Notes under the pieces: generated by a model
Told to the model about the DNA's origin: nothing
Databases searched by the model: none
Seen by the model: the letters and a program-made list of their open reading frames with translations, nothing else
Translations under genes and position numbers: made by a program
Assembly: GCA_002011035.2 (NCBI GenBank)
Contig: MTLY02000002.1
Coordinates: 192,001 to 256,000, forward strand
DNA length: 64,000 nucleotides
Reading direction: 5' to 3'
Source: Candidatus Hecatella orcuttiae
GTDB taxonomy: Archaea; Thermoproteota; Bathyarchaeia; Hecatellales; Hecatellaceae
Part shown: one piece after another, positions 1 through 64,000 of the stretch
How positions within the stretch are numbered: position 1 is the stretch's first letter
Layout of the letters: each line of letters starts with the position of its first letter

Positions 1-1
1 T

Positions 2-271
2 CGTTTTGTACGGCATCCTCAATACCTAGGACTGATGCTTCTCACCTTAGGCTGGTTGGTACATTGGCCGACCATCATAGGCGCGGCGATGTGGCCTTTT
101 CTGGTTCTTCTATACTATCGGCTGGCGAGAAGAGAGGAAAAAGATCTGGAAATGAAGTTTGGAGAAAGATTTCACAAATACAGGAATACTGTTCCTATGC
201 TTCTGCCAAAATCGAAGTTTAAATTACTCGTTATAGGGAATAATAAAAAAATGAGGGAATCACATGGCTAA
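2..271 (+). CDS. Isoprenylcysteine carboxyl methyltransferase (ICMT/PEMT)-family membrane protein, 5'-truncated by window edge
   Basis: Frame is open from base 2: [10 protein letters not shown], then a hydrophobic segment and REE..L...FG..F..Y...VP, the typical C-terminal motifs of this family. Confidence 0.8.
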
Positions 272-2345
272 AGACCCGATTTGCGGCATGTATGTGGACG
301 AAAACAAGAAAGAAGTCATCAAACGAGAGGTTAGAGGGCGAACATACTATTTCTGCAGTGAAAACTGTGCCGAGACGTTCATGAGGCCTGAGGTTGAATT
401 GCGAAATCTTAAACGACTCGTAATATTCAGTTGGATCTTAGGAATTTTGACGTTTACCTTCACCTACATAAAGGTCTTGCCGGCTTTACCTAACAATGTT
501 TGGCTCTTTATTTTCGCCACACCGGTTCAATTTGTAGCCGGGTATAGATTCTATCGAGGTACCTGGGACGCTTTGAAGAGTAGAAACGCCAACATGCACA
601 CGTTGATAGCCATAGGTACTTCTGCAGCATGGCTCTACAGCACTATCGTTACCTTTTTTCCTAACTTCTTTCCTAGAGCGGAAGTATACTTCGACACGGC
701 CACCTTAATTATTGCGCTGATACTTACGGGAAGACTATTCGAGGATATTGCCAAGGGTAAAGCCTCGGATGCGGTCAGAAAACTGATGGATCTTCAACCA
801 AAATTAGCCCGATTGATAAAAGATGGAAAAGAAATTGAAGTTCCCGTCGAAAAAATTCAGTTGGGCGACATCTTAATCGTCAGGTCTGGAGAGAAAATTC
901 CTACCGATGGTATAGTGATTGAGGGCCACTCCTCTGTTGACGAGAAGATGATCACTGGCGAAAGCATGCCGGTTGGAAAAAAAGTGGGTGACGAAGTTAT
1001 CGGCGCCACTATCAATAAAGTTGGGATGCTGAAGATAAAGGCAACAAAAGTCGGTGCGGACACAACTCTATCCCAGATAATAAAGTTGGTTGAGGAGGCT
1101 CAAATATCACGGGCCCCTATACAACGGCTGGCTGATGTGGTATCGTCCTACTTCGTCCCCATAGTCATCTTGGTAGCAGGTATTGCGTTCTTTGTATGGT
1201 ATCTGATAGGTTTGCAGAGCTTCCAGTTCTCCCTCACCGTAGCCATAGCTGTCCTCATCATCGCTTGTCCTTGCGCCTTAGGAATAGCGACACCTATGGC
1301 CATCATGGTTGGAACGGGAAAAGGGGCTGAAAACGGCATTCTCATCAAAGGAGGAGAATACCTTGAGAAAGCCCACAAGCTTCAAGCCATGGTCTTTGAC
1401 AAGACGGGAACCTTGACCAAGGGAGAACCCTCCTTAACTGACATCATTCCACTCAGTGGGCTGAATGAAGAGGAAGTATTAAAGCTGGCCGCCATCGCCG
1501 AGAAAGGCTCAGAGCATCCTCTAGGAGAAGCCATCATTCGGGGCGCTAAGGATAAAGGAATAGATATCCCTGACCCTGCAAAGTTCGACGTTGTTCCAGG
1601 GCATGGAGTGAAAGCGGAATACAATGGTAAAAAAATATTGCTCGGAAATAGGAAGCTCATGAAAGATAACAAGATAGACATAGAAAAACTTGAAGACAAA
1701 ATTAGCGCACTCGAAGAAGAAGGTAAGACGGCGATGGTGCTTGCTTTGGACGGGAAGGTGATTGGGATAGTTGCTGTGGCAGACACATTGAAGGATTATT
1801 CAAAAGAGGCAATAGAAGCCTTGCAGAGCATGGGAATTGATGTCATTATTCTCACCGGAGACAATAAGAGAACCGCAGACGCCATCGCCAGAAAACTTGG
1901 GATCAAACGGGTTTTGGCAGAGGTGTTACCGAAGGATAAAGTCAACGAAATTAAACGTCTTCAACAAGAAGGCAGAATTGTAGGGATGGTGGGGGATGGA
2001 ATAAACGATGCACCTGCATTGGCTCAAGCAGACATAGGCATTGCCATTGGAAGCGGAACCGATGTGGCCAAAGAAACTGGCGGCATTCTGCTGATCAAGG
2101 AAGACTTGAGAGACGTTGTAACTGCGATAAAACTGAGCAGAAAAACTGTTAGAAAGATCAAACAGAATCTCTTCTGGGCGTTCGCCTACAACACTGCCTT
2201 AATCCCTGTGGCAGCGGGAATACTATACCCTTCCTTCAACATACTACTTCATCCTATTTTTGCGGCTGCAGCTATGGGGCTCAGCTCCTTGACTGTGGTC
2301 GGAAACTCGATGCTCCTCAGGAGATTTAAACCTGAAAGGAGGTGA
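264..2345 (+). CDS. copA: Cu(I)-translocating P1B-type ATPase with N-terminal YHS/TRASH domain
   Basis: TGES, CPC, DKTGT, SEHP and GDGINDAP motifs; YN and MxxSS Cu+ ligands in the last TM helices; N-terminus DPICGM...YYFCS..C. Confidence 0.95.
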
Positions 2346-2349
2346 TATC

Positions 2350-2493
2350 TTGGCGAAAGATCCTATATGTGGAATGGATGTGGACGAAGAGAAAATCCAA
2401 TACAAGTCTGAACATGCGGGAAAAACTTATTATTTTTGCAGCCCAACTTGTAAGTCTGAATTTGACAGAAACCCTGAAAAACACGCAAGATAG
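2350..2493 (+). CDS. Small YHS/TRASH metal-binding protein, 47 aa (not in ORF track)
   Basis: Manual translation from TTG 2350: [47 protein letters not shown], preceded by the SD GGAGGTGA. Confidence 0.9.
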   Translation: MAKDPICGMDVDEEKIQYKSEHAGKTYYFCSPTCKSEFDRNPEKHAR

Positions 2494-2508
2494 GAGAAAA
2501 CCGAACCG

Positions 2509-2769
2509 ATGGAAGAGAAACACATCCGCAAGATTTTACCTGTAAGGGGTATGCCATGCGCTTCCTGCACCCTGACGATAGAGAAGGAACTGAAGAAACT
2601 GGAAGGTGTAAAGGATGCACAGGTGAGCTACTTGATGGAGAAGGTTGCTGTAACCTACGACCCTGAAAAAGTCGGAATCCCTGACATAGAGGGCAGAATC
2701 GAAAAGCTTGGCTACAAGCTTGCCTACAAGAAATATAAAAGCTTCTTCAGCAGAATACTCAGAACTTGA
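2509..2769 (+). CDS. Heavy-metal-associated (HMA) domain copper chaperone, CopZ-like
   Basis: GMPCASC motif plus GV..A.V and V.YD...I...GY HMA pattern; downstream of copA. Confidence 0.9.
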   Translation: MEEKHIRKILPVRGMPCASCTLTIEKELKKLEGVKDAQVSYLMEKVAVTYDPEKVGIPDIEGRIEKLGYKLAYKKYKSFFSRILRT

Positions 2770-2809
2770 GTTTAAAAAACCCTCTGTCGGAGGAGCCTCA
2801 TTTTCTTTT

Positions 2810-3493
2810 TTAGAAGAAACGGGAAAGTTTCGACTGGGTTATTTTTTCCAGAATTTCTCGCCTTGTTTCCCATTCCAACCTGACGATTTCCGGAAACTTC
2901 TTGTGCTTTCTAAAATATTTTTCCAGAAAACTGATCGTAACCTCATCTGAAGGATACCCCGAACCCATAGGCCCGTACTTTTTACAGTATTCTTCCATGA
3001 TCATGTCTCTTCTCACCTTTGCAAGTATTGAGGCTGCGCTCACAATGGGGTATTTCTTGTCAGCGAAATTTTCAGCTATAATTTTACCTCGATGTGTTTT
3101 CAGAAAATTTTTGAGGACGTTGAGAAAATTTTCAGGAGCAGAAGCAGGCGCATCTATGTACGTGACATCAGGGTTGAACCTTTCCATTATCTCCGCCATT
3201 TTCCGAGCTTCAAGCACGTTCAATTTCCCCCGCCTGACCGCCTCGTCTATCTCCCTTGGGTAGACCTCCACCATGTGAAAGCCTTGAATTGTCTTCATTA
3301 TCTTACTTTTCAACTCGACTCTTTTTTGACGGGTCAATTCCTTGGAGTCCTTCACACCCAATTCTTCGAGACGCCGGATGGATTCCTCCGTGGCTACGAC
3401 CCCGCAGACTATCATGGGGCCGATGACAGGTCCTCTTCCCGCCTCGTCGACGCCTAGGATCTTTTCCGTAGGTGTATCCCCGCCTGAAACCAT
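2810..3493 (-). CDS. rnhB: Ribonuclease HII
   Basis: GVDEAGRGPVIGP, DSK, SAASILAKV.RD, GSGYPSD. Confidence 0.97.
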   Translation of the reverse strand: MVSGGDTPTEKILGVDEAGRGPVIGPMIVCGVVATEESIRRLEELGVKDSKELTRQKRVELKSKIMKTIQGFHMVEVYPREIDEAVRRGKLNVLEARKMAEIMERFNPDVTYIDAPASAPENFLNVLKNFLKTHRGKIIAENFADKKYPIVSAASILAKVRRDMIMEEYCKKYGPMGSGYPSDEVTISFLEKYFRKHKKFPEIVRLEWETRREILEKITQSKLSRFF

Positions 3494-3550
3494 GTGAATT
3501 GGCTGCTGTGCATTCCACCTTTTCCCAAGTTTGGGGCAAGTGAAAGTAGG

Positions 3551-3847
3551 TTAAGCTCTAGTTTTCAATGCTTCCAGTCTGGTCTTGTGTTTTTCCAGCG
3601 CCTTCATAAACGCATCGGAGGCATCCTTCCCAAGCCAGTTTAGGTAGGCTAGGCTGCAGACAATCAAGTCCGCTATGTCAACTTCGATTTCAGGCGCCTC
3701 CCGGCCTTTGTGCATGTACTTCTCAGAAACTTGACCTAACTGCTCGGTGAGAAGTGTTATAAAGAAGGCGGAGGTGTAAGCTTTTTTCTCGTCATATTCC
3801 TTCGATATTTCCTGCACAGCTTTCTGCGCTTCCCTTAAATGATGCAT
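3551..3847 (-). CDS. Small MazG-like all-alpha NTP pyrophosphatase-fold protein with degenerate motif
   Basis: LTEQLGQV...EVDIADL resembles the MazG EExxE...ExxD pattern; 98 aa. Confidence 0.55.
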   Translation of the reverse strand: MHHLREAQKAVQEISKEYDEKKAYTSAFFITLLTEQLGQVSEKYMHKGREAPEIEVDIADLIVCSLAYLNWLGKDASDAFMKALEKHKTRLEALKTRA

Positions 3848-4041
3848 AGGAATCCCTCCCTTGAATAGTAAACAATGCCTTTAAAGAAAAAAGTTAGGTT
3901 AAGCGCCTAAACCCGAAGCCTGTCTTCGAAGTACAAAGCACGACTCAGACACGGTTTTTCGGCTTAAATTACTCCATGGTTGTAGCGAAGCTTAAATGTG
4001 TTAGAGGTTTACATTAAACCAAAATCGTCGGAGTTTGAAAC

Positions 4042-5301
4042 TTGAAACACCATAGAGTTAAGGACCTATCCTTAGCCGAAGACGGCCGGAAGACTGTGGA
4101 GTGGGCTGAAAGCAAGATGCCTGTCTTGCTGAAGGTGAGGGAGGACTTTAAAAAACGCAGGCCCCTAGAGGGCTTGAGAATAGGAGCCTGCCTCCACGTC
4201 ACCAAGGAAACAGCAGTCTTGGTTAGGACTTTGAAGGCAGGAGGGGCCGAGGTGGCCCTCTGCGCCTCAAACCCCCTTTCCACCCAGGACACTGTGGCGG
4301 CCGCCTTGGCTGAGGAGGGGGTGAAGGTCTACGCTTGGAGAGGACAATCCAGCGAGGAATATTATCAGTGCATTCAAGATGTCCTGCAACATAGGCCGGA
4401 GGTCACTGTGGACGACGGAGCCGACCTCATCACCACCATCCACAGCAAACGCCAAGACCTCTTAGGCGAGATACGGGGAGGCACCGAAGAAACAACCACG
4501 GGAGTTGTGAGGCTGAGGGCCATGGCCCGAGACGGCAACCTCCGCTATCCTGTGATAGCCGTCAACGACGCCTACACCAAATATCTTTTCGACAACCGAT
4601 ATGGAACAGGCCAAAGCACCATCGACGGCATCCTCAGAGCTACAAGCATGCTGCTGGCTGGGAAAAACTTCGTGGTGGTCGGCTACGGCTGGTGCGGCCG
4701 AGGCATAGCCCTCAGAGCTCGAGGAATGGGAGCTCAGGTCATAATATCCGAAGTAGAACCCTTGAAGGCCTTGGAAGCCTTGATGGATGGTTTCCAAGTT
4801 ATGCCCCTCTCCAAGGCTGCGGAGATTGGCGACATTTTCGTCACCGCCACGGGGAACATCAACGTCATCCGCGGGGAGCACTTCGCCAAAATGAAAGATG
4901 GCACTGTTTTGGCGAATTCAGGGCATTTCAACGTAGAATTGGCCCTCCCTCAACTGGAGGAGATGACTGTCTCCAAGAGGACTATCAGGCCCAACGTGGA
5001 GGAGTTCCACCTCAAAAATGGAAGAAAGCTTTACCTCTTAGCCGAGGGCAGACTGGTGAATTTGGCAGCGGCAGAGGGTCATCCTCCCGAAGTGATGATG
5101 ATGTCCTTCGCCAACCAGGCTTTATGCATAGAATACCTGAAAAACAAAGGCAGAGAATTGAAGCCCCAAGTTTACAAGGTCCCGGAAAACATTGACAGAA
5201 GAGTCGCAACCTTGGCTTTGAAAGCCCACGGCATAAAGCTGGATGAACTCACGGAGGAGCAGAGAGATTATCTTCAAAGCTGGGAGTTGGGAACGGTTTA
5301 A
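4042..5301 (+). CDS. ahcY: Adenosylhomocysteinase
   Basis: [46 protein letters not shown]. Confidence 0.98.
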
Positions 5302-5324
5302 AAGGAAAACCGTCTGATAATCTA

Positions 5325-5753
5325 TTGTGGGAAAGACACTTGGTTGACGTCACTGAATACGAAAAACAGTTAGACCGCCTCTACGCAAAGCTACCTAAGA
5401 CCTTGAGTGTAAAGGAAAGGTTCGAGGTTCCTGAACCTCAAACACTCATCTTCGGAAATCGAACTTTCATAAAGAATTTTAAAGCGATAAGCGACAGCCT
5501 TAACAGAAGCGAGCAGCATCTTTTAAGGTTTTTAGCCAAAGAACTGGCAACCGCAGGTAGCTTAGAGGGAGGTCAAGGAGTATTCCAAGGGAAGTTTAAC
5601 TTCACGGTAATAAAGCAGTTGATTGAAAACTACATCAAAGAATACGTTACATGCCCTGTTTGCCGAAGCCCAGATACAAGGCTTGTTAAAGAGGAAAGAT
5701 TCCGCTTTCTAATCTGCGAAGCATGTGGAGCCAAATCCTCCGTAAGAGGCTAA
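5325..5753 (+). CDS. eif2b: Translation initiation factor aIF-2 beta subunit
   Basis: ERFEVP, ELATAG, C-terminal CPVC..PDT...CEACGA zinc ribbon; true start may be TTG 5340. Confidence 0.95.
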   Translation: MWERHLVDVTEYEKQLDRLYAKLPKTLSVKERFEVPEPQTLIFGNRTFIKNFKAISDSLNRSEQHLLRFLAKELATAGSLEGGQGVFQGKFNFTVIKQLIENYIKEYVTCPVCRSPDTRLVKEERFRFLICEACGAKSSVRG

Positions 5754-5759
5754 AGATGG

Positions 5760-6083
5760 TTGAAAAAACAATCCTCACAACATCAAGTCTACGTGAAGAT
5801 GGTGAAGGTCAGAAATGATACCGTGGTCGCTGTATGTGACGAGGAATTGTTGGGGAAAAAATTTGAGGATAAAAAGCGAGGTCTAAAACTGGAAGTAAAG
5901 GAGACTTTCTACAAAGGCTCAAAGATGGGGCTGGAAAACTGCATAGAGTATGTTAAGGCGGGCTCTATCGTCAATCTTGTCGGCTCGAGAATCGTTAGAA
6001 AAGCAGCCGAATGCGGGCTGATAAATCCCATCGCAGTGATAGTGATAGCCGGGGTTCCCCATGCCCAGCTGATAAAGATGTAA
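5760..6083 (+). CDS. DUF424 family protein
   Basis: VAVCDEELLGK, FY.G, NLVG, GVPHAQ; usual neighbour of aIF-2beta. Confidence 0.85.
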   Translation: MKKQSSQHQVYVKMVKVRNDTVVAVCDEELLGKKFEDKKRGLKLEVKETFYKGSKMGLENCIEYVKAGSIVNLVGSRIVRKAAECGLINPIAVIVIAGVPHAQLIKM

Positions 6084-6171
6084 AAAAATAAAAGTAAACT
6101 AGTGCACGCTGCTTATGAGAAAGGTTATATTTTGCCTGTTTATCAATAGAAAATAGTTTGTTGGTGAAAAT

Positions 6172-6474
6172 TTGAAGAGGAAGGTTCTGAGCGAAGAAGA
6201 GCTGAAAGAATTAATCCTTCCGGGAGAAGGCCAAGTTCTAGGCATAGTTGTGAAGATGCTGGGATTTGACAGAGTTGTGGTCAGGTGCACCGATGGGAAA
6301 GAAAGGTTCTGCAGAATAAGGGGGAAGATGAAAAGGCGAGTGTGGATCAGGGAAGGTGATGTGGTGCTTGTCTCTCCGTGGGAATTTCAAAGCGACAGTA
6401 AAGGCGACATAGAGTGGAGATACACAAAAAATCAAGCTGACTGGTTAAGGAAAAACCATTATTTGAATATGTGA
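6172..6474 (+). CDS. eif1a: Translation initiation factor aIF-1A
   Basis: CRIRGKMKRRVWIREGDVVLVSPW, KGDI.WRY. Confidence 0.97.
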   Translation: MKRKVLSEEELKELILPGEGQVLGIVVKMLGFDRVVVRCTDGKERFCRIRGKMKRRVWIREGDVVLVSPWEFQSDSKGDIEWRYTKNQADWLRKNHYLNM

Positions 6475-6525
6475 TTTGCCAGCCTTTCATTCCCTGCAAT
6501 TATTAGACGGGGAAAACCGAAAACC

Positions 6526-7320
6526 TTGCCTAAAAATAAAATCGAAAAAAAACTCTTCATCCGGGAACGATACTACGACAAAGCGCAACGTATGAAGATA
6601 AAACGTTCAGAAGAATACGAAGTTCTCGAAGAAGTCTTCGACAAACCTACCCTTATGACAATTTACCACTTGATGAATCAGAAGGTCATAGACAAACTTC
6701 ATGGGGCTGTGAAAAGCGGGAAAGAGTCTAAAATTTTCTGGGCCATCGCTCCCTCAGGAGCGGAACTTGCGGTGAAAATATATCTCACTGTTTCCGCAGA
6801 GTTTAGGAAAGGAATGCTCCCTTACCTTGCAGGCGACCCGCGTTTCAAACGCGTGAAGAGCGGTAAACCTCTTATCTATACTTGGGCTGAAAAAGAATTT
6901 AAGAACCTTAAAATCGCCCTCAAAGCAGGCGTTCGAGTTCCCACACCCTACGCTGTGAGAAACAATGTTTTAGTCATGGAATTTATAGGGGAAAAAGGGG
7001 TTCCTTCTCCTCTTTTAAAGGATCTACCTCCTCCCAGCCCTCAAGAAAGTTATTTAAAGCTGCTGGAGTACGTAAAACTGTTGTACAGCAAAGGCAACCT
7101 AGTTCACGGGGACTTGAGCGAATATAATGTGATGATACACCGCGGAGAACCAGTTCTGTTCGATGTGTCCCAAGCCGTCCTCTTGAGTCATCCTCTCGCC
7201 GACCAACTTCTCCGCCGCGACATACGTAATTTAAACCAGTTTTTCAGAAAACTCGGCGTAAAAATTCAGGATGAAGAAAAAATATATGAGTGGGTGGTGG
7301 GAAATGGCTCAAGTGCTTAA
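6526..7320 (+). CDS. rio1: RIO1 serine protein kinase
   Basis: SGKES, AVKIY, WAEKEFKNL, HGDLSEYN, FDVSQAV. Confidence 0.95.
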   Translation: MPKNKIEKKLFIRERYYDKAQRMKIKRSEEYEVLEEVFDKPTLMTIYHLMNQKVIDKLHGAVKSGKESKIFWAIAPSGAELAVKIYLTVSAEFRKGMLPYLAGDPRFKRVKSGKPLIYTWAEKEFKNLKIALKAGVRVPTPYAVRNNVLVMEFIGEKGVPSPLLKDLPPPSPQESYLKLLEYVKLLYSKGNLVHGDLSEYNVMIHRGEPVLFDVSQAVLLSHPLADQLLRRDIRNLNQFFRKLGVKIQDEEKIYEWVVGNGSSA

Positions 7321-7864
7321 GGTGCGCATTCCCATCGAACGAGTCGGAGTACTCATAGGCCCTAAGGGGACTGTAAAAGAGCGAATAGAAAAAGCTTGCA
7401 ACGTAGACTTGATCGTAAACGGCGAGACAGGGGAAGTGGAAATTTCATGCAAGGATACCTCTGGCGATCCGTCCTCCATCCTGAAGGCTCAGAGCATAGT
7501 TTCAGCCATAGGCCGCGGTTTTTCTCCGAAAAAGTCTTTCCGCCTCATGGACGAGGAGGTGATGCTGGACATCTTAAACTTAAGGGATATAATTGGCAGG
7601 TCTAAGGCGGATATGGCCAGGATAAAAGGAAGACTTATCGGGAAGAAAGGCAAAACTAGAAAGATAATAGAGGAAACTTCAGGCGCTGACGTTTCCATCT
7701 ACGGTCATACCGTGGCTCTCCTAGGGAGATTGGAGGAATTGGAGGCAGCTAGAGAAGCGGTGCGAATGCTGATTGCGGGAAGCCAGCATGCCACCGTCTA
7801 TCGTTTCCTAGGCAGAAAGAGGCAGGAGATAAAGAGAGAAAAGTTGAAGCTTTGGGAGGAGTGA
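7304..7864 (+). CDS. KH-domain pre-rRNA processing protein (Dim2/Pno1-like)
   Basis: Two GxxG KH motifs (IGPKG, IGKKG), AIGRGFSP, G..H..VY; conserved position after rio1; ATG 7304 preferred over 7271. Confidence 0.93.
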   Translation: MAQVLKVRIPIERVGVLIGPKGTVKERIEKACNVDLIVNGETGEVEISCKDTSGDPSSILKAQSIVSAIGRGFSPKKSFRLMDEEVMLDILNLRDIIGRSKADMARIKGRLIGKKGKTRKIIEETSGADVSIYGHTVALLGRLEELEAAREAVRMLIAGSQHATVYRFLGRKRQEIKREKLKLWEE

Positions 7865-7870
7865 AAAGAG

Positions 7871-9409
7871 ACGAGTTCTAGGGAAAATTTCTACGAGATC
7901 AGTCCTGCTGATTTCTTCTATCGAAACAAGGACATAGCCGGCTTCAGCAATCCTGCCAGAGCTATATATTCCGCTGTGAGGGAGCTTGTGGAAAACTCCT
8001 TAGATGCAGGGGAATTTTACAGGTATCCCCCAGACATCTACCTGAGGATAAGCTCCGAAGACGGAAAAGAAACTGAAGGGGCGACTGTTCATACCATAAG
8101 GGTTGAAGATAATGGCTCAGGTGTCCCAGCCCGCCACATCCCCTCGGCCTTCGGTCAGGTTTTCTACGGCTCTAAATATAAGCTCCGCCAGTCTAGGGGA
8201 ACCTTTGGGCTTGGAGGCACCATGGCCATCCTCTACGGTCAGATAACCACCAGCAAGCCTGTTAAGGTGATTTCCTCCACCGCGGGGAAGTGCATCCATG
8301 AATATGATGTACTCATCGACATCCGCCGCAACCGCCCTATGGTTTTGAGGCATAAAACCTACAATAACCCCGACCGATGGCACGGCACTGTCATCGAAAT
8401 CAAGATGGAAGGGGACTACAGCAGAGCCAGCGCAAAAGTCCTAGAGTACCTCAAGCAGACCGCCATCGTGGTTCCCTATGCCAACCTTTCCTTTGTAGAC
8501 CCTAAAGGCCGGCTTTACCGGTTTGAGAGAGCTACAAAAGAAATGCCCAAGCCGCCCACGGAGACAAAGCTTCATCCTTACGGCTCGGATGTGGAGACTC
8601 TTAAACGAATGGTTTCGACGACTTCCTGCAAGAACATGGTCAGTTTCATGATGGAGCACTTCCACAAGGTGGGGAGGAAAATGGCTTTAAACTTTCTGGA
8701 ATACGCCAAGATACCTCCCAAAAAGCGGCCTCACAGACTTAAGACTGAAGACCTTGTGAAACTGGCTAAAGCCATGAAAGAGTTCCCGCACTTCCGCGCC
8801 CCTTCCGCCGACTGTCTTTCCCCTCTGGGAGAAGACTTGCTCAGAACCGGGATTCAAAAGGAGTTGAAGCCTGAATTTGTGGCGGTTAGGCAGCGTAGTC
8901 CCTCCGTCTATTCCGGTTACCCTTTCATCGTGGAGGTGGCAGTAGCCTACGGGGGCGAGATTCCTAAAACGGGGTCTATCCTCCTTTACAGATTCGCCAA
9001 CAGGATACCTCTCCTCTACGACGAAGCCAGCGATGTGGCTTGGAAGGTGGTGAACGAGGAGGTGAACTGGAAATATTACAACGTAAACCCGGCAGAAGCC
9101 CCCTTAGCCGTCTTCGTCCACATATGCTCCACCAAGATACCCTACAGAAGCGTGGGCAAAGAGTTCGTTGCCGAGGTTCCGGAAATCGAGAGGGAGATTC
9201 TCAACGGAGTGAGGGAGGCCGCTCGGGAACTCTCCCTCTTTCTATCCCGCAGAAAAAGCGTGGAGCGGGAGAAACGCCGGTTAGACATTTTTGAAAGATT
9301 CCTTCCCAAGATCGCACGTTTCTCTTCCGAGTTAGCTGGGAAGGATAAAGTTCCTGAAGTTAAACCTTTGTTGAAGAGTGTGGCTAAGTATGGTGCGGAA
9401 GAAGACTGA
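7871..9409 (+). CDS. top6B: DNA topoisomerase VI subunit B (apparent ACG start at 7871; ORF track starts at GTG 7976)
   Basis: ELVENSLDA, DNGSG, GSKY..RQSRG..GLG, RFANRIPLLYD; the conserved EISPADFFYRN..IAGF.NPARA lies in frame upstream of 7976. Confidence 0.95.
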   Translation, partial: TSSRENFYEISPADFFYRNKDIAGFSNPARAIYSAVRELVENSLDAGEFYRYPPDIYLRISSEDGKETEGATVHTIRVEDNGSGVPARHIPSAFGQVFYGSKYKLRQSRGTFGLGGTMAILYGQITTSKPVKVISSTAGKCIHEYDVLIDIRRNRPMVLRHKTYNNPDRWHGTVIEIKMEGDYSRASAKVLEYLKQTAIVVPYANLSFVDPKGRLYRFERATKEMPKPPTETKLHPYGSDVETLKRMVSTTSCKNMVSFMMEHFHKVGRKMALNFLEYAKIPPKKRPHRLKTEDLVKLAKAMKEFPHFRAPSADCLSPLGEDLLRTGIQKELKPEFVAVRQRSPSVYSGYPFIVEVAVAYGGEIPKTGSILLYRFANRIPLLYDEASDVAWKVVNEEVNWKYYNVNPAEAPLAVFVHICSTKIPYRSVGKEFVAEVPEIEREILNGVREAARELSLFLSRRKSVEREKRRLDIFERFLPKIARFSSELAGKDKVPEVKPLLKSVAKYGAEED

Positions 9410-10484
9410 GTCCATGAAGGATAGGAAAAAACAGGTACTGGAGAGGTTGAAAGAGTTAGGGGAGAACATCTGCGGCCAGATTGAGAAAGGCATTTTCCCC
9501 TGGCTGGAGATGCCCAGCCGTTCAACTTCAAACATCCAGTACGATAAAAAAATCCGCCAATATGTGCTGGGAGATAAAACAATAAAGCGGGTCACCCGCA
9601 ATGTCCGCCACATCCGCCCTTTCACCCAGCTGGTTTGGCTGGGGGACATGGTGAACATGCTCATCCGCCAAGGCAAAACCAGCACCCTGAGGGATATGTT
9701 CTACATGTCCCAAGCCTATGAGGTGGATTTCACCGACCAAGCAGAGTCAGACGACATCGTCACAGACTTGGAGAGTCTGATTAAATTCGCCCGAGAGGAC
9801 TTCAACGTCTTCCCCGAAGAGAGGTCGGCCATCTACGCCAATCTGACCATCGAATACACGGTGCCGAGATATGAGGGAAAACGGCTGAACCTCACCGTTC
9901 ACCCCGACGGCGTTATCATCGGCCCGGCTTTGGCCAGCGCTGAGTTTATAGACACTGACGCTGAGATGGTTCTCTGCATCGAGAAAGGCGCTATGTTTAC
10001 GAGATTTCTGGAGGAAGAAGTTCATAAAAAGTTTAAGGCGGTGCTCATCCACACAGCCGGGCAGGCTCCTAGAGCTACAAGGCACATCATCCACAGGCTT
10101 AACCGGGAGCTGAATCTCCCCGTCTACATCTTCTGCGACGCCGACCCTTGGGGAATGCACATCGCCCAAGTCATCATCAGCGGCTCAGCCAACGCAGCCC
10201 ACCTGAGGGAGCTGACCACTCCCGACGCCAAATGGGCTGGAGTCTGGGCTTCCGACATCGTCAAATATCAGCTGCCCTCGGAGAGACTGAAGGAACTGGA
10301 TTTGAAGAGGCTGAAGGAACTGGAGCGGGACCCCCGCTACAGGGAGGAGTTGTGGCAGAGGGAAATTCAAGTTTTCTACGACATCAAGAAGAAAGCTGAG
10401 CAAGAGGCCTTCAGTCGTTATGGTTTGACTAAAATTGTGGAGGACTATCTGCCTAAACGAATGGAAGAGATTAAAAGCTATTAA
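9390..10484 (+). CDS. top6A: DNA topoisomerase VI subunit A
   Basis: TLRDMFY (catalytic Tyr), QAESD, IEKGA, G.APRATR, DADPWG, KAEQEA. Confidence 0.97.
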   Translation: MVRKKTESMKDRKKQVLERLKELGENICGQIEKGIFPWLEMPSRSTSNIQYDKKIRQYVLGDKTIKRVTRNVRHIRPFTQLVWLGDMVNMLIRQGKTSTLRDMFYMSQAYEVDFTDQAESDDIVTDLESLIKFAREDFNVFPEERSAIYANLTIEYTVPRYEGKRLNLTVHPDGVIIGPALASAEFIDTDAEMVLCIEKGAMFTRFLEEEVHKKFKAVLIHTAGQAPRATRHIIHRLNRELNLPVYIFCDADPWGMHIAQVIISGSANAAHLRELTTPDAKWAGVWASDIVKYQLPSERLKELDLKRLKELERDPRYREELWQREIQVFYDIKKKAEQEAFSRYGLTKIVEDYLPKRMEEIKSY

Positions 10485-10571
10485 CAAGTTGAAAACCTAG
10501 AGTCGCATGGTAGCTTAACAGTTTTTTAGCGGTTGGACGCTGGAGGCGGAATAAGGTTAATATCTTTATGC

Positions 10572-10595
10572 CGTTATGTTTATAAGAATATTTCG
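10572..10595. promoter_or_regulatory. Possible ModE-like operator upstream of tupBC
   Basis: CGTTATGT-N8-ATATTTCG resembles the ModE box CGTTATAT-Nx-ATATAACG; upstream of a tungstate/molybdate transporter. Confidence 0.35.
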
Positions 10596-10687
10596 ATAAA
10601 ACTTTTGTCAAACACCGCCAAGCCAGCGTATTATCTCGCTTAAAGGCGATGGAGGAATTCATTAACCCAACTTTAAGTTGATAGACT

Positions 10688-11392
10688 ATGGTCTGGGAGG
10701 CTGTGGAGGGCGCTCAAAAGGCTTTAGAGCTCATAATGTCCGGAGACCCCATGGTGATAGAAATCACCCTGAGGTCGGTCTACGTTTCAGGCTTAGCCAC
10801 TCTTTTAGCTTCTTCATGGAGCTTGCCTCTGGGAGCAGCGATAGCTCTGAAAAATTTTAGAGGAAAACGGCCGGTTAAGGGCTTATTCAACACGCTTTTG
10901 GGCATGCCTACGGTGGCTTTAGGGCTTCTTCTCTATCTTGCCCTTTCAAGAAGCGGGCCGTTGGGATTTCTCCAACTCTTGTATACCCCTATGGCGATAG
11001 CCTTGGGGCAAGCCATCTTGGTGACTCCCATCATCGTCAGCTTCACCGTCAGCGCCATCGAATCCGTGGACCCTGAAATTCGGGATTTGGCCAGGACTTT
11101 GGGGGCTTCGGAACTCCAAGCAGGCTTGGCTGTTCTAGGGGAAGCAGCGGGAGGTGTTGTCTTAGCGGTTACAGCAAGCTTCAACAGGGCCATAGCCGAA
11201 CTGGGTGTGGCTTTGATGGTGGGAGGCAACATTCGAGGGGCCACCAGAGTTTTGACAACGACCATCGCCCTTGAAACGACCCGTGGGGAGATAGTGTTAG
11301 GAATAGCTTTAACCATCATCCTGTTGCTTGTGGTTTTCTCCTTGAGCCTTGCTGTAAACCTAGCTGGGAGGAGGACGACTTGGAGGTTTTGA
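10688..11392 (+). CDS. tupB: Tungstate/molybdate ABC transporter permease
   Basis: GMPTVALGL, SRSGPLG, LYTP.A...GQ, ELGVALMVGGNI...TRVLTT.IALET. Confidence 0.9.
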   Translation: MVWEAVEGAQKALELIMSGDPMVIEITLRSVYVSGLATLLASSWSLPLGAAIALKNFRGKRPVKGLFNTLLGMPTVALGLLLYLALSRSGPLGFLQLLYTPMAIALGQAILVTPIIVSFTVSAIESVDPEIRDLARTLGASELQAGLAVLGEAAGGVVLAVTASFNRAIAELGVALMVGGNIRGATRVLTTTIALETTRGEIVLGIALTIILLLVVFSLSLAVNLAGRRTTWRF

Positions 11393-12099
11393 TGGAGCTC
11401 AAGGACATCGTTAAAACCTACGGGAGGATAACCGCCCTAGACCACGTGAGCTTGAAAGTTAGAAGAGGAGAGACCCTCGCCCTCCTCGGCTCCAACGGAG
11501 CCGGAAAGACGACGATGCTGAAGATCATGGGAGGAATCCTCAAACAGGACAGCGGAAATATCTACTACGGCAGGGAGAAGATCGATGACCGTAACCTGAA
11601 GCTTCTCCGAAGAAACAGCACCATGGTTTTCCAGAAAACGGTGCTCTTTAACTCCGATGTATATGGGAACGTAGCCTACGGGCTTGAGCTGAGACGCATC
11701 CCTGAAGCAGATTTAGAACATCGAGTCCGGGAAGCCTTGAGCCAAGTGGGACTGGAGGGCTATGAAAAGAGACCTGTGAAAACTCTCTCGGGAGGAGAAC
11801 AGCAGAGAGTGTCTCTCGCCAGAGCTCTTGCCTTAAAGCCTGAGCTTTTGCTCCTCGACGAGCCTACAGCAAACCTAGACCCTGAGAACGCGGCTGCGGT
11901 TGAGAAAATCATAAAGGAGTTCAAAGGCGCCACCACCGTCATCCTAGCTACCCATAATCTTTTTCAGGCGAAAAGACTGTCGGACAGAATTGCATACATG
12001 GCAAGGGGAGTTTTGGTTGAAGAAGGTTCTCCGGAAGAAATCTTTCAAAGACCTAGGGATGAAAGGACAGCGAGATTCGTCCGAGGCTTCGCCTTTTGA
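11380..12099 (+). CDS. tupC: Tungstate/molybdate ABC transporter ATPase
   Basis: GSNGAGKT, LSGGEQQR, LLDEPTANLD; overlaps the permease gene. Confidence 0.85.
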   Translation: MEVLMELKDIVKTYGRITALDHVSLKVRRGETLALLGSNGAGKTTMLKIMGGILKQDSGNIYYGREKIDDRNLKLLRRNSTMVFQKTVLFNSDVYGNVAYGLELRRIPEADLEHRVREALSQVGLEGYEKRPVKTLSGGEQQRVSLARALALKPELLLLDEPTANLDPENAAAVEKIIKEFKGATTVILATHNLFQAKRLSDRIAYMARGVLVEEGSPEEIFQRPRDERTARFVRGFAF

Positions 12100-12134
12100 A
12101 AAGTTTTCTGGAAATGCGCTGCTGAGTCTAACGA

Positions 12135-13151
12135 TTACGCTCCTAATCTGTTTATTAGGCTTGATTTTTCGCGGTTCACAGTTTCTCTGACCAGAGCGGC
12201 TATCGCCCTGTGGTCTCTAGGATTGAATCCCGCTGTCTCCAGCTTCTTTAAGCTTTCCATCATGCCTTTGAGGTGGGGTTCTGGCAGTTTTTCGAGGAGG
12301 AAAAGATTCTCCTTCAGATAGCTTCCAACGTCTCGAAGGCTTATCTGCCTGATTTTTTTCTCCTCACAGAGAACAGCTATGACCACAGGGTTGGTTTCTT
12401 TGTTCGCAACGTCTTCCTCCAGCTTTCTGAAGTCATTGGCTGCCATCTGCATCAAAACCGCGGAGCAAAGCCAGAATTCAGAAAGATAGTCTTGGATTTC
12501 TTCGCTCTCTCCTCCGCTCTCCATGTAGACAATTCTAGCTATATACGCACCCATCAAGCCGAGTTTTTTCTCTAAAAGTTTAACTGCGCTTTCCCAGCTT
12601 GGAAATTTCTCCCTTAACCAGTCGACATCATCTTGCAAAAGGTGGAGGCGGACTGCCTTGTCTTCTTCTTGACCTGCCTCCAGCCGGGTTCTGCCTTCCT
12701 GGTATAGGTTTAACGATGAAGAGTGATACTGCCTGAACCTTTCATAGACAAGGCTTTTTAAACGCTGAGAGACCTTTGCTAAAAAATTGTAAGTTCTCCG
12801 CCTAGCTTCAAATTCCTCAGCATAAAGCTTATGTTTCAAGCTGAGAACTTCTGGGCGAAACTCGTCGTCCATGGTGTCCAGCACATCCGACTCGAAGGCT
12901 GTGAGTCGGAGGGATGCTGCCAACCGAAGGGACGGCTTCCGGAACGCTGCGTCAACGTATCCTCTGTTTCCTTTCCACACCACAAATGATTGGATAGTTG
13001 CCGCCTTCGACAGTCTGGTATGATAGTTTAGTAGAAAGCTGAGTTCTTCCGGGAAATTTTTAAAATGTTCCTTCAAAGTCTTTTTCATCATGAAGCTGGC
13101 AAGCTGGTCTGAAAAGGAGTAAAGCAAACCCAGATACGCCTTAGGCATCAT
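12135..13151 (-). CDS. Hypothetical protein with class I isoprenoid synthase (terpene synthase/trans-prenyltransferase) fold features
   Basis: Helical-looking sequence with two Asp-rich motifs at the expected spacing: SDVLDTMDDE and QMAANDFRKLEEDVANKETN. Confidence 0.55.
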   Translation of the reverse strand: MMPKAYLGLLYSFSDQLASFMMKKTLKEHFKNFPEELSFLLNYHTRLSKAATIQSFVVWKGNRGYVDAAFRKPSLRLAASLRLTAFESDVLDTMDDEFRPEVLSLKHKLYAEEFEARRRTYNFLAKVSQRLKSLVYERFRQYHSSSLNLYQEGRTRLEAGQEEDKAVRLHLLQDDVDWLREKFPSWESAVKLLEKKLGLMGAYIARIVYMESGGESEEIQDYLSEFWLCSAVLMQMAANDFRKLEEDVANKETNPVVIAVLCEEKKIRQISLRDVGSYLKENLFLLEKLPEPHLKGMMESLKKLETAGFNPRDHRAIAALVRETVNREKSSLINRLGA

Positions 13152-13180
13152 CGGTGAACAACTTAGCCTCCGCTACCGGC

Positions 13181-14110
13181 TTAGAATTCATAGATTTCCG
13201 GCCCAAAGATCCCTGCGATTATAACTCTCTTTCTGAGGATATGAGGCGTTGGAGGGGGGGCGGTAATTTTACCCTCTGGTGTGAAAACTCTAAATGAAAG
13301 AGACCCAAGTTTTTCGTGAACGAAATACATTTCAGCCTCCCTCTTCGACCGAACAAGAGCCCTTTCGCCGGAGCTGTATTTTTTAAGGTACTGGGTTGCC
13401 TCGTTGAGCATCATGCTTCTCAGCGCCAAGGCTACTAGGTAGATGAGTTGAGGGTCAGTCCAAGTTCGGCTGGAGGAGCCCTGTTGCACGTAGACAAAGC
13501 TGCTGTAGTCGGATTTCGAGGGGGGAAGCATCATGCCTGTGGGACATTGAAGTTTGGTATGCCTCACTGTCACGTTTACATCTGGAAGAAGTTGGAAGAG
13601 GGCTTCGTTTTTGACAGCCCAGTCTAGGGAGTAATTGATGAGGAAATGGGCAGTGAAAGTTGAATTGTTTTTCGTTTTCTCCTCCAACTTCTTGAGGTCT
13701 TGGGCGAAATGACCTGAAACTCCCTCAGGCTCTATACTGGAGTCTAGGTCTCCTAAAAACCTAAGCCTCACATTGAATTTGGCTGCGTAGTCGTCGTAGA
13801 TTACGTAAAGCCGTTTGAGGGCGTCGTAGATCTGGGGATAATTCTCCCTCAACCTATGTCTTTCCTCGATCACATTGATGTAACAGGCGGGACTGCCGAG
13901 GATTCTGAGAATGTGAAACAATCTTAAGGAGAAAATCCCCCCATCCACATAGGCTTCCGAACCCTCTAGGTCCGTGGAAGTCCTCATGCCGTCGGTCATC
14001 TCGTAAATGACCATCTTCCTGACCTTCTCCAAGGGATGCTCTATTCTGAGAGCCTCGCAGGCAGCGAGAAAAGTGTCGAGTACCTCTTCGCCTTCGGGAA
14101 GTTTAAACAA
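13181..14110 (-). CDS. Divergent cis-prenyltransferase-fold protein (UppS/Rv3378c-like)
   Basis: MTDGMRT (cf. IMDGNRR), VRLRFLGDL, EEKTKNN..F..HFLINYS, PDVNVTVR (cf. PDPDLLIR); lacks the canonical FSTENW and RTSGE.RLSNF. Confidence 0.7.
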   Translation of the reverse strand: MFKLPEGEEVLDTFLAACEALRIEHPLEKVRKMVIYEMTDGMRTSTDLEGSEAYVDGGIFSLRLFHILRILGSPACYINVIEERHRLRENYPQIYDALKRLYVIYDDYAAKFNVRLRFLGDLDSSIEPEGVSGHFAQDLKKLEEKTKNNSTFTAHFLINYSLDWAVKNEALFQLLPDVNVTVRHTKLQCPTGMMLPPSKSDYSSFVYVQQGSSSRTWTDPQLIYLVALALRSMMLNEATQYLKKYSSGERALVRSKREAEMYFVHEKLGSLSFRVFTPEGKITAPPPTPHILRKRVIIAGIFGPEIYEF

Positions 14111-14219
14111 CCTTATCTACAGCTCCAAGATAGGGTTGCTAAAAGTTTAAGCTAACCTTTTTGTCTTAAGCTTTTCTCCGACTCGAAAACGTGAACGAGG
14201 GTCTCAGGGAAATTCGCAG

Positions 14220-15278
14220 CTATGGGTGTATGGCCACCTTGATGGCCTTGCCTTGAGCCATGGATTTTAAGCCTTCTTCCACCCGGCTGAGCGGCATCTC
14301 CTGGGTGATAAATTCCTTTGCTTTGATGGCGCCGGAAGATATCAGACTTAAAGCTTTTTCGACACAGTGAGGTGTATGGTGGAAGACGCCCTTTATTGTA
14401 AGCTCCCCGTAGTGAACAGTCCCCGCGTCGAATGGTACAGTGCTTCCAGAAGGGCAGCCTCCGAAGAGGATGATTCGGCCTCCTTTCCCAGTCATCTGCA
14501 CGGCTTTTCTCCATGTTTCCGGAGAGCCCACGGCTTCGATGACAACTTCCGCTCCTCTTCCGCCCGTAAGTTTTCTCACTTCTTCCACCTGATCCACTTT
14601 CGACGCGTCGACTAAGCAGTCGGCTCCCAGTTTACGGGCGTTCTCAAGCCTTAAATTCGACAGGTCTGAAACTATAACCTCCCTCGCACCTTTTATCTTC
14701 GCCAGTTGCAGGTGCAGGAGGCCTATGGGCCCCGCCCCTATGATGGCCACCCGCTCGCCTAGGCCGATGTCGGCAAGTTCCACACCGTGGACTACGCAGG
14801 CTAAGGGCTCCAGCAAGGCGGCTTCCTCAAAGGAAACATGGCGGGGCACTTCGTACATGTTTTGCTGAACTATTCTGGCTGGGATTTTGATGTACTCCGC
14901 GTAGGCTCCTGGAATGGAGAAGCCGATTACATTTTCACTTAGGTTTTCGCAGAGGTTAGGTTTTCCCCTTTTACAGTAGTAGCAAGTGTTGCAGGGGGCT
15001 GTGTTGGCAGCGACGACCCTCATCCCCTTCCTGAAGCCTACAACTTCCCCGCCTATCTTGACTATGCGGCCGGAAAATTCATGTCCAATTATCATGGGAG
15101 GCTTAGTCAGGGGATGGCCAACCTTGTACATTTTCAGGTCGGTGCCGCAGGTTAAGACGACTTCAACCTTAACTAGAACATCCCGTGGGCCGATTTTAGG
15201 TATGTCCACTGTTTCCAGCTTTATGTCGCCTGGCTTATGGTATACCGCTGCTTTCATCCTACCATCCATTTTCATCAC
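14220..15278 (-). CDS. Zinc-dependent (MDR family) alcohol/polyol dehydrogenase
   Basis: CGTD, GHE, CNTCYYC...C structural Zn site, GAGPIG Rossmann motif. Confidence 0.92.
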   Translation of the reverse strand: MMKMDGRMKAAVYHKPGDIKLETVDIPKIGPRDVLVKVEVVLTCGTDLKMYKVGHPLTKPPMIIGHEFSGRIVKIGGEVVGFRKGMRVVAANTAPCNTCYYCKRGKPNLCENLSENVIGFSIPGAYAEYIKIPARIVQQNMYEVPRHVSFEEAALLEPLACVVHGVELADIGLGERVAIIGAGPIGLLHLQLAKIKGAREVIVSDLSNLRLENARKLGADCLVDASKVDQVEEVRKLTGGRGAEVVIEAVGSPETWRKAVQMTGKGGRIILFGGCPSGSTVPFDAGTVHYGELTIKGVFHHTPHCVEKALSLISSGAIKAKEFITQEMPLSRVEEGLKSMAQGKAIKVAIHP

Positions 15279-15304
15279 TCCACTCGCTGGTGCCGGGTCC
15301 TCCT

Positions 15305-16336
15305 TTAAGGGGTGATGATTATTTTCAGCGATTCTTTTCCTTCAGCAGCCAACTTTAAAGCATCAGCAACCTGGTCCAGCTTAAAAGAGTGGGTTATCAG
15401 TCCGCTCAACTCAAGCCGTTTGGTTTCCATCAGCCTTAAAGCCATATTTGTTTCCAGCTCCGTCGTCGAGTAGCTGGGAATGAGGGATATTTCCTGGATG
15501 AAAATTTTGCTAACATCATAGGAGAACACGGCTCCCTTCAGGGGAGCTCCGAAAAGAACCACGGTTCCACCTTTCCTCACCGAATCCAAACCCTGCCTGA
15601 TCGCTTCAATGCTTCCAGTAGCAACTATGACAGCGTCCACGCCTAAGCCGTGGGTGAGATTCTTCACAGCGAGAACAGGGTCTTCGCGCAGAGAGTTGAA
15701 GACAGCTTCAGCCCCAAATTTCTCAGCCGCCGCTAACCTAAAATCGACGAGGTCGCTGACGAAAATTCTACCTACTCCTAACAACTTCAGAAGCTTGGCG
15801 AAGATCAGCCCTGCAGGTCCGGCGCCGATGATCATCACGTCATCACCGGGTTGAAGACTTAGTTTCTTCGCACCTCTTATGCAACAGCCTACAGGCTCTA
15901 TGAGGGTGGCTTCTTGGAAAGAGATACCCCGCGGAATTTTAAGGACGGCGCCTCTCTTCACATTGGCGGCGGGGACTTTGAAATACTCTGCAAATCCTCC
16001 GGGGTCTAAGTTTGTGCGCGGAAATTCTTCGCACATCGTGTAGTCTCCATGCCTACAATAGTGGCATTTGTAGCAAGGGACATGATGATGAGTGAAAACT
16101 CTGTCGCCCACTCTCAGTCCCTCTACCCCTTCACCAACTTCCACAACTTCGCCCACTACTTCATGGCCTAAAACAGGGGGGGTGAGAAAGTAACCAGCAG
16201 TTTTCTCCACATCCGTTCCACAGACCCCACAAGCTTTCATCTTCACCAGCACTTCTCCACGCCCTATCTTGGGGATGGGGACATCCTCAACTCTTACGTC
16301 GCTGGGACCCCTCAGAAAAGCGGCTTTCATCTTCAC
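15305..16336 (-). CDS. Zinc-dependent (MDR family) alcohol/polyol dehydrogenase
   Basis: CGTD, GHE, CYKCHYC...C, GAGPAG. Confidence 0.92.
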   Translation of the reverse strand: MKMKAAFLRGPSDVRVEDVPIPKIGRGEVLVKMKACGVCGTDVEKTAGYFLTPPVLGHEVVGEVVEVGEGVEGLRVGDRVFTHHHVPCYKCHYCRHGDYTMCEEFPRTNLDPGGFAEYFKVPAANVKRGAVLKIPRGISFQEATLIEPVGCCIRGAKKLSLQPGDDVMIIGAGPAGLIFAKLLKLLGVGRIFVSDLVDFRLAAAEKFGAEAVFNSLREDPVLAVKNLTHGLGVDAVIVATGSIEAIRQGLDSVRKGGTVVLFGAPLKGAVFSYDVSKIFIQEISLIPSYSTTELETNMALRLMETKRLELSGLITHSFKLDQVADALKLAAEGKESLKIIITP

Positions 16337-16341
16337 CTACC

Positions 16342-16368
16342 TAATTGATTTAAGATTTCAATCAATTA
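16342..16368. promoter_or_regulatory. Palindromic operator-like inverted repeat
   Basis: TAATTGATT-N9-AATCAATTA, perfect 9-bp arms, between a TTTAAA TATA-like box (about 16376-16381) and the dehydrogenase start. Confidence 0.55.
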
Positions 16369-16572
16369 ATGAGGCTTTAAAGCCCGCTGAAAGTTTAAAA
16401 ACTTTCCATTCCTCTAACGCTGCAAGTTGCACTTTTTCCTCCGTTGCGATCGTAATGTTATTTAGGCATCAGTGTCAAGATCTTTTTTGAAAAATGGCTG
16501 ATTTTAACCTAAGGGAAGGACCTTCAAGCTTGACTGGGAAAATAGGTTTGCTTATTCTTTTGTCAACGTATT

Positions 16573-17946
16573 TTGAATATTGAGGTGTTGAAAATCACGG
16601 ACGTTGTCCTTATCTATCCATACTTCGCCCCTAAGATGGATAGGTCCATTTTTAGAGTTCCTCCCCTCGGTCTGGGCTACATTGCCTCCTACATAAGGCG
16701 CAACGGTTTTTCTGTAAAAATCGTAGATTGCACATTTCTGAGCTGGAAAAAAGCTGTTGACTCGGTGAGGCGGCTGAAACCATCCATCATCGGGATTTAC
16801 TCCATGTTTTCCATGGCGGAGCCTGCGACTCGGTTTGCTCAAGTCCTGAGGGGTGATTGCGCGCTTCTGGTCGCAGGGGGGCCTCTACCAAGCGTGAGGC
16901 CGGAGATTTTTTTGGAGAATTTTGACTTAGCAGTCAAAGGGGAAGGGGAGCAAACGTTTCTGGATATCGTGAAATGTTTTACGGAAGGAGGAGACCTTTC
17001 ACGTATCCCTGGCATTTTCCACAGCAAGAGTGAAGAAATAGCATTCACGGGGAACAGAAAGCCCTTTAAAAACTTGGACACCCTTCCCTTTCCGGCGCGA
17101 GACCTCTTTCCCAACAGGGATTACATCCTTTATTGGCGGAAGCGAGGTCACCCTCCTAAAACATCGATAATTACAACCCGGGGTTGCCCTTTCAGCTGCG
17201 ATTTTTGCAGCAACGCTGTCTTCGGTGTATCCTACCGGGAGAGAACAGCGAAGAATGTAGTCGAAGAAGTGGAAGATGCTTTGAAATTTGGATATGATGG
17301 CATATTTTTTGTCGACGATTGTTTTACTCTCAACAGGAAGAGGGTGGTGGAGATTTGCGATGAGATCCTAGCTAGAGACCTCGACTTTGAATGGGAATGC
17401 CTCTCTAGGGTTGATAACATAGACCGCGAGCTGGCGGGAAAGATGAAGCGGGCAGGATGCCGCAGGATTTTCTTCGGTATAGAGTCGGGAAATGAGAGAA
17501 CCCTGAGAATCATGGCGAAACACTTCTCCTTGGAGGAGGCTAGGAGAACCGTGGAGAACGTGGCTTCAGCCGGAATAAAGGCAGGAGCATTCTTCATCAT
17601 CGGCTACCCTGGGGAGACGGATGAAAGCATCCTAGATACCATCAATTTTTCAACCTCACTCCCTCTGGAATATCTTTCTTTCACACTGCCCTATCCTATT
17701 CCCGGCACAGGGTTGTATGAAAAAGTCAAGGATAGAATGACCCTCACAGACTGGGTCAGGCCGAAACTGGGATTGATCGACCATTCGCTGATCTACAAGT
17801 CGCATTTCTCCAGCGCTAAACTGAAATTTGCCATCCTAAAAGGCACTGTTCAATTTCAAATCAAGAAGCGGCTGGGTAGGTTCTCATGGCCCGTTGAGAA
17901 GCCCTTTAAAAAAATAACCAACTATGTTTTCAAAAAGTTGGTGTAA
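16573..17946 (+). CDS. B12-binding domain radical SAM protein (class B methyltransferase-like)
   Basis: PPLGLGYIAS, GGP, GEGE, RGCPFSCDFC, GIESG, IIGYPGET; TTG 16588 after GAGGTG is a likely true start. Confidence 0.93.
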   Translation: MNIEVLKITDVVLIYPYFAPKMDRSIFRVPPLGLGYIASYIRRNGFSVKIVDCTFLSWKKAVDSVRRLKPSIIGIYSMFSMAEPATRFAQVLRGDCALLVAGGPLPSVRPEIFLENFDLAVKGEGEQTFLDIVKCFTEGGDLSRIPGIFHSKSEEIAFTGNRKPFKNLDTLPFPARDLFPNRDYILYWRKRGHPPKTSIITTRGCPFSCDFCSNAVFGVSYRERTAKNVVEEVEDALKFGYDGIFFVDDCFTLNRKRVVEICDEILARDLDFEWECLSRVDNIDRELAGKMKRAGCRRIFFGIESGNERTLRIMAKHFSLEEARRTVENVASAGIKAGAFFIIGYPGETDESILDTINFSTSLPLEYLSFTLPYPIPGTGLYEKVKDRMTLTDWVRPKLGLIDHSLIYKSHFSSAKLKFAILKGTVQFQIKKRLGRFSWPVEKPFKKITNYVFKKLV

Positions 17947-18015
17947 AATCTTTAAAATAAATGGAAAACCGCAAAATTGTTTTGCATTCTTCATCGCCCT
18001 TCCGCAATCCGGCCT

Positions 18016-18477
18016 TCAACGGCATATCCAGTTTATCTTGGGGTCGCTTTTAACGGCCGGATGGTGCGGATCCACCAAGATGACTTCAAACCATTTGTAT
18101 TTTCCATCTTTCCAAAGCCAGTAGCTGTTGAGGACTTTGAGGTTGGGGTACTTCTTAGCTACCCTCTCCTCGGCTATCTGCTTCAAGCTTTTGGCTCCCT
18201 TGATTTTCAGGACGCCCATTTTCTTGGGTCTTCTCCCTCCCTTAGGCCTCAGCCGCTGGAATCCCCCGCGGCCAACCCGCACTCTGACCACCACGTAGCC
18301 TGGTTTAGCGCGGTAGCCTAGGCTTCTAGCTCTATTTAGCCTAGTGGGTGTTTCCACTCTGACTATGGTGGGTCCCCGACGCCAACGGATAGCTCGGTCT
18401 CGTATGACTTGTTTGAGACTTGACTTCTCAGGGGATTTCCACATCTCCGCTAGCTGTCTATACACGTTCAGTCCCAT
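18016..18477 (-). CDS. rpl15e: 50S ribosomal protein L15e (short form)
   Basis: [41 protein letters not shown]. Confidence 0.97.
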
Positions 18478-18652
18478 TCCTTCCCTTTTCACGGATCTCC
18501 GAGATCGGCTAGACAGTTAGTTCTATTGGGAGTTCCCTAAAAACGTTGCTCCCAGCTAGAGGGAAACTGTTAATAGGTTAAAAATTATCTTTTTTAAAAA
18601 GAACAAACTCGGCTTGTTAGGAGTTGAAAAAGCAGAAAGGTGACAGCCAACC

Positions 18653-19756
18653 ATGGTTGCCTATGATACAGTCCTTCAAGCTTTGCCTACTGAAGTTAAG
18701 GCCAAACACCGGCCTAAATCCTTCGGAAATCTTCTTACAGAGGTTGTGAAAAAGAACTTATGCGATAGCTGCGCAGCCTGCGCTGCTTCCTGCCCTGTGG
18801 ACGTCATCGCCTTCAAGGGCGACTCGGAGTTTCCTACTTTGGCAGGGAAATGTATCCTCTGCGAATACTGCTACTACAACTGTCCTAGGACAGGGACCTC
18901 AAGGCGGGAGCTGGAAGAAGCCGCCTTCGGACGAACTAGGACTTCGGAGGAAGAAGTTGGTGTGCTCTTGGAAGCTCACACTGCCAGAGCTCTAAAAGAT
19001 GAAATTTTGAAAAGAGCTTCGGATGGAGGCGTGGTCACAGCCATTCTGGCCTACGCTCTCGAGAAAGGGATCATTGACTCCGCCGTGGTTTCAGGTTTGA
19101 AGCCGGGAGAGCAGTGGAGGCCTATCCCCCGAGTGGTTGACACCTACGAGGACTTGCTGAAAGCCATGGGAACCCGCTATTCCACTAGTCCTACTCTTTT
19201 GGGTCTCCGTTCCGCCGTGGAAGAATGGGACAAGGAGAGAGTAGCCGTGGTGGGTGTTCCCTGTCAAATTAAGGCGATAAGGCGGATGGAAACTTCCCCT
19301 TATGGAATTCGAAAGTTGACGGAGAGAACAGTTCTCAAGATAGCCCTCTTCTGCTATGAAAGCCTCTACCATCAAGCCTTGATGACCTACCTTGAAAGTA
19401 AAGGTGTAGACCTGAACAGGATCACTAAGTTCTCCATTCGAGAGGGTAAGTTTAGAGTTCGGGCGAACGGGGAGGAAGTCCTCAACGTTCCCATCAAAGA
19501 GCTGAAAGACCAATTCCGGCCTAACTGTCTCCAGTGCATTGACTTTACAGGGGAATATTCCGACATCTCCGTGGGCTCGGTAGGCTCTCCAGAAGGTTGG
19601 TCCACAGTTCTCATTCGAACGGAGCAGGGGAAGAAAATCTTCCAGGGAGCTGCGGAAGCAGGGTTTATAGAATTCAAACCTGTGGAAAACATGAAGGCGG
19701 TGGAAAAGCTAAGCGCTGTTAAAAAGAAGAGAACAGACCCTGCCCACCGAGATTAA
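18653..19756 (+). CDS. Coenzyme F420 hydrogenase/dehydrogenase beta subunit (FrhB/FpoF-like) with N-terminal 2x[4Fe-4S] domain
   Basis: [63 protein letters not shown]. Confidence 0.9.
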
Positions 19757-21417
19757 CCTCGCAGAGGCACAGCCCCTTCAGCTGCGGAACCTACCATTTT
19801 AGAGTACCTCAGAAGATAACCCCCTGCCACTTTAGGTTTAGGAGGCTTCCAAGCCTTCAGTCGCCTCTTCAGCTCTCCCGCCTTCAACCTCACCTCGAGT
19901 CTTCGGCGGGGTATGTCGATGATGATGAGGTCTCCGTCATGAATTACAGCAATAGGCCCGCCTTGAGCGGCTTCCGGGCTGATGTGGCCTATACAGGGGC
20001 CGGTGGTGGCTCCTGAAAATCTGCCGTCGGTGAGAAGAGCCACAGAGCTTTGGAGGCCCATTCCTTTGATGGCGGTGGTGGCTGCCAGCATTTCCCTCAT
20101 ACCCGGCCCGCCTTTTGGGCCCTCGTACCTGATGACCACAGCGGAGCTGGGAGGTATCCGACCGGTTAGAATGGCTGTAAGAGCGTCTTCTTCGCTGTCA
20201 TAGACTTTAGCTCTTCCTTTCCATCTGAGCATTTCCGCTACCACCGCCGACTGTTTAACCACAGCGCCTTCGGGAGCTAGGTTTCCTTTTAGAATGGCAA
20301 TGCCGCCCTCCCTGTGCACAGGGCGGTTGAGCGGCCGGATGACGTCTCTCCTCCTTGTTCGGGCTTTCTTCAGGTTTTCTTTCACCGTTCGCCCTGTCAC
20401 CGTCAGACAGTCTAGGTGAAGGAGAGGCGCCAGTTCCTTCATCACCGCGGGGATACCGCCCGCTTCATGAAGGTCCTTTACGTAGTAGGGCCCCGCGGGG
20501 TTAAGGTCGCAGAGGTGAGGAGTCTTCCGGCTCAGCCGGTCGAACGTGTCCAAGGCTAAAGGTAAGCCAGCTTCTCTGGCGACGGCCATGAGATGGAGGA
20601 CGGTGTTGGTGGAGCCTCCTAGAGCCATGTCCACCATGATGGCGTTTTCCAGCGATTTCCTCGTCACGATCTTTCTGGGAACTATGTCTTTCTGCAAAAG
20701 CATCATCACCTGACGGCCTGCTTCTTCAGCTATTCTATACCTTTCAGCCGAAACAGCCAGAGCAGTACCCCCATAGGGCAGAGTTAAACCCAAAGCCTCA
20801 GTCAGACATTGCATGGTATTAGCAGTGTACATTCCCGCGCAGGAACCTGGGCCTGGGCAGGCGCAAGCTTCCATCTCCCTGAGAATCTTTTCTGAGATAG
20901 CTCCCGCCTTGGCAGCGGAGACACTCTCAAACATTTCAGAGTAACTGAGAGAACGCCCCTCATACCAGCCGGGTAACATGGCCCCCCCGGAGACGAAGAT
21001 AGCCGGCAGGTTCAGCCTGCACATGGCCATCAGCATACCGGGAACTATCTTGTCGCAGGAAGATATGCAAACCAAGGCGTCGAAGCCGTGAGCGTTGACG
21101 GCCAGCTCCAAGGAGTCGGCGATAATTTCTCGGCTGGGAAGAGAGTTTCTCATACCCTCATGCCCCATGGCGATGCCGTCGCAGATGGCTATGGTGTTAA
21201 ACTCCAGTGGGGTTCCCCCTGCGGCCACCACTCCCTTTTTAACAGCCTCCGCCAAGCCTTTCAAATGCTGATGCCCTGGAACAACTTCCGTCCAAGAATT
21301 GGCTATGGCGACCAGAGGCTTTTCGAGGTCTTCATCCATCAGACCTACGGCTTTAAACAAAGCCCGGTGGGCTGCCCGCTCTATTCCTTCTACAACTTTT
21401 CGACTTCTAAGCTTCAT
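19753..21417 (-). CDS. ilvD: Dihydroxy-acid dehydratase
   Basis: [51 protein letters not shown]. Confidence 0.98.
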
Positions 21418-21507
21418 AGCTGAAAAACCTCCTTATTCTAAGTTAAACTTTTCCGCCGATCTCCACCTAGACAGCCACGAACGCCTTATCGCCACTCAGT
21501 TCAGCTT

Positions 21508-22899
21508 TCATGGTTTTTGGAGGCCTAGGTTTTCGAGTTCTTTCCACACTTTCTGGTAGATGGCCTGCCACTCCGGGGTGGGTTGGAGGGTTTTGAGGTC
21601 GGTGCACTGGGGGAAGCTGAGCCCTTTTGGGGGGCGGCGGAGGCGGTCCTCGTAGCGGGGCAGCAGCGCCTTCACCAGCTCGCAGGCCTCCCCCCGCCTG
21701 AGGCCCGCCGAGGCCTTGACCACCTCCGCGCAGAACCTGTTCTCCAACCCGCTGGCATAATCAGGAAACCTACAACCCGTAGGACGAGTGCCGAAGCCTG
21801 AAGCGCAGCCTGAAGCAGCATCACAAATTTCGAAGGCAGCTGTCTCGTAGAGAAGCATGTCCGTGCAGGGGCCGGCTGTTTGAGTGACAACCCCGGTGAT
21901 GATCGCGTGCGTGTTCAGAGTTTGAGCTTGCCGGCTGATGCTTTGCGCCCAGAGGGCTTCCCTTCCACAGTTGCCCAAGTATCTTAAGTCCAAAGTTGCA
22001 ACATCACCGTAGGTTCCCATGTGTGTCGCCATGTGCAAAATGAAGGCAGCTATCGCCTCCAAGGCGGCGCCTTCCGGTGAACCTGCATAGCCTCCGATCA
22101 TAGAGTGGTATCCAGGCTTGATCATGGCTCCGCAGGTGAGAGCATGAGCTGTCTTATGTAGCAGTTGGTAGCTTGTCACCAGAGGGTTCACAAGAAGGGG
22201 AATAGCGACGGTTAACGTCGGGTTAAACCCCTCAGGCATTCCCAGCCCGCCGAGCTGCCCGTACTCGGTGGGACTGGCTTCGGGTCCTTGAACAGGCATT
22301 CCCACCCTGTTCGCCCTCCTTAAGGCTTCCTTTATCAAGGCAGCTTCATAGGCTCCTAGCAGAGTTTCATAGGGGGTTCGGGCTCTGGGGCGGCGGCCCA
22401 GTATCGTGGCGGGGACTCCTCCGGCTATGATGTCGATCACCCGATATTGGGCGATGCTCTGCATGAGGGGGATGTACAGCTCCTCTGAAATCTCCAGCCC
22501 AAGGGGCGCCATTATTGCCCTCGGCCTAGTCTTGTCCTCTGGCTTTCGGGCTTTCATCGTCACCCTGTTTGCACCCGCCCCCAACTGTAGTTCGCTGGGC
22601 GCCTCGGCTAACACCGTCTTCAGCTCATCTTCTGTGAAATTGATGACCCGTTTGGTGTCGGAGCAGTACATTCCGGTTTCCACGGCCAGCTCAAAGCCGG
22701 CTTTCCAAAAATCGTTGGCCAAACCGTCATCGGTGTTTACCGGGTTTTCCGGGTCGCAAACACCCTTAAGCCCGTATTTCTCCAGTTTCTCCCTAATCTT
22801 TCCCGGAAAGATCTTCAACTCCCAGTTTTTCTTATCAACCACAGGGCCTGTGTGGGCTCTATCCAGAACATCTAGGAACGTGACTTTCACGCAAACCAC
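21508..22899 (-). CDS. mtmB: Monomethylamine:corrinoid methyltransferase (MtmB) family protein, pyrrolysine-free
   Basis: RA.TGP, DDGLA..F.KAG..L..ETG.YC.DT.R, GMPVQGPE (Pyl position), GGYAG.PEG, AGPCT.M.LYE. Confidence 0.85.
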   Translation of the reverse strand: MVCVKVTFLDVLDRAHTGPVVDKKNWELKIFPGKIREKLEKYGLKGVCDPENPVNTDDGLANDFWKAGFELAVETGMYCSDTKRVINFTEDELKTVLAEAPSELQLGAGANRVTMKARKPEDKTRPRAIMAPLGLEISEELYIPLMQSIAQYRVIDIIAGGVPATILGRRPRARTPYETLLGAYEAALIKEALRRANRVGMPVQGPEASPTEYGQLGGLGMPEGFNPTLTVAIPLLVNPLVTSYQLLHKTAHALTCGAMIKPGYHSMIGGYAGSPEGAALEAIAAFILHMATHMGTYGDVATLDLRYLGNCGREALWAQSISRQAQTLNTHAIITGVVTQTAGPCTDMLLYETAAFEICDAASGCASGFGTRPTGCRFPDYASGLENRFCAEVVKASAGLRRGEACELVKALLPRYEDRLRRPPKGLSFPQCTDLKTLQPTPEWQAIYQKVWKELENLGLQKP

Positions 22900-22930
22900 C
22901 TTTTAAGGAAGATAAGGGCGAGCGGAGATA

Positions 22931-23440
22931 TTATAGATTTTTATGTTTCTGCGCAAGCTCAGCGTACATTTCAACGCCTTTCCTTATTCTGCCCATATGC
23001 TGATCGGTGATCTTTTTTACAACTTTAGCCGGAATACCTAAAGCCAACGATCCAACCGGAATCCTTGTCTTCTCGGTCACCACGGAGCCAGCTGCTACAA
23101 CACATGATTCACCTATCTCAACGCCGTTAAGGACCACAGCGCCTATGCCGATGAGGACGTTGTTCCCTATCTTGCATCCGTGGAGAACTACGCGATGCCC
23201 GATTATGGCATTATCGCCCACATAGGTTGGGTAACCTTCATCCACGTGTAAAACAGAGTTGTCTTGGATGCAGGTTTTCTTGCCGATGACGATTTCGTCC
23301 AAATCTGCCCGTATTACTGTGTTATACCATATGCTGGAGTGTTCACTCACAGTCACGCTGCCGATTAGGGTGGCATTGGGAGCTATGAAGCATGTTTTGT
23401 GAACCTTAGGCTTCCTTCCGTAAAAATCTAAGAGTGTCAA
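22931..23440 (-). CDS. Gamma-class carbonic anhydrase family (hexapeptide repeat) protein
   Basis: IRAD...I.IG...IQDNSVLH, IGH...LHGC, G.PAKV. Confidence 0.92.
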   Translation of the reverse strand: MTLLDFYGRKPKVHKTCFIAPNATLIGSVTVSEHSSIWYNTVIRADLDEIVIGKKTCIQDNSVLHVDEGYPTYVGDNAIIGHRVVLHGCKIGNNVLIGIGAVVLNGVEIGESCVVAAGSVVTEKTRIPVGSLALGIPAKVVKKITDQHMGRIRKGVEMYAELAQKHKNL

Positions 23441-23608
23441 TCTTCACACCCAGTCTTCTCTCATGGTTAAGCTTATTAGATAAGGGGTATACGTTTCAGT
23501 TTTTCGTCTCTAGCCAATTTTTACAATCAGCCTACCCGGATTGTTCGCCGAAAATATGAAGTGGAAAATCACCTGATGGAAATCTGGAAAAAAGGCGTTG
23601 CTCAGCCT

Positions 23609-23968
23609 TTAAGGCTGGGAGATGCTCGACTTATCTTTCAGTTTGTCCTTTGTATCCAGCAAGTAGTTTGGTATGCGGAGCTGAGCCACTAGGCTGCCTT
23701 TTTTGGTTATGCGGAAAACGGCGTGGTTTTTTGTTTTTCCGCGGCATTGGATGGTTAAGGTTTTACATGCTGACTTTGACTTTTCGTTTTCTCTCGCTTC
23801 AACAATTTTTTGGAGGAACTTGTCGAGGCTGATGCCATGTTTTTGGGAGATCCGGGTGACATAGGTGAAAAGTCTCTTATCATAGTAGGAATGCCATGGG
23901 CTGGGAGGTCGGCCTCTTTCTCCATCCGTTATTTTACTCCACACAATCCGCATGACGTTTACCGGCAT
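23609..23968 (-). CDS. Hypothetical basic protein downstream of Alba
   Basis: 119-aa ORF starting 8 nt after the alba stop, same strand; no motif recognised. Confidence 0.5.
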   Translation of the reverse strand: MPVNVMRIVWSKITDGERGRPPSPWHSYYDKRLFTYVTRISQKHGISLDKFLQKIVEARENEKSKSACKTLTIQCRGKTKNHAVFRITKKGSLVAQLRIPNYLLDTKDKLKDKSSISQP

Positions 23969-23976
23969 GTTTTAAG

Positions 23977-24255
23977 TTACACGCTTAACGTGATCTCGAT
24001 GGTTGAAATGTTCCTCGTTCCACCTTCACGAAGCTGCACAGTGTCGGTTCCTAGGTTTATTCTGCTTACTTTCAAGTCTTTCATGAACCTGCTTCTGGTT
24101 ATTTCCGCCACATCCACGGCCGTGGTTATGGCTTGTCCTCTCGCCTTCAACGTAACTTCCTTAGTGTCAGGTGTGTTGAAGCAGGTTATGACGGTGAGGA
24201 CGTAGTTCATAGGCGGCTTTCTTCCAATGAAGATGGTGTTTTGCTCCTTAGACAC
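23977..24255 (-). CDS. albA: DNA/RNA-binding protein Alba
   Basis: IGRKPPMNYV, LKARGQAI..AVDVAE, ISTIEI.L. Confidence 0.97.
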   Translation of the reverse strand: MSKEQNTIFIGRKPPMNYVLTVITCFNTPDTKEVTLKARGQAITTAVDVAEITRSRFMKDLKVSRINLGTDTVQLREGGTRNISTIEITLSV

Positions 24256-24397
24256 TTTTCCGGTTCCTCCTCCACCATGGCCCTCGATGAACGTAGTTTA
24301 GGGCCTTAAAGTATATAAGGAAATGCTAAAAGAACCAGTTAAACGTTGAGAAACCATAACGAGAGCCGCCTAGGTGAGCCTATGGGAGCTGAATTTT

Positions 24398-25612
24398 TCA
24401 AGCTCTACCTTTGGAAGACACTATCTTGATTACGTCTCTATGCTTGATCCGGTAGTCTTCGCCAACCCGCCTCTTGCTCTTAGCTTCCACAGCGTAGATG
24501 AAAGTTTCAGCCAGTTCGCTGTGAATCATGCCAGCCAAATCCCTCGCTCCCGTGTCTGGAGGCACCAAATAACAGTCAGGGAGGACTCTTCCTTCGTGGT
24601 CTGTGAGTTTCTCCACATCTTCCACGGGAAAAATGGCGACCATTCCTAGGAGGCGGAAGAGAGCAAAGTCTAGGGCTTCCTGAACTCCCGTGGAGCCGAA
24701 CTTCTTCAACACTTTCTCTTCCACAGCGCGGAGAGCGGAAGTTTGTTCAACTGTAAGCTTCTGAGGTTGGAGGATTTTAAACTCCTTGTCCCCCGGCTTG
24801 TATTCTATCATTCCCTTCTCATCCGCTCTCCGAAGGACCAGTTCCGCCTCAGCGCTACAAGGCACCACAGCGTAGCCAGCCTCCCTCAGCCTAGCCACAT
24901 TTTCTTCAGCCGGCTCAAGGTCTATCTTGTTAGCAACGATCAGGAGAGGTTTGGCGAGTTTCCGAAGCCTCTTAGCTAGGTTTTGAAGCTCCCCCTCGGT
25001 CCACCGGGTGGGCTTCTTAGCTTGAAGACCCAACTCGTCGACAGCCCTGAACACGTCCTGTCTTCGAATCTGAAGGCCGGCTAGCTTTTCTGAGAGAACT
25101 CCTACGATGTTCTCCCCCAACGTCTCGGCTTTCCTAGCGATTCTATCCCAGTCTTTTTTGAGAATCTGGAAAATCCACATGTCAAACTCCTTCTCGAGGA
25201 AGGCTACATCTTGAAGGGGGTCGTTAAGCCCGGGTTTGCAGGGTTTTCCATCCATGTCCGTGGACCCAGCAGCATCCACCACCAGCAGAAGCACGTCCGC
25301 CTTCCTAACCTCGTCGAGAAACTGGTTTCCCAAACCTCTCCCTTCCCAAGCTCCGGGAACCAGCCCCGGGCAGTCAACCATTTTGACTGGGATGAAGCGG
25401 CGTCCTCCAATGCAGGCGGAGTTCACCGGGTTGTCTTGGACGCCGAACTCACGGCACACGCAGTCCACGGCCACGTAGGTAATGCCCACATTGGCCTTGA
25501 CGGTGGTGAAGGGGTAGTTGGCTATAGGCACGGAGGCTAGAGTGGCGGCGGAAAAGAAAGTACTCTTGCCCACATTGGGCTTTCCAGCCAAACCGATGAG
25601 AGGATTTCGCAA
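24398..25612 (-). CDS. ychF: YchF/Obg-family ATPase/GTPase with TGS domain
   Basis: GKPNVGKSTFF, ANYPFTT, D..GLVPGA..G.GLGNQFL, NKID. Confidence 0.93.
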   Translation of the reverse strand: MRNPLIGLAGKPNVGKSTFFSAATLASVPIANYPFTTVKANVGITYVAVDCVCREFGVQDNPVNSACIGGRRFIPVKMVDCPGLVPGAWEGRGLGNQFLDEVRKADVLLLVVDAAGSTDMDGKPCKPGLNDPLQDVAFLEKEFDMWIFQILKKDWDRIARKAETLGENIVGVLSEKLAGLQIRRQDVFRAVDELGLQAKKPTRWTEGELQNLAKRLRKLAKPLLIVANKIDLEPAEENVARLREAGYAVVPCSAEAELVLRRADEKGMIEYKPGDKEFKILQPQKLTVEQTSALRAVEEKVLKKFGSTGVQEALDFALFRLLGMVAIFPVEDVEKLTDHEGRVLPDCYLVPPDTGARDLAGMIHSELAETFIYAVEAKSKRRVGEDYRIKHRDVIKIVSSKGRA

Positions 25613-25709
25613 AACCGTCTTCCCCGTCTTCCTGAAGAGGCTGCTTCACCTTAACCTAATTACTTTTCTACACTTAAAACAAGCGACGGGAGGGGTCTGT
25701 TCTCGCCTT

Positions 25710-27029
25710 TCAAGCCGACTTGGCGGGGAAAATGTCGGCTATGGTTTGGTCGCAGAGAGAGCTGAGGTCGTTGAACACTTGTTCAATCTGGTCGATGGAG
25801 AGGTGGCGGGTTGTGAACAAAGGTGTGACAAAGTCGTATCTGTCAGTGTCCTCCGACAGGATGGATATTCCCAGCTCATTGGCGTAGGTGCGAAGGTAGG
25901 TTCCCGGGAAAGGTGTGGTCATGGAAAGAACTAAGTGGGCGCCCATTCCCTTCAACTCCTTCATCAATTTTTCAGTTTCCTTCAACGTCTCCAAAGTGTC
26001 CTCTGGGAAAGGCATCATAAAGTTACAGAACGTGGATATCCCCGCCTCCACCGACCGTCTCACCGCCCTCTTAACCTGCTCCACCGTTATGCCTTTCCGA
26101 ATGTGGTTCAGGATCCTCTGAGACCCAGACTCAACTCCGTATTGAATGCAAACACATCCGGAGCGAGCCATTTCCTGAACCACATCCCTGCTCACCGTGT
26201 TCACTCTAGCCTCACATGACCATCCGACTTTCACACCCAGCTCCCATATGCCGCGGCATATTTTTTCAGTCCTATCTCTGAACACGGTGAAGGTATCGTC
26301 GGCAATGAAGAAATAGTCGACACCAAACCTGTTGATAAGCTGCCTCATCTCAGCCACCACATCCTCGTGGCTTCGAACACGATACCTGCCTCCGGACAAT
26401 GTCCCCGCTGAGCAAAAGATGCAGTTGTAAGGACAACCCCTACTCGTCACCAGGGTGCCAGGTATCTTGTAGAGCCTCATGGAAAACAGATGCCGCGCTG
26501 GGTAGGGAAGACCGTCGAGATTCTGGATCAATGGTCGGTCTGGGTTGTTTACCACCTTTCCGTCCTTTTTGTAGCTGATGCCTTGAACTTCATGCAGCCG
26601 CCTATCTCCCTTCAGCAGTCGGCTTGCAAGCTCCAGCATCGTGGCTTCTCCCTCCCGGCGGACGACAATATCAACCTGCGGATTTGCAAGGGTTTCCTCG
26701 GCTGTAAAAGTGACATGCGGACCTCCTAGGATGGTACAGATCTCCGTGTTCAGTTCCTTAGCGGCTTTCGCGATCTTCAAAGCGTTTTTGTAGGTGAGAG
26801 TGTTCGCTGTTATCCCGACGAGTTTAGGCTGGTGACGACTGACTTCGGATTTGAACGCGTCCTCTTCCATTTTCACTATCGCCATGTCGACGACATGGGT
26901 GTCGAAACCGTGAAAGAGAAGGTTTGAGGCGATGTAGCCGAGACCTAAAGGCGGGCAGAAAACAGCTTCCTCCACGTAGTCCGCCATGGTTTTAGGCAAA
27001 GGCGGCTGCACCAAGAGGACATCAGCCAT
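25710..27029 (-). CDS. B12-binding domain radical SAM protein
   Basis: PPLGLGYIAS, GGPH, EGE, SRGCPYNCIFC, DDTF, GVESGS, PFPGT. Confidence 0.93.
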   Translation of the reverse strand: MADVLLVQPPLPKTMADYVEEAVFCPPLGLGYIASNLLFHGFDTHVVDMAIVKMEEDAFKSEVSRHQPKLVGITANTLTYKNALKIAKAAKELNTEICTILGGPHVTFTAEETLANPQVDIVVRREGEATMLELASRLLKGDRRLHEVQGISYKKDGKVVNNPDRPLIQNLDGLPYPARHLFSMRLYKIPGTLVTSRGCPYNCIFCSAGTLSGGRYRVRSHEDVVAEMRQLINRFGVDYFFIADDTFTVFRDRTEKICRGIWELGVKVGWSCEARVNTVSRDVVQEMARSGCVCIQYGVESGSQRILNHIRKGITVEQVKRAVRRSVEAGISTFCNFMMPFPEDTLETLKETEKLMKELKGMGAHLVLSMTTPFPGTYLRTYANELGISILSEDTDRYDFVTPLFTTRHLSIDQIEQVFNDLSSLCDQTIADIFPAKSA

Positions 27030-27167
27030 CTATCACATCCCTCAAAGGAAGAGAAGACTTTTCATGGAAAACGCGGAACGGATAATTAAACACGTCTTTT
27101 TTCAAACCAGTCCTAGGATAGGTGATCAAAGAAGCCACGGCTTTCTACTCCGCTTAAACCTTCCTTT

Positions 27168-28442
27168 CTAAGAGCTTTGCTTAGCCGTGAAGAAACTGTT
27201 AGGAGGAAGGTCGGAGTAAACAGTGAGGCCTGGAGCTATTCGAGTGTAAGGGCCCACTTGAACGCCGGGCATGAGGCTGACATTGACTCCTGTCTGAACG
27301 TGGTCTCCCAAGATTGCTCCCAGCTTTCTCAAGCCGCTGTCCACTTTCACCCCTTTCACCGTGATTTTCACAGTTTCGCCGTCAAGCCTCACGTTCCCCA
27401 CCACCGTCCCAGCCCCGAGGTTGCAGTTTTCCCCGAGGATGCTGTCGCCCACGTAGGAGAGATGGGGAACGCGGGCGCCATCCATGAGGATACTATTCTT
27501 AACCTCACACCCCTGCCCCACAAAGGCATTTCTGCCGATGACAGTGAAAGAGCGTATGTAGGCGTTAGGACCGACGGTGCTGCCCTCCCCAAAGAAAGCA
27601 GGGCCTTCTACGTAGGTTCCAGCCCTCAAACAGGCTCCAGCTTCAACCCTCACAGGCCCCTTAATCCTAACTCCTCTATCAACTCGACCTTTCCTCAAAG
27701 GTTTAAGCTTCTTCAGAGCCCTTTTATTGGCTTCCAAAAGGTCCCAAGGTCTGCCTATGTCCAGCCATTCTTCGCTGCTGAATTTTACTGCATAGAAAGG
27801 CTCAGACTCCTCTTGGATCATCCTGTTAACGGCGTCCGTTAGTTCGATTTCCCCCCGAGACGACCTCCGAACATCTCTCAACGCCTTGAAAATTTTTTGG
27901 GTGAAAACATAGACCCCCGCGTTGGCGAGGTTGGAAAGCGGCCTCTTCGGCTTCTCCACGATGTTAAGGACGTTTCCCTGAGAGCCGAGTTTGACGACGC
28001 CATATTGTTGGGGGTTCTCAACTTCAACCACCCCCATGAGGCCTGAAAGTTTTTCCCCGTCCTTCTTCCATACGTTCCTCAGTCTCTCCAAGGCTTGAGG
28101 TTTGAGGTAAAGGTCTCCGTATACGGTGAGAAATTCCTCGGCTTCGAGGAAACGTTCAACGGAGTTTAGGGCGTTTCCCGTTCCTTTCTCCTTTTTTTGA
28201 GAAACATGGTGAACCGTTAAACTCGGATGTGATGTTTCACTCAAGGTTTCTCTAATTTTTTCTCCGAGGTAGCCTACCACCAGAAAGACCTCATCCACAC
28301 CTACATGCTTCACGGCTTTTAGGAGGTGAAGGAGAAGGGGGACACCGGCTACAGGGAGCAGGGATTTCGGTTTAGTCCAAGTGAGAGGCCTAAGCCGAAC
28401 GCCTTCTCCCGCTGCCAAGATGACTGCTTTCAACTTTTCCAT
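27168..28442 (-). CDS. glmU: Bifunctional sugar-1-phosphate nucleotidyltransferase/acetyltransferase (archaeal GlmU-like)
   Basis: LAAGEG.RLRPLT...PK, EKP, RGEIELTD, W.DIG.PWDLL.AN, C-terminal hexapeptide repeats HLSYVGDS. Confidence 0.88.
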   Translation of the reverse strand: MEKLKAVILAAGEGVRLRPLTWTKPKSLLPVAGVPLLLHLLKAVKHVGVDEVFLVVGYLGEKIRETLSETSHPSLTVHHVSQKKEKGTGNALNSVERFLEAEEFLTVYGDLYLKPQALERLRNVWKKDGEKLSGLMGVVEVENPQQYGVVKLGSQGNVLNIVEKPKRPLSNLANAGVYVFTQKIFKALRDVRRSSRGEIELTDAVNRMIQEESEPFYAVKFSSEEWLDIGRPWDLLEANKRALKKLKPLRKGRVDRGVRIKGPVRVEAGACLRAGTYVEGPAFFGEGSTVGPNAYIRSFTVIGRNAFVGQGCEVKNSILMDGARVPHLSYVGDSILGENCNLGAGTVVGNVRLDGETVKITVKGVKVDSGLRKLGAILGDHVQTGVNVSLMPGVQVGPYTRIAPGLTVYSDLPPNSFFTAKQSS

Positions 28443-28487
28443 CCATCAAACTTAGGTTTGTTGAAAAATTAAAATATGCTGACAACG

Positions 28488-29108
28488 TTAAGCAGCCACA
28501 AGCTTCGGTTCTTCATACGTAGAAGGCATGGCTAAAAGCTTACTCTTTCTGACACCAACATGTCTTAGCGGGAGAATTTTAGTGGATTTGTTGTATATTT
28601 CTGAAGCAACCTTACCTAAGACCAGCTCTTGGACCAGTTGATCGAAATTCAAAGTTTTACTTTTCTCTTGGATGACTTCTTGAGCTATTGTCCTTATGGC
28701 TGTCTCTTGGGATGGATTAGCCCTTCTCTTTGTGAAGGCTGTTGCCAGAATCCTAAGCTTAAACCCGTCCTTGGTGGTGGTGTCCACTACCGCGTCCACC
28801 TTGGAGCTCCAACGGCGGACGAGACTTCGCAGGTACTCCCGAGCATACTCATGGCCTTTGAACACGGTTTCCGCCTTAGCGCCTTCCACCTTCACGACTT
28901 GGAAGAAAATCTTGATGCTCATGTGGGAAACATTCTGCTTGGTTAAATCATAGAGAGTTGTTTCCACAACTCTCCCCATCAAATGCTGACTGTCAGAGGC
29001 AGGGAGGAGGGCGATTTCATGGCCTCCGAAATAGGGGGGTGCATAGGCTGTGAACCATGTTTTTAAACGCCACTTATCTCGGATTTTCCCCCTTTTCTGA
29101 GACGACAA
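28488..29108 (-). CDS. rps3ae: 30S ribosomal protein S3Ae
   Basis: DKW..K.WF...AP..F, GRVVETTL.DLT, YLRSLVRR..SK.D, I.PLR.V.VRK.KL. Confidence 0.97.
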   Translation of the reverse strand: MSSQKRGKIRDKWRLKTWFTAYAPPYFGGHEIALLPASDSQHLMGRVVETTLYDLTKQNVSHMSIKIFFQVVKVEGAKAETVFKGHEYAREYLRSLVRRWSSKVDAVVDTTTKDGFKLRILATAFTKRRANPSQETAIRTIAQEVIQEKSKTLNFDQLVQELVLGKVASEIYNKSTKILPLRHVGVRKSKLLAMPSTYEEPKLVAA

Positions 29109-29183
29109 GCTTCACCACCAAAGCTCAATGAATATCGAAGTAGAAGTTTATAAGACTATAGGGAAGACTTTCTCAGAAAACTG

Positions 29184-30758
29184 TTAGGTGGAGGTTTTCT
29201 TAGGCCAGAGGAGGGTCTTAGGCAGCTTGTAGGCTCCAAACCTTTTCCTGACTGTTTCAGGCCAATTCTCAGGGTTGAAGCCGTAAGATGCCAGAAAAGC
29301 AGCAGTCCAGCGGGAGATCCCCAACCCAGTGCAACCGGTCCAGAGAGGGCGGTTTTTAGCCTCGTGGAGGCTGAAGCTTTTGACAAACTTATCCTTGTGA
29401 ACAAAGCAGCCTGCGATCTCCAGCCATTCAGCTTTTTTCCTTTCCCCTCGGTAGGGGAGGTAGACCTCCACATCGAAGGCGGCGACATTACGGCTGTCCT
29501 GGATGTCTCCGATTTCTCCCTCCTTCATGTAGAAGGGGGCGGCTGCCACAATCCGCCAATCCAGCTCCAGCAGTTTGTCAACCACGTCTACCACGCTGTC
29601 TCTTACTGCATCCCTGATCTCCACCACTTGTTCCGGGGAGCCGAGGTAAACCAGCTCTATTCTCCTGAACTCTTGGATTCGAACCAGCCCCTCTACGCCT
29701 CCCCCTTCCCACCGGTAGGTCCACCCTGACCTGTCGTAAAGCTTGATAGGAAGATCCTCAAGCCTCAGGGTTTCATGGCTGAAAAACTGCCAAAAGGGCT
29801 CACACTGAGCAGGTGCAAGGACATATTCAGGTTCTTTCAGGATGCGTTTTAACAGCTCCTTGGGGATCCTCTTGGTCACTTTCACCGTCTCTTTAAACTC
29901 GGTGAAGGCCTCGGGGTCTCGGGGCGGAGGGCATACGTAGTACATGCCCTCAGGGATGCCCTCCAAGTAGCCGGGCATCCGCTTCATAACCGCCAAAGGA
30001 ATAAGCTTCGGGAGCATGAAAGGTTGAAACCCCAGTTTCTTCACGACATTTTCCATGAGAAGCTGCTCTATGACCTCGGAAAGCATGGCATAGGGTGTAG
30101 TGTAAATCCACTGGCCTCTCCCCGGAAACTCCTTAAACCAGCCCAGCTCAACTCCAAGCTCGACAGGGTCTCCTCGGAAGGCCAGTCGACGGGGAACCCC
30201 CTGCCTAACCACTGGATGAACTTCTTCCAGCCTAGCTTCAACCTTTTCTTCCGCCAGCCTCCTCGCAAGGCTGACAACCCTATCAGGGAGGTTATCCTTC
30301 AACTCCGTTTCAGTGAGAGTCTTAAACCGCAGAATCAGTTTTCCATCTTTCCCATAAGCATCCTTGATGTGAGGAAGCCCACGAATTTTTTCCAGGCTTT
30401 GTTGAGAAACTTCTGCGGAAACTTCTACAACCAGATCCGAGACCTCTAAGCCCCGGATGCCAACTTTAAGCTTGGAGCCCAACTCTTGAGCTAGAGCTTT
30501 TCTAAACCTTATCACCGCTGAGGGAGCTCTGACATGGGAGCCAGACCTCACCTGAATAGACAGGGTTCTGCCTTTAACTGTCCAGCTGACTATTTGAGCC
30601 GCCTCCTCTGATCGGCCTGGAGGCGCCCCTTTCAGTAGAAGTTCACGGTTGGCTTTGTCCACCAGTCTTTTGATCACCGCCTCAGCCTCAGCGCCTTCGG
30701 CTTCCCGGCTTAGGGTTAAATGGCAAGTGAGCTGCATCATTAAGGATGGGAGAGTCAT
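29184..30758 (-). CDS. serS: Seryl-tRNA synthetase, methanogen (type 2, Zn-dependent) form
   Basis: FPGRGQW, PKLIP..VM, PAQCEPF, DRSGWTYRWEGG...GL.R..EF.RIE, WTGCTG.G..RW; long N-terminal domain with N..LL.KGAP and VRA. Confidence 0.92.
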   Translation of the reverse strand: MTLPSLMMQLTCHLTLSREAEGAEAEAVIKRLVDKANRELLLKGAPPGRSEEAAQIVSWTVKGRTLSIQVRSGSHVRAPSAVIRFRKALAQELGSKLKVGIRGLEVSDLVVEVSAEVSQQSLEKIRGLPHIKDAYGKDGKLILRFKTLTETELKDNLPDRVVSLARRLAEEKVEARLEEVHPVVRQGVPRRLAFRGDPVELGVELGWFKEFPGRGQWIYTTPYAMLSEVIEQLLMENVVKKLGFQPFMLPKLIPLAVMKRMPGYLEGIPEGMYYVCPPPRDPEAFTEFKETVKVTKRIPKELLKRILKEPEYVLAPAQCEPFWQFFSHETLRLEDLPIKLYDRSGWTYRWEGGGVEGLVRIQEFRRIELVYLGSPEQVVEIRDAVRDSVVDVVDKLLELDWRIVAAAPFYMKEGEIGDIQDSRNVAAFDVEVYLPYRGERKKAEWLEIAGCFVHKDKFVKSFSLHEAKNRPLWTGCTGLGISRWTAAFLASYGFNPENWPETVRKRFGAYKLPKTLLWPKKTST

Positions 30759-30759
30759 G

Positions 30760-31005
30760 TCAGAGCACCTTCAAAGTCTTTTCAGCCGCCTGCAAGCATG
30801 AAAGCAAATCGTCTAAGGTGGCTAAAAAGGTTTCAAAGTTTTTGTCGCATTCTACGGTTGAGAAGAAGGTTTTATTCTTGAACCAAGATTTTACAGAAAG
30901 CTGAGGTGGCGTCTGAAGATTATCCGCTTTCACGCTTTTCGCCAGAGCTTCGGCTTTTCTTCTCCTCTCCATCTTAATCCTCAGCTCAGCCTTAAACTTC
31001 GCCAA
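30760..31005 (-). CDS. pcc1: KEOPS complex subunit Pcc1
   Basis: 81 aa, DN...P, T.DDLL..L..AE; sits upstream of serS-rps3ae as in the conserved archaeal block. Confidence 0.8.
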   Translation of the reverse strand: MAKFKAELRIKMERRRKAEALAKSVKADNLQTPPQLSVKSWFKNKTFFSTVECDKNFETFLATLDDLLSCLQAAEKTLKVL

Positions 31006-31082
31006 CTAAACCGTAACCTCCTCTGAGAATCATCTGGTCAACTGGCCCTAATACGTTTTCCATCATCAGAGAGATAGAGGCT

Positions 31083-31877
31083 TCACTTCAACTGATCGGT
31101 ATAAATTTTGGAAAATAACTTGATAGGCCCCGGATACTTGCCAGCCCTTATTTCGTCAAGTCCCATAGCCGCAAACTTTAAAGCCTCTCTGGCTTTTTGA
31201 GCAAGCCCTACCCCCACCTTGAACTTGACTCCGGTTTCCTCATACACGGCGGTTATAATTTCGTGCAGCTCAGAAGTAGACAAACCATTACATGGTGAGA
31301 TAAAGTTGTCTCCTCCGCAGAAAAAGAGGAGAGCCTCTTTTTCTTTAAGGAGGAAAGCTAAAGTTTGAAATGAACGGTCTATCGCCAATGCCGCATCATA
31401 CGCCGATCTAGTGTCGAGGAAAAGTTTGGTTGAATCATCTACGTCAAAGTGGGCTATTTGAACCAAGCCTCCACCTTCATCCACGATTTTTTCGGAATTT
31501 ATGAGAATCATTCTTTGACTATGTACGGGGGATGTATTGCGTTTGATAAGTTCCTCCGACGCCCATCTTTGAGCCTTGTAGGCGGTAGAACTTACACCGA
31601 CGCTCATGCTTACCGATATGGGGTAGCGGCTACAAATTTCAGATTGAATACGCCTATGGGATCCTTCATCTATTCCGTTAGTTACCGCCATCATGGTATC
31701 AAAGCTGTGGAAGAATGCTATTCCGCCAAGCGAAGAAAAAAATCTTTGAACATCAGTGTAGAGACTGGCCTGCAATATTTGCAGTTTATCTTCACGGTCA
31801 TATCCCAAAGAAGAAGTCCAGCGGCCATAATTATCGATCTGGATGAGGGTTATCTGTATTAGGCCGTTGGAAAACAT
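31083..31877 (-). CDS. gch3: GTP cyclohydrolase III (IIa)
   Basis: IQIDNYG.WT..LG.DRE..LQ.LQ..LY, AHFDVD, GGDNF, KVGVG. Confidence 0.92.
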   Translation of the reverse strand: MFSNGLIQITLIQIDNYGRWTSSLGYDREDKLQILQASLYTDVQRFFSSLGGIAFFHSFDTMMAVTNGIDEGSHRRIQSEICSRYPISVSMSVGVSSTAYKAQRWASEELIKRNTSPVHSQRMILINSEKIVDEGGGLVQIAHFDVDDSTKLFLDTRSAYDAALAIDRSFQTLAFLLKEKEALLFFCGGDNFISPCNGLSTSELHEIITAVYEETGVKFKVGVGLAQKAREALKFAAMGLDEIRAGKYPGPIKLFSKIYTDQLK

Positions 31878-31889
31878 CTGCCACGTCCT

Positions 31890-32357
31890 CTAAGAGATTG
31901 TTATCGGATAGCTCTCGGCGGAAGCTACTTTTACCAACCTGACACGTTTAACCATCTTGACGGCTGCTTCTACTGCCCTCTTCGCATACTCATCTATTCT
32001 TTCTGTACCTTGCAGCCTCGTCATTCCCGGACCTGACATACCCAAGCTGACAGGTTTTCTATACTCGACTGAAAGGTCGGCGATTTTTCTGGAAGCATGC
32101 TGGGCTACAAGTTCGTCGTGTTTAGTGTCTCCTTCCACAACGGCGCCTAGGGTTACCACGGCGTCAACTTCCTCCATTTCTAAGAGCTGTTTTATTGCGA
32201 GGGGCATATCAAAGGCTCCCGGAACTTTGTATATGTGGGTGACCTCTGTCTCTAAGAACTTTGCATGGTCTAATGCTCTCTGTAGCATTAGGTAGGTTAT
32301 GTCGTAATTAAACTCGGAAACTACTATTCCTAGGCGAATTTTTTCTTCCATTCTCAC
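31890..32357 (-). CDS. ribH: 6,7-dimethyl-8-ribityllumazine synthase
   Basis: [29 protein letters not shown]. Confidence 0.96.
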
Positions 32358-32363
32358 TCCTCC

Positions 32364-33547
<1,184 letters not shown>

Positions 33548-33667
33548 CCTCTGACCTTCGTTGGTAGAAATAAGTTTGAATACAATAAATAAGTTTCTAC
33601 TCAAAAAAGAGTATAAGAAGCTGGAAATCTGCGGTACTTTTATAGGCTTCGGAACGAAATCAGTAAA

Positions 33668-33735
33668 TCAACCGCAGGCAAGCAGATGATAAGCTTAGTG
33701 CTTACAGCCTCAGCGGAAACCTTGTTGCGGGTTGA
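33668..33735 (+). ncRNA. Putative structured 5' leader (riboswitch-like candidate) of queT-queC
   Basis: Outer stem TCAACCGCAGGCAAG / CTTGTTGCGGGTTGA encloses the hairpin TAAGC-TTAGT-GCTTA; begins about 23 nt after TTTTATAG and ends 4 nt before ATG 33740. Confidence 0.4.
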
Positions 33736-33739
33736 AGGG

Positions 33740-34228
33740 ATGGCAATGAAAAGCAGGGAATTATCTCTAGTCGCTGTTTTTGCGGCGCTTTACGCCGGTT
33801 TGGTGACGGCTTTTGCACCCTTGAGCTTTCTCATGGTTCAGGTGCGTATCGCAAATGCCTTGATAGGACTTGTTCCTTTAGTGGGCATGCCTGCCGTGTA
33901 TGGCATCGCCTTAGGGGTTCTTTTGGGAAATTTAACCAGCCCTTTGGGTGCGATAGACTTGGTCAGCGCCGGGCCCTCTTTCCTTGGCTTGCTCGCCGTG
34001 TATAAGCTGAGAAAAACCAGTGTCACCGCCGGCCTTTTCCTATACACGTTGACGTTGTCGTTGTGGGTTGCCTTCATGTTATACTATGTTTTAGGTCTCC
34101 CCTACGGCTTAACTTTCATCTACGTCTTTGTGGGGATAGCCATAGCGACCGTCGGTTTGGGGTATGCCCTCTACAAGGGTGTACACAAGGTCATGAGCTT
34201 CAGGGAAATTGAGGTGAAGCTAAAATGA
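33740..34228 (+). CDS. queT: QueT-family (ECF S-component-like) transporter
   Basis: AALY..L....APLSF..VQVRIA.AL, G..LG..L.NL.SP.G.ID; directly upstream of queC; start at 33740 or 33746 preferred over 33686. Confidence 0.85.
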   Translation: MAMKSRELSLVAVFAALYAGLVTAFAPLSFLMVQVRIANALIGLVPLVGMPAVYGIALGVLLGNLTSPLGAIDLVSAGPSFLGLLAVYKLRKTSVTAGLFLYTLTLSLWVAFMLYYVLGLPYGLTFIYVFVGIAIATVGLGYALYKGVHKVMSFREIEVKLK

Positions 34229-34872
34229 AGGAAAAAGCCGTCGTTATAATGTCAGGCGGGGTTGACAGCTCAACCCTAGCGTATTGGGCGAAAAAGAGAT
34301 ACGGGGTTTATGGTTTAACTTTCAACTACGGGCAGCTGGCGGCTAAGGAAACACTTCACGCAAAGCTTGTGGCGGAAACTCTGGGAATCTCCCTGAAGAA
34401 AATAGACCTTTCACAGTTGGAGACAGTGTTTAGGGGTGTTTCTCCACTGTGCGACAGAAACATGGAGATGCCTCCATCGTTCCGTTCAACCCTCATCGTT
34501 CCCTTTAGAAACGCTATCTTCCTCGCGGTTGCGGTTGCCTATGCTGTATCCATCGGAGCTAAGGCTGTTTTCTACGGAGCCCACAGGTCAGATGCGCCCT
34601 TCTATCCAGATTGCAGAAAAGAATTCTTCGAAGCATTTCAAGAAGCTGCGCGAAGCGGAACCGCCACGGGAATCGTCGTCGACGCACCATTCCACAACAT
34701 GGCTAAATCTGAAATAGTTAAGCTGGGTAAAGAGCTAAACGTACCCTTCGAGTTAACTTGGAGCTGTTATCTGGACGGAGATAAACACTGCGGAAAATGT
34801 GAGTCCTGTGTAAACAGAAAAACCGCCTTTAAGGAAGCAGCTGTGGAAGACCCGACTTCCTACCAAGCATAG
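34225..34872 (+). CDS. queC: 7-cyano-7-deazaguanine (preQ0) synthase
   Basis: SGGVDS, F.YGQ, VPFRNAIFL, YPDCR.EF, TWSCY...HCGKCESC..R. Confidence 0.97.
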   Translation: MKEKAVVIMSGGVDSSTLAYWAKKRYGVYGLTFNYGQLAAKETLHAKLVAETLGISLKKIDLSQLETVFRGVSPLCDRNMEMPPSFRSTLIVPFRNAIFLAVAVAYAVSIGAKAVFYGAHRSDAPFYPDCRKEFFEAFQEAARSGTATGIVVDAPFHNMAKSEIVKLGKELNVPFELTWSCYLDGDKHCGKCESCVNRKTAFKEAAVEDPTSYQA

Positions 34873-34892
34873 CAGAGGCTTAACTTCGCCAC

Positions 34893-36317
34893 CTAAGTTA
34901 AGCTCTCTCCAACCATCTGTTCGACGAGTTGAACGAAGCTTTCTTCCCCTTCTGGAGGGATGGTGGCCCCTGCGGCTACATTGTGGCCGCCTCCCTTTCC
35001 CCCTACTTTTTCAGCCGCTGCCTGCATGATGACCCCCAAGTTTAGGCTTCGATCCACCAAGGTTTGGCTGGCTCTGATGGACGCCTTCACCTCTCCTGTC
35101 CTGGTGTTCGTTAAGGCTAAGAGGGGCTTGGAGGGGGGAAAACTCCCTGAGCCTGAAAGGATGGTGGCTATGGGGCTGATGAGGTTCTCATCCACCAAGC
35201 CGTGGCCTCGGATGAGGGTGAGCTTCAAAAGCGTTTTTACGCGGTCCTTGTCCTCCATCAGGCTGGTTACGGTTCTTCCCAAGGTTCGCCTGTAATCGTT
35301 GAGGACGGCTTGGGCTTCCTCCAGGGCTTTTCCCCTTTCCCCTAGGCAGAGGGCTACTCCAAGTCCTGTTTTTTCCATCTTGGCGCAGGCATTAAGGAGG
35401 GCGGCGTACTCCCGGCCGTCCCGCAGCGGAGTCCATTTGTCTTCCTTCTTGAAAGTGTAAACACCGCCCAGCAGGCTTAGGATTGTGTTCTGAGCAAAAC
35501 CCTTGGAAGATAAGTAGATGGTGATTTCGGAGAAGATTTTCTGCTTCTCATCAGGGGTGAGGTCTGAAATCGTCCTCCACCGTTCTCCAGCTTTCAAAGG
35601 TATGTCCAGCTGGGAAAGAAAACCTAGGCAGCGATCCTCTTCCCCACTCAAGCCGGGGATGAAGGGGTTCAGGGTGGTGGCCAAGGCTTGGGGCAGAGGC
35701 CTAGTTTCCCTTCCATAGAAGAGAAGGTCTGTGGAGACCTCTAGGAGGCCGTTTGCCTCAGCGTCCTTCACAGCTTCCAAGTTCAGCCCCTGCAGCGTCC
35801 TAGCCTCGTTTTTGTCCTGAAGGTCTCCCAGGGCTCCTACCACTGCGAGAGGAGCTAAGTCCACGTTCTCCCGGCTGAGCTCTCTAACTACTAGATAACA
35901 CATCCCAGCGCCGCTTATGTCTCGGGCTCCATCGAAGCCGTAGGGGTGAGGGTTCACATGAATGAGGCTGGGAAAGTCCAGCGGGAGAGGCTTATGATGG
36001 TCTATCACCAACACTGCCTCTGAGGAAAGCTTTCCCAGCATGTCCAAATAGCCGCTTCCTATCTCTGTGAAGACGCAGAACTTGAAGCCGGCTTTTTCAT
36101 GCCGGTCTAGGAAGCGGTCGTCGATGCGGGGTATAATTCTTAAGAGAAATTTACCTCCCAGCCTATGCACAGCTTTAGCCACAATAGAGCCAGCAGCCAA
36201 GCCGTCAGCGTCGTTGTGGGAAAAAATGGGGATAAAAGCTTCTTTTTCCACCCATTCTCGGAGAATTCGCGCCGCTTCTCCGCACTGCCGAGTTAAGTCT
36301 TGGATAGATGAGCACAT
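34893..36317 (-). CDS. RecJ-like DHH-family phosphoesterase (archaeal RecJ/Cdc45-like)
   Basis: HNDADG, IDHH, VGALGD.QD, GGGH..AAGA; follows rps15. Confidence 0.92.
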   Translation of the reverse strand: MCSSIQDLTRQCGEAARILREWVEKEAFIPIFSHNDADGLAAGSIVAKAVHRLGGKFLLRIIPRIDDRFLDRHEKAGFKFCVFTEIGSGYLDMLGKLSSEAVLVIDHHKPLPLDFPSLIHVNPHPYGFDGARDISGAGMCYLVVRELSRENVDLAPLAVVGALGDLQDKNEARTLQGLNLEAVKDAEANGLLEVSTDLLFYGRETRPLPQALATTLNPFIPGLSGEEDRCLGFLSQLDIPLKAGERWRTISDLTPDEKQKIFSEITIYLSSKGFAQNTILSLLGGVYTFKKEDKWTPLRDGREYAALLNACAKMEKTGLGVALCLGERGKALEEAQAVLNDYRRTLGRTVTSLMEDKDRVKTLLKLTLIRGHGLVDENLISPIATILSGSGSFPPSKPLLALTNTRTGEVKASIRASQTLVDRSLNLGVIMQAAAEKVGGKGGGHNVAAGATIPPEGEESFVQLVEQMVGESLT

Positions 36318-36333
36318 GTCTTTTAGCCTAAGC

Positions 36334-36783
36334 CTACATGAAGGAGCCTACGATGGGCTTATATTTCCAGTCAGCCGGAAGCTTGCCTCTTCTCTTGTAA
36401 TATTCGACAAGCCGATGGATTCGTGACTCCAGAAGATAGAGGCTGTGGACGTTTTTATGGTCGCCTCGGTTCTTTTCCAAGTGCCTAGCTAGCTGGCTGC
36501 TTCTCTTCAGCAGAGCCGCCAAGTCCTCGGGAATCTTCGGAGCCAAACCGGCTTGGGAGAGAATCTGAGTGATCTTTTTGTTAGTAATAGACCTAGTCAG
36601 CGGAATACCGTACTGATCTCGAAGGATCATTCCTATCTTGTCAGGGGGATTCCCTTCTTTGGCTAGTTTGATTATCTGAGATTCCACTTCCTCCGGCCTG
36701 TAGGTACACCAAGAGGGGGGCCTTTTGGTCACAGGCCTAGTGGAGTGGGACTGCCCCCTTCTATGAGCGTGAACCCTCGCCAA
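36334..36783 (-). CDS. rps15: 30S ribosomal protein S15 (S13e)
   Basis: MAR.H...RG.S.S.RP, IG.ILRDQYGIP, PEDL..L, ESRI.RL..YYK. Confidence 0.97.
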   Translation of the reverse strand: MARVHAHRRGQSHSTRPVTKRPPSWCTYRPEEVESQIIKLAKEGNPPDKIGMILRDQYGIPLTRSITNKKITQILSQAGLAPKIPEDLAALLKRSSQLARHLEKNRGDHKNVHSLYLLESRIHRLVEYYKRRGKLPADWKYKPIVGSFM

Positions 36784-36831
36784 CTTCGATCACCCGACGA
36801 ATATGCGCTCCGTAAAATAGAAGCATATCCT

Positions 36832-37431
36832 CTATAAGAATTTAGCCTTAGCCAACCAGCATGCCAGTTTCCGGAAGGCTTGGGCCCTGTGGGAAAACTG
36901 GTTTTTCACAGCCAAAGACATCTCCGCAAACGTCTGGGAGCATCCGTGAGGCTGAAACAGGGGGTCGAAGCCGAAGCCTCCCTTCCCACGGCTTTCTTCC
37001 ACGATCAGCCCTTCTACTTTTCCGGTGAACAGTTGAGGCTTCGCCTTTGGGGAGCCGTAGGCTATGACTGAAAGAAAGTAGGCTTTCCGCCGGTTTTGCC
37101 CTTTCATCAGCCTTAGGACACCTTCCACACCCAAGGTCCGGTAAACGTAGGAGGAGTAGGGGCCGGGGAAGCCTCGGAGGCTCTGGATGAATAAGCCGGC
37201 GTCTTCCACCATTACTGGGAGGTGATGTTTTTCCAGCACTTGAGTTAGGCTGTTTCGGGCTATGGATGCCAGGTCTTCGGATTGAATTTCCACAGGCTTA
37301 AAAGCCAGCCTTCTTACGGTGAGGCCGTAGCCGGCGGCTAAGGTTTTTATTTCTTTGAACTTGTGGAGGTTTGAGGTGGCGAAGAAGACTTCTCTCCGTT
37401 TCTTGGACGAGGGGTTAGAGGAGAAGAACAG
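36832..37431 (-). CDS. rdgB: Non-canonical purine NTP pyrophosphatase RdgB/HAM1 (apparent CTG start at 37431; ORF track starts at 37293)
   Basis: FATSNLHKFKE upstream in frame, then EIQ, EDAGL....L.GFPGPYS, GFGFDP.F, KN..SHR. Confidence 0.92.
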   Translation of the reverse strand: MFFSSNPSSKKRREVFFATSNLHKFKEIKTLAAGYGLTVRRLAFKPVEIQSEDLASIARNSLTQVLEKHHLPVMVEDAGLFIQSLRGFPGPYSSYVYRTLGVEGVLRLMKGQNRRKAYFLSVIAYGSPKAKPQLFTGKVEGLIVEESRGKGGFGFDPLFQPHGCSQTFAEMSLAVKNQFSHRAQAFRKLACWLAKAKFL

Positions 37432-37432
37432 T

Positions 37433-38878
37433 TCAGCTTCCCTTCTTCATCTGGGAGAGTTTTTTCCTGATGAGAGCGTTGGTCAACTCTGGGTCCGCTT
37501 TGCCCCCCGTGGCTTCCATGGTCTTGCCGATCAGATAGTGGATTGTTTTTTCGTCGACCAAGGCATCTTCCACGGCTTTGGGATACTCTTTGAAAACTTG
37601 GGCTATGTAGCCTTCTAGGGTTTGGAGGTCGGTGATGCGCCACCAGTCCTTTTCCCTGACGACGGTGGAGGGGCTTTTTCCGTGTTTCATCACCTCCCAA
37701 AGGACTTTCTTGGCTATTTTGATGCTTATGTCCCCTCGGTCCATCAGCTTCAGCATTTCCGCTAGATATTGAGGAGCCAGCTTAGCTTGGTCTATGTCCA
37801 CCTCGAGGCTGTGGAGGCATTGGAGCACATCCCCCATCAGCCAGTTGGCAACAGCCTTGGGTTTATCGTAGAGTTTAGCGCATTCCTCGAAGAAATCCGC
37901 CATAGCCCGGTCGCTCGTCAGAACCTCCGCGTCATATTCCGGAAGACCGTAGGCTTTTAGGAAGCGTTCTTTCCGGGCGTCTGGAAGCTCCGGCATCCGG
38001 CTGCGGAGGAGCTCTACCATCTCTTGGGATATCCGAACAGGCGTTAAGTCGGGTTCCAGGAAGTACCGGTAGTCTTGTTCCTCCTCCTTCACCCTGAGGC
38101 TGAGGGTCGTTCTTCTCACATCGTCCCAGTGGCGGGTTTCCGTTTGAATCTTTACTCCTTTTTTTAATAGATCCCGCTGCCGGACTATTTCGAAAGTCAA
38201 GGCCCTCTCCACATCCTTGAAGGAGGAAATATTCTTCACCTCAACTCGGCCTCCGCCTTCGATGGATATGTTCGCATCGCACCTCATCGCTCCCTCCAGC
38301 CCGCCGTCGGAAACACCCAAGTGTTCAAGGATAGAACGGAGCTTTTGGAGGAAAGCTCGGGCCTCCGCGGGAGCCTCCAACTCCGGCTCGGTGACGATTT
38401 CGAGGAGAGCAATTCCAGCCCGGTTGTAGTCCACCAAGGTGTAGGGGGAAGTGTCGATGGTGCCGTGGTAGAAAAGTTTCCCAGGATCCTCCTCCAGATG
38501 GATCCTCCTAAGCCTCACTGTCTTCCGGGTTTTTCCCACTAGAAAGCCCACCCAGCCTCCGGAGGCTATGGCTATGCTTCCCCCTACATCATACTGAGAG
38601 ATCTGGAAGTTCTTAGGCATGTCAGGGTAAAAGTAGTTCTTGCGGACGAAGAAAGTTTGAGGCGCCACCTCACAGTTTAGGGCCAAAGCCACCATGACGG
38701 CCAACTCTACCGCTTTCTCGTTAAGCACAGGCAGCGAACCTGGAAGACCCAAGCATACAGGGCAGACGAAAGTGTTAGGGGTCTTCCCTCTGTAATCCGA
38801 GGAGCAGCCGCAGAAAAGCTTAGTCTTGAGACTGGTCAGCTGGCAGTGGATTTCCAGCCCTATCTTCACTTTCTCCAA
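37433..38878 (-). CDS. gatB: Asp/Glu-tRNA amidotransferase subunit B
   Basis: IGLEIH.QL, RKNYFYPD.PK.FQISQ, HLEED.GK, DYNRAG..L.EIVTEP, RCDANIS, EVKN. Confidence 0.97.
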   Translation of the reverse strand: MEKVKIGLEIHCQLTSLKTKLFCGCSSDYRGKTPNTFVCPVCLGLPGSLPVLNEKAVELAVMVALALNCEVAPQTFFVRKNYFYPDMPKNFQISQYDVGGSIAIASGGWVGFLVGKTRKTVRLRRIHLEEDPGKLFYHGTIDTSPYTLVDYNRAGIALLEIVTEPELEAPAEARAFLQKLRSILEHLGVSDGGLEGAMRCDANISIEGGGRVEVKNISSFKDVERALTFEIVRQRDLLKKGVKIQTETRHWDDVRRTTLSLRVKEEEQDYRYFLEPDLTPVRISQEMVELLRSRMPELPDARKERFLKAYGLPEYDAEVLTSDRAMADFFEECAKLYDKPKAVANWLMGDVLQCLHSLEVDIDQAKLAPQYLAEMLKLMDRGDISIKIAKKVLWEVMKHGKSPSTVVREKDWWRITDLQTLEGYIAQVFKEYPKAVEDALVDEKTIHYLIGKTMEATGGKADPELTNALIRKKLSQMKKGS

Positions 38879-38892
38879 GGCCCTTCACCAGC

Positions 38893-40350
38893 TCAGAGCG
38901 TGGGAGTTCTTCCCTTAAAGGCCGCAGCCTGCTCGTAGGCGAAGGAAACCTGCAGAGCTAGGTCTTCCCTGAAGGGAGGAGCTATCACCTGGGCTCCGAT
39001 GGGAAGCCCTTGGTGGAAACCACAGGGGAAAGACACAGCCGGCAGGCCGGCGAGGTTGACAGGCACGGTGTCCACATCGCACATGTATAGAGCCAAGGGG
39101 TTGTCTATTTTTTCTCCAAGCCTGAAGGGAAGCAAGGGCATGGTGGGCGCTAGGAGGACATCGACCTGCTGGAAGGCTTTTTCGAAGCTTCTCTTTATCA
39201 AGGTGGCGACCTTAAGGGACTTGAGGAAAAACCTGTCATAGTAGCCGGCTGAGAGGGCGTAGGTGCCTAGAATGATCCTCCGTTTCACCTCGGCTCCGAA
39301 GCCCTCCCGGCGGCTTTTGGAGAAAACCTGGTTCCAATCCAAGTCGACTTCAGTCCTATAGCCGTACCTTACACCATCGTAGCGGGCTAGGTTGGAGCTG
39401 GCCTCCGACATGGCGATGAGGTAGTAGGCTGGGAGAGCGTAGCTAAGGACGGGTAAGGAGATCTCTTGGCAGAGGGCTCCCATCTCCTCCAGCTTGGAGG
39501 CGCATTCCAGCACAGCCTTCACCACCGCTTCATCCGTCCCCAGCCCTATCAACTCTCGTAGGACGCCTACCTTTAAGCCTCGGAGGTCCTTCCCCAAGCT
39601 TCGCGTATAATCTCGCGGAGCTCTGTTCACCGACGTGGAATCCCTTTCATCGTACCCCCCTATCACGGACAGCAGCAAAGCGCAGTCGTACGTGCCCCTA
39701 GCCAGCGGACCTATCTGCTCCAAGCTGTTGGCGTAGGCGATAAGTCCGTAACGGCTGACCAGCCCGTAGGTGGGCTTGAGTCCCACCACACCGCAGAAGC
39801 TAGCCGGACATCGGATGGAGCCCCCTGTGTCGCTTCCTAAGGCCAGCGGAGCCTCTTGGGCTGAGACTGCGGCGGCGCTGCCTCCTGAGGAGCCTCCTGG
39901 AACCCGGCTGAGGTCCCAGGGGTTTCTCGTGGGGCCAAAGTAGCTGGTTTCCGTGGAGCTGCCCATAGCGAACTCGTCCATGTTAGTCTTTCCGATGACG
40001 ATACCGTCCTCCGCCTCAATCCTCTCCACTACAGTGGCATCGTAGGGGGGAACAAAGTTTTCCAGAATCTTAGAGGCGCAGGTGGTCTTCACCCCTTTGG
40101 TGCAGATGTTGTCCTTCACAGCTACGGCTACACCTGCCAGCATCCCCACCCGCTCGCCCCGTTTCACCTTTTTATCTATTTTTTCAGCCTTCTTGAGGAC
40201 TGCTTCTCGGAGGACAGAAACGTAAGCTTTGACTTTAGGCTCAAGACTGTCTATCCTACTGAGGAAGGAGACAATACACTCCCGGGCAGTCAATTCCCGG
40301 TTTCTGATTTTCTGGGATATTTCCCAAGCTCCGAGCTTGTAAGGTTCCAT
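38893..40350 (-). CDS. gatA: Asp/Glu-tRNA amidotransferase subunit A
   Basis: GKTNMDEFAMGSS, PGGSSGGSAAAV, GSDTGGSIR.PA, EASSNLARYDG. Confidence 0.97.
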   Translation of the reverse strand: MEPYKLGAWEISQKIRNRELTARECIVSFLSRIDSLEPKVKAYVSVLREAVLKKAEKIDKKVKRGERVGMLAGVAVAVKDNICTKGVKTTCASKILENFVPPYDATVVERIEAEDGIVIGKTNMDEFAMGSSTETSYFGPTRNPWDLSRVPGGSSGGSAAAVSAQEAPLALGSDTGGSIRCPASFCGVVGLKPTYGLVSRYGLIAYANSLEQIGPLARGTYDCALLLSVIGGYDERDSTSVNRAPRDYTRSLGKDLRGLKVGVLRELIGLGTDEAVVKAVLECASKLEEMGALCQEISLPVLSYALPAYYLIAMSEASSNLARYDGVRYGYRTEVDLDWNQVFSKSRREGFGAEVKRRIILGTYALSAGYYDRFFLKSLKVATLIKRSFEKAFQQVDVLLAPTMPLLPFRLGEKIDNPLALYMCDVDTVPVNLAGLPAVSFPCGFHQGLPIGAQVIAPPFREDLALQVSFAYEQAAAFKGRTPTL

Positions 40351-40362
40351 GGCCTGCTTCCC

Positions 40363-40674
40363 TCAGAGGATCCGGGGAGCTTCGAAGAAGCGGCCCCTTT
40401 TCCTTGGGGCGTTGGCCAAAGCTTCCTCGGGGGGGAGAGAAGGCTTCACTTCATCTTTCCTGAAAACATTAACCAACTCTAAGACGTGGAGAGTGGGCGG
40501 AACTCCCTCCGTGTCCAGCTCATTCAGCTTTTGGAAGTAGTCTAGGATGTCATTGAACTGCTGGGTGTAGAGTTCTTTTTCCTCCTCTGAAAGCTCCAGC
40601 CTCGCCAACCAAGCGACATGCTCCACCTCTTCCTTCGAAATATGCCTTTTCGAAAGGGCCATCCTCAACTTCAC
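40363..40674 (-). CDS. gatC: Asp/Glu-tRNA amidotransferase subunit C
   Basis: EV.HVA.LARLEL, L.ELDTEGV.P, N.FR.D, L.NAP....FF..P. Confidence 0.95.
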   Translation of the reverse strand: MKLRMALSKRHISKEEVEHVAWLARLELSEEEKELYTQQFNDILDYFQKLNELDTEGVPPTLHVLELVNVFRKDEVKPSLPPEEALANAPRKRGRFFEAPRIL

Positions 40675-40804
40675 CTTAGAAATGGCGACAGAGCAGATGA
40701 ACTGCTAAACCTCAAATGACTATCTGCAACAACTATAATAACCGTTCGCTGAAGAGATGTAAAAATTTCGATCCTGAAGCTGATGGAAACTGGTTTTAAT
40801 CCTT

Positions 40805-41716
40805 TCACCCTAGCTCTTCAGCCTTCCCAATCCAGCTTAGGATCTGCCTGCTTAGGGATGGATGCTTCCTTCTCCTAGGCCTCGAGACCGATGGGCAACC
40901 GCCTAGGAGCCGGTAGGCGCGTAGGGCCAACGGGTCAGCTTCACCGACCCTGTAACTTCGCCAACCTTCATAGTGCTTGAAGCTTTCCACGCAGGCCTCT
41001 TCTGGGGAGAAATCTTCCAGCTTCTCGGGGTCGATGAACACAGCGACCTTGTCCAGTTCCCTGTGCAGTGAGAGAGGGCAGACGAAAAGCCTTTGGAGGT
41101 CCATTTCATTGTCAACCCTTAACCCCGCCGACCCCAGCCTCAGGGCGGCTTCTTCCACCTTGGGGTGAACTTTCACCCTCACATACTCGACGGTGGCGTA
41201 GGCGAGGTCCAAGGGGTTAACCTTCGCCCTTAGCTCCGGGGAGAAGGCTGAGGGATGTATGTGGACATGGGCTCCTCGACCGCTGAACTTAACGGCCACA
41301 GACTCAGAGACTCCATAGGTTTCTAGGCATCGGAGTATCTCCTTCACCGCCTCCACCGTGGCCCTCCATCCTTCCAGCCGGTTGTCTACATCCCATGTGG
41401 CCATGCAGGCTTGGATGTTGGCGGGGTCGTAGATGTTTTCCTCTCGCTCCAGCTGCCGGTAAAGGTTGGCTGTGGCATGAATGGTTCGCGGCTGAAGCCT
41501 TCGGTAGGCTTTAAACAGGTAGTCTAGGTCTGAGGTCTTCCCGACCCTCAAGGGACGATGCCCCGGTTTTTGATAGCGAACTAATATTCTCCGGCCTCGC
41601 TCGTCTTTTTGTTCGCAGTGAATTCCAACCCACCTGTCCCTGCAAAATTCAACGATCTCCCTCTGAACCTCAGGCTTGCTGTAATGGTGGAGGATTTGCT
41701 CGTAGGCTAAGGGCAT
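40805..41716 (-). CDS. Archaeo-eukaryotic primase (AEP) superfamily protein, not canonical PriS
   Basis: Motif I WDVD, motif II KFSGRGAHVHI, motif III VD.....RL...P.SLH. Confidence 0.75.
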   Translation of the reverse strand: MPLAYEQILHHYSKPEVQREIVEFCRDRWVGIHCEQKDERGRRILVRYQKPGHRPLRVGKTSDLDYLFKAYRRLQPRTIHATANLYRQLEREENIYDPANIQACMATWDVDNRLEGWRATVEAVKEILRCLETYGVSESVAVKFSGRGAHVHIHPSAFSPELRAKVNPLDLAYATVEYVRVKVHPKVEEAALRLGSAGLRVDNEMDLQRLFVCPLSLHRELDKVAVFIDPEKLEDFSPEEACVESFKHYEGWRSYRVGEADPLALRAYRLLGGCPSVSRPRRRKHPSLSRQILSWIGKAEELG

Positions 41717-41758
41717 AGCTTCACCTCGAAGTTGGTAAGGAAGGCGAAGCAGGCAGAC

Positions 41759-42550
41759 TCACGGAGGCATTTCCTTTTCTCTTTCCTCAGCCGCCTTGAT
41801 GACCTTCTCCGAAACCTTGGAAGGCACAGCTACATCTTCCCTTCTTTGCTTGGCGGAGCCTAGGAGGGTGAGGCCTCGGCCGTCCAGCACCGTGACCTCC
41901 TGCATAACCAAAGAGTGGGGAGTCTGCCTCATCTTCTCCACTAGAAGGTATCTTCTCAGAACCCCTCCGCGGACAAACCTTCGAAACCTGATGATGCCGT
42001 CGGCTATATGCTCCACCCCGAAGCCGAAGGCGTCGGAGGTGGTGATGGCGTACTGGGAGACGGCTAGGACGGTGAAGTCCCATTTAGTCAGGACTTTTTT
42101 GACGGTATAAGAGTACCGCCGGGCCATAGCCGGCTTATCCAACCAGAAGGCAGAGAGGCTGTCGATGACCAATCTAGCCCGGCCGTAGCCTAAGGTCTTC
42201 TTAGCCTCGATGACCTTGTTCAGCAACTCGTCGATTTCAAGGCTTTTCAGAGACCAAGGATCTTCCAAGCCCATGAGGGCGTCGACGATTATCAGTCTCC
42301 CACCCTCCACAGCCCGGCGGAAGTCGATGCCGAACTGAGCTGACTGCTGGATGATGGAGTCCCTAGACTCCTCGGTGGTGACGTAGATGCAACGGTCTCC
42401 CTCCTTTATCCCTTCCGCTATGAAGTGTATGGAGAACACAGTCTTACCTGTTCCCGGCTCCCCTGTCACCGCCACCAGAAAACTTCGGGGGATACCTCCC
42501 CCAACCAGCCTGTCGAACTCAGGTATACCTGTGGACAGCCTTTCACTCAA
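41759..42550 (-). CDS. Single-domain KaiC/RadA-like (RecA superfamily) ATPase
   Basis: LSTGI..FD.LVGGGIP, GEPGTGKT, YVTTEE, VIDSLS, GVEHIADGII, VEKMR.T.H. Confidence 0.93.
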   Translation of the reverse strand: MSERLSTGIPEFDRLVGGGIPRSFLVAVTGEPGTGKTVFSIHFIAEGIKEGDRCIYVTTEESRDSIIQQSAQFGIDFRRAVEGGRLIIVDALMGLEDPWSLKSLEIDELLNKVIEAKKTLGYGRARLVIDSLSAFWLDKPAMARRYSYTVKKVLTKWDFTVLAVSQYAITTSDAFGFGVEHIADGIIRFRRFVRGGVLRRYLLVEKMRQTPHSLVMQEVTVLDGRGLTLLGSAKQRREDVAVPSKVSEKVIKAAEEREKEMPP

Positions 42551-42568
42551 GAACCGGAGCAGCCCCCC

Positions 42569-43213
42569 TTACAGCTTCCCGAGGTGAAGCTGTTTGAGAG
42601 TTTCTAAACCTGCAGCCTTAGCGCCCAGTTCAGCAGCCTTCTCCCTATCGGCGCTCCCGATGATGATGACGTCACCTTCCTTGGGGTGAAGACCATCCTC
42701 CAACCTTCGGCGGATTTCAGGGAAACCCTCCAAACAGTTTTCTTCCCCACCCCCAGGCATGATGTAGACGCCCTTCCGGTAGATGAGAGTTGTCGCCCCT
42801 AAGGCTCCAGCTTTCAAAGCGGCATCCCGCTGCTCGAGGCCGTACCTCACGGCCCCCGCCGCCTTTTTCACCAAAACACCCGCATTATATTTTCCGAGAA
42901 AGAGGGGGCTCTTGGGCACCTCCACCGGGCCGGCTGTCCAAGTTTTGATGAAATCGTAAAGTTCTTTCCCCCGGTCAGTAAGGCTGTTTCCTCTTCGAGT
43001 TCTTTTGATGAGGCCCAGGTTTTTCATATGCCTTAGGAGGGTTCGAACGGCTCCTTCCCCGATTTTAAGCTCCCCGGCCAGTCGGATCCGTCCCACAGTT
43101 TTTTCGTCCCCAATAAGCTCTAGAGCTTTCATGACGTGAGCCTCGAGGAAGGTTAACCCCGGCCCGGGCGCAGCCTTCTCCATGATTTTAGCCAGCATCC
43201 TGAGAGGGTGCAA
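42569..43213 (-). CDS. Winged-HTH protein (DUF4443/DUF2111-like)
   Basis: GR..LA.EL.IGEGAVRTLL..M...GLI, G.EQRD.A.K.GA.GATT. Confidence 0.75.
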   Translation of the reverse strand: MHPLRMLAKIMEKAAPGPGLTFLEAHVMKALELIGDEKTVGRIRLAGELKIGEGAVRTLLRHMKNLGLIKRTRRGNSLTDRGKELYDFIKTWTAGPVEVPKSPLFLGKYNAGVLVKKAAGAVRYGLEQRDAALKAGALGATTLIYRKGVYIMPGGGEENCLEGFPEIRRRLEDGLHPKEGDVIIIGSADREKAAELGAKAAGLETLKQLHLGKL

Positions 43214-43271
43214 TTTGAAGGCCCACTAGTACAATCGCCCAAGACGGTTATAAAACTATCAGCCTAGGCTG

Positions 43272-45935
43272 TCAGTCGCCCTTTTGAGGGCTGAGACTTA
43301 CCTTTTCCTCCTTCAGCTTAGCCTGAGCAGCTGCCAGCCGGGCTACTGGCACCCTGAAGGGAGAACAACTCACGTAGTCGAGGCCTAGGCTGTGGCAGAA
43401 TTCGATGGAGCTGGGTTCCCCGCCGTGTTCTCCGCATATGCCGACTTTAAGGTCTTTCCTCGTACTCTTACCTAGCTCCACGGCTATCTTCATGAGCTTC
43501 CCCACCCCTTGGCGGTCTAGGACCTCGAAGGGGTTAACCTCCAGAATCTTCCGATCCAAGTATTCATGGATGAACTTGGCCTCAGCGTCATCGCGGCTGA
43601 AGCCGAAGGTCGTCTGAGTTAGGTCGTTGGTTCCGAAGGAGAAAAACTCCGCGTGCTTGGCGATCTCGTCAGCAGTGAGGGCCGCCCGGGGCACCTCCAC
43701 CATGGTTCCAATGGAATAGTTCACCTTGATGCCTCTCTGCTCCATGACCTCCTGGGCCTTCTGCTCTACCAGACGGCGGAGCTGGGCTATTTCCTCCGCT
43801 ATTCCGACCAAGGGAAGCATGATTTCTAGGTCAACTGTCACACCTTCTTTGGCCAGCTCCGTAGCCGCTTCGAAGATAGCCCGAGTTTGCATTTCGTAGA
43901 TTTCCGGGTACCTGATGCTCAGCCGGCATCCCCTATGCCCCAGCATGGGGTTATGCTCCGCCAATTCTTGGGCTTTCTTCAAGATTTTCTCCTTAACCTT
44001 CAAGGCTTCAAGGTCCTTACCTGTCAGCCTTAGGGTGGCGACTTCCTCGATGAGTTCGTCGATCCGGGGGAGAAACTCGTGGAGAGGCAAGTCCAGAAGC
44101 CTTATGGTGACGGGAAGTCCTTTCATTTCCCTGAAAATCTGCTTAAAGTCCTCTTTCTGCATGGGCATAAGCTTCTCCAAGGCTCTTTTCCGGTCCTCAT
44201 CCGTAGGGGAGAGAATCATCTCCTGAACGATGGGCAGCCGGTCTTGAGCATTGAACATTCTCTCCGTCCGGCATAAGCCGATGCCTTCCGCCCCGAAAGA
44301 CCTCGCCTTAGCCGCGGCGACGGGAGTGTCCGCGTTAGCTCTGACCTTCAAAGTCCGAGCCTCGTCAGCCCAAGCCAAAAGTTGGCCTAGCTCTTTGCCG
44401 ATTTCCGGCTCAACCATGGGCGCTTTTCCCAAGATCACCGAGCCTGAGGCCCCGTCGATGGTGATGATGTCGTCCTTGTTTACCTCCACGTCTCCTGCGT
44501 AGAATTTTTCCTTTTGGAGGTCGATTTTTATCTCCTCGCATCCCACTACGGCAGGCTTACCCATCCCTCTGGCTACGACGGCAGCGTGGCAAGTCATGCC
44601 TCCTCGGCTTGTGAGAACTCCCTTAGCGGCCACCATGCCGTGGATGTCTTCCGGGGTGGTTTCAGGCCTTACAAGGATTACGGCTTCCCCTTGGCTGCCT
44701 CTTCTGTCGGCTTCATCCACATCGAAGACAACCCTGCCCACAGCGGCCCCTGGGGAGGCGGGGAGGCCTTTGGCTATGGGCTTAACATCAGCCTTAGGGT
44801 CGATGTGGGAGTGGAGAAGCTGAACCAGTTGGTTAGGCTGAACCCTCAAGAGGGCTTCCTGAATGTCTATCAGCCCTTCCTGAACCATGCTTACGGCGAT
44901 GGTGAGAGCCGCTTGAGCCGTTCGCTTACCTGCCCTAGTCTGAAGCATGTAGAGTTTACCTTTCTCCACGGTGAACTCCATGTCCTGCATGTCTTTGTAG
45001 TGTCTTTCAACCCGCTCGCAGATCTGAGCCAGCTGCTCGTAGAGAGCAGGAGCCTCTTCCTTGAGGCTTTCCACAGGTTTAGGGGTCCGTATGCCCGCTA
45101 CTACATCTTCACCTTGAGCGAAACTCAGATACTCACCGTAGAGCTTCTTCTCCCCTGTGGAGGGGTTTCTAGTGAAGACAACTCCTGTCCCGGAGTCAGG
45201 GCTTAGGTTTCCAAAGACCATGGTCTGAACGTTTACAGCCGTGTAGAGGTCGTCGGGAATCTGGTTAACCCTCCGATAGACGATGGCTCGAGGGGTATAC
45301 CAAGACTTGAACACGGCTGTGACGGCCATGAAAATTTGCTCCCAAGGGTCTTGGGGGAAGTCCCGGCCTGTCTCCTCCTTTATGAGTCTTTTGTATTCTT
45401 CCACGACCTCAGCTAGGGCTTCAGCGTCCAGTTCTAAGTCTAGTTTAACGCCTCTCTTCTCCTTAGCTGAGTTGAAAATCTTCTCAAACTTCTCCCCGTT
45501 GATCCCGAGGACAATCCTCCCGAACATTTGGAGGAGTCTGCGGTAGCAGTCCAAGGCGAACCTCCGGCTTCCACTCAGTCTTTCCAAACCCTCCACGGTG
45601 CGGTCGTTAAGGCCTATGTTCAACACCGTGTCCATCATGCCCGGCATGGAAATAGGGGCTCCTGAGCGGACTGAGAGAAGAAGAGGATTAGAAGGGTCGC
45701 CTAACTTTTTCCCTGTCTTAGCTTCTATGGTTCGGAGTTTTTCTCGAAGTTCATCCTCTAATCCCGGGGGAAATTTTTGCCCATGGGTGAAAAACTCTCT
45801 GCAGGCTTCTGTGGTGACGGTTAAACCTGGGGGGACAGGGAGGCCCAGCTGAGTCATCTCCGCTAGGTCTGCGCCTTTACCTCCCAAGATTTTTCTCAGA
45901 TGTTTTCCTCCTTCTTCGAAAAGGTAAACCCACAT
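43272..45935 (-). CDS. ppdK: Pyruvate, phosphate dikinase
   Basis: LGGKG..LAEM, SVRSGA..SMPGMMDT, GGMTCHAAVVARG (phospho-His), GLCRTE, FSFGTNDLTQ, GICGEHGG. Confidence 0.98.
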   Translation of the reverse strand: MWVYLFEEGGKHLRKILGGKGADLAEMTQLGLPVPPGLTVTTEACREFFTHGQKFPPGLEDELREKLRTIEAKTGKKLGDPSNPLLLSVRSGAPISMPGMMDTVLNIGLNDRTVEGLERLSGSRRFALDCYRRLLQMFGRIVLGINGEKFEKIFNSAKEKRGVKLDLELDAEALAEVVEEYKRLIKEETGRDFPQDPWEQIFMAVTAVFKSWYTPRAIVYRRVNQIPDDLYTAVNVQTMVFGNLSPDSGTGVVFTRNPSTGEKKLYGEYLSFAQGEDVVAGIRTPKPVESLKEEAPALYEQLAQICERVERHYKDMQDMEFTVEKGKLYMLQTRAGKRTAQAALTIAVSMVQEGLIDIQEALLRVQPNQLVQLLHSHIDPKADVKPIAKGLPASPGAAVGRVVFDVDEADRRGSQGEAVILVRPETTPEDIHGMVAAKGVLTSRGGMTCHAAVVARGMGKPAVVGCEEIKIDLQKEKFYAGDVEVNKDDIITIDGASGSVILGKAPMVEPEIGKELGQLLAWADEARTLKVRANADTPVAAAKARSFGAEGIGLCRTERMFNAQDRLPIVQEMILSPTDEDRKRALEKLMPMQKEDFKQIFREMKGLPVTIRLLDLPLHEFLPRIDELIEEVATLRLTGKDLEALKVKEKILKKAQELAEHNPMLGHRGCRLSIRYPEIYEMQTRAIFEAATELAKEGVTVDLEIMLPLVGIAEEIAQLRRLVEQKAQEVMEQRGIKVNYSIGTMVEVPRAALTADEIAKHAEFFSFGTNDLTQTTFGFSRDDAEAKFIHEYLDRKILEVNPFEVLDRQGVGKLMKIAVELGKSTRKDLKVGICGEHGGEPSSIEFCHSLGLDYVSCSPFRVPVARLAAAQAKLKEEKVSLSPQKGD

Positions 45936-46072
45936 CTAGACCACCACGGTTAAGGCGACTATAACTACAAAACTCATGTAGGTTATATACATTTCTTACC
46001 TTCGAACAGCCTACGAAGCTGGAGCCCATTGCTTTTATACCGCCAACATCCAAGACAGTTACGGGAAGGCAG

Positions 46073-46594
46073 ATGGAAGTCTTAGAAGCCATCCGAACTA
46101 GGAGAAGCATTCGAAGCTACAAAAAAGAAGAAGTGAAAGATGAAGATCTGAACAGGCTCTTGGAAGCAGGCCGCTGGGCGCCTTCAGCCGGCAACGTTCA
46201 ACCTTGGGAGTTCATCGTTGTCAAGAGGGGAGAAGCTAAGGCCAAACTGGCTCAAGCCGCCCTAAACCAGAGGTTCATAGCCGAAGCTCCCGTGGTCATT
46301 GTAGTTTGCGCCGACTTGCAGAGGGCTTCGTGGGCCTATGGGGAACGAGGGGAGACTCTCTATTGCCTTCAAGACACAGCTGCTGCTGTCCAAAACATGC
46401 TACTCGCTGCTCATGCCCTAGGTTTGGGAACATGCTGGGTGGGAGCCTTCCACGAAGAAGCCGTGAGACGCTCGCTAGACATCCCCCCACGGGTCAGACC
46501 TGTAGCTCTTCTACCCATCGGCAAGCCCGCGGGGAGACCTCCTTCCATGTCTAAAAGGCCCTTGGGCGAGATCCTTCATTTCGAAAGATTCTAA
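46073..46594 (+). CDS. Nitroreductase family protein
   Basis: RRSIR.Y, APSAGN.QPW.FIVV, NM.LAA.ALGLGTCWVG. Confidence 0.93.
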   Translation: MEVLEAIRTRRSIRSYKKEEVKDEDLNRLLEAGRWAPSAGNVQPWEFIVVKRGEAKAKLAQAALNQRFIAEAPVVIVVCADLQRASWAYGERGETLYCLQDTAAAVQNMLLAAHALGLGTCWVGAFHEEAVRRSLDIPPRVRPVALLPIGKPAGRPPSMSKRPLGEILHFERF

Positions 46595-46641
46595 AGAGAC
46601 TCTTCAACCATTAAAAGCAGAGTTCCCGGAGCCCGAAAGAC

Positions 46642-48417
46642 TTGGGCAAAGAAGACATGAACTATTCCCTCCTCGTGGAGATGTATGAGAGAATAGAGGC
46701 GACGACCAAACGCTTAGAGATCACCGACTACCTAGTAGATCTTTTCAAGAAGACACCGAAGAAGCTCATCGACAAAGTCGTATATATGACCCAAGGAAAG
46801 CTTCACCCCGATTATATGGGGATAGAGCTGGGAATAGCGGAAAAACTGGCCATCAAAGCCATCTCCCTCTCCTCCGGAGCTGGAGAAGTCGAAGTGGACA
46901 AGGCGCTGAAAAAAATAGGGGACATTGGGGAGGCGGCTGCGAAATTTCTGGGAAAAAAAACTCAGGTTACTCTCTTCCACGAGCCCCTCACCGTTAGCAG
47001 GGTGTATGAAACTATGGACAGGATAGCCTTGTCCACAGGGGAAGGTGCCCAAGAAGCCAAGATCAAGCTTTTGGCCAGCCTCCTTTCCGACGCTGAGCCT
47101 GAAGAAGCCAAGTACATCGTCAGAACGGTGACCGGGAAGCTTCGGCTTGGGGTAGCGGACATGACTATTCTAGACGCCTTGGCTGTTGCTTTCTGCGGCT
47201 CCAAAGAAAACAGACCTCCATTGGAAAGGGCCTACAACCTCTCCTCAGACCTAGGAGGCCTAGCCGCGGCGGTGGCGGAGAGGGGTTTGGAGGGCGTCAA
47301 AAAATTTAAAATAACCGTAGGGAAACCCATCAGGCCCATGTTGGCTGAACGGCTGGCATCCCCTCAGGAAATCCTTGAAAAGATGGGAGGCCGGTGTGCC
47401 GTAGAATACAAGTACGATGGAGAGCGACTTCAGATTCACAAGGAGAAAGACAAAGCCACAATTTTTTCCAGGAGGCTGGAGAACATCACCCACCATTACC
47501 CGGATGCTTGCCAGCTGGTAGTGAACCATGTTCAAGCCTCAGCGGCCATCGTGGAATGTGAAGCCGTGGCTATAAACCCTGACACAGGGGAAATGATGCC
47601 CTTCCAAGAGCTGATGCATAGAAGGCGGAAATATGGCATCCAAGAGGCGATGAAGCTTTATCCTGTTTCCCTTTTCCTCTTCGACCTCCTTTATGCGGAC
47701 GGGGAAGACCTCACCCTTAAACCCTATCCTGAAAGACGGAGGGTTCTGGAGAGCTTGGTGGAGGAGGGGGAGAGCATCAAGCTTGCCAAAGCTTTGGTCG
47801 TTGACAACGCGGAGGCCTTGGAGAAGTTTTTCGAGGAAGCCGTCGCGGAGGGATGCGAAGGCATCTTAGCTAAAGCCGTCTATCCTGAGTCCGTCTACCG
47901 GGCTGGAGCTAGGGAGTGGCTTTGGATAAAATATAAACGGGACTACCAGGCTCTTTTAACAGATACCGTGGACTTGGTGGTCGTCGGAGCCTTCCACGGC
48001 CGAGGGCGGAGGGCTGGAACCTACGGCGCTCTGCTCCTCGCAGCATACAATGAAAAGGAGGACGTCTTCCCCACTGTGTGCAAGATCGGCTCAGGCTTCA
48101 CCGACGAGGACTTGGAGAAACTTCCCAGGATGCTGAAAGACTATATCATACCTCACAAGCATGCTAGGGTTGTAACTCAGATGAAGGCGGATGTCTGGTT
48201 TACCCCCAGCCTAGTCCTCGAAGTTTTAGGAGCTGAAATAACCCTGAGCCCTGTTCACCCTTGCGGGATAAACCGTATAAGAAAAGGAAGCGGCTTGGCC
48301 ATTAGGTTTCCTAGATTTACAGGCCGATACCGGGAGGACAAAAGCCCGGAAGACGCCACCACTGAGGATGAGATCGTCGAGCTTTACCTTAAACGGCTGA
48401 AGAAGGTTGAAGCATGA
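46642..48417 (+). CDS. lig: ATP-dependent DNA ligase
   Basis: EYKYDGER, FSRRLE, EGI.AK, W.KYKRDY, DLVVVGAF.GRG, RFPRF. Confidence 0.98.
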   Translation: MGKEDMNYSLLVEMYERIEATTKRLEITDYLVDLFKKTPKKLIDKVVYMTQGKLHPDYMGIELGIAEKLAIKAISLSSGAGEVEVDKALKKIGDIGEAAAKFLGKKTQVTLFHEPLTVSRVYETMDRIALSTGEGAQEAKIKLLASLLSDAEPEEAKYIVRTVTGKLRLGVADMTILDALAVAFCGSKENRPPLERAYNLSSDLGGLAAAVAERGLEGVKKFKITVGKPIRPMLAERLASPQEILEKMGGRCAVEYKYDGERLQIHKEKDKATIFSRRLENITHHYPDACQLVVNHVQASAAIVECEAVAINPDTGEMMPFQELMHRRRKYGIQEAMKLYPVSLFLFDLLYADGEDLTLKPYPERRRVLESLVEEGESIKLAKALVVDNAEALEKFFEEAVAEGCEGILAKAVYPESVYRAGAREWLWIKYKRDYQALLTDTVDLVVVGAFHGRGRRAGTYGALLLAAYNEKEDVFPTVCKIGSGFTDEDLEKLPRMLKDYIIPHKHARVVTQMKADVWFTPSLVLEVLGAEITLSPVHPCGINRIRKGSGLAIRFPRFTGRYREDKSPEDATTEDEIVELYLKRLKKVEA

Positions 48418-48478
48418 AGCTTGGCGAAATGAAAAGTCAGCGAGCTGCGTTTCTTCAACCTTCCTGTTGACGTAAGCG

Positions 48479-49921
48479 GTGGAAACGGTGTCCAGAAACA
48501 TACCTTCCTACTTGGCTTACATCATTCTCGCAATAGGCTTAACTTTGTTCATTCCAGCTCTTTTAGGTCTTTTTTACGGGGAATTTCGCGAAAGCATGGT
48601 CTTCACCACCATAGCAGGGTTATCATGCACCGCAAGTTTGCTAACACTGTGGAGGACTACTCCTGGAGAAATTTCATACCTAGAAGCTATGGTGATAGCG
48701 GCTCTGGGGTGGTTACTGGTTTCGTTTTTAGGCGCCATTCCCTTCATACTAATAGCCCAGATGACGCCTTTAGATGCTTATTTTGAGGCTATGTCCGGCT
48801 TCACCACCACGGGAATGACCTTGCTAGACGTGGAACATATTCCTTTCAGCCTACTTTTCTGGCGGGCCCTCACCCAGTGGATCGGAGGCGTGGGTATCGT
48901 CCTCCTTTTCATTCTCTTCGCTTCCCCTGCGGGAATCGGCATTTGGAGGCTTTATAGAGCGGAAGCACGAGAGGAACGGTTGGCGGCTAAGGCTAGGGAC
49001 ACCGTGAAGATGATATGGGTAACCTACGTCGGCTACACGGCGGCATGCGCCCTTCTCCTGTGGATAGTGGGGTTTAGTCCTTTCGACGCTCTTACTCATT
49101 CTTTTACAACTTTATCCACGGGCGGTTTCTCGACCCGTAACCTGAGCATCGGGGCCTTTGGCAACCCCTTTGCGGAAGTCATAATAATGATCTTCATGTT
49201 TTTGGGAGGAACAAGCTTCCTCACCCACATGAGAGTCTTTACTAAGACTCCCAAAGCCTTCTTCAGAAGCATTGAGGTTCAAATCTGCTTACTCATCATC
49301 GCCGTCTCCACCTTCCTTGTCACAGCCGACTTGCTCACCCATCAAGTATACCAAGGAATTGAGACCCTCAGAGCCGCTGCTTTTCAGGTGACATCCATCT
49401 TAACGACCACGGGATACACCACGGTGGACATAAACAGTTTTCCAAACCTCTCCAAAAGCATCTTCACTGTTTTGATGACAATAGGTGGAGGGGTAGGCTC
49501 TACCGGGGGAGCTATGAAAATTCTCAGAATCGTCATCTTATTCAAGCTTGTAGCCTACACTATAACAAAAGCCATTCTTCCCCCGGGAACCGTTAGACCC
49601 ATGAAGCTGGGCGGACATGCGCTTCGGGAGGAGGAAATCCTCAGAGTAGCCGGCTTCTTCGCCGCCTACATTTTTCTTCTCACAGTCCAATCTCTAATTC
49701 TGGCGTTTTCTGGCTACGATATCGTAGGTTCTGTATCTGCAGCCTTCTCAGCTCAAGGAAACATAGGTCCAAGCTTTCTATCCATCAGCAGCAACATGCC
49801 AGTCCTACCCAAGCTCACCCTTATTTTCGGCATGTGGGCTGGCCGGCTGGAAATTCTCCCTATATTAATTCTACTTTCCCCGGCCACTTGGCGGGAGTTC
49901 TCAAGACTTGGAGAAAGGTAA
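48479..49921 (+). CDS. trkH: TrkH potassium uptake membrane protein
   Basis: FEAMSGFTTTG, QWIGG.G, STGGFS, TTTGY, GSTGG, GNIGP, GRLE. Confidence 0.95.
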   Translation: METVSRNIPSYLAYIILAIGLTLFIPALLGLFYGEFRESMVFTTIAGLSCTASLLTLWRTTPGEISYLEAMVIAALGWLLVSFLGAIPFILIAQMTPLDAYFEAMSGFTTTGMTLLDVEHIPFSLLFWRALTQWIGGVGIVLLFILFASPAGIGIWRLYRAEAREERLAAKARDTVKMIWVTYVGYTAACALLLWIVGFSPFDALTHSFTTLSTGGFSTRNLSIGAFGNPFAEVIIMIFMFLGGTSFLTHMRVFTKTPKAFFRSIEVQICLLIIAVSTFLVTADLLTHQVYQGIETLRAAAFQVTSILTTTGYTTVDINSFPNLSKSIFTVLMTIGGGVGSTGGAMKILRIVILFKLVAYTITKAILPPGTVRPMKLGGHALREEEILRVAGFFAAYIFLLTVQSLILAFSGYDIVGSVSAAFSAQGNIGPSFLSISSNMPVLPKLTLIFGMWAGRLEILPILILLSPATWREFSRLGER

Positions 49922-49925
49922 CAAC

Positions 49926-50606
49926 CTAATGGGTTTCTAGTTTTCCAGTGAACATTTCCACTATTTTTTTGATGCCGTCAAGTTTGTTGGCATGGATGAG
50001 AACTTCGTCGTCAGGCTGTATGGAAAGGTCTTTACTGAGAGGAGACAGCTTGCCTTTCCGGAAGATTCCTAGAATAGTGTAACCATTGGGGAGGTGAAGT
50101 TCGCTTGCCGGCTTGTTAACTACTTTTGAATTTTTTTCAACCTTTAAAGTGAAGATTTCAGCTTCTTTATCCCCTAAGAGGAGGAAATCTCTAATTCTGA
50201 ATAGGGACTGATAAAGGTGCTCAGCCACGATCTCGTCCGGGGTGATCGTTGTTCCGATTTTGCTGAAAAGCTGAATGTGCTCGGGATCTCTGACAACCGA
50301 TATGAGGTGGGGGATTTTGAACTCCTTACCCAGAGAGCCCACCATTAAGTTCACTGAATCATCCCCGGTGGCTACAACCAGCGCGTCTGCCTTATCGGCT
50401 CCTGCGTTGTCAAGGTTCTCCTTGTCTCCAGCATCTCCGCAGATTACCAAGGCGTCGACTTCAGAGGCGAAAGTGTTGCATCTGTCTTCATTTTTGTCGA
50501 TAATAGCCACGGTGTGCCCCCGGTTTATGAGGGTTCGGGCGAGACTTTCTCCGACTCCGCTCAGTCCTACGATTATCACGTACAAAGGAAAATCTTCCCC
50601 ATCCAT
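49926..50606 (-). CDS. trkA: TrkA/KtrA RCK-domain potassium transport regulator
   Basis: IIVG...VG..LA..L...GH.V..ID, GD......L..AG...AD..V..TG.D..N, C-terminal RCK_C; true start may be TTG 50585. Confidence 0.9.
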   Translation of the reverse strand: MDGEDFPLYVIIVGLSGVGESLARTLINRGHTVAIIDKNEDRCNTFASEVDALVICGDAGDKENLDNAGADKADALVVATGDDSVNLMVGSLGKEFKIPHLISVVRDPEHIQLFSKIGTTITPDEIVAEHLYQSLFRIRDFLLLGDKEAEIFTLKVEKNSKVVNKPASELHLPNGYTILGIFRKGKLSPLSKDLSIQPDDEVLIHANKLDGIKKIVEMFTGKLETH

Positions 50607-50829
50607 CCCCTTGTATGCTGAACTACACGCAAGGTGGGGAGTATGAAAACTAGGTCTGAAATATTTGGAAGAGGACCTGGGAATCCTTCTTTCAGAGACA
50701 GGGTCACCTTATGTCAATGGGGATTTCTATCCCTTAGGTATAAAAAGATTGAGGTAGACGCCTCCTTATACGGCTTTCGCCTGCACTTTTACAACTTTCA
50801 AATTCAAGTTAATGTGGAAGTTTTCTCTC

Positions 50830-52104
50830 TTAAGAGGCTATTCTCCTCAATACTCCTATTATAATGACTCCTACACCTAAGATAACCCAGAACGGAAGAA
50901 TTTTCATGAAATACTCACTTTCTGATGTCGATTCCCCCAGATCTTCCACAGAAATAGAGGTGTCTACCGGTTTTGATGCTGGCGTAGGCGTGGGGGTGGG
51001 GGTAGGAGTGGGAGTAGGAGTGGGGGTTATTTCAGGCGGAGATTTAGAAGCGGGAGTGGGAGTAGGAGTGGGTATGGGCGTAGGGGTAGGAGTGGGAGTA
51101 GACGAAGAGATGTCTTCCAGACTTGCTGTTTTCGAAGCCAGTTTTTTGCCTGTAATGGCGAAGACGGATAGCCCTGGGGTTTCAGCCTCAAAATATGTAT
51201 TGTCAACATCTTCACCAATCTTAGTCGTGGGCATGATGTTCCACCTATCCTCAGAGTATCTTTGTAGCGAAATTGTCAACTCGTCGATATTGCTTTCCAC
51301 AATCCATCGATTCTCCACTTTAAAGGAAATCTTCACCGCCAAGATGTCCGCATCCTCCAAGTTGAATTTTTCAATCACTATGTAAGCATATGCTTCCCCG
51401 GTAGCAACCTCTTCAACAGAGGCAGGGACAGACTCGACTCTTGTTAAGAAAATTTTCACATCGTCAACGTCGGTTTTAGCTTTGATCTTCAACTCTATGA
51501 TAGGTAATCCTCCAGCTTCCTCAAGGGTAACGTTCACCCATCGCCCTTCTTGGAGGGAGGGTATTGTGAGAGCAACTCCTCTGGGTATAGTAGAAATTGT
51601 TAGGGCTGCCTCACCGTTGGAAAAAGCATAGGTGGGAGATTGGAAAAGCCAATCTGACGGCGAGTCTGTATCTTCTCCATTGGGAAACCTCTGCCAGCTT
51701 CGAAAGTCGTCAAAGAGGTCGCTCAAGATAGGCGTTCTGTCTACCTCGTTTCCAAAGCTGTCGCTCAGGATGAGAGATTCTTCTTCATCGCTTAGCCACT
51801 GAGAGGATAAACGGATAATGTAATAGGAGCCGGCGGGTATCACGGTGTTTGGTCCTATTATGTAGCTTGTTACTCTTCCATGAGTAGTAGTGATAGTCCA
51901 GCCGCTTATGTCCACTTCCTTATCCGAAGGATTGTACAGTTCAATCCATTCTTTCCCCACATCCGCTCCCGGAGGGTTCTGTTCAAACTCGTTGATTACG
52001 ATAGGATAGGCGGGAGCGGAGGTTAATGGAGGATAAACAGCAAGATAACTAATGAAAAGCAGGGATAGCAAGACCGATGCGTTTAAAAAAATTGTTTTGC
52101 TCAC
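50830..52104 (-). CDS. Cell-surface protein: signal peptide, lamin-tail domain, PGF-pre-PGF-like domain, Pro/Thr linker, C-terminal membrane anchor
   Basis: VINE...NP.G....EWIELYNP....VD.SGW (LTD); F.V...WI, L.RY....W...T, Y.AETPG.S.FAI; (PT)n tracts; terminal TM helix plus RR. Confidence 0.85.
   Translation of the reverse strand: MSKTIFLNASVLLSLLFISYLAVYPPLTSAPAYPIVINEFEQNPPGADVGKEWIELYNPSDKEVDISGWTITTTHGRVTSYIIGPNTVIPAGSYYIIRLSSQWLSDEEESLILSDSFGNEVDRTPILSDLFDDFRSWQRFPNGEDTDSPSDWLFQSPTYAFSNGEAALTISTIPRGVALTIPSLQEGRWVNVTLEEAGGLPIIELKIKAKTDVDDVKIFLTRVESVPASVEEVATGEAYAYIVIEKFNLEDADILAVKISFKVENRWIVESNIDELTISLQRYSEDRWNIMPTTKIGEDVDNTYFEAETPGLSVFAITGKKLASKTASLEDISSSTPTPTPTPIPTPTPTPASKSPPEITPTPTPTPTPTPTPTPASKPVDTSISVEDLGESTSESEYFMKILPFWVILGVGVIIIGVLRRIAS
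50981..51101. repeat. Two degenerate hexamer tandem arrays (GGAGTG/GGAGTA-like) encoding Pro-Thr linkers
   Basis: Visible repeats at 50981-51027 and 51052-51101, translating to TPTPTP on the minus strand. Confidence 0.9.
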
Positions 52105-52228
52105 TGATCTCTAATAGACTCATCGTTGAGAGAACATAAAAACGTAGTGCTTGTTTTTCCTTGTAAGGGGAAAATAGGCGCCCAGAAGCCGGCTATATGC
52201 CCCCTTTTACGGCAAGCTAGAGGGGATA

Positions 52229-53689
52229 CTATTTATATTCGTCGAAAACGATGGAAGTGCTGGTCTCTAATATCTCCCTGTTTTCCCTTCGGATTTCTCC
52301 TGTTAATCGGTCAAGAAGCTGGGGGCTGCGGATTCCTCGAACATCCAAAATGAAATCCCAGTCTCCAGACACGTCCCTAATCCTTACGGGAAGAGAATTT
52401 TCCAAGAATTTTTTCCTGATTCTTTTAACCAAACTTAACTCGTCGCAGGCAGGTTTGACTTTGAGGAAAATTAAGGCGTCAAGTTCAGTTTCGCCCGTGC
52501 CGGCTTGGTCGGAGGGTGGGGTTCCCAGTTTTTCTTCAATGATCCTCCAAACTTCAGGTCGACGGAGGGGGCGTCCCTTAGCCATGGAAATGTCCCGGAT
52601 GTTGTCAATGATGGCGGCTTTGACCTCCTTAGGAACTTCACAGCCTTCTAAGAGCTTCTCCACCAGTTCTTTAGACTGCATGGCTCCAAACTCGAACTCT
52701 CTTTTTAACCCGTATTTCTCCCAGTTGATGGTCTCGTAAGTTTCAGGACAGCGTAACACTCCTTTCTGGTGGGAGCCGGCCTTATGGACCCGAGCAAAGT
52801 AGCCTAGGATGGGAAAAGTAGGCGGGATAGGTATTCCGGAAGCCGCTGACACATAACGGTAAAGGGGAGGAATCTCCTTAAAATTGACGCCCGTGTCCAC
52901 TCCGTAGAAGGTTTCTAGGTTATCCATCAAAGTGGCTAGGTCGGCTATTCCGCATCTTTCTCCCAACCCCATGACGGCTACATGGACGCCGGTTGCTCCT
53001 CCCATGAGACCGGCCACGGAATTAGCCACCGCTAAGCCGCGGTCATTGTGGCAGTGAACATCCACTGGAACCCTAACGTTTTTCACCAAGGTTTCGATGA
53101 TGCTTCGGAAGCGGCTGGGCTCAACCTGACCCTTGGTATCAGGGATCCTCAGAACGTCGACTCCCGCCTCCTCAGCTACATGGGAGACCTGGATGAGGGT
53201 TTCCAGGGGGACGCTGGTAGCGTCTTCCATAGTGTATTGGACTACCTTAAAGCCTAGATCTTTTTTGGCAAACTCTATTATCTCGCCTATTCTCTGGAGA
53301 GCCTTCTCCAAAGGGAGACCGTCAAGTTTATACATGAGATGCTTCTCCGAGGGGGCTAAGACCACCACTACACCGTCGGTTTCGCATTCCTGAGCCACTT
53401 CTACATCTGCCTTGAGAGTTCTGCAGTGGCTGAGTAGTACGGCATCTCTGTAGCCTTTCTCTTTGAAGAGTTTAACAACCGCCTCAACCCCCTCCCGATA
53501 TTTGGGGCTGTAGGGTTGCCCTATTTCTAGGACTGTTTTCTTCGCCAAAACCCTGTAAAGCATCTCAGCTATAGCACATTTTTCCTCGGGTTTGAAATAA
53601 ACCCCGGGAGTCTGCTCTCCCTCTCGCAAGGTTGTATCCAGAATCCTCTGTAAGGCTATCTTCGCCTCAGCCACAGGTGTTCCCTTCAA
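52229..53689 (-). CDS. DRE-TIM metallolyase, probably homocitrate synthase, with C-terminal RAM/AsnC-like domain
   Basis: DTTLREGEQTPG, PDT.G, HCHNDRGLAVANS, GLGER.GI, HKAG.H; C-terminal VSGDWDF...ETSTSIVF. Confidence 0.8.
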   Translation of the reverse strand: MKGTPVAEAKIALQRILDTTLREGEQTPGVYFKPEEKCAIAEMLYRVLAKKTVLEIGQPYSPKYREGVEAVVKLFKEKGYRDAVLLSHCRTLKADVEVAQECETDGVVVVLAPSEKHLMYKLDGLPLEKALQRIGEIIEFAKKDLGFKVVQYTMEDATSVPLETLIQVSHVAEEAGVDVLRIPDTKGQVEPSRFRSIIETLVKNVRVPVDVHCHNDRGLAVANSVAGLMGGATGVHVAVMGLGERCGIADLATLMDNLETFYGVDTGVNFKEIPPLYRYVSAASGIPIPPTFPILGYFARVHKAGSHQKGVLRCPETYETINWEKYGLKREFEFGAMQSKELVEKLLEGCEVPKEVKAAIIDNIRDISMAKGRPLRRPEVWRIIEEKLGTPPSDQAGTGETELDALIFLKVKPACDELSLVKRIRKKFLENSLPVRIRDVSGDWDFILDVRGIRSPQLLDRLTGEIRRENREILETSTSIVFDEYK

Positions 53690-53714
53690 CTTTTCAAGAT
53701 CGATACTTTGAGGA

Positions 53715-54866
53715 TTAATAAACCCTCTTTTGACTTTCGGTTAGAAGCCTAGGGCCGCTACGGGTAACTGCCACAAGGTCTTCAATCCTTACTCCGAAAC
53801 TTCGAGGAAGATAAACCCCCGGTTCCACGGTTACCACGTTTCCATGCTGGAGGACATCTTGGCTACGGGCAGAGAGCCTAGGGGCCTCATGTACATCAAC
53901 CCCAACCCCATGCCCGAGACTGTGGATAAAATAAGCGTCGAAGCCTTCTTCGCTGAGAACCTTCCGTGCCATGGCATCCACTTCCCAGCCTTTCAGTCCC
54001 GGGAAAAGCCTTTTCAACACCTCAGACTGAGCTTTGCAAACCGCCCGGTAGACTTTAATCTGTCTTGGAGACGGCTTACCTACGAAGACCGTTCTCGTCA
54101 AGTCTGAGTGGTAGCCGGCGAACCTAGCTCCGATGTCTATGACCACCGTGTCACCCTCTCGGAGCCTTCTATCAGTACATCCGCCATGGGGGAAACTGGA
54201 CCTCAGCCCCGAGGCTACTGTGGTGTCAAAGGCACATCCTTCAGCACCCTTCTTCCTCATGGCATACTCGCCTTCAGCAGCCACCTCATATTCCTTAACT
54301 CCGGCTTTGACGGCTTCCACAGCTGCTTCCAAACCTGCATCAGCAATCTTGGCCGCTGCCTTCAGTATTTCCAGTTCAGCCTCGTCCTTAACCTGCCTCA
54401 TGCGAGAAAGAATTTCAGGACGATGTTCGAATTTCCTCTTGGAGAGTTTTTTTCTAAAAAATTGAAACCTAGGGAAAGACAATTCGTCGAAGCCTATTTT
54501 CTCCGCAGGAAAGTCTTGGAGCCTTTCAGCCACACTCTCATCTGGGTTTTCACTCGTCCTTAAAATTTCCAAATCCATATCTTTAACTTCATTCTTAACC
54601 AAAGCACTGTCCATGAGGGAGGTGAACAGAATCGGCCTAGCTTCGGGGGTTACCAGCATCGCGTGAGCGGCCCTGCGTAAGGGAGAACTGGCGGTTAGAT
54701 ACTGAATATTAGAGGGGGATGCACAGAGATAAGCGTGAAATCCGAGTTTGGTCAATTCAATGTTTAAATCTGCAACACGACGGCGAGACTTATTCCTGAG
54801 GGAGCGCATCTCTTTCGCCTTTGGAGGATACTTTTTAAATCTTTTAGGCATATTTTCGACCGACAT
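53715..54866 (-). CDS. pepQ: Xaa-Pro peptidase (M24 family)
   Basis: R.VKD..E, S.PHG, D.GA...GY.SD.TRT, HSLGHGVG.DVHE.P, TVEPGVY, GVRIED; start uncertain. Confidence 0.9.
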   Translation of the reverse strand: MSVENMPKRFKKYPPKAKEMRSLRNKSRRRVADLNIELTKLGFHAYLCASPSNIQYLTASSPLRRAAHAMLVTPEARPILFTSLMDSALVKNEVKDMDLEILRTSENPDESVAERLQDFPAEKIGFDELSFPRFQFFRKKLSKRKFEHRPEILSRMRQVKDEAELEILKAAAKIADAGLEAAVEAVKAGVKEYEVAAEGEYAMRKKGAEGCAFDTTVASGLRSSFPHGGCTDRRLREGDTVVIDIGARFAGYHSDLTRTVFVGKPSPRQIKVYRAVCKAQSEVLKRLFPGLKGWEVDAMARKVLSEEGFDAYFIHSLGHGVGVDVHEAPRLSARSQDVLQHGNVVTVEPGVYLPRSFGVRIEDLVAVTRSGPRLLTESQKRVY

Positions 54867-55154
54867 TTCTTGGGAGGGGGTCTCCGTATCAGATCATTTT
54901 ATACAAATGTATCTAAATAGATCTGCTTAAGATAGAAAGCTTTTTAAAAGTTTTAAGATAAAAATACAGCAAGTTGAACGAGAACTGCCCCTTCTTCAGC
55001 CTATTTTATCCTGTTCTGGTGAAAAAAAGATTTTTACCGTTATTTGGACAGGATATATTAGGTTTTGATATGCCCCGACGTTTCGCTTTTCTTATCTTTA
55101 GAGGGAACTCTCAAAAAACAGTAAAATCAGCAATAAGGGAATAGGAGGAGCCCA

Positions 55155-58100
55155 TTGGTAACCATAAAAAAATTGGAGATGGTGGGTTTCAAAACCTTCG
55201 CCAGGAAAACTTCGATTACCTTTGATAAAGGCCTCAATGTCATCGTAGGGCCCAATGGAAGTGGAAAAAGCAACATCGTGGACGCCATCCAGTTTGTCCT
55301 CGGAGAGCTAAGTTGGAGGGCTTTGAGAGCGACCAGCAACTTTTCCTCTCTCCTGTTTCACGGCAACGGGGAAGTACCTAGGGCTAGGTATGCCACCGTC
55401 ACCCTTCATCTGAACAACCAAGACAGGAAAATTCCAGTGGACACAGATGTGGTCACAATTTCAAGGCATATTGGAAGCGACGGAACGAGCATTTACAAGG
55501 TTAATGGGAAAAAATACTCCCGAAGCACATTACTGGATCTTTTGGGTGTAGCTTCTCTTACAGGAAGCATGAACATCATCTTCCAAGGAACAACTATGAA
55601 AATAGCGGACTATTCTCCGGAAGAACGTAGAGAGAACATAGAGAACATTATCGGGATATCGGAGTACGACAAGAAAAAGCAGGAGGCACGGGAGCAACTT
55701 AGGGAGGCTGAAACCAACATCAAAGTTGCCCAAGGAAAATATGAGGAAATAAAGAAAAGAGTTATCGAATTGGAAAGAGAAAGAAACGACCTTCTTCGAT
55801 ATAATTACGTGAAAAATCAGTTGGCGACGTTGAAAGCAAATCGTCTTTCAGTCCGCATCCAGAAACTAGACGAAGAGCTGGAAAGGCTGAAAAAAGAGGT
55901 GGAAGATAGGTCAAGGCAGCTGAGCGATTACCGGCTTCAGAAGGAAAGACTGGAAGCTGAACGCCACGCCAGGCAAAAGGATATGCATGAATACACTGTT
56001 AGAGTGGTAGATAAAGGTGGAGATCAGCTGGTTTCCATCCAAAGCCAGATCGGCGACATCAACTCCGAGATCGCGGGCCTTAAGACCACCATATCTTCGG
56101 CTCAGACAAATCTCAAAACCCTAGAAGTTATGCGCTTAGAAAAAATGGAGGCGTTGAAGAAACTACGCGAAGATGCAGTCGCTGTTCGGAGAGAACGGGC
56201 GAGGCTTATAAGAGCTAGAAATCAGATTCAGGCTCTTCTATCCCAAAAAGAAAAAGCTGCAGAGCAGATTAAAGGCAAAATATGGGAGATAAAAAATTCT
56301 CTGGACGAAAACGCTGCTAAACTTTCCAGCTTAGAAGAGGAAACGAGGAAACTGGAATCCGAGCTGGCTCGTCTACACGTGAAAATCAAGGCTGAAAAAG
56401 AAAGCGTTAATGTGTTAACAGATCAGCTTCAAGTTTTAAACTCTCGAAAGGCAACCTTCGAAAACCTGCATGAGAGTTTCTCCAGCCGCCTGAAGGAAGT
56501 TAATGGACTTAAGCAGAAGGAACAGAAAGGCTACCAAGAAGTATTGGCGGCCATAGAGAGAATTAAAACTCAGAGGGAAATTGCTGAAGCTGAAATCTCC
56601 AAGGCTGACAAGATTGCGAAGCGGGCGAGAGTTAATGTGGCTGAGTTTGAATCTCGAAGAAATTTAGCCGACTCAGTACTTTCTGAGGAGAAGGCATTGG
56701 CGCACATAGAAGGCCTCGCTGAGTTGAAAGCTCTCTCGGGCGTTCACGGCAGACTGGCTGGGAAAATAAGGATTGCAGCCGGGTACAGAAAAGCGGTGGA
56801 AGCCGCTGCGGAAGGCTGGCTTCAAGCCTTGATAGTTGAGAACTTGGAAGTGGTCAGAAGATGCGCGGACAGTTTGAAGAGGGCTAAAATAGGCAGGGTT
56901 AAGCTTCTTCCCTTAGCGAGTTTAGAAAAAGTTCGGTCCGTAGGGAAACCGCCTATTGAAGGCATATTGGGCTCAGCGGCTTCTTTTGTGGAATGCGCCA
57001 ACAAGTTTAGACCTGCTGTCAACTTTGTTCTAGGAGACACTCTTGTGGCGGTGGACGGGGAAACAGCCCTCCAAGCTTCGGCGAAAGGCTACAGGGTTGT
57101 AACGGTGGAGGGGGAAGTCTACGAGCCAGGCATACGGCTGGAGGTAGGCTTCTACAGGGAGCCCATAGACCTTTCAGACGTTATCCCCAGCGGGGAAACC
57201 GTTAAAATGCTGAATGAAACTGTAGCCTCTTTTGAACGCCTCCTCAGCAGGAGACAGGCTGACTTGAAGCATCTGAGCGAAGAACTAATCAGGCTGGAGG
57301 GTGAGAAGGTGCTTCGGGAGGATACGATAAAGTTTCTTGAACGGGAGGCCGCGGGCTTAACCCAAAACATGGAAAGAGCTCACAAAAGCATTGTTGAATT
57401 GAATAGGAGAATCAGAAGTTTCACCCATCGACGCGATAAACTTCAAGCTGAAATCGAAGGAGCAGAGGCTAGAGTAGCTCAGATTGAACAGAGGCTGCAT
57501 AAGCTACGGGTTGAGGCAGCGAACATAAGGAAAAAGTTGAAGCCGGAAACCATGACCAAGTTGGAAGGTGAGAACGCTGAGTTGGAGAGTGAAATCAGTG
57601 AATATCACCGTCGACTCAACGAGATTAACAGTCAACTGTCCTCCAACGAGTCCAACCTAGAACACGTATATCTGCCTTCTCTGAAAACAGGGAAGAGAGA
57701 ACTCTCTGGAATAGAGAAAAACATCAGAAAACGAAGAGAGGAAATAGAGGTAGCTAAAAGGAGAATGGAGGAAGCTGAGTCTAAGCTTAAAAGTTTACAG
57801 CGGGAGAAAGAAAACTTTTCAGCAATGATGACTACGAAGAAGGAGGAATACAGGAAATTCGAGGAAGAAATCGAGAATATCAACAAGGAGCTCCAGAGGA
57901 TTGAAAAACGATGCGAGCCCCTCAACGAAGAAATCAACGGACTAAACCAGAGAATTCTCAGACATCAATTGGAACGAGAGCAGATCATCAACGAACTTAA
58001 GAGCCTAGGATACGAGCAGCCCCGGGAAGTAAGTGTAGAGGAAGAGAGAGTTTCTGAAGGGCTGTTTGAAAGTTTTCAAAGGGAACATGATCGCCTCTAT

Positions 58101-58706
58101 GGAAGGTTAAACATGAACGCTGCAGCCCTCTATCCAACTCACATGAAAACCTACAAGGAACTTTCCACGAAGATAAACCAGCTGGAGGAGGAAAAGAGAG
58201 AAATATTAACGTTCATGGAGAACGTGGAGAGAGAAAAGAGAGATGCCTTCTTCTCAGCTTTGGAGAAACTTAACCAGAAGTTCTCCGAAACTTTCAGCGC
58301 CATAACAAACGGCAAGGGGTGGATTCAATTGCAGAACCCCGATGAGCCTTTCTCGGAAGGCTTGGACATCATCGTGGAGTTTCCAGGAAAACCTCCTATG
58401 CCTGTGGCTGCGGCCAGCGGCGGGGAGAAATCCGTGGTAGCTGTATGCTACATCTTCGCCCTCCAAAGCCTCACCAAGACTTCTCCCTTCTACATCCTCG
58501 ACGAGATAGACGCTCATCTTGATTCCGTGAATGCTTCAAGGCTGGCCGAACTGCTGGCCAGAGAATCGAAGGAGTCGCAGATGATAGTTATTTCGTTCAA
58601 AGACACTGTGGCTGCTAAGGCGGACAAGATTTTCGGAGTCTACGTGAAAAACGGAATATCATACCTCCACTCTCTCCCTCTGCAAGTGATGGAGGCTGCT
58701 TCATGA
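55155..58706 (+). CDS. smc: Chromosome segregation protein SMC (condensin)
   Basis: [16 protein letters not shown], long coiled coils, hinge (GV.G...IGRV.LLPL...VT.EG), [15 protein letters not shown]; followed by scpA and scpB. Confidence 0.96.
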
Positions 58707-59398
58707 GTTCACGGCCTAGAGAAAAACCTTTCTGGCTCAGGCCGCCTTGGCAGATTCTCTTCGACTTGGCGAAGCTTTACAAGGTTCGCCCATGGGATTT
58801 AAACATAGCTCGCTTGCTGTCCACCTTTCTGAATGAAATGAGGAAGACAGGGTACATCGACTTCGCTGCTTCAGGCACGGCTTTACTGTCCTCCAGCACT
58901 ATTCTCCGTCTTCAGTCGGAAACGATAATGAAGCCTGAAGAGCCTCCTGAAACCCCTGAAGCCAAGCCAATGGAGCCTATTCCTCCTGCGCTTCAGCTGC
59001 CTTTTCGATACGAGTTTACTTCAACAACTTTGGACAATCTTTTAGCGGCTTTGGAGGAAATTTTAAAAATTGAAACCGTAAGAAAAACCATTAAAGTTTC
59101 GCCGATCACTCCTCCTGTGGCTGAGTTTTTCCGAGAATATGAACAGTTTACCATTCAAGAAGATGAGCTGGAAGATTTTTATGTTCAACTTCAGCAAAAG
59201 CTCAAAGGTAAAGCCACTTTACCTTTATCCCAGTTGGTCAAGGGAAAAAACAGGCTTGAAACAGTGCGAATTTTCATGATCCTTCTGTTTCTAGCTTCCC
59301 AAGGCCGGATTGAACTTATTCAGGAAGAGGAATTTGGGGAAATTGAAATAGCCTTAAACTCGGAGCTCAGTGAAGTTGACAGAATCCTCACAACTTAA
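58703..59398 (+). CDS. scpA: Segregation/condensation protein A (kleisin)
   Basis: PWD.NI..L...FL, SG.ALL....L.L.SE, F..LLFLA..G.I.L.QEE.FGEI. Confidence 0.93.
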   Translation: MSSRPREKPFWLRPPWQILFDLAKLYKVRPWDLNIARLLSTFLNEMRKTGYIDFAASGTALLSSSTILRLQSETIMKPEEPPETPEAKPMEPIPPALQLPFRYEFTSTTLDNLLAALEEILKIETVRKTIKVSPITPPVAEFFREYEQFTIQEDELEDFYVQLQQKLKGKATLPLSQLVKGKNRLETVRIFMILLFLASQGRIELIQEEEFGEIEIALNSELSEVDRILTT

Positions 59399-60017
59399 AG
59401 AACTGGATAAACATCCAGAGAAACTCCTCCTAGAGCCCACGGGGGAGGCTGAGGAGCTTCAAGCCAAAAAAAGGTTGATAGAGGCAGCCCTTTACGTTGC
59501 CGGTTATCCCTTGGAACTTAAAACCCTCTGCTCTGTAGCTCAGATATACTCAAAGAGAAAAGTTCAGGAGCTGGCCCGCAGCCTAGCTGAAGAATACAAA
59601 GCACGGAACGGTTGCTTGGAAATTTTAGAGCTGGAAGACGGAAGATTTGTGATGCAGCTGAAAACCGAGTATGTTCCCCGGGTTAGAAGGCTTTCAATAA
59701 AGCCGCTGTTAACCGAGGGTCCCTTGAGGACCTTGTCTTACATTGCCTATAAGCAGCCTGTGCCCCAAGCTAAGGTTATCGATGTGAGGGGTCCGCAGGC
59801 CTATGAACACATCCATAGACTGCAGGAGATGGGTCTCATCGGCCGGGAAAAGTTTGGAAAGTCCCATTTGCTGAGAACAACCTCGGTCTTCTCCGACTAT
59901 TTCGGTCTGAGTAAAGAGCTGAAGTTGATGAAAAAGCAGCTGGAAGCCATGTTCACCCAAGCTGAAAAGGAGGCGACCAAACGGCGGGAAGAGAAAACCC
60001 CCGCTTCTCAAGGCTAA
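59370..60017 (+). CDS. scpB: Segregation/condensation protein B
   Basis: IEAALY..G.PL, TLSYIAYKQPV, RG......I..L...GLI, TT..F.DYFGL. Confidence 0.95.
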   Translation: MKLTESSQLKELDKHPEKLLLEPTGEAEELQAKKRLIEAALYVAGYPLELKTLCSVAQIYSKRKVQELARSLAEEYKARNGCLEILELEDGRFVMQLKTEYVPRVRRLSIKPLLTEGPLRTLSYIAYKQPVPQAKVIDVRGPQAYEHIHRLQEMGLIGREKFGKSHLLRTTSVFSDYFGLSKELKLMKKQLEAMFTQAEKEATKRREEKTPASQG

Positions 60018-60128
60018 AAATTTTTCACTACGGCTTTTTAGCTTTCAATCTGTTAAAGAAAAAAGATATTACTGCGAATAGCTAAAAAAAAAGTTGTATT
60101 TCCATTGTTCTTTCAGGCGGCGGACTTC

Positions 60129-61073
60129 ATGGTAACCGACAGCTACGGAAGGCCGATGACCAACCTGAGAATAGCAGTGACCCAGCGGTGCAACTTCAAG
60201 TGCATCTACTGCCATGAGGAGGGAGATCCTAGAAGAGGTGAAGCAGAACTGACTCCTGAAGAGATCAGGAGGATAGTTGAAACGGCCAGCGAACTGGGGG
60301 TGAAGAAAGTTAAGATAACGGGAGGAGAGCCGCTTCTCAGAAAAGACCTCTGCGAAATTGTTTCCGGAATCAGGGAGGTACATGGAATAGAGGAGGTTTC
60401 GATGTCCACCAACGGTTCCCTTCTTCTCGACTACGCCCATGCTCTCAAGGACGCAGGTCTGAAAAGGGTAAACGTTAACCTTCCCTCCATAAAGCGAGAA
60501 GTCTACCAGAAGGTCACCGGTTTCTCCCAACTGGACAAGGTTAAAAAAGGCCTTTTCGTCGCGGAGAAAGTAGGGCTGACGCCTGTTAAAATAAACATGG
60601 TAGTCCTTAGGTCGGTTAACGAAGGAGAGATATGGGATCTGGTGAACTTCATTGAGGGAAGAAACTTCGTCCTCCAGCTTATCGAGCTTGAAAGACTGGG
60701 GAATGGAGTTGCTTTTTATGAAAAATACTACGCAGATCTCCAAAGCATCCAAGAGCAACTGGAAGCCAGAGCTGCAGAGGTTACAGTTAAAAGTCTCCAC
60801 AACCGTCGAGTTTACCGGCTGAAGGGTGGCGGGGCTCAGGTGGAATTGGTTAGGCCTTTTCACAACTCAGACTTCTGCATGAACTGCACTCGCATGAGGG
60901 TAACGGCCGGTGGGGAGCTGAAACCCTGCCTGATGAGGTGTGACAACTACGTGAATATCGCTTCCCCTCTGCGGAGAGCAACTTCAAAGGAGGAGTTAAA
61001 ACGGATTTTCTTGGAGGCTGTAAAAAGACGGGAACCCTACTTTGGGGATGGAGGCTGCCGAAAAGTCTCATAG
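60129..61073 (+). CDS. moaA: GTP 3',8-cyclase
   Basis: D.YGR....LRI.VT.RCNFKC.YCH, KITGGEPLLR, FC..C.R.RVTA.G.LKPCL; ATG 60129 preferred. Confidence 0.96.
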   Translation: MVTDSYGRPMTNLRIAVTQRCNFKCIYCHEEGDPRRGEAELTPEEIRRIVETASELGVKKVKITGGEPLLRKDLCEIVSGIREVHGIEEVSMSTNGSLLLDYAHALKDAGLKRVNVNLPSIKREVYQKVTGFSQLDKVKKGLFVAEKVGLTPVKINMVVLRSVNEGEIWDLVNFIEGRNFVLQLIELERLGNGVAFYEKYYADLQSIQEQLEARAAEVTVKSLHNRRVYRLKGGGAQVELVRPFHNSDFCMNCTRMRVTAGGELKPCLMRCDNYVNIASPLRRATSKEELKRIFLEAVKRREPYFGDGGCRKVS

Positions 61074-61124
61074 AGTTCAACCTCCGCAAGCCGCAAAACT
61101 TTAATTGGGGAATGAAACCTGAAG

Positions 61125-61574
61125 ATGAAGAAAACCTCCATGGTGGATGTTACCCCTAAACCTGTGGTTTTCAGAGAGGCCTCCGCGGAAGGTCTCCTAA
61201 GGTTGAGACCGTCCACGGTGAGGAGGATCAGGAGAGGAGAGGTGGAGAAGGGAGACCCCTTGGAGGTGGCGAGGTTAGCCGGGATTCTAGCGGCGAAAAA
61301 TACCAGTCAGTTTGTGGCCTTATGTCATCCTCTTCCCCTTACCCACGTGGATGTGGCGGTGGACATCGCTGACGGTCGAACTGTCAGGGTGGTTTCCACG
61401 GTGAGAGCTGAGGCTAAGACGGGGGTGGAAATGGAAGCCTTGGTGGCAGCCGCTACGGCCCTTCTAAACGTTTGGGATATGGTTAAAAAATACGAGAAAG
61501 ACCGCGGGGGACAGTATCCCACCGCGGAGATTTTAAGTCTGCGGGTGAAAAAGAAGTTTAAGGGCGAACCTTGA
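61125..61574 (+). CDS. moaC: Cyclic pyranopterin monophosphate synthase
   Basis: MVDV..K, KGD, AAK.T......CHP, TGVEMEAL, WDMVK. Confidence 0.97.
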   Translation: MKKTSMVDVTPKPVVFREASAEGLLRLRPSTVRRIRRGEVEKGDPLEVARLAGILAAKNTSQFVALCHPLPLTHVDVAVDIADGRTVRVVSTVRAEAKTGVEMEALVAAATALLNVWDMVKKYEKDRGGQYPTAEILSLRVKKKFKGEP

Positions 61575-62101
61575 GCAAGTCTTCTGTAAGGCATAAAAAA
61601 GAGGCGCCTTCCACCCTCCGTTTTGCTGTAGTCACCATCAGCACTTCTAAATACCAGCAGCGAAAAACTGGGAAGAATGTGGAGGATGAATCTGGGAAAC
61701 TAATCGTCGACCTCCTCCAGCAGGCCGGCCATCGAGTTGTCTTTAGGGAGCTTATCCCTGACAGCCTCAGGAAAATTCGAAATATCCTCCGAAGGGCTTT
61801 AAGAAGACAGGACGTAGACGCCGTGGTCACAACGGGAGGTACAGGGGTAACTCCTAAGGACGTAACCATTGAAGCCGTAAAGGGTCTTCTGGAAAAGGAG
61901 CTTCCGGGCTTCGGGGAGCTTCTCAGAAAAATAAGCTATGAAAAAATAGGCTCCGCCGCCTTGATGACTAGGGCCGTGGCTGGGGTTTCCGGAGGGAAAG
62001 CAGTCTTCTGCCTGCCAGGGTCGCCTCACGCCGTGGAGGTGGGGGTTAAGCATCTCATAATCCCCGAGGCCCCTCATGTGGTTAAGCATGCCAAGGAGTA
62101 A
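61571..62101 (+). CDS. moaB: Molybdopterin adenylyltransferase (MoaB/MogA family)
   Basis: D.SG, TTGGTG.TP.DVT.EA, GFGE..R, RA.AG, LPGSP.AV. Confidence 0.95.
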   Translation: MSKSSVRHKKEAPSTLRFAVVTISTSKYQQRKTGKNVEDESGKLIVDLLQQAGHRVVFRELIPDSLRKIRNILRRALRRQDVDAVVTTGGTGVTPKDVTIEAVKGLLEKELPGFGELLRKISYEKIGSAALMTRAVAGVSGGKAVFCLPGSPHAVEVGVKHLIIPEAPHVVKHAKE

Positions 62102-62109
62102 CCTTACCC

Positions 62110-62913
62110 TTGCCCCGTTACGCTGTCAGACTTTACTATGAGGGAGATGGATACCACGGTTTTCAACCTCAGAGGGAAAAGAGAACCGTAGGCGGGGAAG
62201 TCATTTCAGCCCTCCTGAGGTCAGGCCTCGTAAGCAGCCGGGTCTCCGCTCACTTTCAAGCAGCCTCTCGAACCGACCGGGGGGTCAACGCCCTCAATCA
62301 AACCGTCGCCTTTCACGCTGACCAGCCTCTCAACCTTCGAAGGCTTAACGCCTTCCTCCCCTGCGACATCAGAGCCTGGGCTTGGGCGGAGGTTCCTGCT
62401 CAGTTTAACCCGAGAAAAGAGGCTGTGGAGAGGCAGTATCTATATTTGGCTCCCTACCAAGGAGAGGACATGGAAAAAATGAGAGAAGCCGCACGGATTC
62501 TCTTGCAGCATACCTCTTCCCAAGCTGAGCATAGGAAGCGTGCAGACTGGCTTACACCCTTGAAAAAGCTTAAGGTTAAGCTGTGGCGAGGTTTACTTTT
62601 GTTCGAGTTTTCTTCCAAAGGCTTTGTGAAGGGGGCGGTAAGGAAGGCGTCGGGGCTTATTCTGAAAGTCGGCAGAGGAGAAATCCGGCTGGAGGATATA
62701 GGGCCTATGCTCCAAGAGAAGGAAAGCTGTTTGAGTATACCTCCGGCCCCTCCGGAGAATCTACTACTTGCAGACATAAAATATGAGAAGATAAAGTTCA
62801 AGGTGGACGGGGGGGCTGTGAGGGAAATCATGGGAAGGCTGCGGAAAACTGTCCACCGAGGGGAGTTTGCGAGGCTCTGCCTCGCCAAGCTACCCAGAAA
62901 CGTTAATTTCTAG
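62110..62913 (+). CDS. truA: tRNA pseudouridine(38-40) synthase
   Basis: Y.G..YHGFQ.Q...TV, SRTD.GV.A..Q, LN..LP.DI, R.Y.Y, APP..L.L. Confidence 0.88.
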   Translation: MPRYAVRLYYEGDGYHGFQPQREKRTVGGEVISALLRSGLVSSRVSAHFQAASRTDRGVNALNQTVAFHADQPLNLRRLNAFLPCDIRAWAWAEVPAQFNPRKEAVERQYLYLAPYQGEDMEKMREAARILLQHTSSQAEHRKRADWLTPLKKLKVKLWRGLLLFEFSSKGFVKGAVRKASGLILKVGRGEIRLEDIGPMLQEKESCLSIPPAPPENLLLADIKYEKIKFKVDGGAVREIMGRLRKTVHRGEFARLCLAKLPRNVNF

Positions 62914-62974
62914 GCTTGCTAAGGTTATCTCTGAACCTAAGCATCTTCAGCGTAGGGCTACTGACGGGGTAAAA

Positions 62975-64000
62975 ATGGGCGAAAGGCTTCCGGAAAGCCT
63001 TCCAAAAGGGGTTGACCTATCCCAGCCCAGAAGGAAGGTGTTCGTCAAAGAGATCGTCTTAGAGAACTTCATGTCCTACGAGTACGCCAAAATACCCCTG
63101 AAAGTTGGCCTCAACGTGGTCTGCGGCCCCAACGGCGCAGGGAAGTCTTCCATCCTCCTCGCCCTCTCCGTGGCGTTGGGCCAAGCCTATACAGAGCGGT
63201 CGAAGCGGCTCAGCGACCTGATAAGGAGGGGAAAGGAAAACGCCCGAGTGACCCTTCTTTTCGACAACTCCCCCGGGAAAGATGGGAGGAGACCCATTCC
63301 CAGCAGCGACTCCGATCTCTTCAGGCTTTCCCGCTATCTTAGGAAAAACGGGGAATACTGGTTTGAAGCGGACTATCGCGGGATTTCCAAAGGAGAACTT
63401 TCTCGGCTGTTGGACTCCTTCGGCATCAACCCCGACAACATGCTCATCATCATGCACCAGAACATGGTGGAGGAGTTCAGCGTTGTCTCCCCCCAGCAGA
63501 AACTCCTCATGGTGGAGGAAGCCGTAGGCTTCCAGCCCTACCGGCAGAGGATCATGGAAGCCCAGCAAAGGCTTATGGGACTTCTCAGCGAAGAAACCTC
63601 CATCGCCAGCCTCCTAGGTAGCGCTGAGCAGACTCTAGCTTACTGGAAAGAGCAATACGACCGGTACCTCCGAAAGAAGGAGCTACTTCAGAAGAAAAGC
63701 CAGTTGGAACGGGAACTGGCTTGGGCGCAAGTGGTTAAGTTGGAGAAATCCCTAGAGGCGGTGATGGAGGAGGAAGAAAGAAAAAGACGTAGGCTCATCC
63801 GAATTCGAGAAAACGCTGAAAAGACGAAGAAAGAGGGGAAAGAGCTCCAGCATGACATCGGTAAACTTCGGTTTGAACGCAACCAAAGCCTCTTCACTCT
63901 CATAGGCTGCGAAAAGGAAAAGGCTGGAAACGAGATCTACACTAAGCTTTCAGGCGAGTTTTCAGAGAGGATGGAAAGTCTTCAAGCCATGCTGGACAGG
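62975..64000 (+). CDS. Second SMC-superfamily ATPase (Smc5/6-, coalescin- or Sph-like), 3'-truncated by window edge; not in ORF track
   Basis: Manual translation from ATG 62975: IVLENFMSY, LNVVCGPNGAGKSSI, ERSKRLSDLIRRG, GINPDNMLIIMHQNMVEEF, then coiled coil. Confidence 0.9.
   Translation, partial: MGERLPESLPKGVDLSQPRRKVFVKEIVLENFMSYEYAKIPLKVGLNVVCGPNGAGKSSILLALSVALGQAYTERSKRLSDLIRRGKENARVTLLFDNSPGKDGRRPIPSSDSDLFRLSRYLRKNGEYWFEADYRGISKGELSRLLDSFGINPDNMLIIMHQNMVEEFSVVSPQQKLLMVEEAVGFQPYRQRIMEAQQRLMGLLSEETSIASLLGSAEQTLAYWKEQYDRYLRKKELLQKKSQLERELAWAQVVKLEKSLEAVMEEEERKRRRLIRIRENAEKTKKEGKELQHDIGKLRFERNQSLFTLIGCEKEKAGNEIYTKLSGEFSERMESLQAMLDR

Follow-up and report, generated by a model that had tools for sequence, protein, structure and literature searches.

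Loss of the canonical ether-bond enzymes and a candidate replacement pair

The genome that contains the window (the whole stretch of 64,000 nucleotides analyzed here) has lost both canonical ether-bond enzymes, GGGP synthase (PcrB) and DGGGP synthase (UbiA). Comparative genomics suggests, with a probability that we put at about 0.6, that two adjacent genes in the window encode their replacements: cPT309 would be an analogue of GGGP synthase, and TS338 a soluble analogue of DGGGP synthase. The gene losses, the occurrence of both families across genomes and their neighborhoods are observed directly; from these and the supported folds we infer the substrates and reactions of the two proteins. We found neither a cPT309-type GGGP synthase nor a TS338-type DGGGP synthase proposed in print.

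The genome (G000) is 97% complete, in 3 contigs. No PcrB was found in it with PF01884 or TIGR01768, the only matches being HisA-type TIM barrels, and its best match to the DGGGPS model reaches 68 bits, whereas 12 of 13 family relatives score 170-200 bits. In three of the relatives (G005, G017 and G011) the lipid locus has the order UbiD-DGGGPS-Tes-GGR-GGGPS-G1PDH...GGPPS. G000 keeps UbiD, Tes, GGR, G1PDH and GGPPS in that order, with gaps of 52 nt and 34 nt at the DGGGPS and GGGPS positions. There is also a weak DGGGPS-like UbiA paralogue in G000 (C3:367061-367918, 87 bits to NF009523). Since the weak paralogue is found as well in relatives with a canonical DGGGPS (62 bits in G029, 61.5 in G053, 60.6 in G113 and 47 in G011), it is not the DGGGPS of the family. 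A canonical UPPS (260 bits) and three canonical polyprenyl synthases are present.

Organization of the locus

The features of the locus are listed in Table 1. All five open reading frames described in the first-pass annotation, four of them co-oriented and the B12-radical SAM gene divergent, are present, and Pfam domains bear out the identities that it gave to the two dehydrogenases and the radical SAM protein. The palindrome that it placed in front of the dehydrogenase genes is also there. Domains on one side of the locus (BPD_transp_1 and ABC_tran) and on the other (Ribosomal_L15e) are consistent with tupBC and rpl15e as the flanking genes. That the cluster was inserted between them is not established: top6A, tupBC, L15e and ilvD lie in differing places across five family relatives, leaving no conserved gene order relative to which an insertion could be called.

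Table 1. Features of the locus (positions in the window)
Feature	Position	Strand	Description
TS338	12135-13151	-	338 aa; predicted class I isoprenoid-synthase fold, rare family; candidate soluble DGGGP synthase analogue
cPT309-TS338 spacer	13152-13180	-	29 nt
cPT309	13181-14110	-	309 aa; predicted divergent cis-prenyltransferase fold; candidate analogous GGGP synthase
Gap upstream of cPT309	14111-14219	-	109 nt; possibly the pair's own promoter
MDR_B	14220-15278	-	Zn-dependent MDR dehydrogenase; ADH_N and ADH_zinc_N (Pfam); neighbor, probably outside the system
MDR_A	15305-16336	-	Zn-dependent MDR dehydrogenase; ADH_N and ADH_zinc_N (Pfam); neighbor, probably outside the system
Palindrome TAATTGATTTAA-gat-TTCAATCAATTA	16342-16368	.	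Directly upstream of MDR_A; 12-nt arms, 92% complementary, 3-nt loop
B12-binding radical SAM gene	16573-17946	+	PF02310 and PF04055; neighbor, probably outside the system

The pair of cPT309 and TS338 (14110 to 12135, minus strand) forms the functional unit, and it recurs elsewhere. The two genes are likely co-transcribed in the window, and they occur in the same order and orientation in the metagenome loci L101 (42-nt spacer) and L100. The gene upstream of the pair in L101 is divergently oriented, indicating that the pair is transcribed on its own there. At the Aenigmatarchaeota loci the two genes run towards each other and are not co-transcribed. In the window, the gap upstream of cPT309 could possibly hold a promoter, with CTTAAA at 14151-14146, which we take to be TATA-like by the archaeal consensus; no inverted repeat was found in this gap.

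Conservation of the neighborhood, proposed with the first-pass annotation as a check, gave a divided result: the pair recurs and the dehydrogenase and radical SAM genes do not accompany it. Neither an MDR dehydrogenase nor a B12-radical SAM gene adjoins cPT309 in any of 60 related loci or the pair in any of 3 metagenome loci; one MDR-like gene lies about 3 kb from cPT309 in L010. The caveat raised at the time, that these genes might be incidental neighbors, was therefore right, and a five-gene cluster is not borne out. The best NCBIfam models for MDR_B (Tdh and scyllo-inosose 3-DH) all score under their cut-offs. MDR_B is 35-36% identical to MDR_A and 32-38% identical to homologues in family relatives, which are located elsewhere. 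Homologues of the radical SAM protein (38-41% identical) are found in 5 of 5 family relatives without cPT309, five weaker matches (25-36% identity) lie elsewhere in G000, and no NCBIfam equivalog was reached. A second palindrome is located at 16389-16406. The palindrome in Table 1 belongs to the divergent region between the dehydrogenase and radical SAM genes and not to the pair. The dehydrogenase genes, this palindrome and the radical SAM gene are probably neighbors without a detectable link to cPT309 and TS338.

A predicted cis-prenyltransferase fold in cPT309

A divergent cis-prenyltransferase (cis-PT) fold, as the first-pass annotation had assigned to the 309-aa protein, is supported for cPT309 by an ESM Atlas model and by weak sequence signals, the same kinds of evidence on which the TS338 fold rests. 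The match to PF01255 is sub-threshold (E 0.005, 16.8 bits; cut-off 27). A profile of the cPT309 family (A1) matches PDB chains of UPPS, cyclolavandulyl-PP synthase and Rv3378c with E 0.15-1.7, the Rv3378c chains being weak matches (E 0.73-1.1). The Atlas model (pTM 0.74) resembles PF01255 clusters with TM 0.61-0.63 over 217-233 residues, and alignment to 22 UPPS with hhalign gave a probability of 48.6% (E 1.8e-4). In this alignment D40-G41-x-R43 falls on the UPPS DGNR motif, and V80 and E83 stand opposite the Ser and Asn of the FSxEN motif, a substitution that argues against IPP condensation by cPT309. About 35 residues are invariant in the family, the donor-site Asp among them. We found no TM segment in cPT309 and no PcrB match for it in Pfam or NCBIfam. 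For the C-terminal half, where cis-PTs have their acceptor/IPP site, no alignment to UPPS was obtained, and binding of G1P by cPT309 is for that reason a conjecture.

TS338 and its association with ether-lipid genes

A class I isoprenoid-synthase fold is likewise supported for TS338, and the two Asp-rich motifs that the first-pass annotation saw in the 338-aa protein are present. The best structural match of its Atlas model (pTM 0.82) is to a polyprenyl_synt cluster (TM 0.71 over 280 residues), with TM 0.53 to SQS_PSY and 0.55 to UbiA. The conserved motifs are D89-x2-D92-x3-D96 and (N/D)239-D240-x6-D247, the latter with Q235 ahead of it, giving the pattern Q..(N/D)Dx6D..N. With hhalign, the second region is weakly similar to that of GGPPS, in register around Q..DD (E 0.005), and the TS338 profile weakly matches the solved terpene synthase 9kgb at the NDxxSxxxE-like motif (E 0.5). 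No Pfam or NCBIfam family was found for TS338, hhalign detected no profile-profile relationship with UbiA (probability 0.1%), and no TM segment was found (maximum 19-residue hydropathy 0.87).

TS338 is rare, with 14 relatives among 1.84 billion representatives, and its genomic basis consists of G000, 5 closely related Aenigmatarchaeota, G191 and 3 metagenome contigs. Every TS338 found adjoined either cPT309 (in the window, the 5 Aenigmatarchaeota genomes and 3 of 3 metagenome loci) or PcrB and G1PDH (2 further loci). A TS338-like gene, a divergent PcrB and G1PDH lie together in G191, which is without UbiA, and G081 has a second cluster, G1PDH-TS338'-PcrB. TS338 was found in 5 of 50 cPT309 holders, and these five are among the only 6 holders without a DGGGPS-like match. 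None of the five TS338-bearing Aenigmatarchaeota has a UbiA match and all five have a polyprenyl synthase match; taking all 6 TS338-bearing genomes other than G000, UbiA is matched in 0/6 and GGPPS and G1PDH are kept.

Of 60 cPT309 loci, 29 have a DGGGPS-like UbiA (NF009521, 189-228 bits) no more than 4.5 kb from cPT309, and 9 have G1PDH nearby. At the other 9 Bathyarchaeia loci the DGGGPS-like UbiA is directly downstream of cPT309 and co-oriented, the slot that TS338 occupies in the window.

Phyletic complementarity of cPT309 and PcrB

Full-length PcrB is absent from 47 of 50 cPT309-holder genomes, G1PDH is present in 48 and a DGGGPS-like UbiA in 44. Three holders (G102, G085 and G081) carry full-length PcrB alongside cPT309. 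Eight weak PcrB matches in holders were inspected, and all proved to be OMPdecase, IGPS, HisA/F or Fae-Hps. Co-occurrence was also rare in samples of three unrelated lineages: PcrB was found in 0/1 holders versus 54/60 non-holders in Bathyarchaeia (n=61), 1/9 versus 59/62 in Methanosarcinales (n=71) and 0/5 versus 38/66 in Aenigmatarchaeota (n=71). Related genomes in these counts are not independent of one another, and the majority of the genomes are MAGs. Of the ten family relatives included in the class sample, all encode PcrB and none encodes cPT309. The complementarity is imperfect. Three Methanosarcinales (G124, G151 and G160), 6 Bathyarchaeia, of which two are 98% complete (G014 and G042), and 28 Aenigmatarchaeota are without both cPT309 and PcrB, indicating that a third solution, or divergent PcrBs missed by the model, must exist. 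The PcrB of G191, at just 26.5 bits, is divergent and was missed at strict thresholds.

Alternative explanations

We consider it unlikely that cPT309 alone replaces a canonical enzyme, as a GGGP synthase analogue, and that TS338 is an accessory or different isoprenoid enzyme, such as a prenyl diphosphate synthase with chain-length specificity, a partner that delivers GGPP or a lipid-tailoring enzyme. The divergent UbiA paralogue would then make the second ether bond in G000, and in DPANN this bond would be host-derived or not made. The 87-bit paralogue might do this step, yet it is also found in relatives that own a canonical DGGGPS. The structural match of TS338 to polyprenyl synthases would suit such an enzyme, but G000 already has three canonical ones. 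TS338 is rare, whereas cPT309 has a UbiA partner in most holders, and DPANN genomes are reduced, so that the absence of UbiA there may have other causes; nevertheless, all six other carriers lack a UbiA match while having GGPPS and G1PDH, and TS338 sits where other Bathyarchaeia loci have DGGGPS. It is improbable that cPT309 is instead a second polyprenyl-diphosphate synthase or a non-catalytic, NgBR/Nus1-like UPPS partner serving glycosyl-carrier lipids. Such a role would fit the cis-PT fold, and heteromeric archaeal cis-PTs exist, but a full canonical UPPS is present in G000, V80 and E83 replace the UPPS Ser and Asn, and the many invariant residues, including the donor-site Asp, are unlike those of degenerate accessory subunits. 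The anticorrelation with PcrB would here stem from common ancestry or from divergent GGGPS genes that escaped detection. Genomes without both genes indicate that PcrB can be absent without cPT309, and the G191 gene illustrates how a PcrB can escape strict thresholds; against this, the eight inspected weak matches in holders are other TIM barrels, the complementarity is repeated in three unrelated lineages, and the linkage to DGGGPS and G1PDH and the syntenic loss of GGGPS would be left unexplained.

Very improbable, in our judgment, is the pathway of the first-pass annotation, in which TS338 builds or cyclizes a prenyl diphosphate, cPT309 transfers it to a nucleoside or polyol, the dehydrogenases oxidize it and the radical SAM enzyme methylates it to give an unusual lipid or terpenoid conjugate. 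Four of the genes are co-oriented with short spacers (the radical SAM gene is divergent), both prenyl-enzyme folds are supported, and the Rv3377c/Rv3378c system provides a precedent in which a terpene cyclase is paired with a cis-PT-fold transferase. However, the dehydrogenase and radical SAM homologues do not flank cPT309 in the 60 loci (bar the MDR-like gene in L010) or the pair in the 3 metagenome loci, those of the relatives sit in genomes without cPT309, and the pathway would not account for the loss of GGGPS and DGGGPS or for the linkage to G1PDH and DGGGPS. Phyletic and synteny evidence favors replacement of ordinary membrane-lipid enzymes over such a conjugate. The earlier interpretation is thus partly supported: the folds and the pair are supported, the cluster and its product are not, and its polyol acceptor comes close to the transfer of geranylgeranyl to glycerol-1-phosphate favored here.

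Proposed role and comparison with known systems

Under the reading that we prefer, the pair would supply both ether-bond steps of ordinary archaeal membrane lipids in a genome without the canonical enzymes. cPT309, as a soluble enzyme, would bind geranylgeranyl diphosphate (GGPP) through its conserved N-terminal Asp/Gly/Arg motif and attach its geranylgeranyl chain at the C3 hydroxyl of sn-glycerol-1-phosphate, forming GGGP without IPP condensation. Less certainly, TS338, also soluble, might ionize a second GGPP with its two Asp-rich motifs and pass the prenyl chain on to the C2 hydroxyl of GGGP, which would yield DGGGP. The retained G1PDH, GGPPS, GGR and tetraether synthase Tes would supply and process the intermediates as usual.

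The reaction proposed for cPT309 is that of PcrB (PF01884/TIGR01769), the canonical first ether-bond enzyme, which converts GGPP and G1P to GGGP. PcrB adjoins G1PDH, GGR and DGGGPS in relatives, and cPT309 is likewise linked to DGGGPS and G1PDH genes. PcrB is a TIM barrel, unrelated in fold to cPT309, and across genomes the presence of one largely excludes the other; cPT309 is therefore proposed as a functional analogue and not as a PcrB member. With the cis-prenyltransferases of the UPPS type (PF01255) cPT309 would share the fold and the N-terminal D-G-x-R donor-site motif. UPPS differs in its acceptor, IPP as opposed to the G1P predicted for cPT309, and the canonical enzyme coexists in G000. 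Rv3378c of M. tuberculosis is a cis-PT-fold tuberculosinyl transferase whose substrates are halimane diphosphate and adenosine. It transfers a prenyl group to a hydroxyl or other heteroatom on a non-isoprenoid acceptor and is a mechanistically apt analogy, although its pathway context differs. MM_0014 of Methanosarcina mazei is described as a cis-PT that O-prenylates glycerol, showing that this fold can prenylate the hydroxyl of a non-isoprenoid acceptor as proposed for cPT309, but the O-prenylation is presented there as a secondary activity, with free glycerol and small alcohols as acceptors (PMC8131916). Neither MM_0014 nor Rv3378c has a link to G1PDH or DGGGPS or substitutes for GGGPS.

For TS338, the proposed reaction is that of the UbiA-type DGGGP synthase (PF01040; NF009521/NF009523), which takes the same slot downstream of cPT309 in other Bathyarchaeia, and a genome has either a DGGGPS-like UbiA or TS338. 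The first motifs are similarly spaced (DxxDxxxD in TS338, NDxxDxxxD in the UbiA neighbors of cPT309). UbiA enzymes span the membrane several times, whereas TS338 is free of hydrophobic segments, and their similarity is only moderate in structure and absent at the profile-profile level. Like TS338, the trans-isoprenyl diphosphate synthases and class I terpenoid synthases (PF00348 and relatives) are all-helical with two Asp-rich motifs, which read DDxx(xx)D and DDxxD in these enzymes versus DxxDxxxD and (N/D)Dx6D in TS338. In contrast to the chain elongation or cyclization carried out by class I synthases, the context of TS338 favors prenyl transfer onto GGGP.

Composition of the region and status of the genes beside the pair

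The five genes that the first-pass annotation had grouped as a cluster are all present as it described them: the reading frames stand at the given positions, the MDR and B12-radical SAM domains and the flanking genes are borne out by Pfam, and the palindrome at the head of the minus-strand genes by the inverted repeat itself. On one side the region is bounded by an ABC permease and ATPase pair, and on the other by ribosomal protein L15e (Pfam). Both dehydrogenases, MDR_A and MDR_B, score above the cut-off for ADH_N (GroES-like) and for ADH_zinc_N, and below it for Tdh, IolM and the other NCBIfam equivalogs. The B12-binding radical SAM gene (rSAM) exceeds the cut-offs of PF02310 (56.3 bits) and PF04055 (102.4 bits) and attains that of no NCBIfam equivalog. 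It is possible that the two palindromes are regulator sites for the MDR_A and rSAM genes. Public runs included no RNA data set listed for the region, a result with no bearing on whether it is expressed.

Genes and palindromes of the region, in window positions
Feature	Position	Strand	Description
MDR_A	15305-16336	-	Zn-dependent MDR dehydrogenase; ADH_N + ADH_zinc_N
MDR_B	14220-15278	-	Zn-dependent MDR dehydrogenase; ADH_N + ADH_zinc_N
cPT309, 309 aa	13181-14110	-	divergent cis-PT fold
TS338, 338 aa	12135-13151	-	class I isoprenoid-synthase fold
B12-binding radical SAM protein (rSAM), 457 aa	16573-17946	+, divergent from the four minus-strand genes	Pfam
Palindrome, 12-nt arms	16342-16368		just upstream of MDR_A
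Second palindrome, GAAAGTTT-aa-AAACTTTC	16389-16406		MDR_A / rSAM divergent intergenic region

The proposed gene cluster held up in part. The pair of cPT309 and TS338 genes recurs in other genomes; the five-gene pathway does not, with no MDR or B12-rSAM homologue found beside cPT309 in any of 60 loci and an MDR-like gene about 3 kb from cPT309 in a single one. Homologues of rSAM (38-41% identical) are found in five of five family relatives without cPT309, and homologues of MDR_B (32-38% identical) in four of those five. One family relative lacking cPT309 has a tandem MDR pair, 33-35% identical to MDR_B (G029:C30:2791-5281), indicating that such pairs recur independently of prenyl genes. Five weaker matches to rSAM (25-36% identity) lie elsewhere in G000, the genome to which the window belongs; one of them, 32% identical and 8 kb off, is on the minus strand at about 25893-27029 of the window (G000:C2:217893-219029). 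The flanking synteny that would provide the backbone for an island between tupBC and rpl15e is not kept in five family relatives, and base composition revealed no distinct island in the region. We have treated MDR_A, MDR_B, rSAM and the palindrome as neighbours of the pair. A connection to butanetriol/pentanetriol tetraethers via the B12-rSAM was dropped, as rSAM is linked to the pair nowhere.

Predicted folds of cPT309 and TS338

The cPT309 family is well conserved: identity among its 64 relatives goes down to 39%, and a 42-sequence alignment has 35 invariant positions. Over residues 81-167 the protein scores 16.8 bits with PF01255 (E 0.005), short of the Pfam gathering score of 27, and it reaches 17.2 bits with TIGR00055 (cut-off 109.55). 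PF01884, TIGR01768 and TIGR01769 gave no match, so that cPT309 is not a TIM-barrel PcrB. The only enzyme chains in the PDB matched by the family profile are of the cis-prenyltransferase fold, namely UPPS, cyclolavandulyl-PP synthase (CLDS) and Rv3378c, all weakly (E 0.15-1.7); stronger matches are to L7/L30 ribosomal proteins over a 31-residue low-information stretch. When an ESM Atlas model of the exact cPT309 sequence (pTM 0.74, pLDDT 0.69) was aligned with PF01255 clusters, TM was 0.61 for one and 0.63 for another, the alignments covering 217-233 residues. Comparison of the family alignment with 22 archaeal UPPS using hhalign gave a probability of 48.6% (E 1.8e-4) over 117 columns of the N-terminal half only, the C-terminal half not being alignable to UPPS by this method. 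In the hhalign comparison D40-G41-x-R43, whose Asp, Gly and Arg are invariant in 42 sequences, faces the UPPS donor-site motif DGNR (D50-G51-N52-R53). For IPP condensation, E. coli UPPS uses two residues of its FSxEN motif, Ser and Asn. These residues, the invariant S96 and N99 of UPPS (FSTEN), lie opposite V80 and E83 of cPT309 in the hhalign alignment and are not retained there; V80 is invariant in the cPT309 family and E83 is mostly Glu, with Q or A in two of the 21 rows listed of the 42-row alignment. As judged from sequence comparison and the predicted model, cPT309 represents a divergent cis-PT-fold branch, outside PcrB and below the Pfam cis-PT threshold, with the donor site apparently intact and the acceptor site remodelled.

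In a FastTree phylogeny of 58 cPT309 sequences, the Bathyarchaeia clade is sister to the TS338-linked Aenigmatarchaeota clade (support 99). The window's protein is basal in the Bathyarchaeia clade (support 91), a placement that is tentative because of its long branch. Among the unnamed ESM Atlas clusters nearest cPT309 by features or structure, the commonest known phyla include Ignavibacteriota, in a cluster that is 58% archaeal, and Chloroflexota, in one that is 90% bacterial. The label of one cPT309 locus (L035) is 'uncultured bacterium'. Ether-lipid-making bacteria may thus also have members of the family.

For TS338 a search of 1.84 billion representatives yielded only 14 relatives, and Pfam and NCBIfam hold no family for it, with nothing at a meaningful E for any of the 14 members. 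Its Atlas model (pTM 0.82) matched a PF00348 polyprenyl-synthase cluster at TM 0.71 (0.76 under the other normalisation) over 280 residues, compared with 0.53 for SQS_PSY and 0.55 for UbiA, predicted models being used on both sides of the comparison. Two conserved Asp-rich motifs are present, both variants of the canonical class I motifs DDxx(xx)D and DDxxD, or NSE/DTE. The first is D89xxD92xxxD96, with D92 and D96 invariant in the 14 sequences; the second is (N/D)239-D240-x6-D247 after Q235, i.e. Q-x3-(N/D)D-x6-D. An hhalign comparison with six GGPP synthases was weak (E 0.005, probability 7%) and put the second motif in register with the FQxxDD region. Matches of the TS338 profile to the PDB were at chance level, the best being a 'terpene synthase' at E 0.5. 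Hydropathy peaks at 0.87 with no window above 1.6, indicating that TS338 is not a polytopic membrane protein, and neither it nor cPT309 contains a hydrophobic segment. TS338 had an hhalign probability of 0.1% against 29 DGGGPS-like UbiA sequences and no match to Pfam PF01040; in local mode (-loc) probabilities were at most 0.6% throughout against DGGGPS-like UbiA, G1PDH and cPT309. We assign TS338 to a new class I-fold family that is neither UbiA nor a recognisable trans-IPPS.

On this evidence the first-pass annotation was right about both folds. A close sequence relationship of cPT309 to diterpenyl transferases of the Rv3378c type, with a class II diterpene cyclase beside it, was not found: the match has an E of 0.73-1.1 over about 50 residues, and the fold of the adjacent TS338 resembles class I rather than class II.

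Absence of GGGPS and DGGGPS from the lipid locus of G000

G000 is 97% complete in 3 contigs and encodes one canonical UPPS, three polyprenyl synthases, one G1PDH and four UbiA proteins (heme O synthase, MenA-like, DPPR-synthase-like and one weak DGGGPS-like paralogue). At G000:C2:180599-183873, 8-11 kb before the window start, the canonical UPPS (260 bits) has a polyprenyl synthase close by, indicating that the carrier-lipid cis-PT is separate from cPT309. Searches of G000 with PF01884 or TIGR01768 found no PcrB, the canonical GGGPS that makes the first ether bond, the sole matches being His-operon TIM barrels. The lipid locus of three family relatives reads UbiD - DGGGPS - Tes - GGR - GGGPS - G1PDH ... 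GGPPS. In G000 (C1:70221-76739) the same lipid genes stand in the same order minus DGGGPS, the UbiA-type second ether-bond enzyme, and GGGPS, leaving spacers of 52 nt between Tes and UbiD and 34 nt between GGR and G1PDH. The DGGGPS model scores 68 bits in G000, whereas 12 of the 13 family relatives have a match of 170-200 bits; similarly weak paralogues occur in four relatives, three of which also have a 170-200-bit DGGGPS. All ten family relatives in the class sample carry PcrB and none carries cPT309. A 416-aa FtsX/LolC-like permease gene of the lipid locus in two relatives (G005 and G017) is also missing from that locus in G000 (G000:C1:76739-76777 compared with L083:1063-2313).

cPT309 and PcrB are largely complementary among the archaea sampled

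PcrB is rare in genomes with cPT309 (holders) and commoner in the non-holders of the same lineages.

PcrB in cPT309 holders and non-holders of three lineage samples, which overlap partly with the set of 50 holders and in which kin are not independent
Sample	PcrB in holders	PcrB in non-holders
Bathyarchaeia class, 61 genomes	0/1	54/60
Methanosarcinales order, 71 genomes	1/9	59/62
Aenigmatarchaeota phylum, 71 genomes, E <= 1e-15	0/5	38/66

We checked 50 of the 60 holder genomes and found a full-length PcrB in three, G1PDH in 48 and a DGGGPS-like UbiA in 44, indicating that in most of these 50 the gap is at the GGGPS step alone. TS338 is present in five of the 50, and these five are among only six holders without any DGGGPS-like match. 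All five lack a PF01040 match, yet have a polyprenyl synthase and G1PDH.

The complementarity is not absolute. cPT309 and PcrB occur together in three holders, and neither is found in three Methanosarcinales (G124, G151 and G160), six Bathyarchaeia (including G014 and G042, both 98% complete) and 28 Aenigmatarchaeota. Both groups of genomes count against a simple one-or-other rule. Those with neither enzyme may form the first ether bond by a third route, or may have PcrBs too divergent for PF01884 to detect. A divergent PcrB was also sought among the weak matches in holders; the eight of these that were fetched all belong to other TIM-barrel families (OMP decarboxylase, IGPS, HisA/F or Fae-Hps). 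A role for TS338 as a substitute GGPP synthase was rejected, given the three canonical polyprenyl synthases in G000 and the one in each of the five Aenigmatarchaeota that carry it.

Gene neighbourhoods of cPT309 and TS338

The 60 loci with cPT309 relatives come from species-representative genomes and span Bathyarchaeia, Methanoperedenaceae, GoM-Arc1 ethane oxidisers, Aenigmatarchaeota, Altiarchaeales, Thermoplasmatota, Micrarchaeota and Heimdallarchaeota. When all of their ORFs were clustered, the sole strongly recurrent neighbour was a UbiA-family membrane protein of 265-345 aa (29 of the 60 loci), whose top models are the equivalogs for DGGGP synthase (with NF009521 it scores 189-228 bits, short of the 296-bit cut-off). 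In the nine Bathyarchaeia loci other than the window's, the DGGGPS-like UbiA is directly downstream of cPT309 and co-oriented, the slot held by TS338 in the window. G1PDH lies within 4.5 kb of cPT309 in nine Aenigmatarchaeota or unassigned archaeal loci. One holder, G102, has both systems, a canonical PcrB beside a DGGGPS-like gene and a cPT309 beside one of its own (L045; C42:3982-5555).

A TS338 homologue adjoins cPT309 in five Aenigmatarchaeota loci, where the two genes are convergent and are followed by G1PDH. Each of the three metagenome contigs that encode a relative of TS338 carries cPT309 next to it, and on two of them the arrangement is the window's, cPT309 then TS338, co-oriented. 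The TS338 family also occurs beside PcrB in two further loci. On a small Aenigmatarchaeota contig (L107, G191:C36:1-2880) a distant relative of 375 aa, PcrB and G1PDH are side by side; this PcrB, at 253 aa and 26.5 bits, is very divergent, and no UbiA match was found in the genome. The other (L096, G081:C6:5662-9498) is a second lipid cluster with the order G1PDH - TS338 paralogue - PcrB, in a genome that also has a cPT309-TS338 locus on another contig; the paralogue is split into two ORFs of 285 and 96 aa by a frameshift or assembly error. In all contexts found, TS338 occupies the expected place of a DGGGP synthase, in genomes without one.

A proposed route to the two ether bonds

We propose, with a probability of roughly 0.6, that the cPT309-TS338 pair is a non-orthologous displacement of GGGPS and DGGGPS. 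The substrates and reactions of the pair are inferred. Phyletic complementarity, syntenic loss and gene neighbourhood suggest that cPT309 probably works like GGGPS (GGPP + sn-G1P -> GGGP). TS338 probably works like DGGGPS. As parts of the displacement, we regard an analogue of GGGPS in cPT309 as rather more likely than not, and put an analogue of DGGGPS in TS338 at about even odds. In this route the conserved cis-PT donor site of cPT309 would bind GGPP, and the enzyme would move the geranylgeranyl group to the C3-OH of G1P held in the remodelled acceptor site. The Asp-rich motifs of TS338 would ionise a second GGPP, which TS338 would then transfer to the C2-OH of GGGP, with GGR and Tes acting downstream as usual. 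The unusual lipid or terpenoid conjugate first suggested as the product is not supported; the reaction and pathway are already known, and what is new is the enzymes proposed for them.

More tentatively, and with the odds somewhat against it, both hallmark ether-bond enzymes could have non-homologous analogues: a cis-PT-fold GGGPS that displaced PcrB in at least six archaeal lineages (Bathyarchaeia, Methanoperedenaceae with GoM-Arc1, Altiarchaeales, Aenigmatarchaeota, Thermoplasmatota and Micrarchaeota), and a soluble class I-fold DGGGPS that displaced the UbiA enzyme in this Bathyarchaeon and some DPANN archaea. If so, at the core of the lipid divide G000 would rely on two enzymes whose ancestry is entirely different.

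GGGPS and DGGGPS are regarded as defining archaeal membrane enzymes and serve as markers for tracing the 'lipid divide'; their genes are used to judge the lipid self-sufficiency of archaea from genomes, DPANN especially. If true, our proposal would account for lineages like Methanoperedens, ethane oxidisers, Altiarchaeum and termite-gut Bathyarchaeia, to which gene surveys would give the score 'GGGPS absent', and gene-presence inferences on lipid autonomy and pathway ancestry would need revision. It would also add two new chemistries, one in which a cis-PT scaffold O-prenylates G1P and one in which DGGGP is made by a soluble synthase. The latter would be useful for archaeal lipid engineering in bacteria, where the UbiA step calls for expression of a membrane-bound enzyme. 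E. coli reconstitution systems already at hand and simple in-vitro assays make the hypothesis directly testable.

Comparison with known enzymes

Rv3378c is a heteroatom-prenylating enzyme of the cis-PT fold. Our literature search found no paper linking GGGP synthesis to cis-prenyltransferases, and no report of GGGPS-less Methanoperedens, Bathyarchaeia or Altiarchaeum in the accessible text of the sources, whose supplementary tables (PMC6431249, PMC12892359) may list absences; a term search of PMC13003381 gave no match. In the accessible portions of a 2019 survey, a 2025 Micrarchaeota study and an October 2026 review, GGGPS and DGGGPS are the sole enzymes named for both steps. The cis-PT MM_0014 O-prenylates glycerol (PMC8131916), which is a precedent on a cis-PT scaffold for the O-prenylation proposed for cPT309. 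Compared with PcrB/GGGPS, cPT309 would be alike in the reaction that we propose, but not in family membership.
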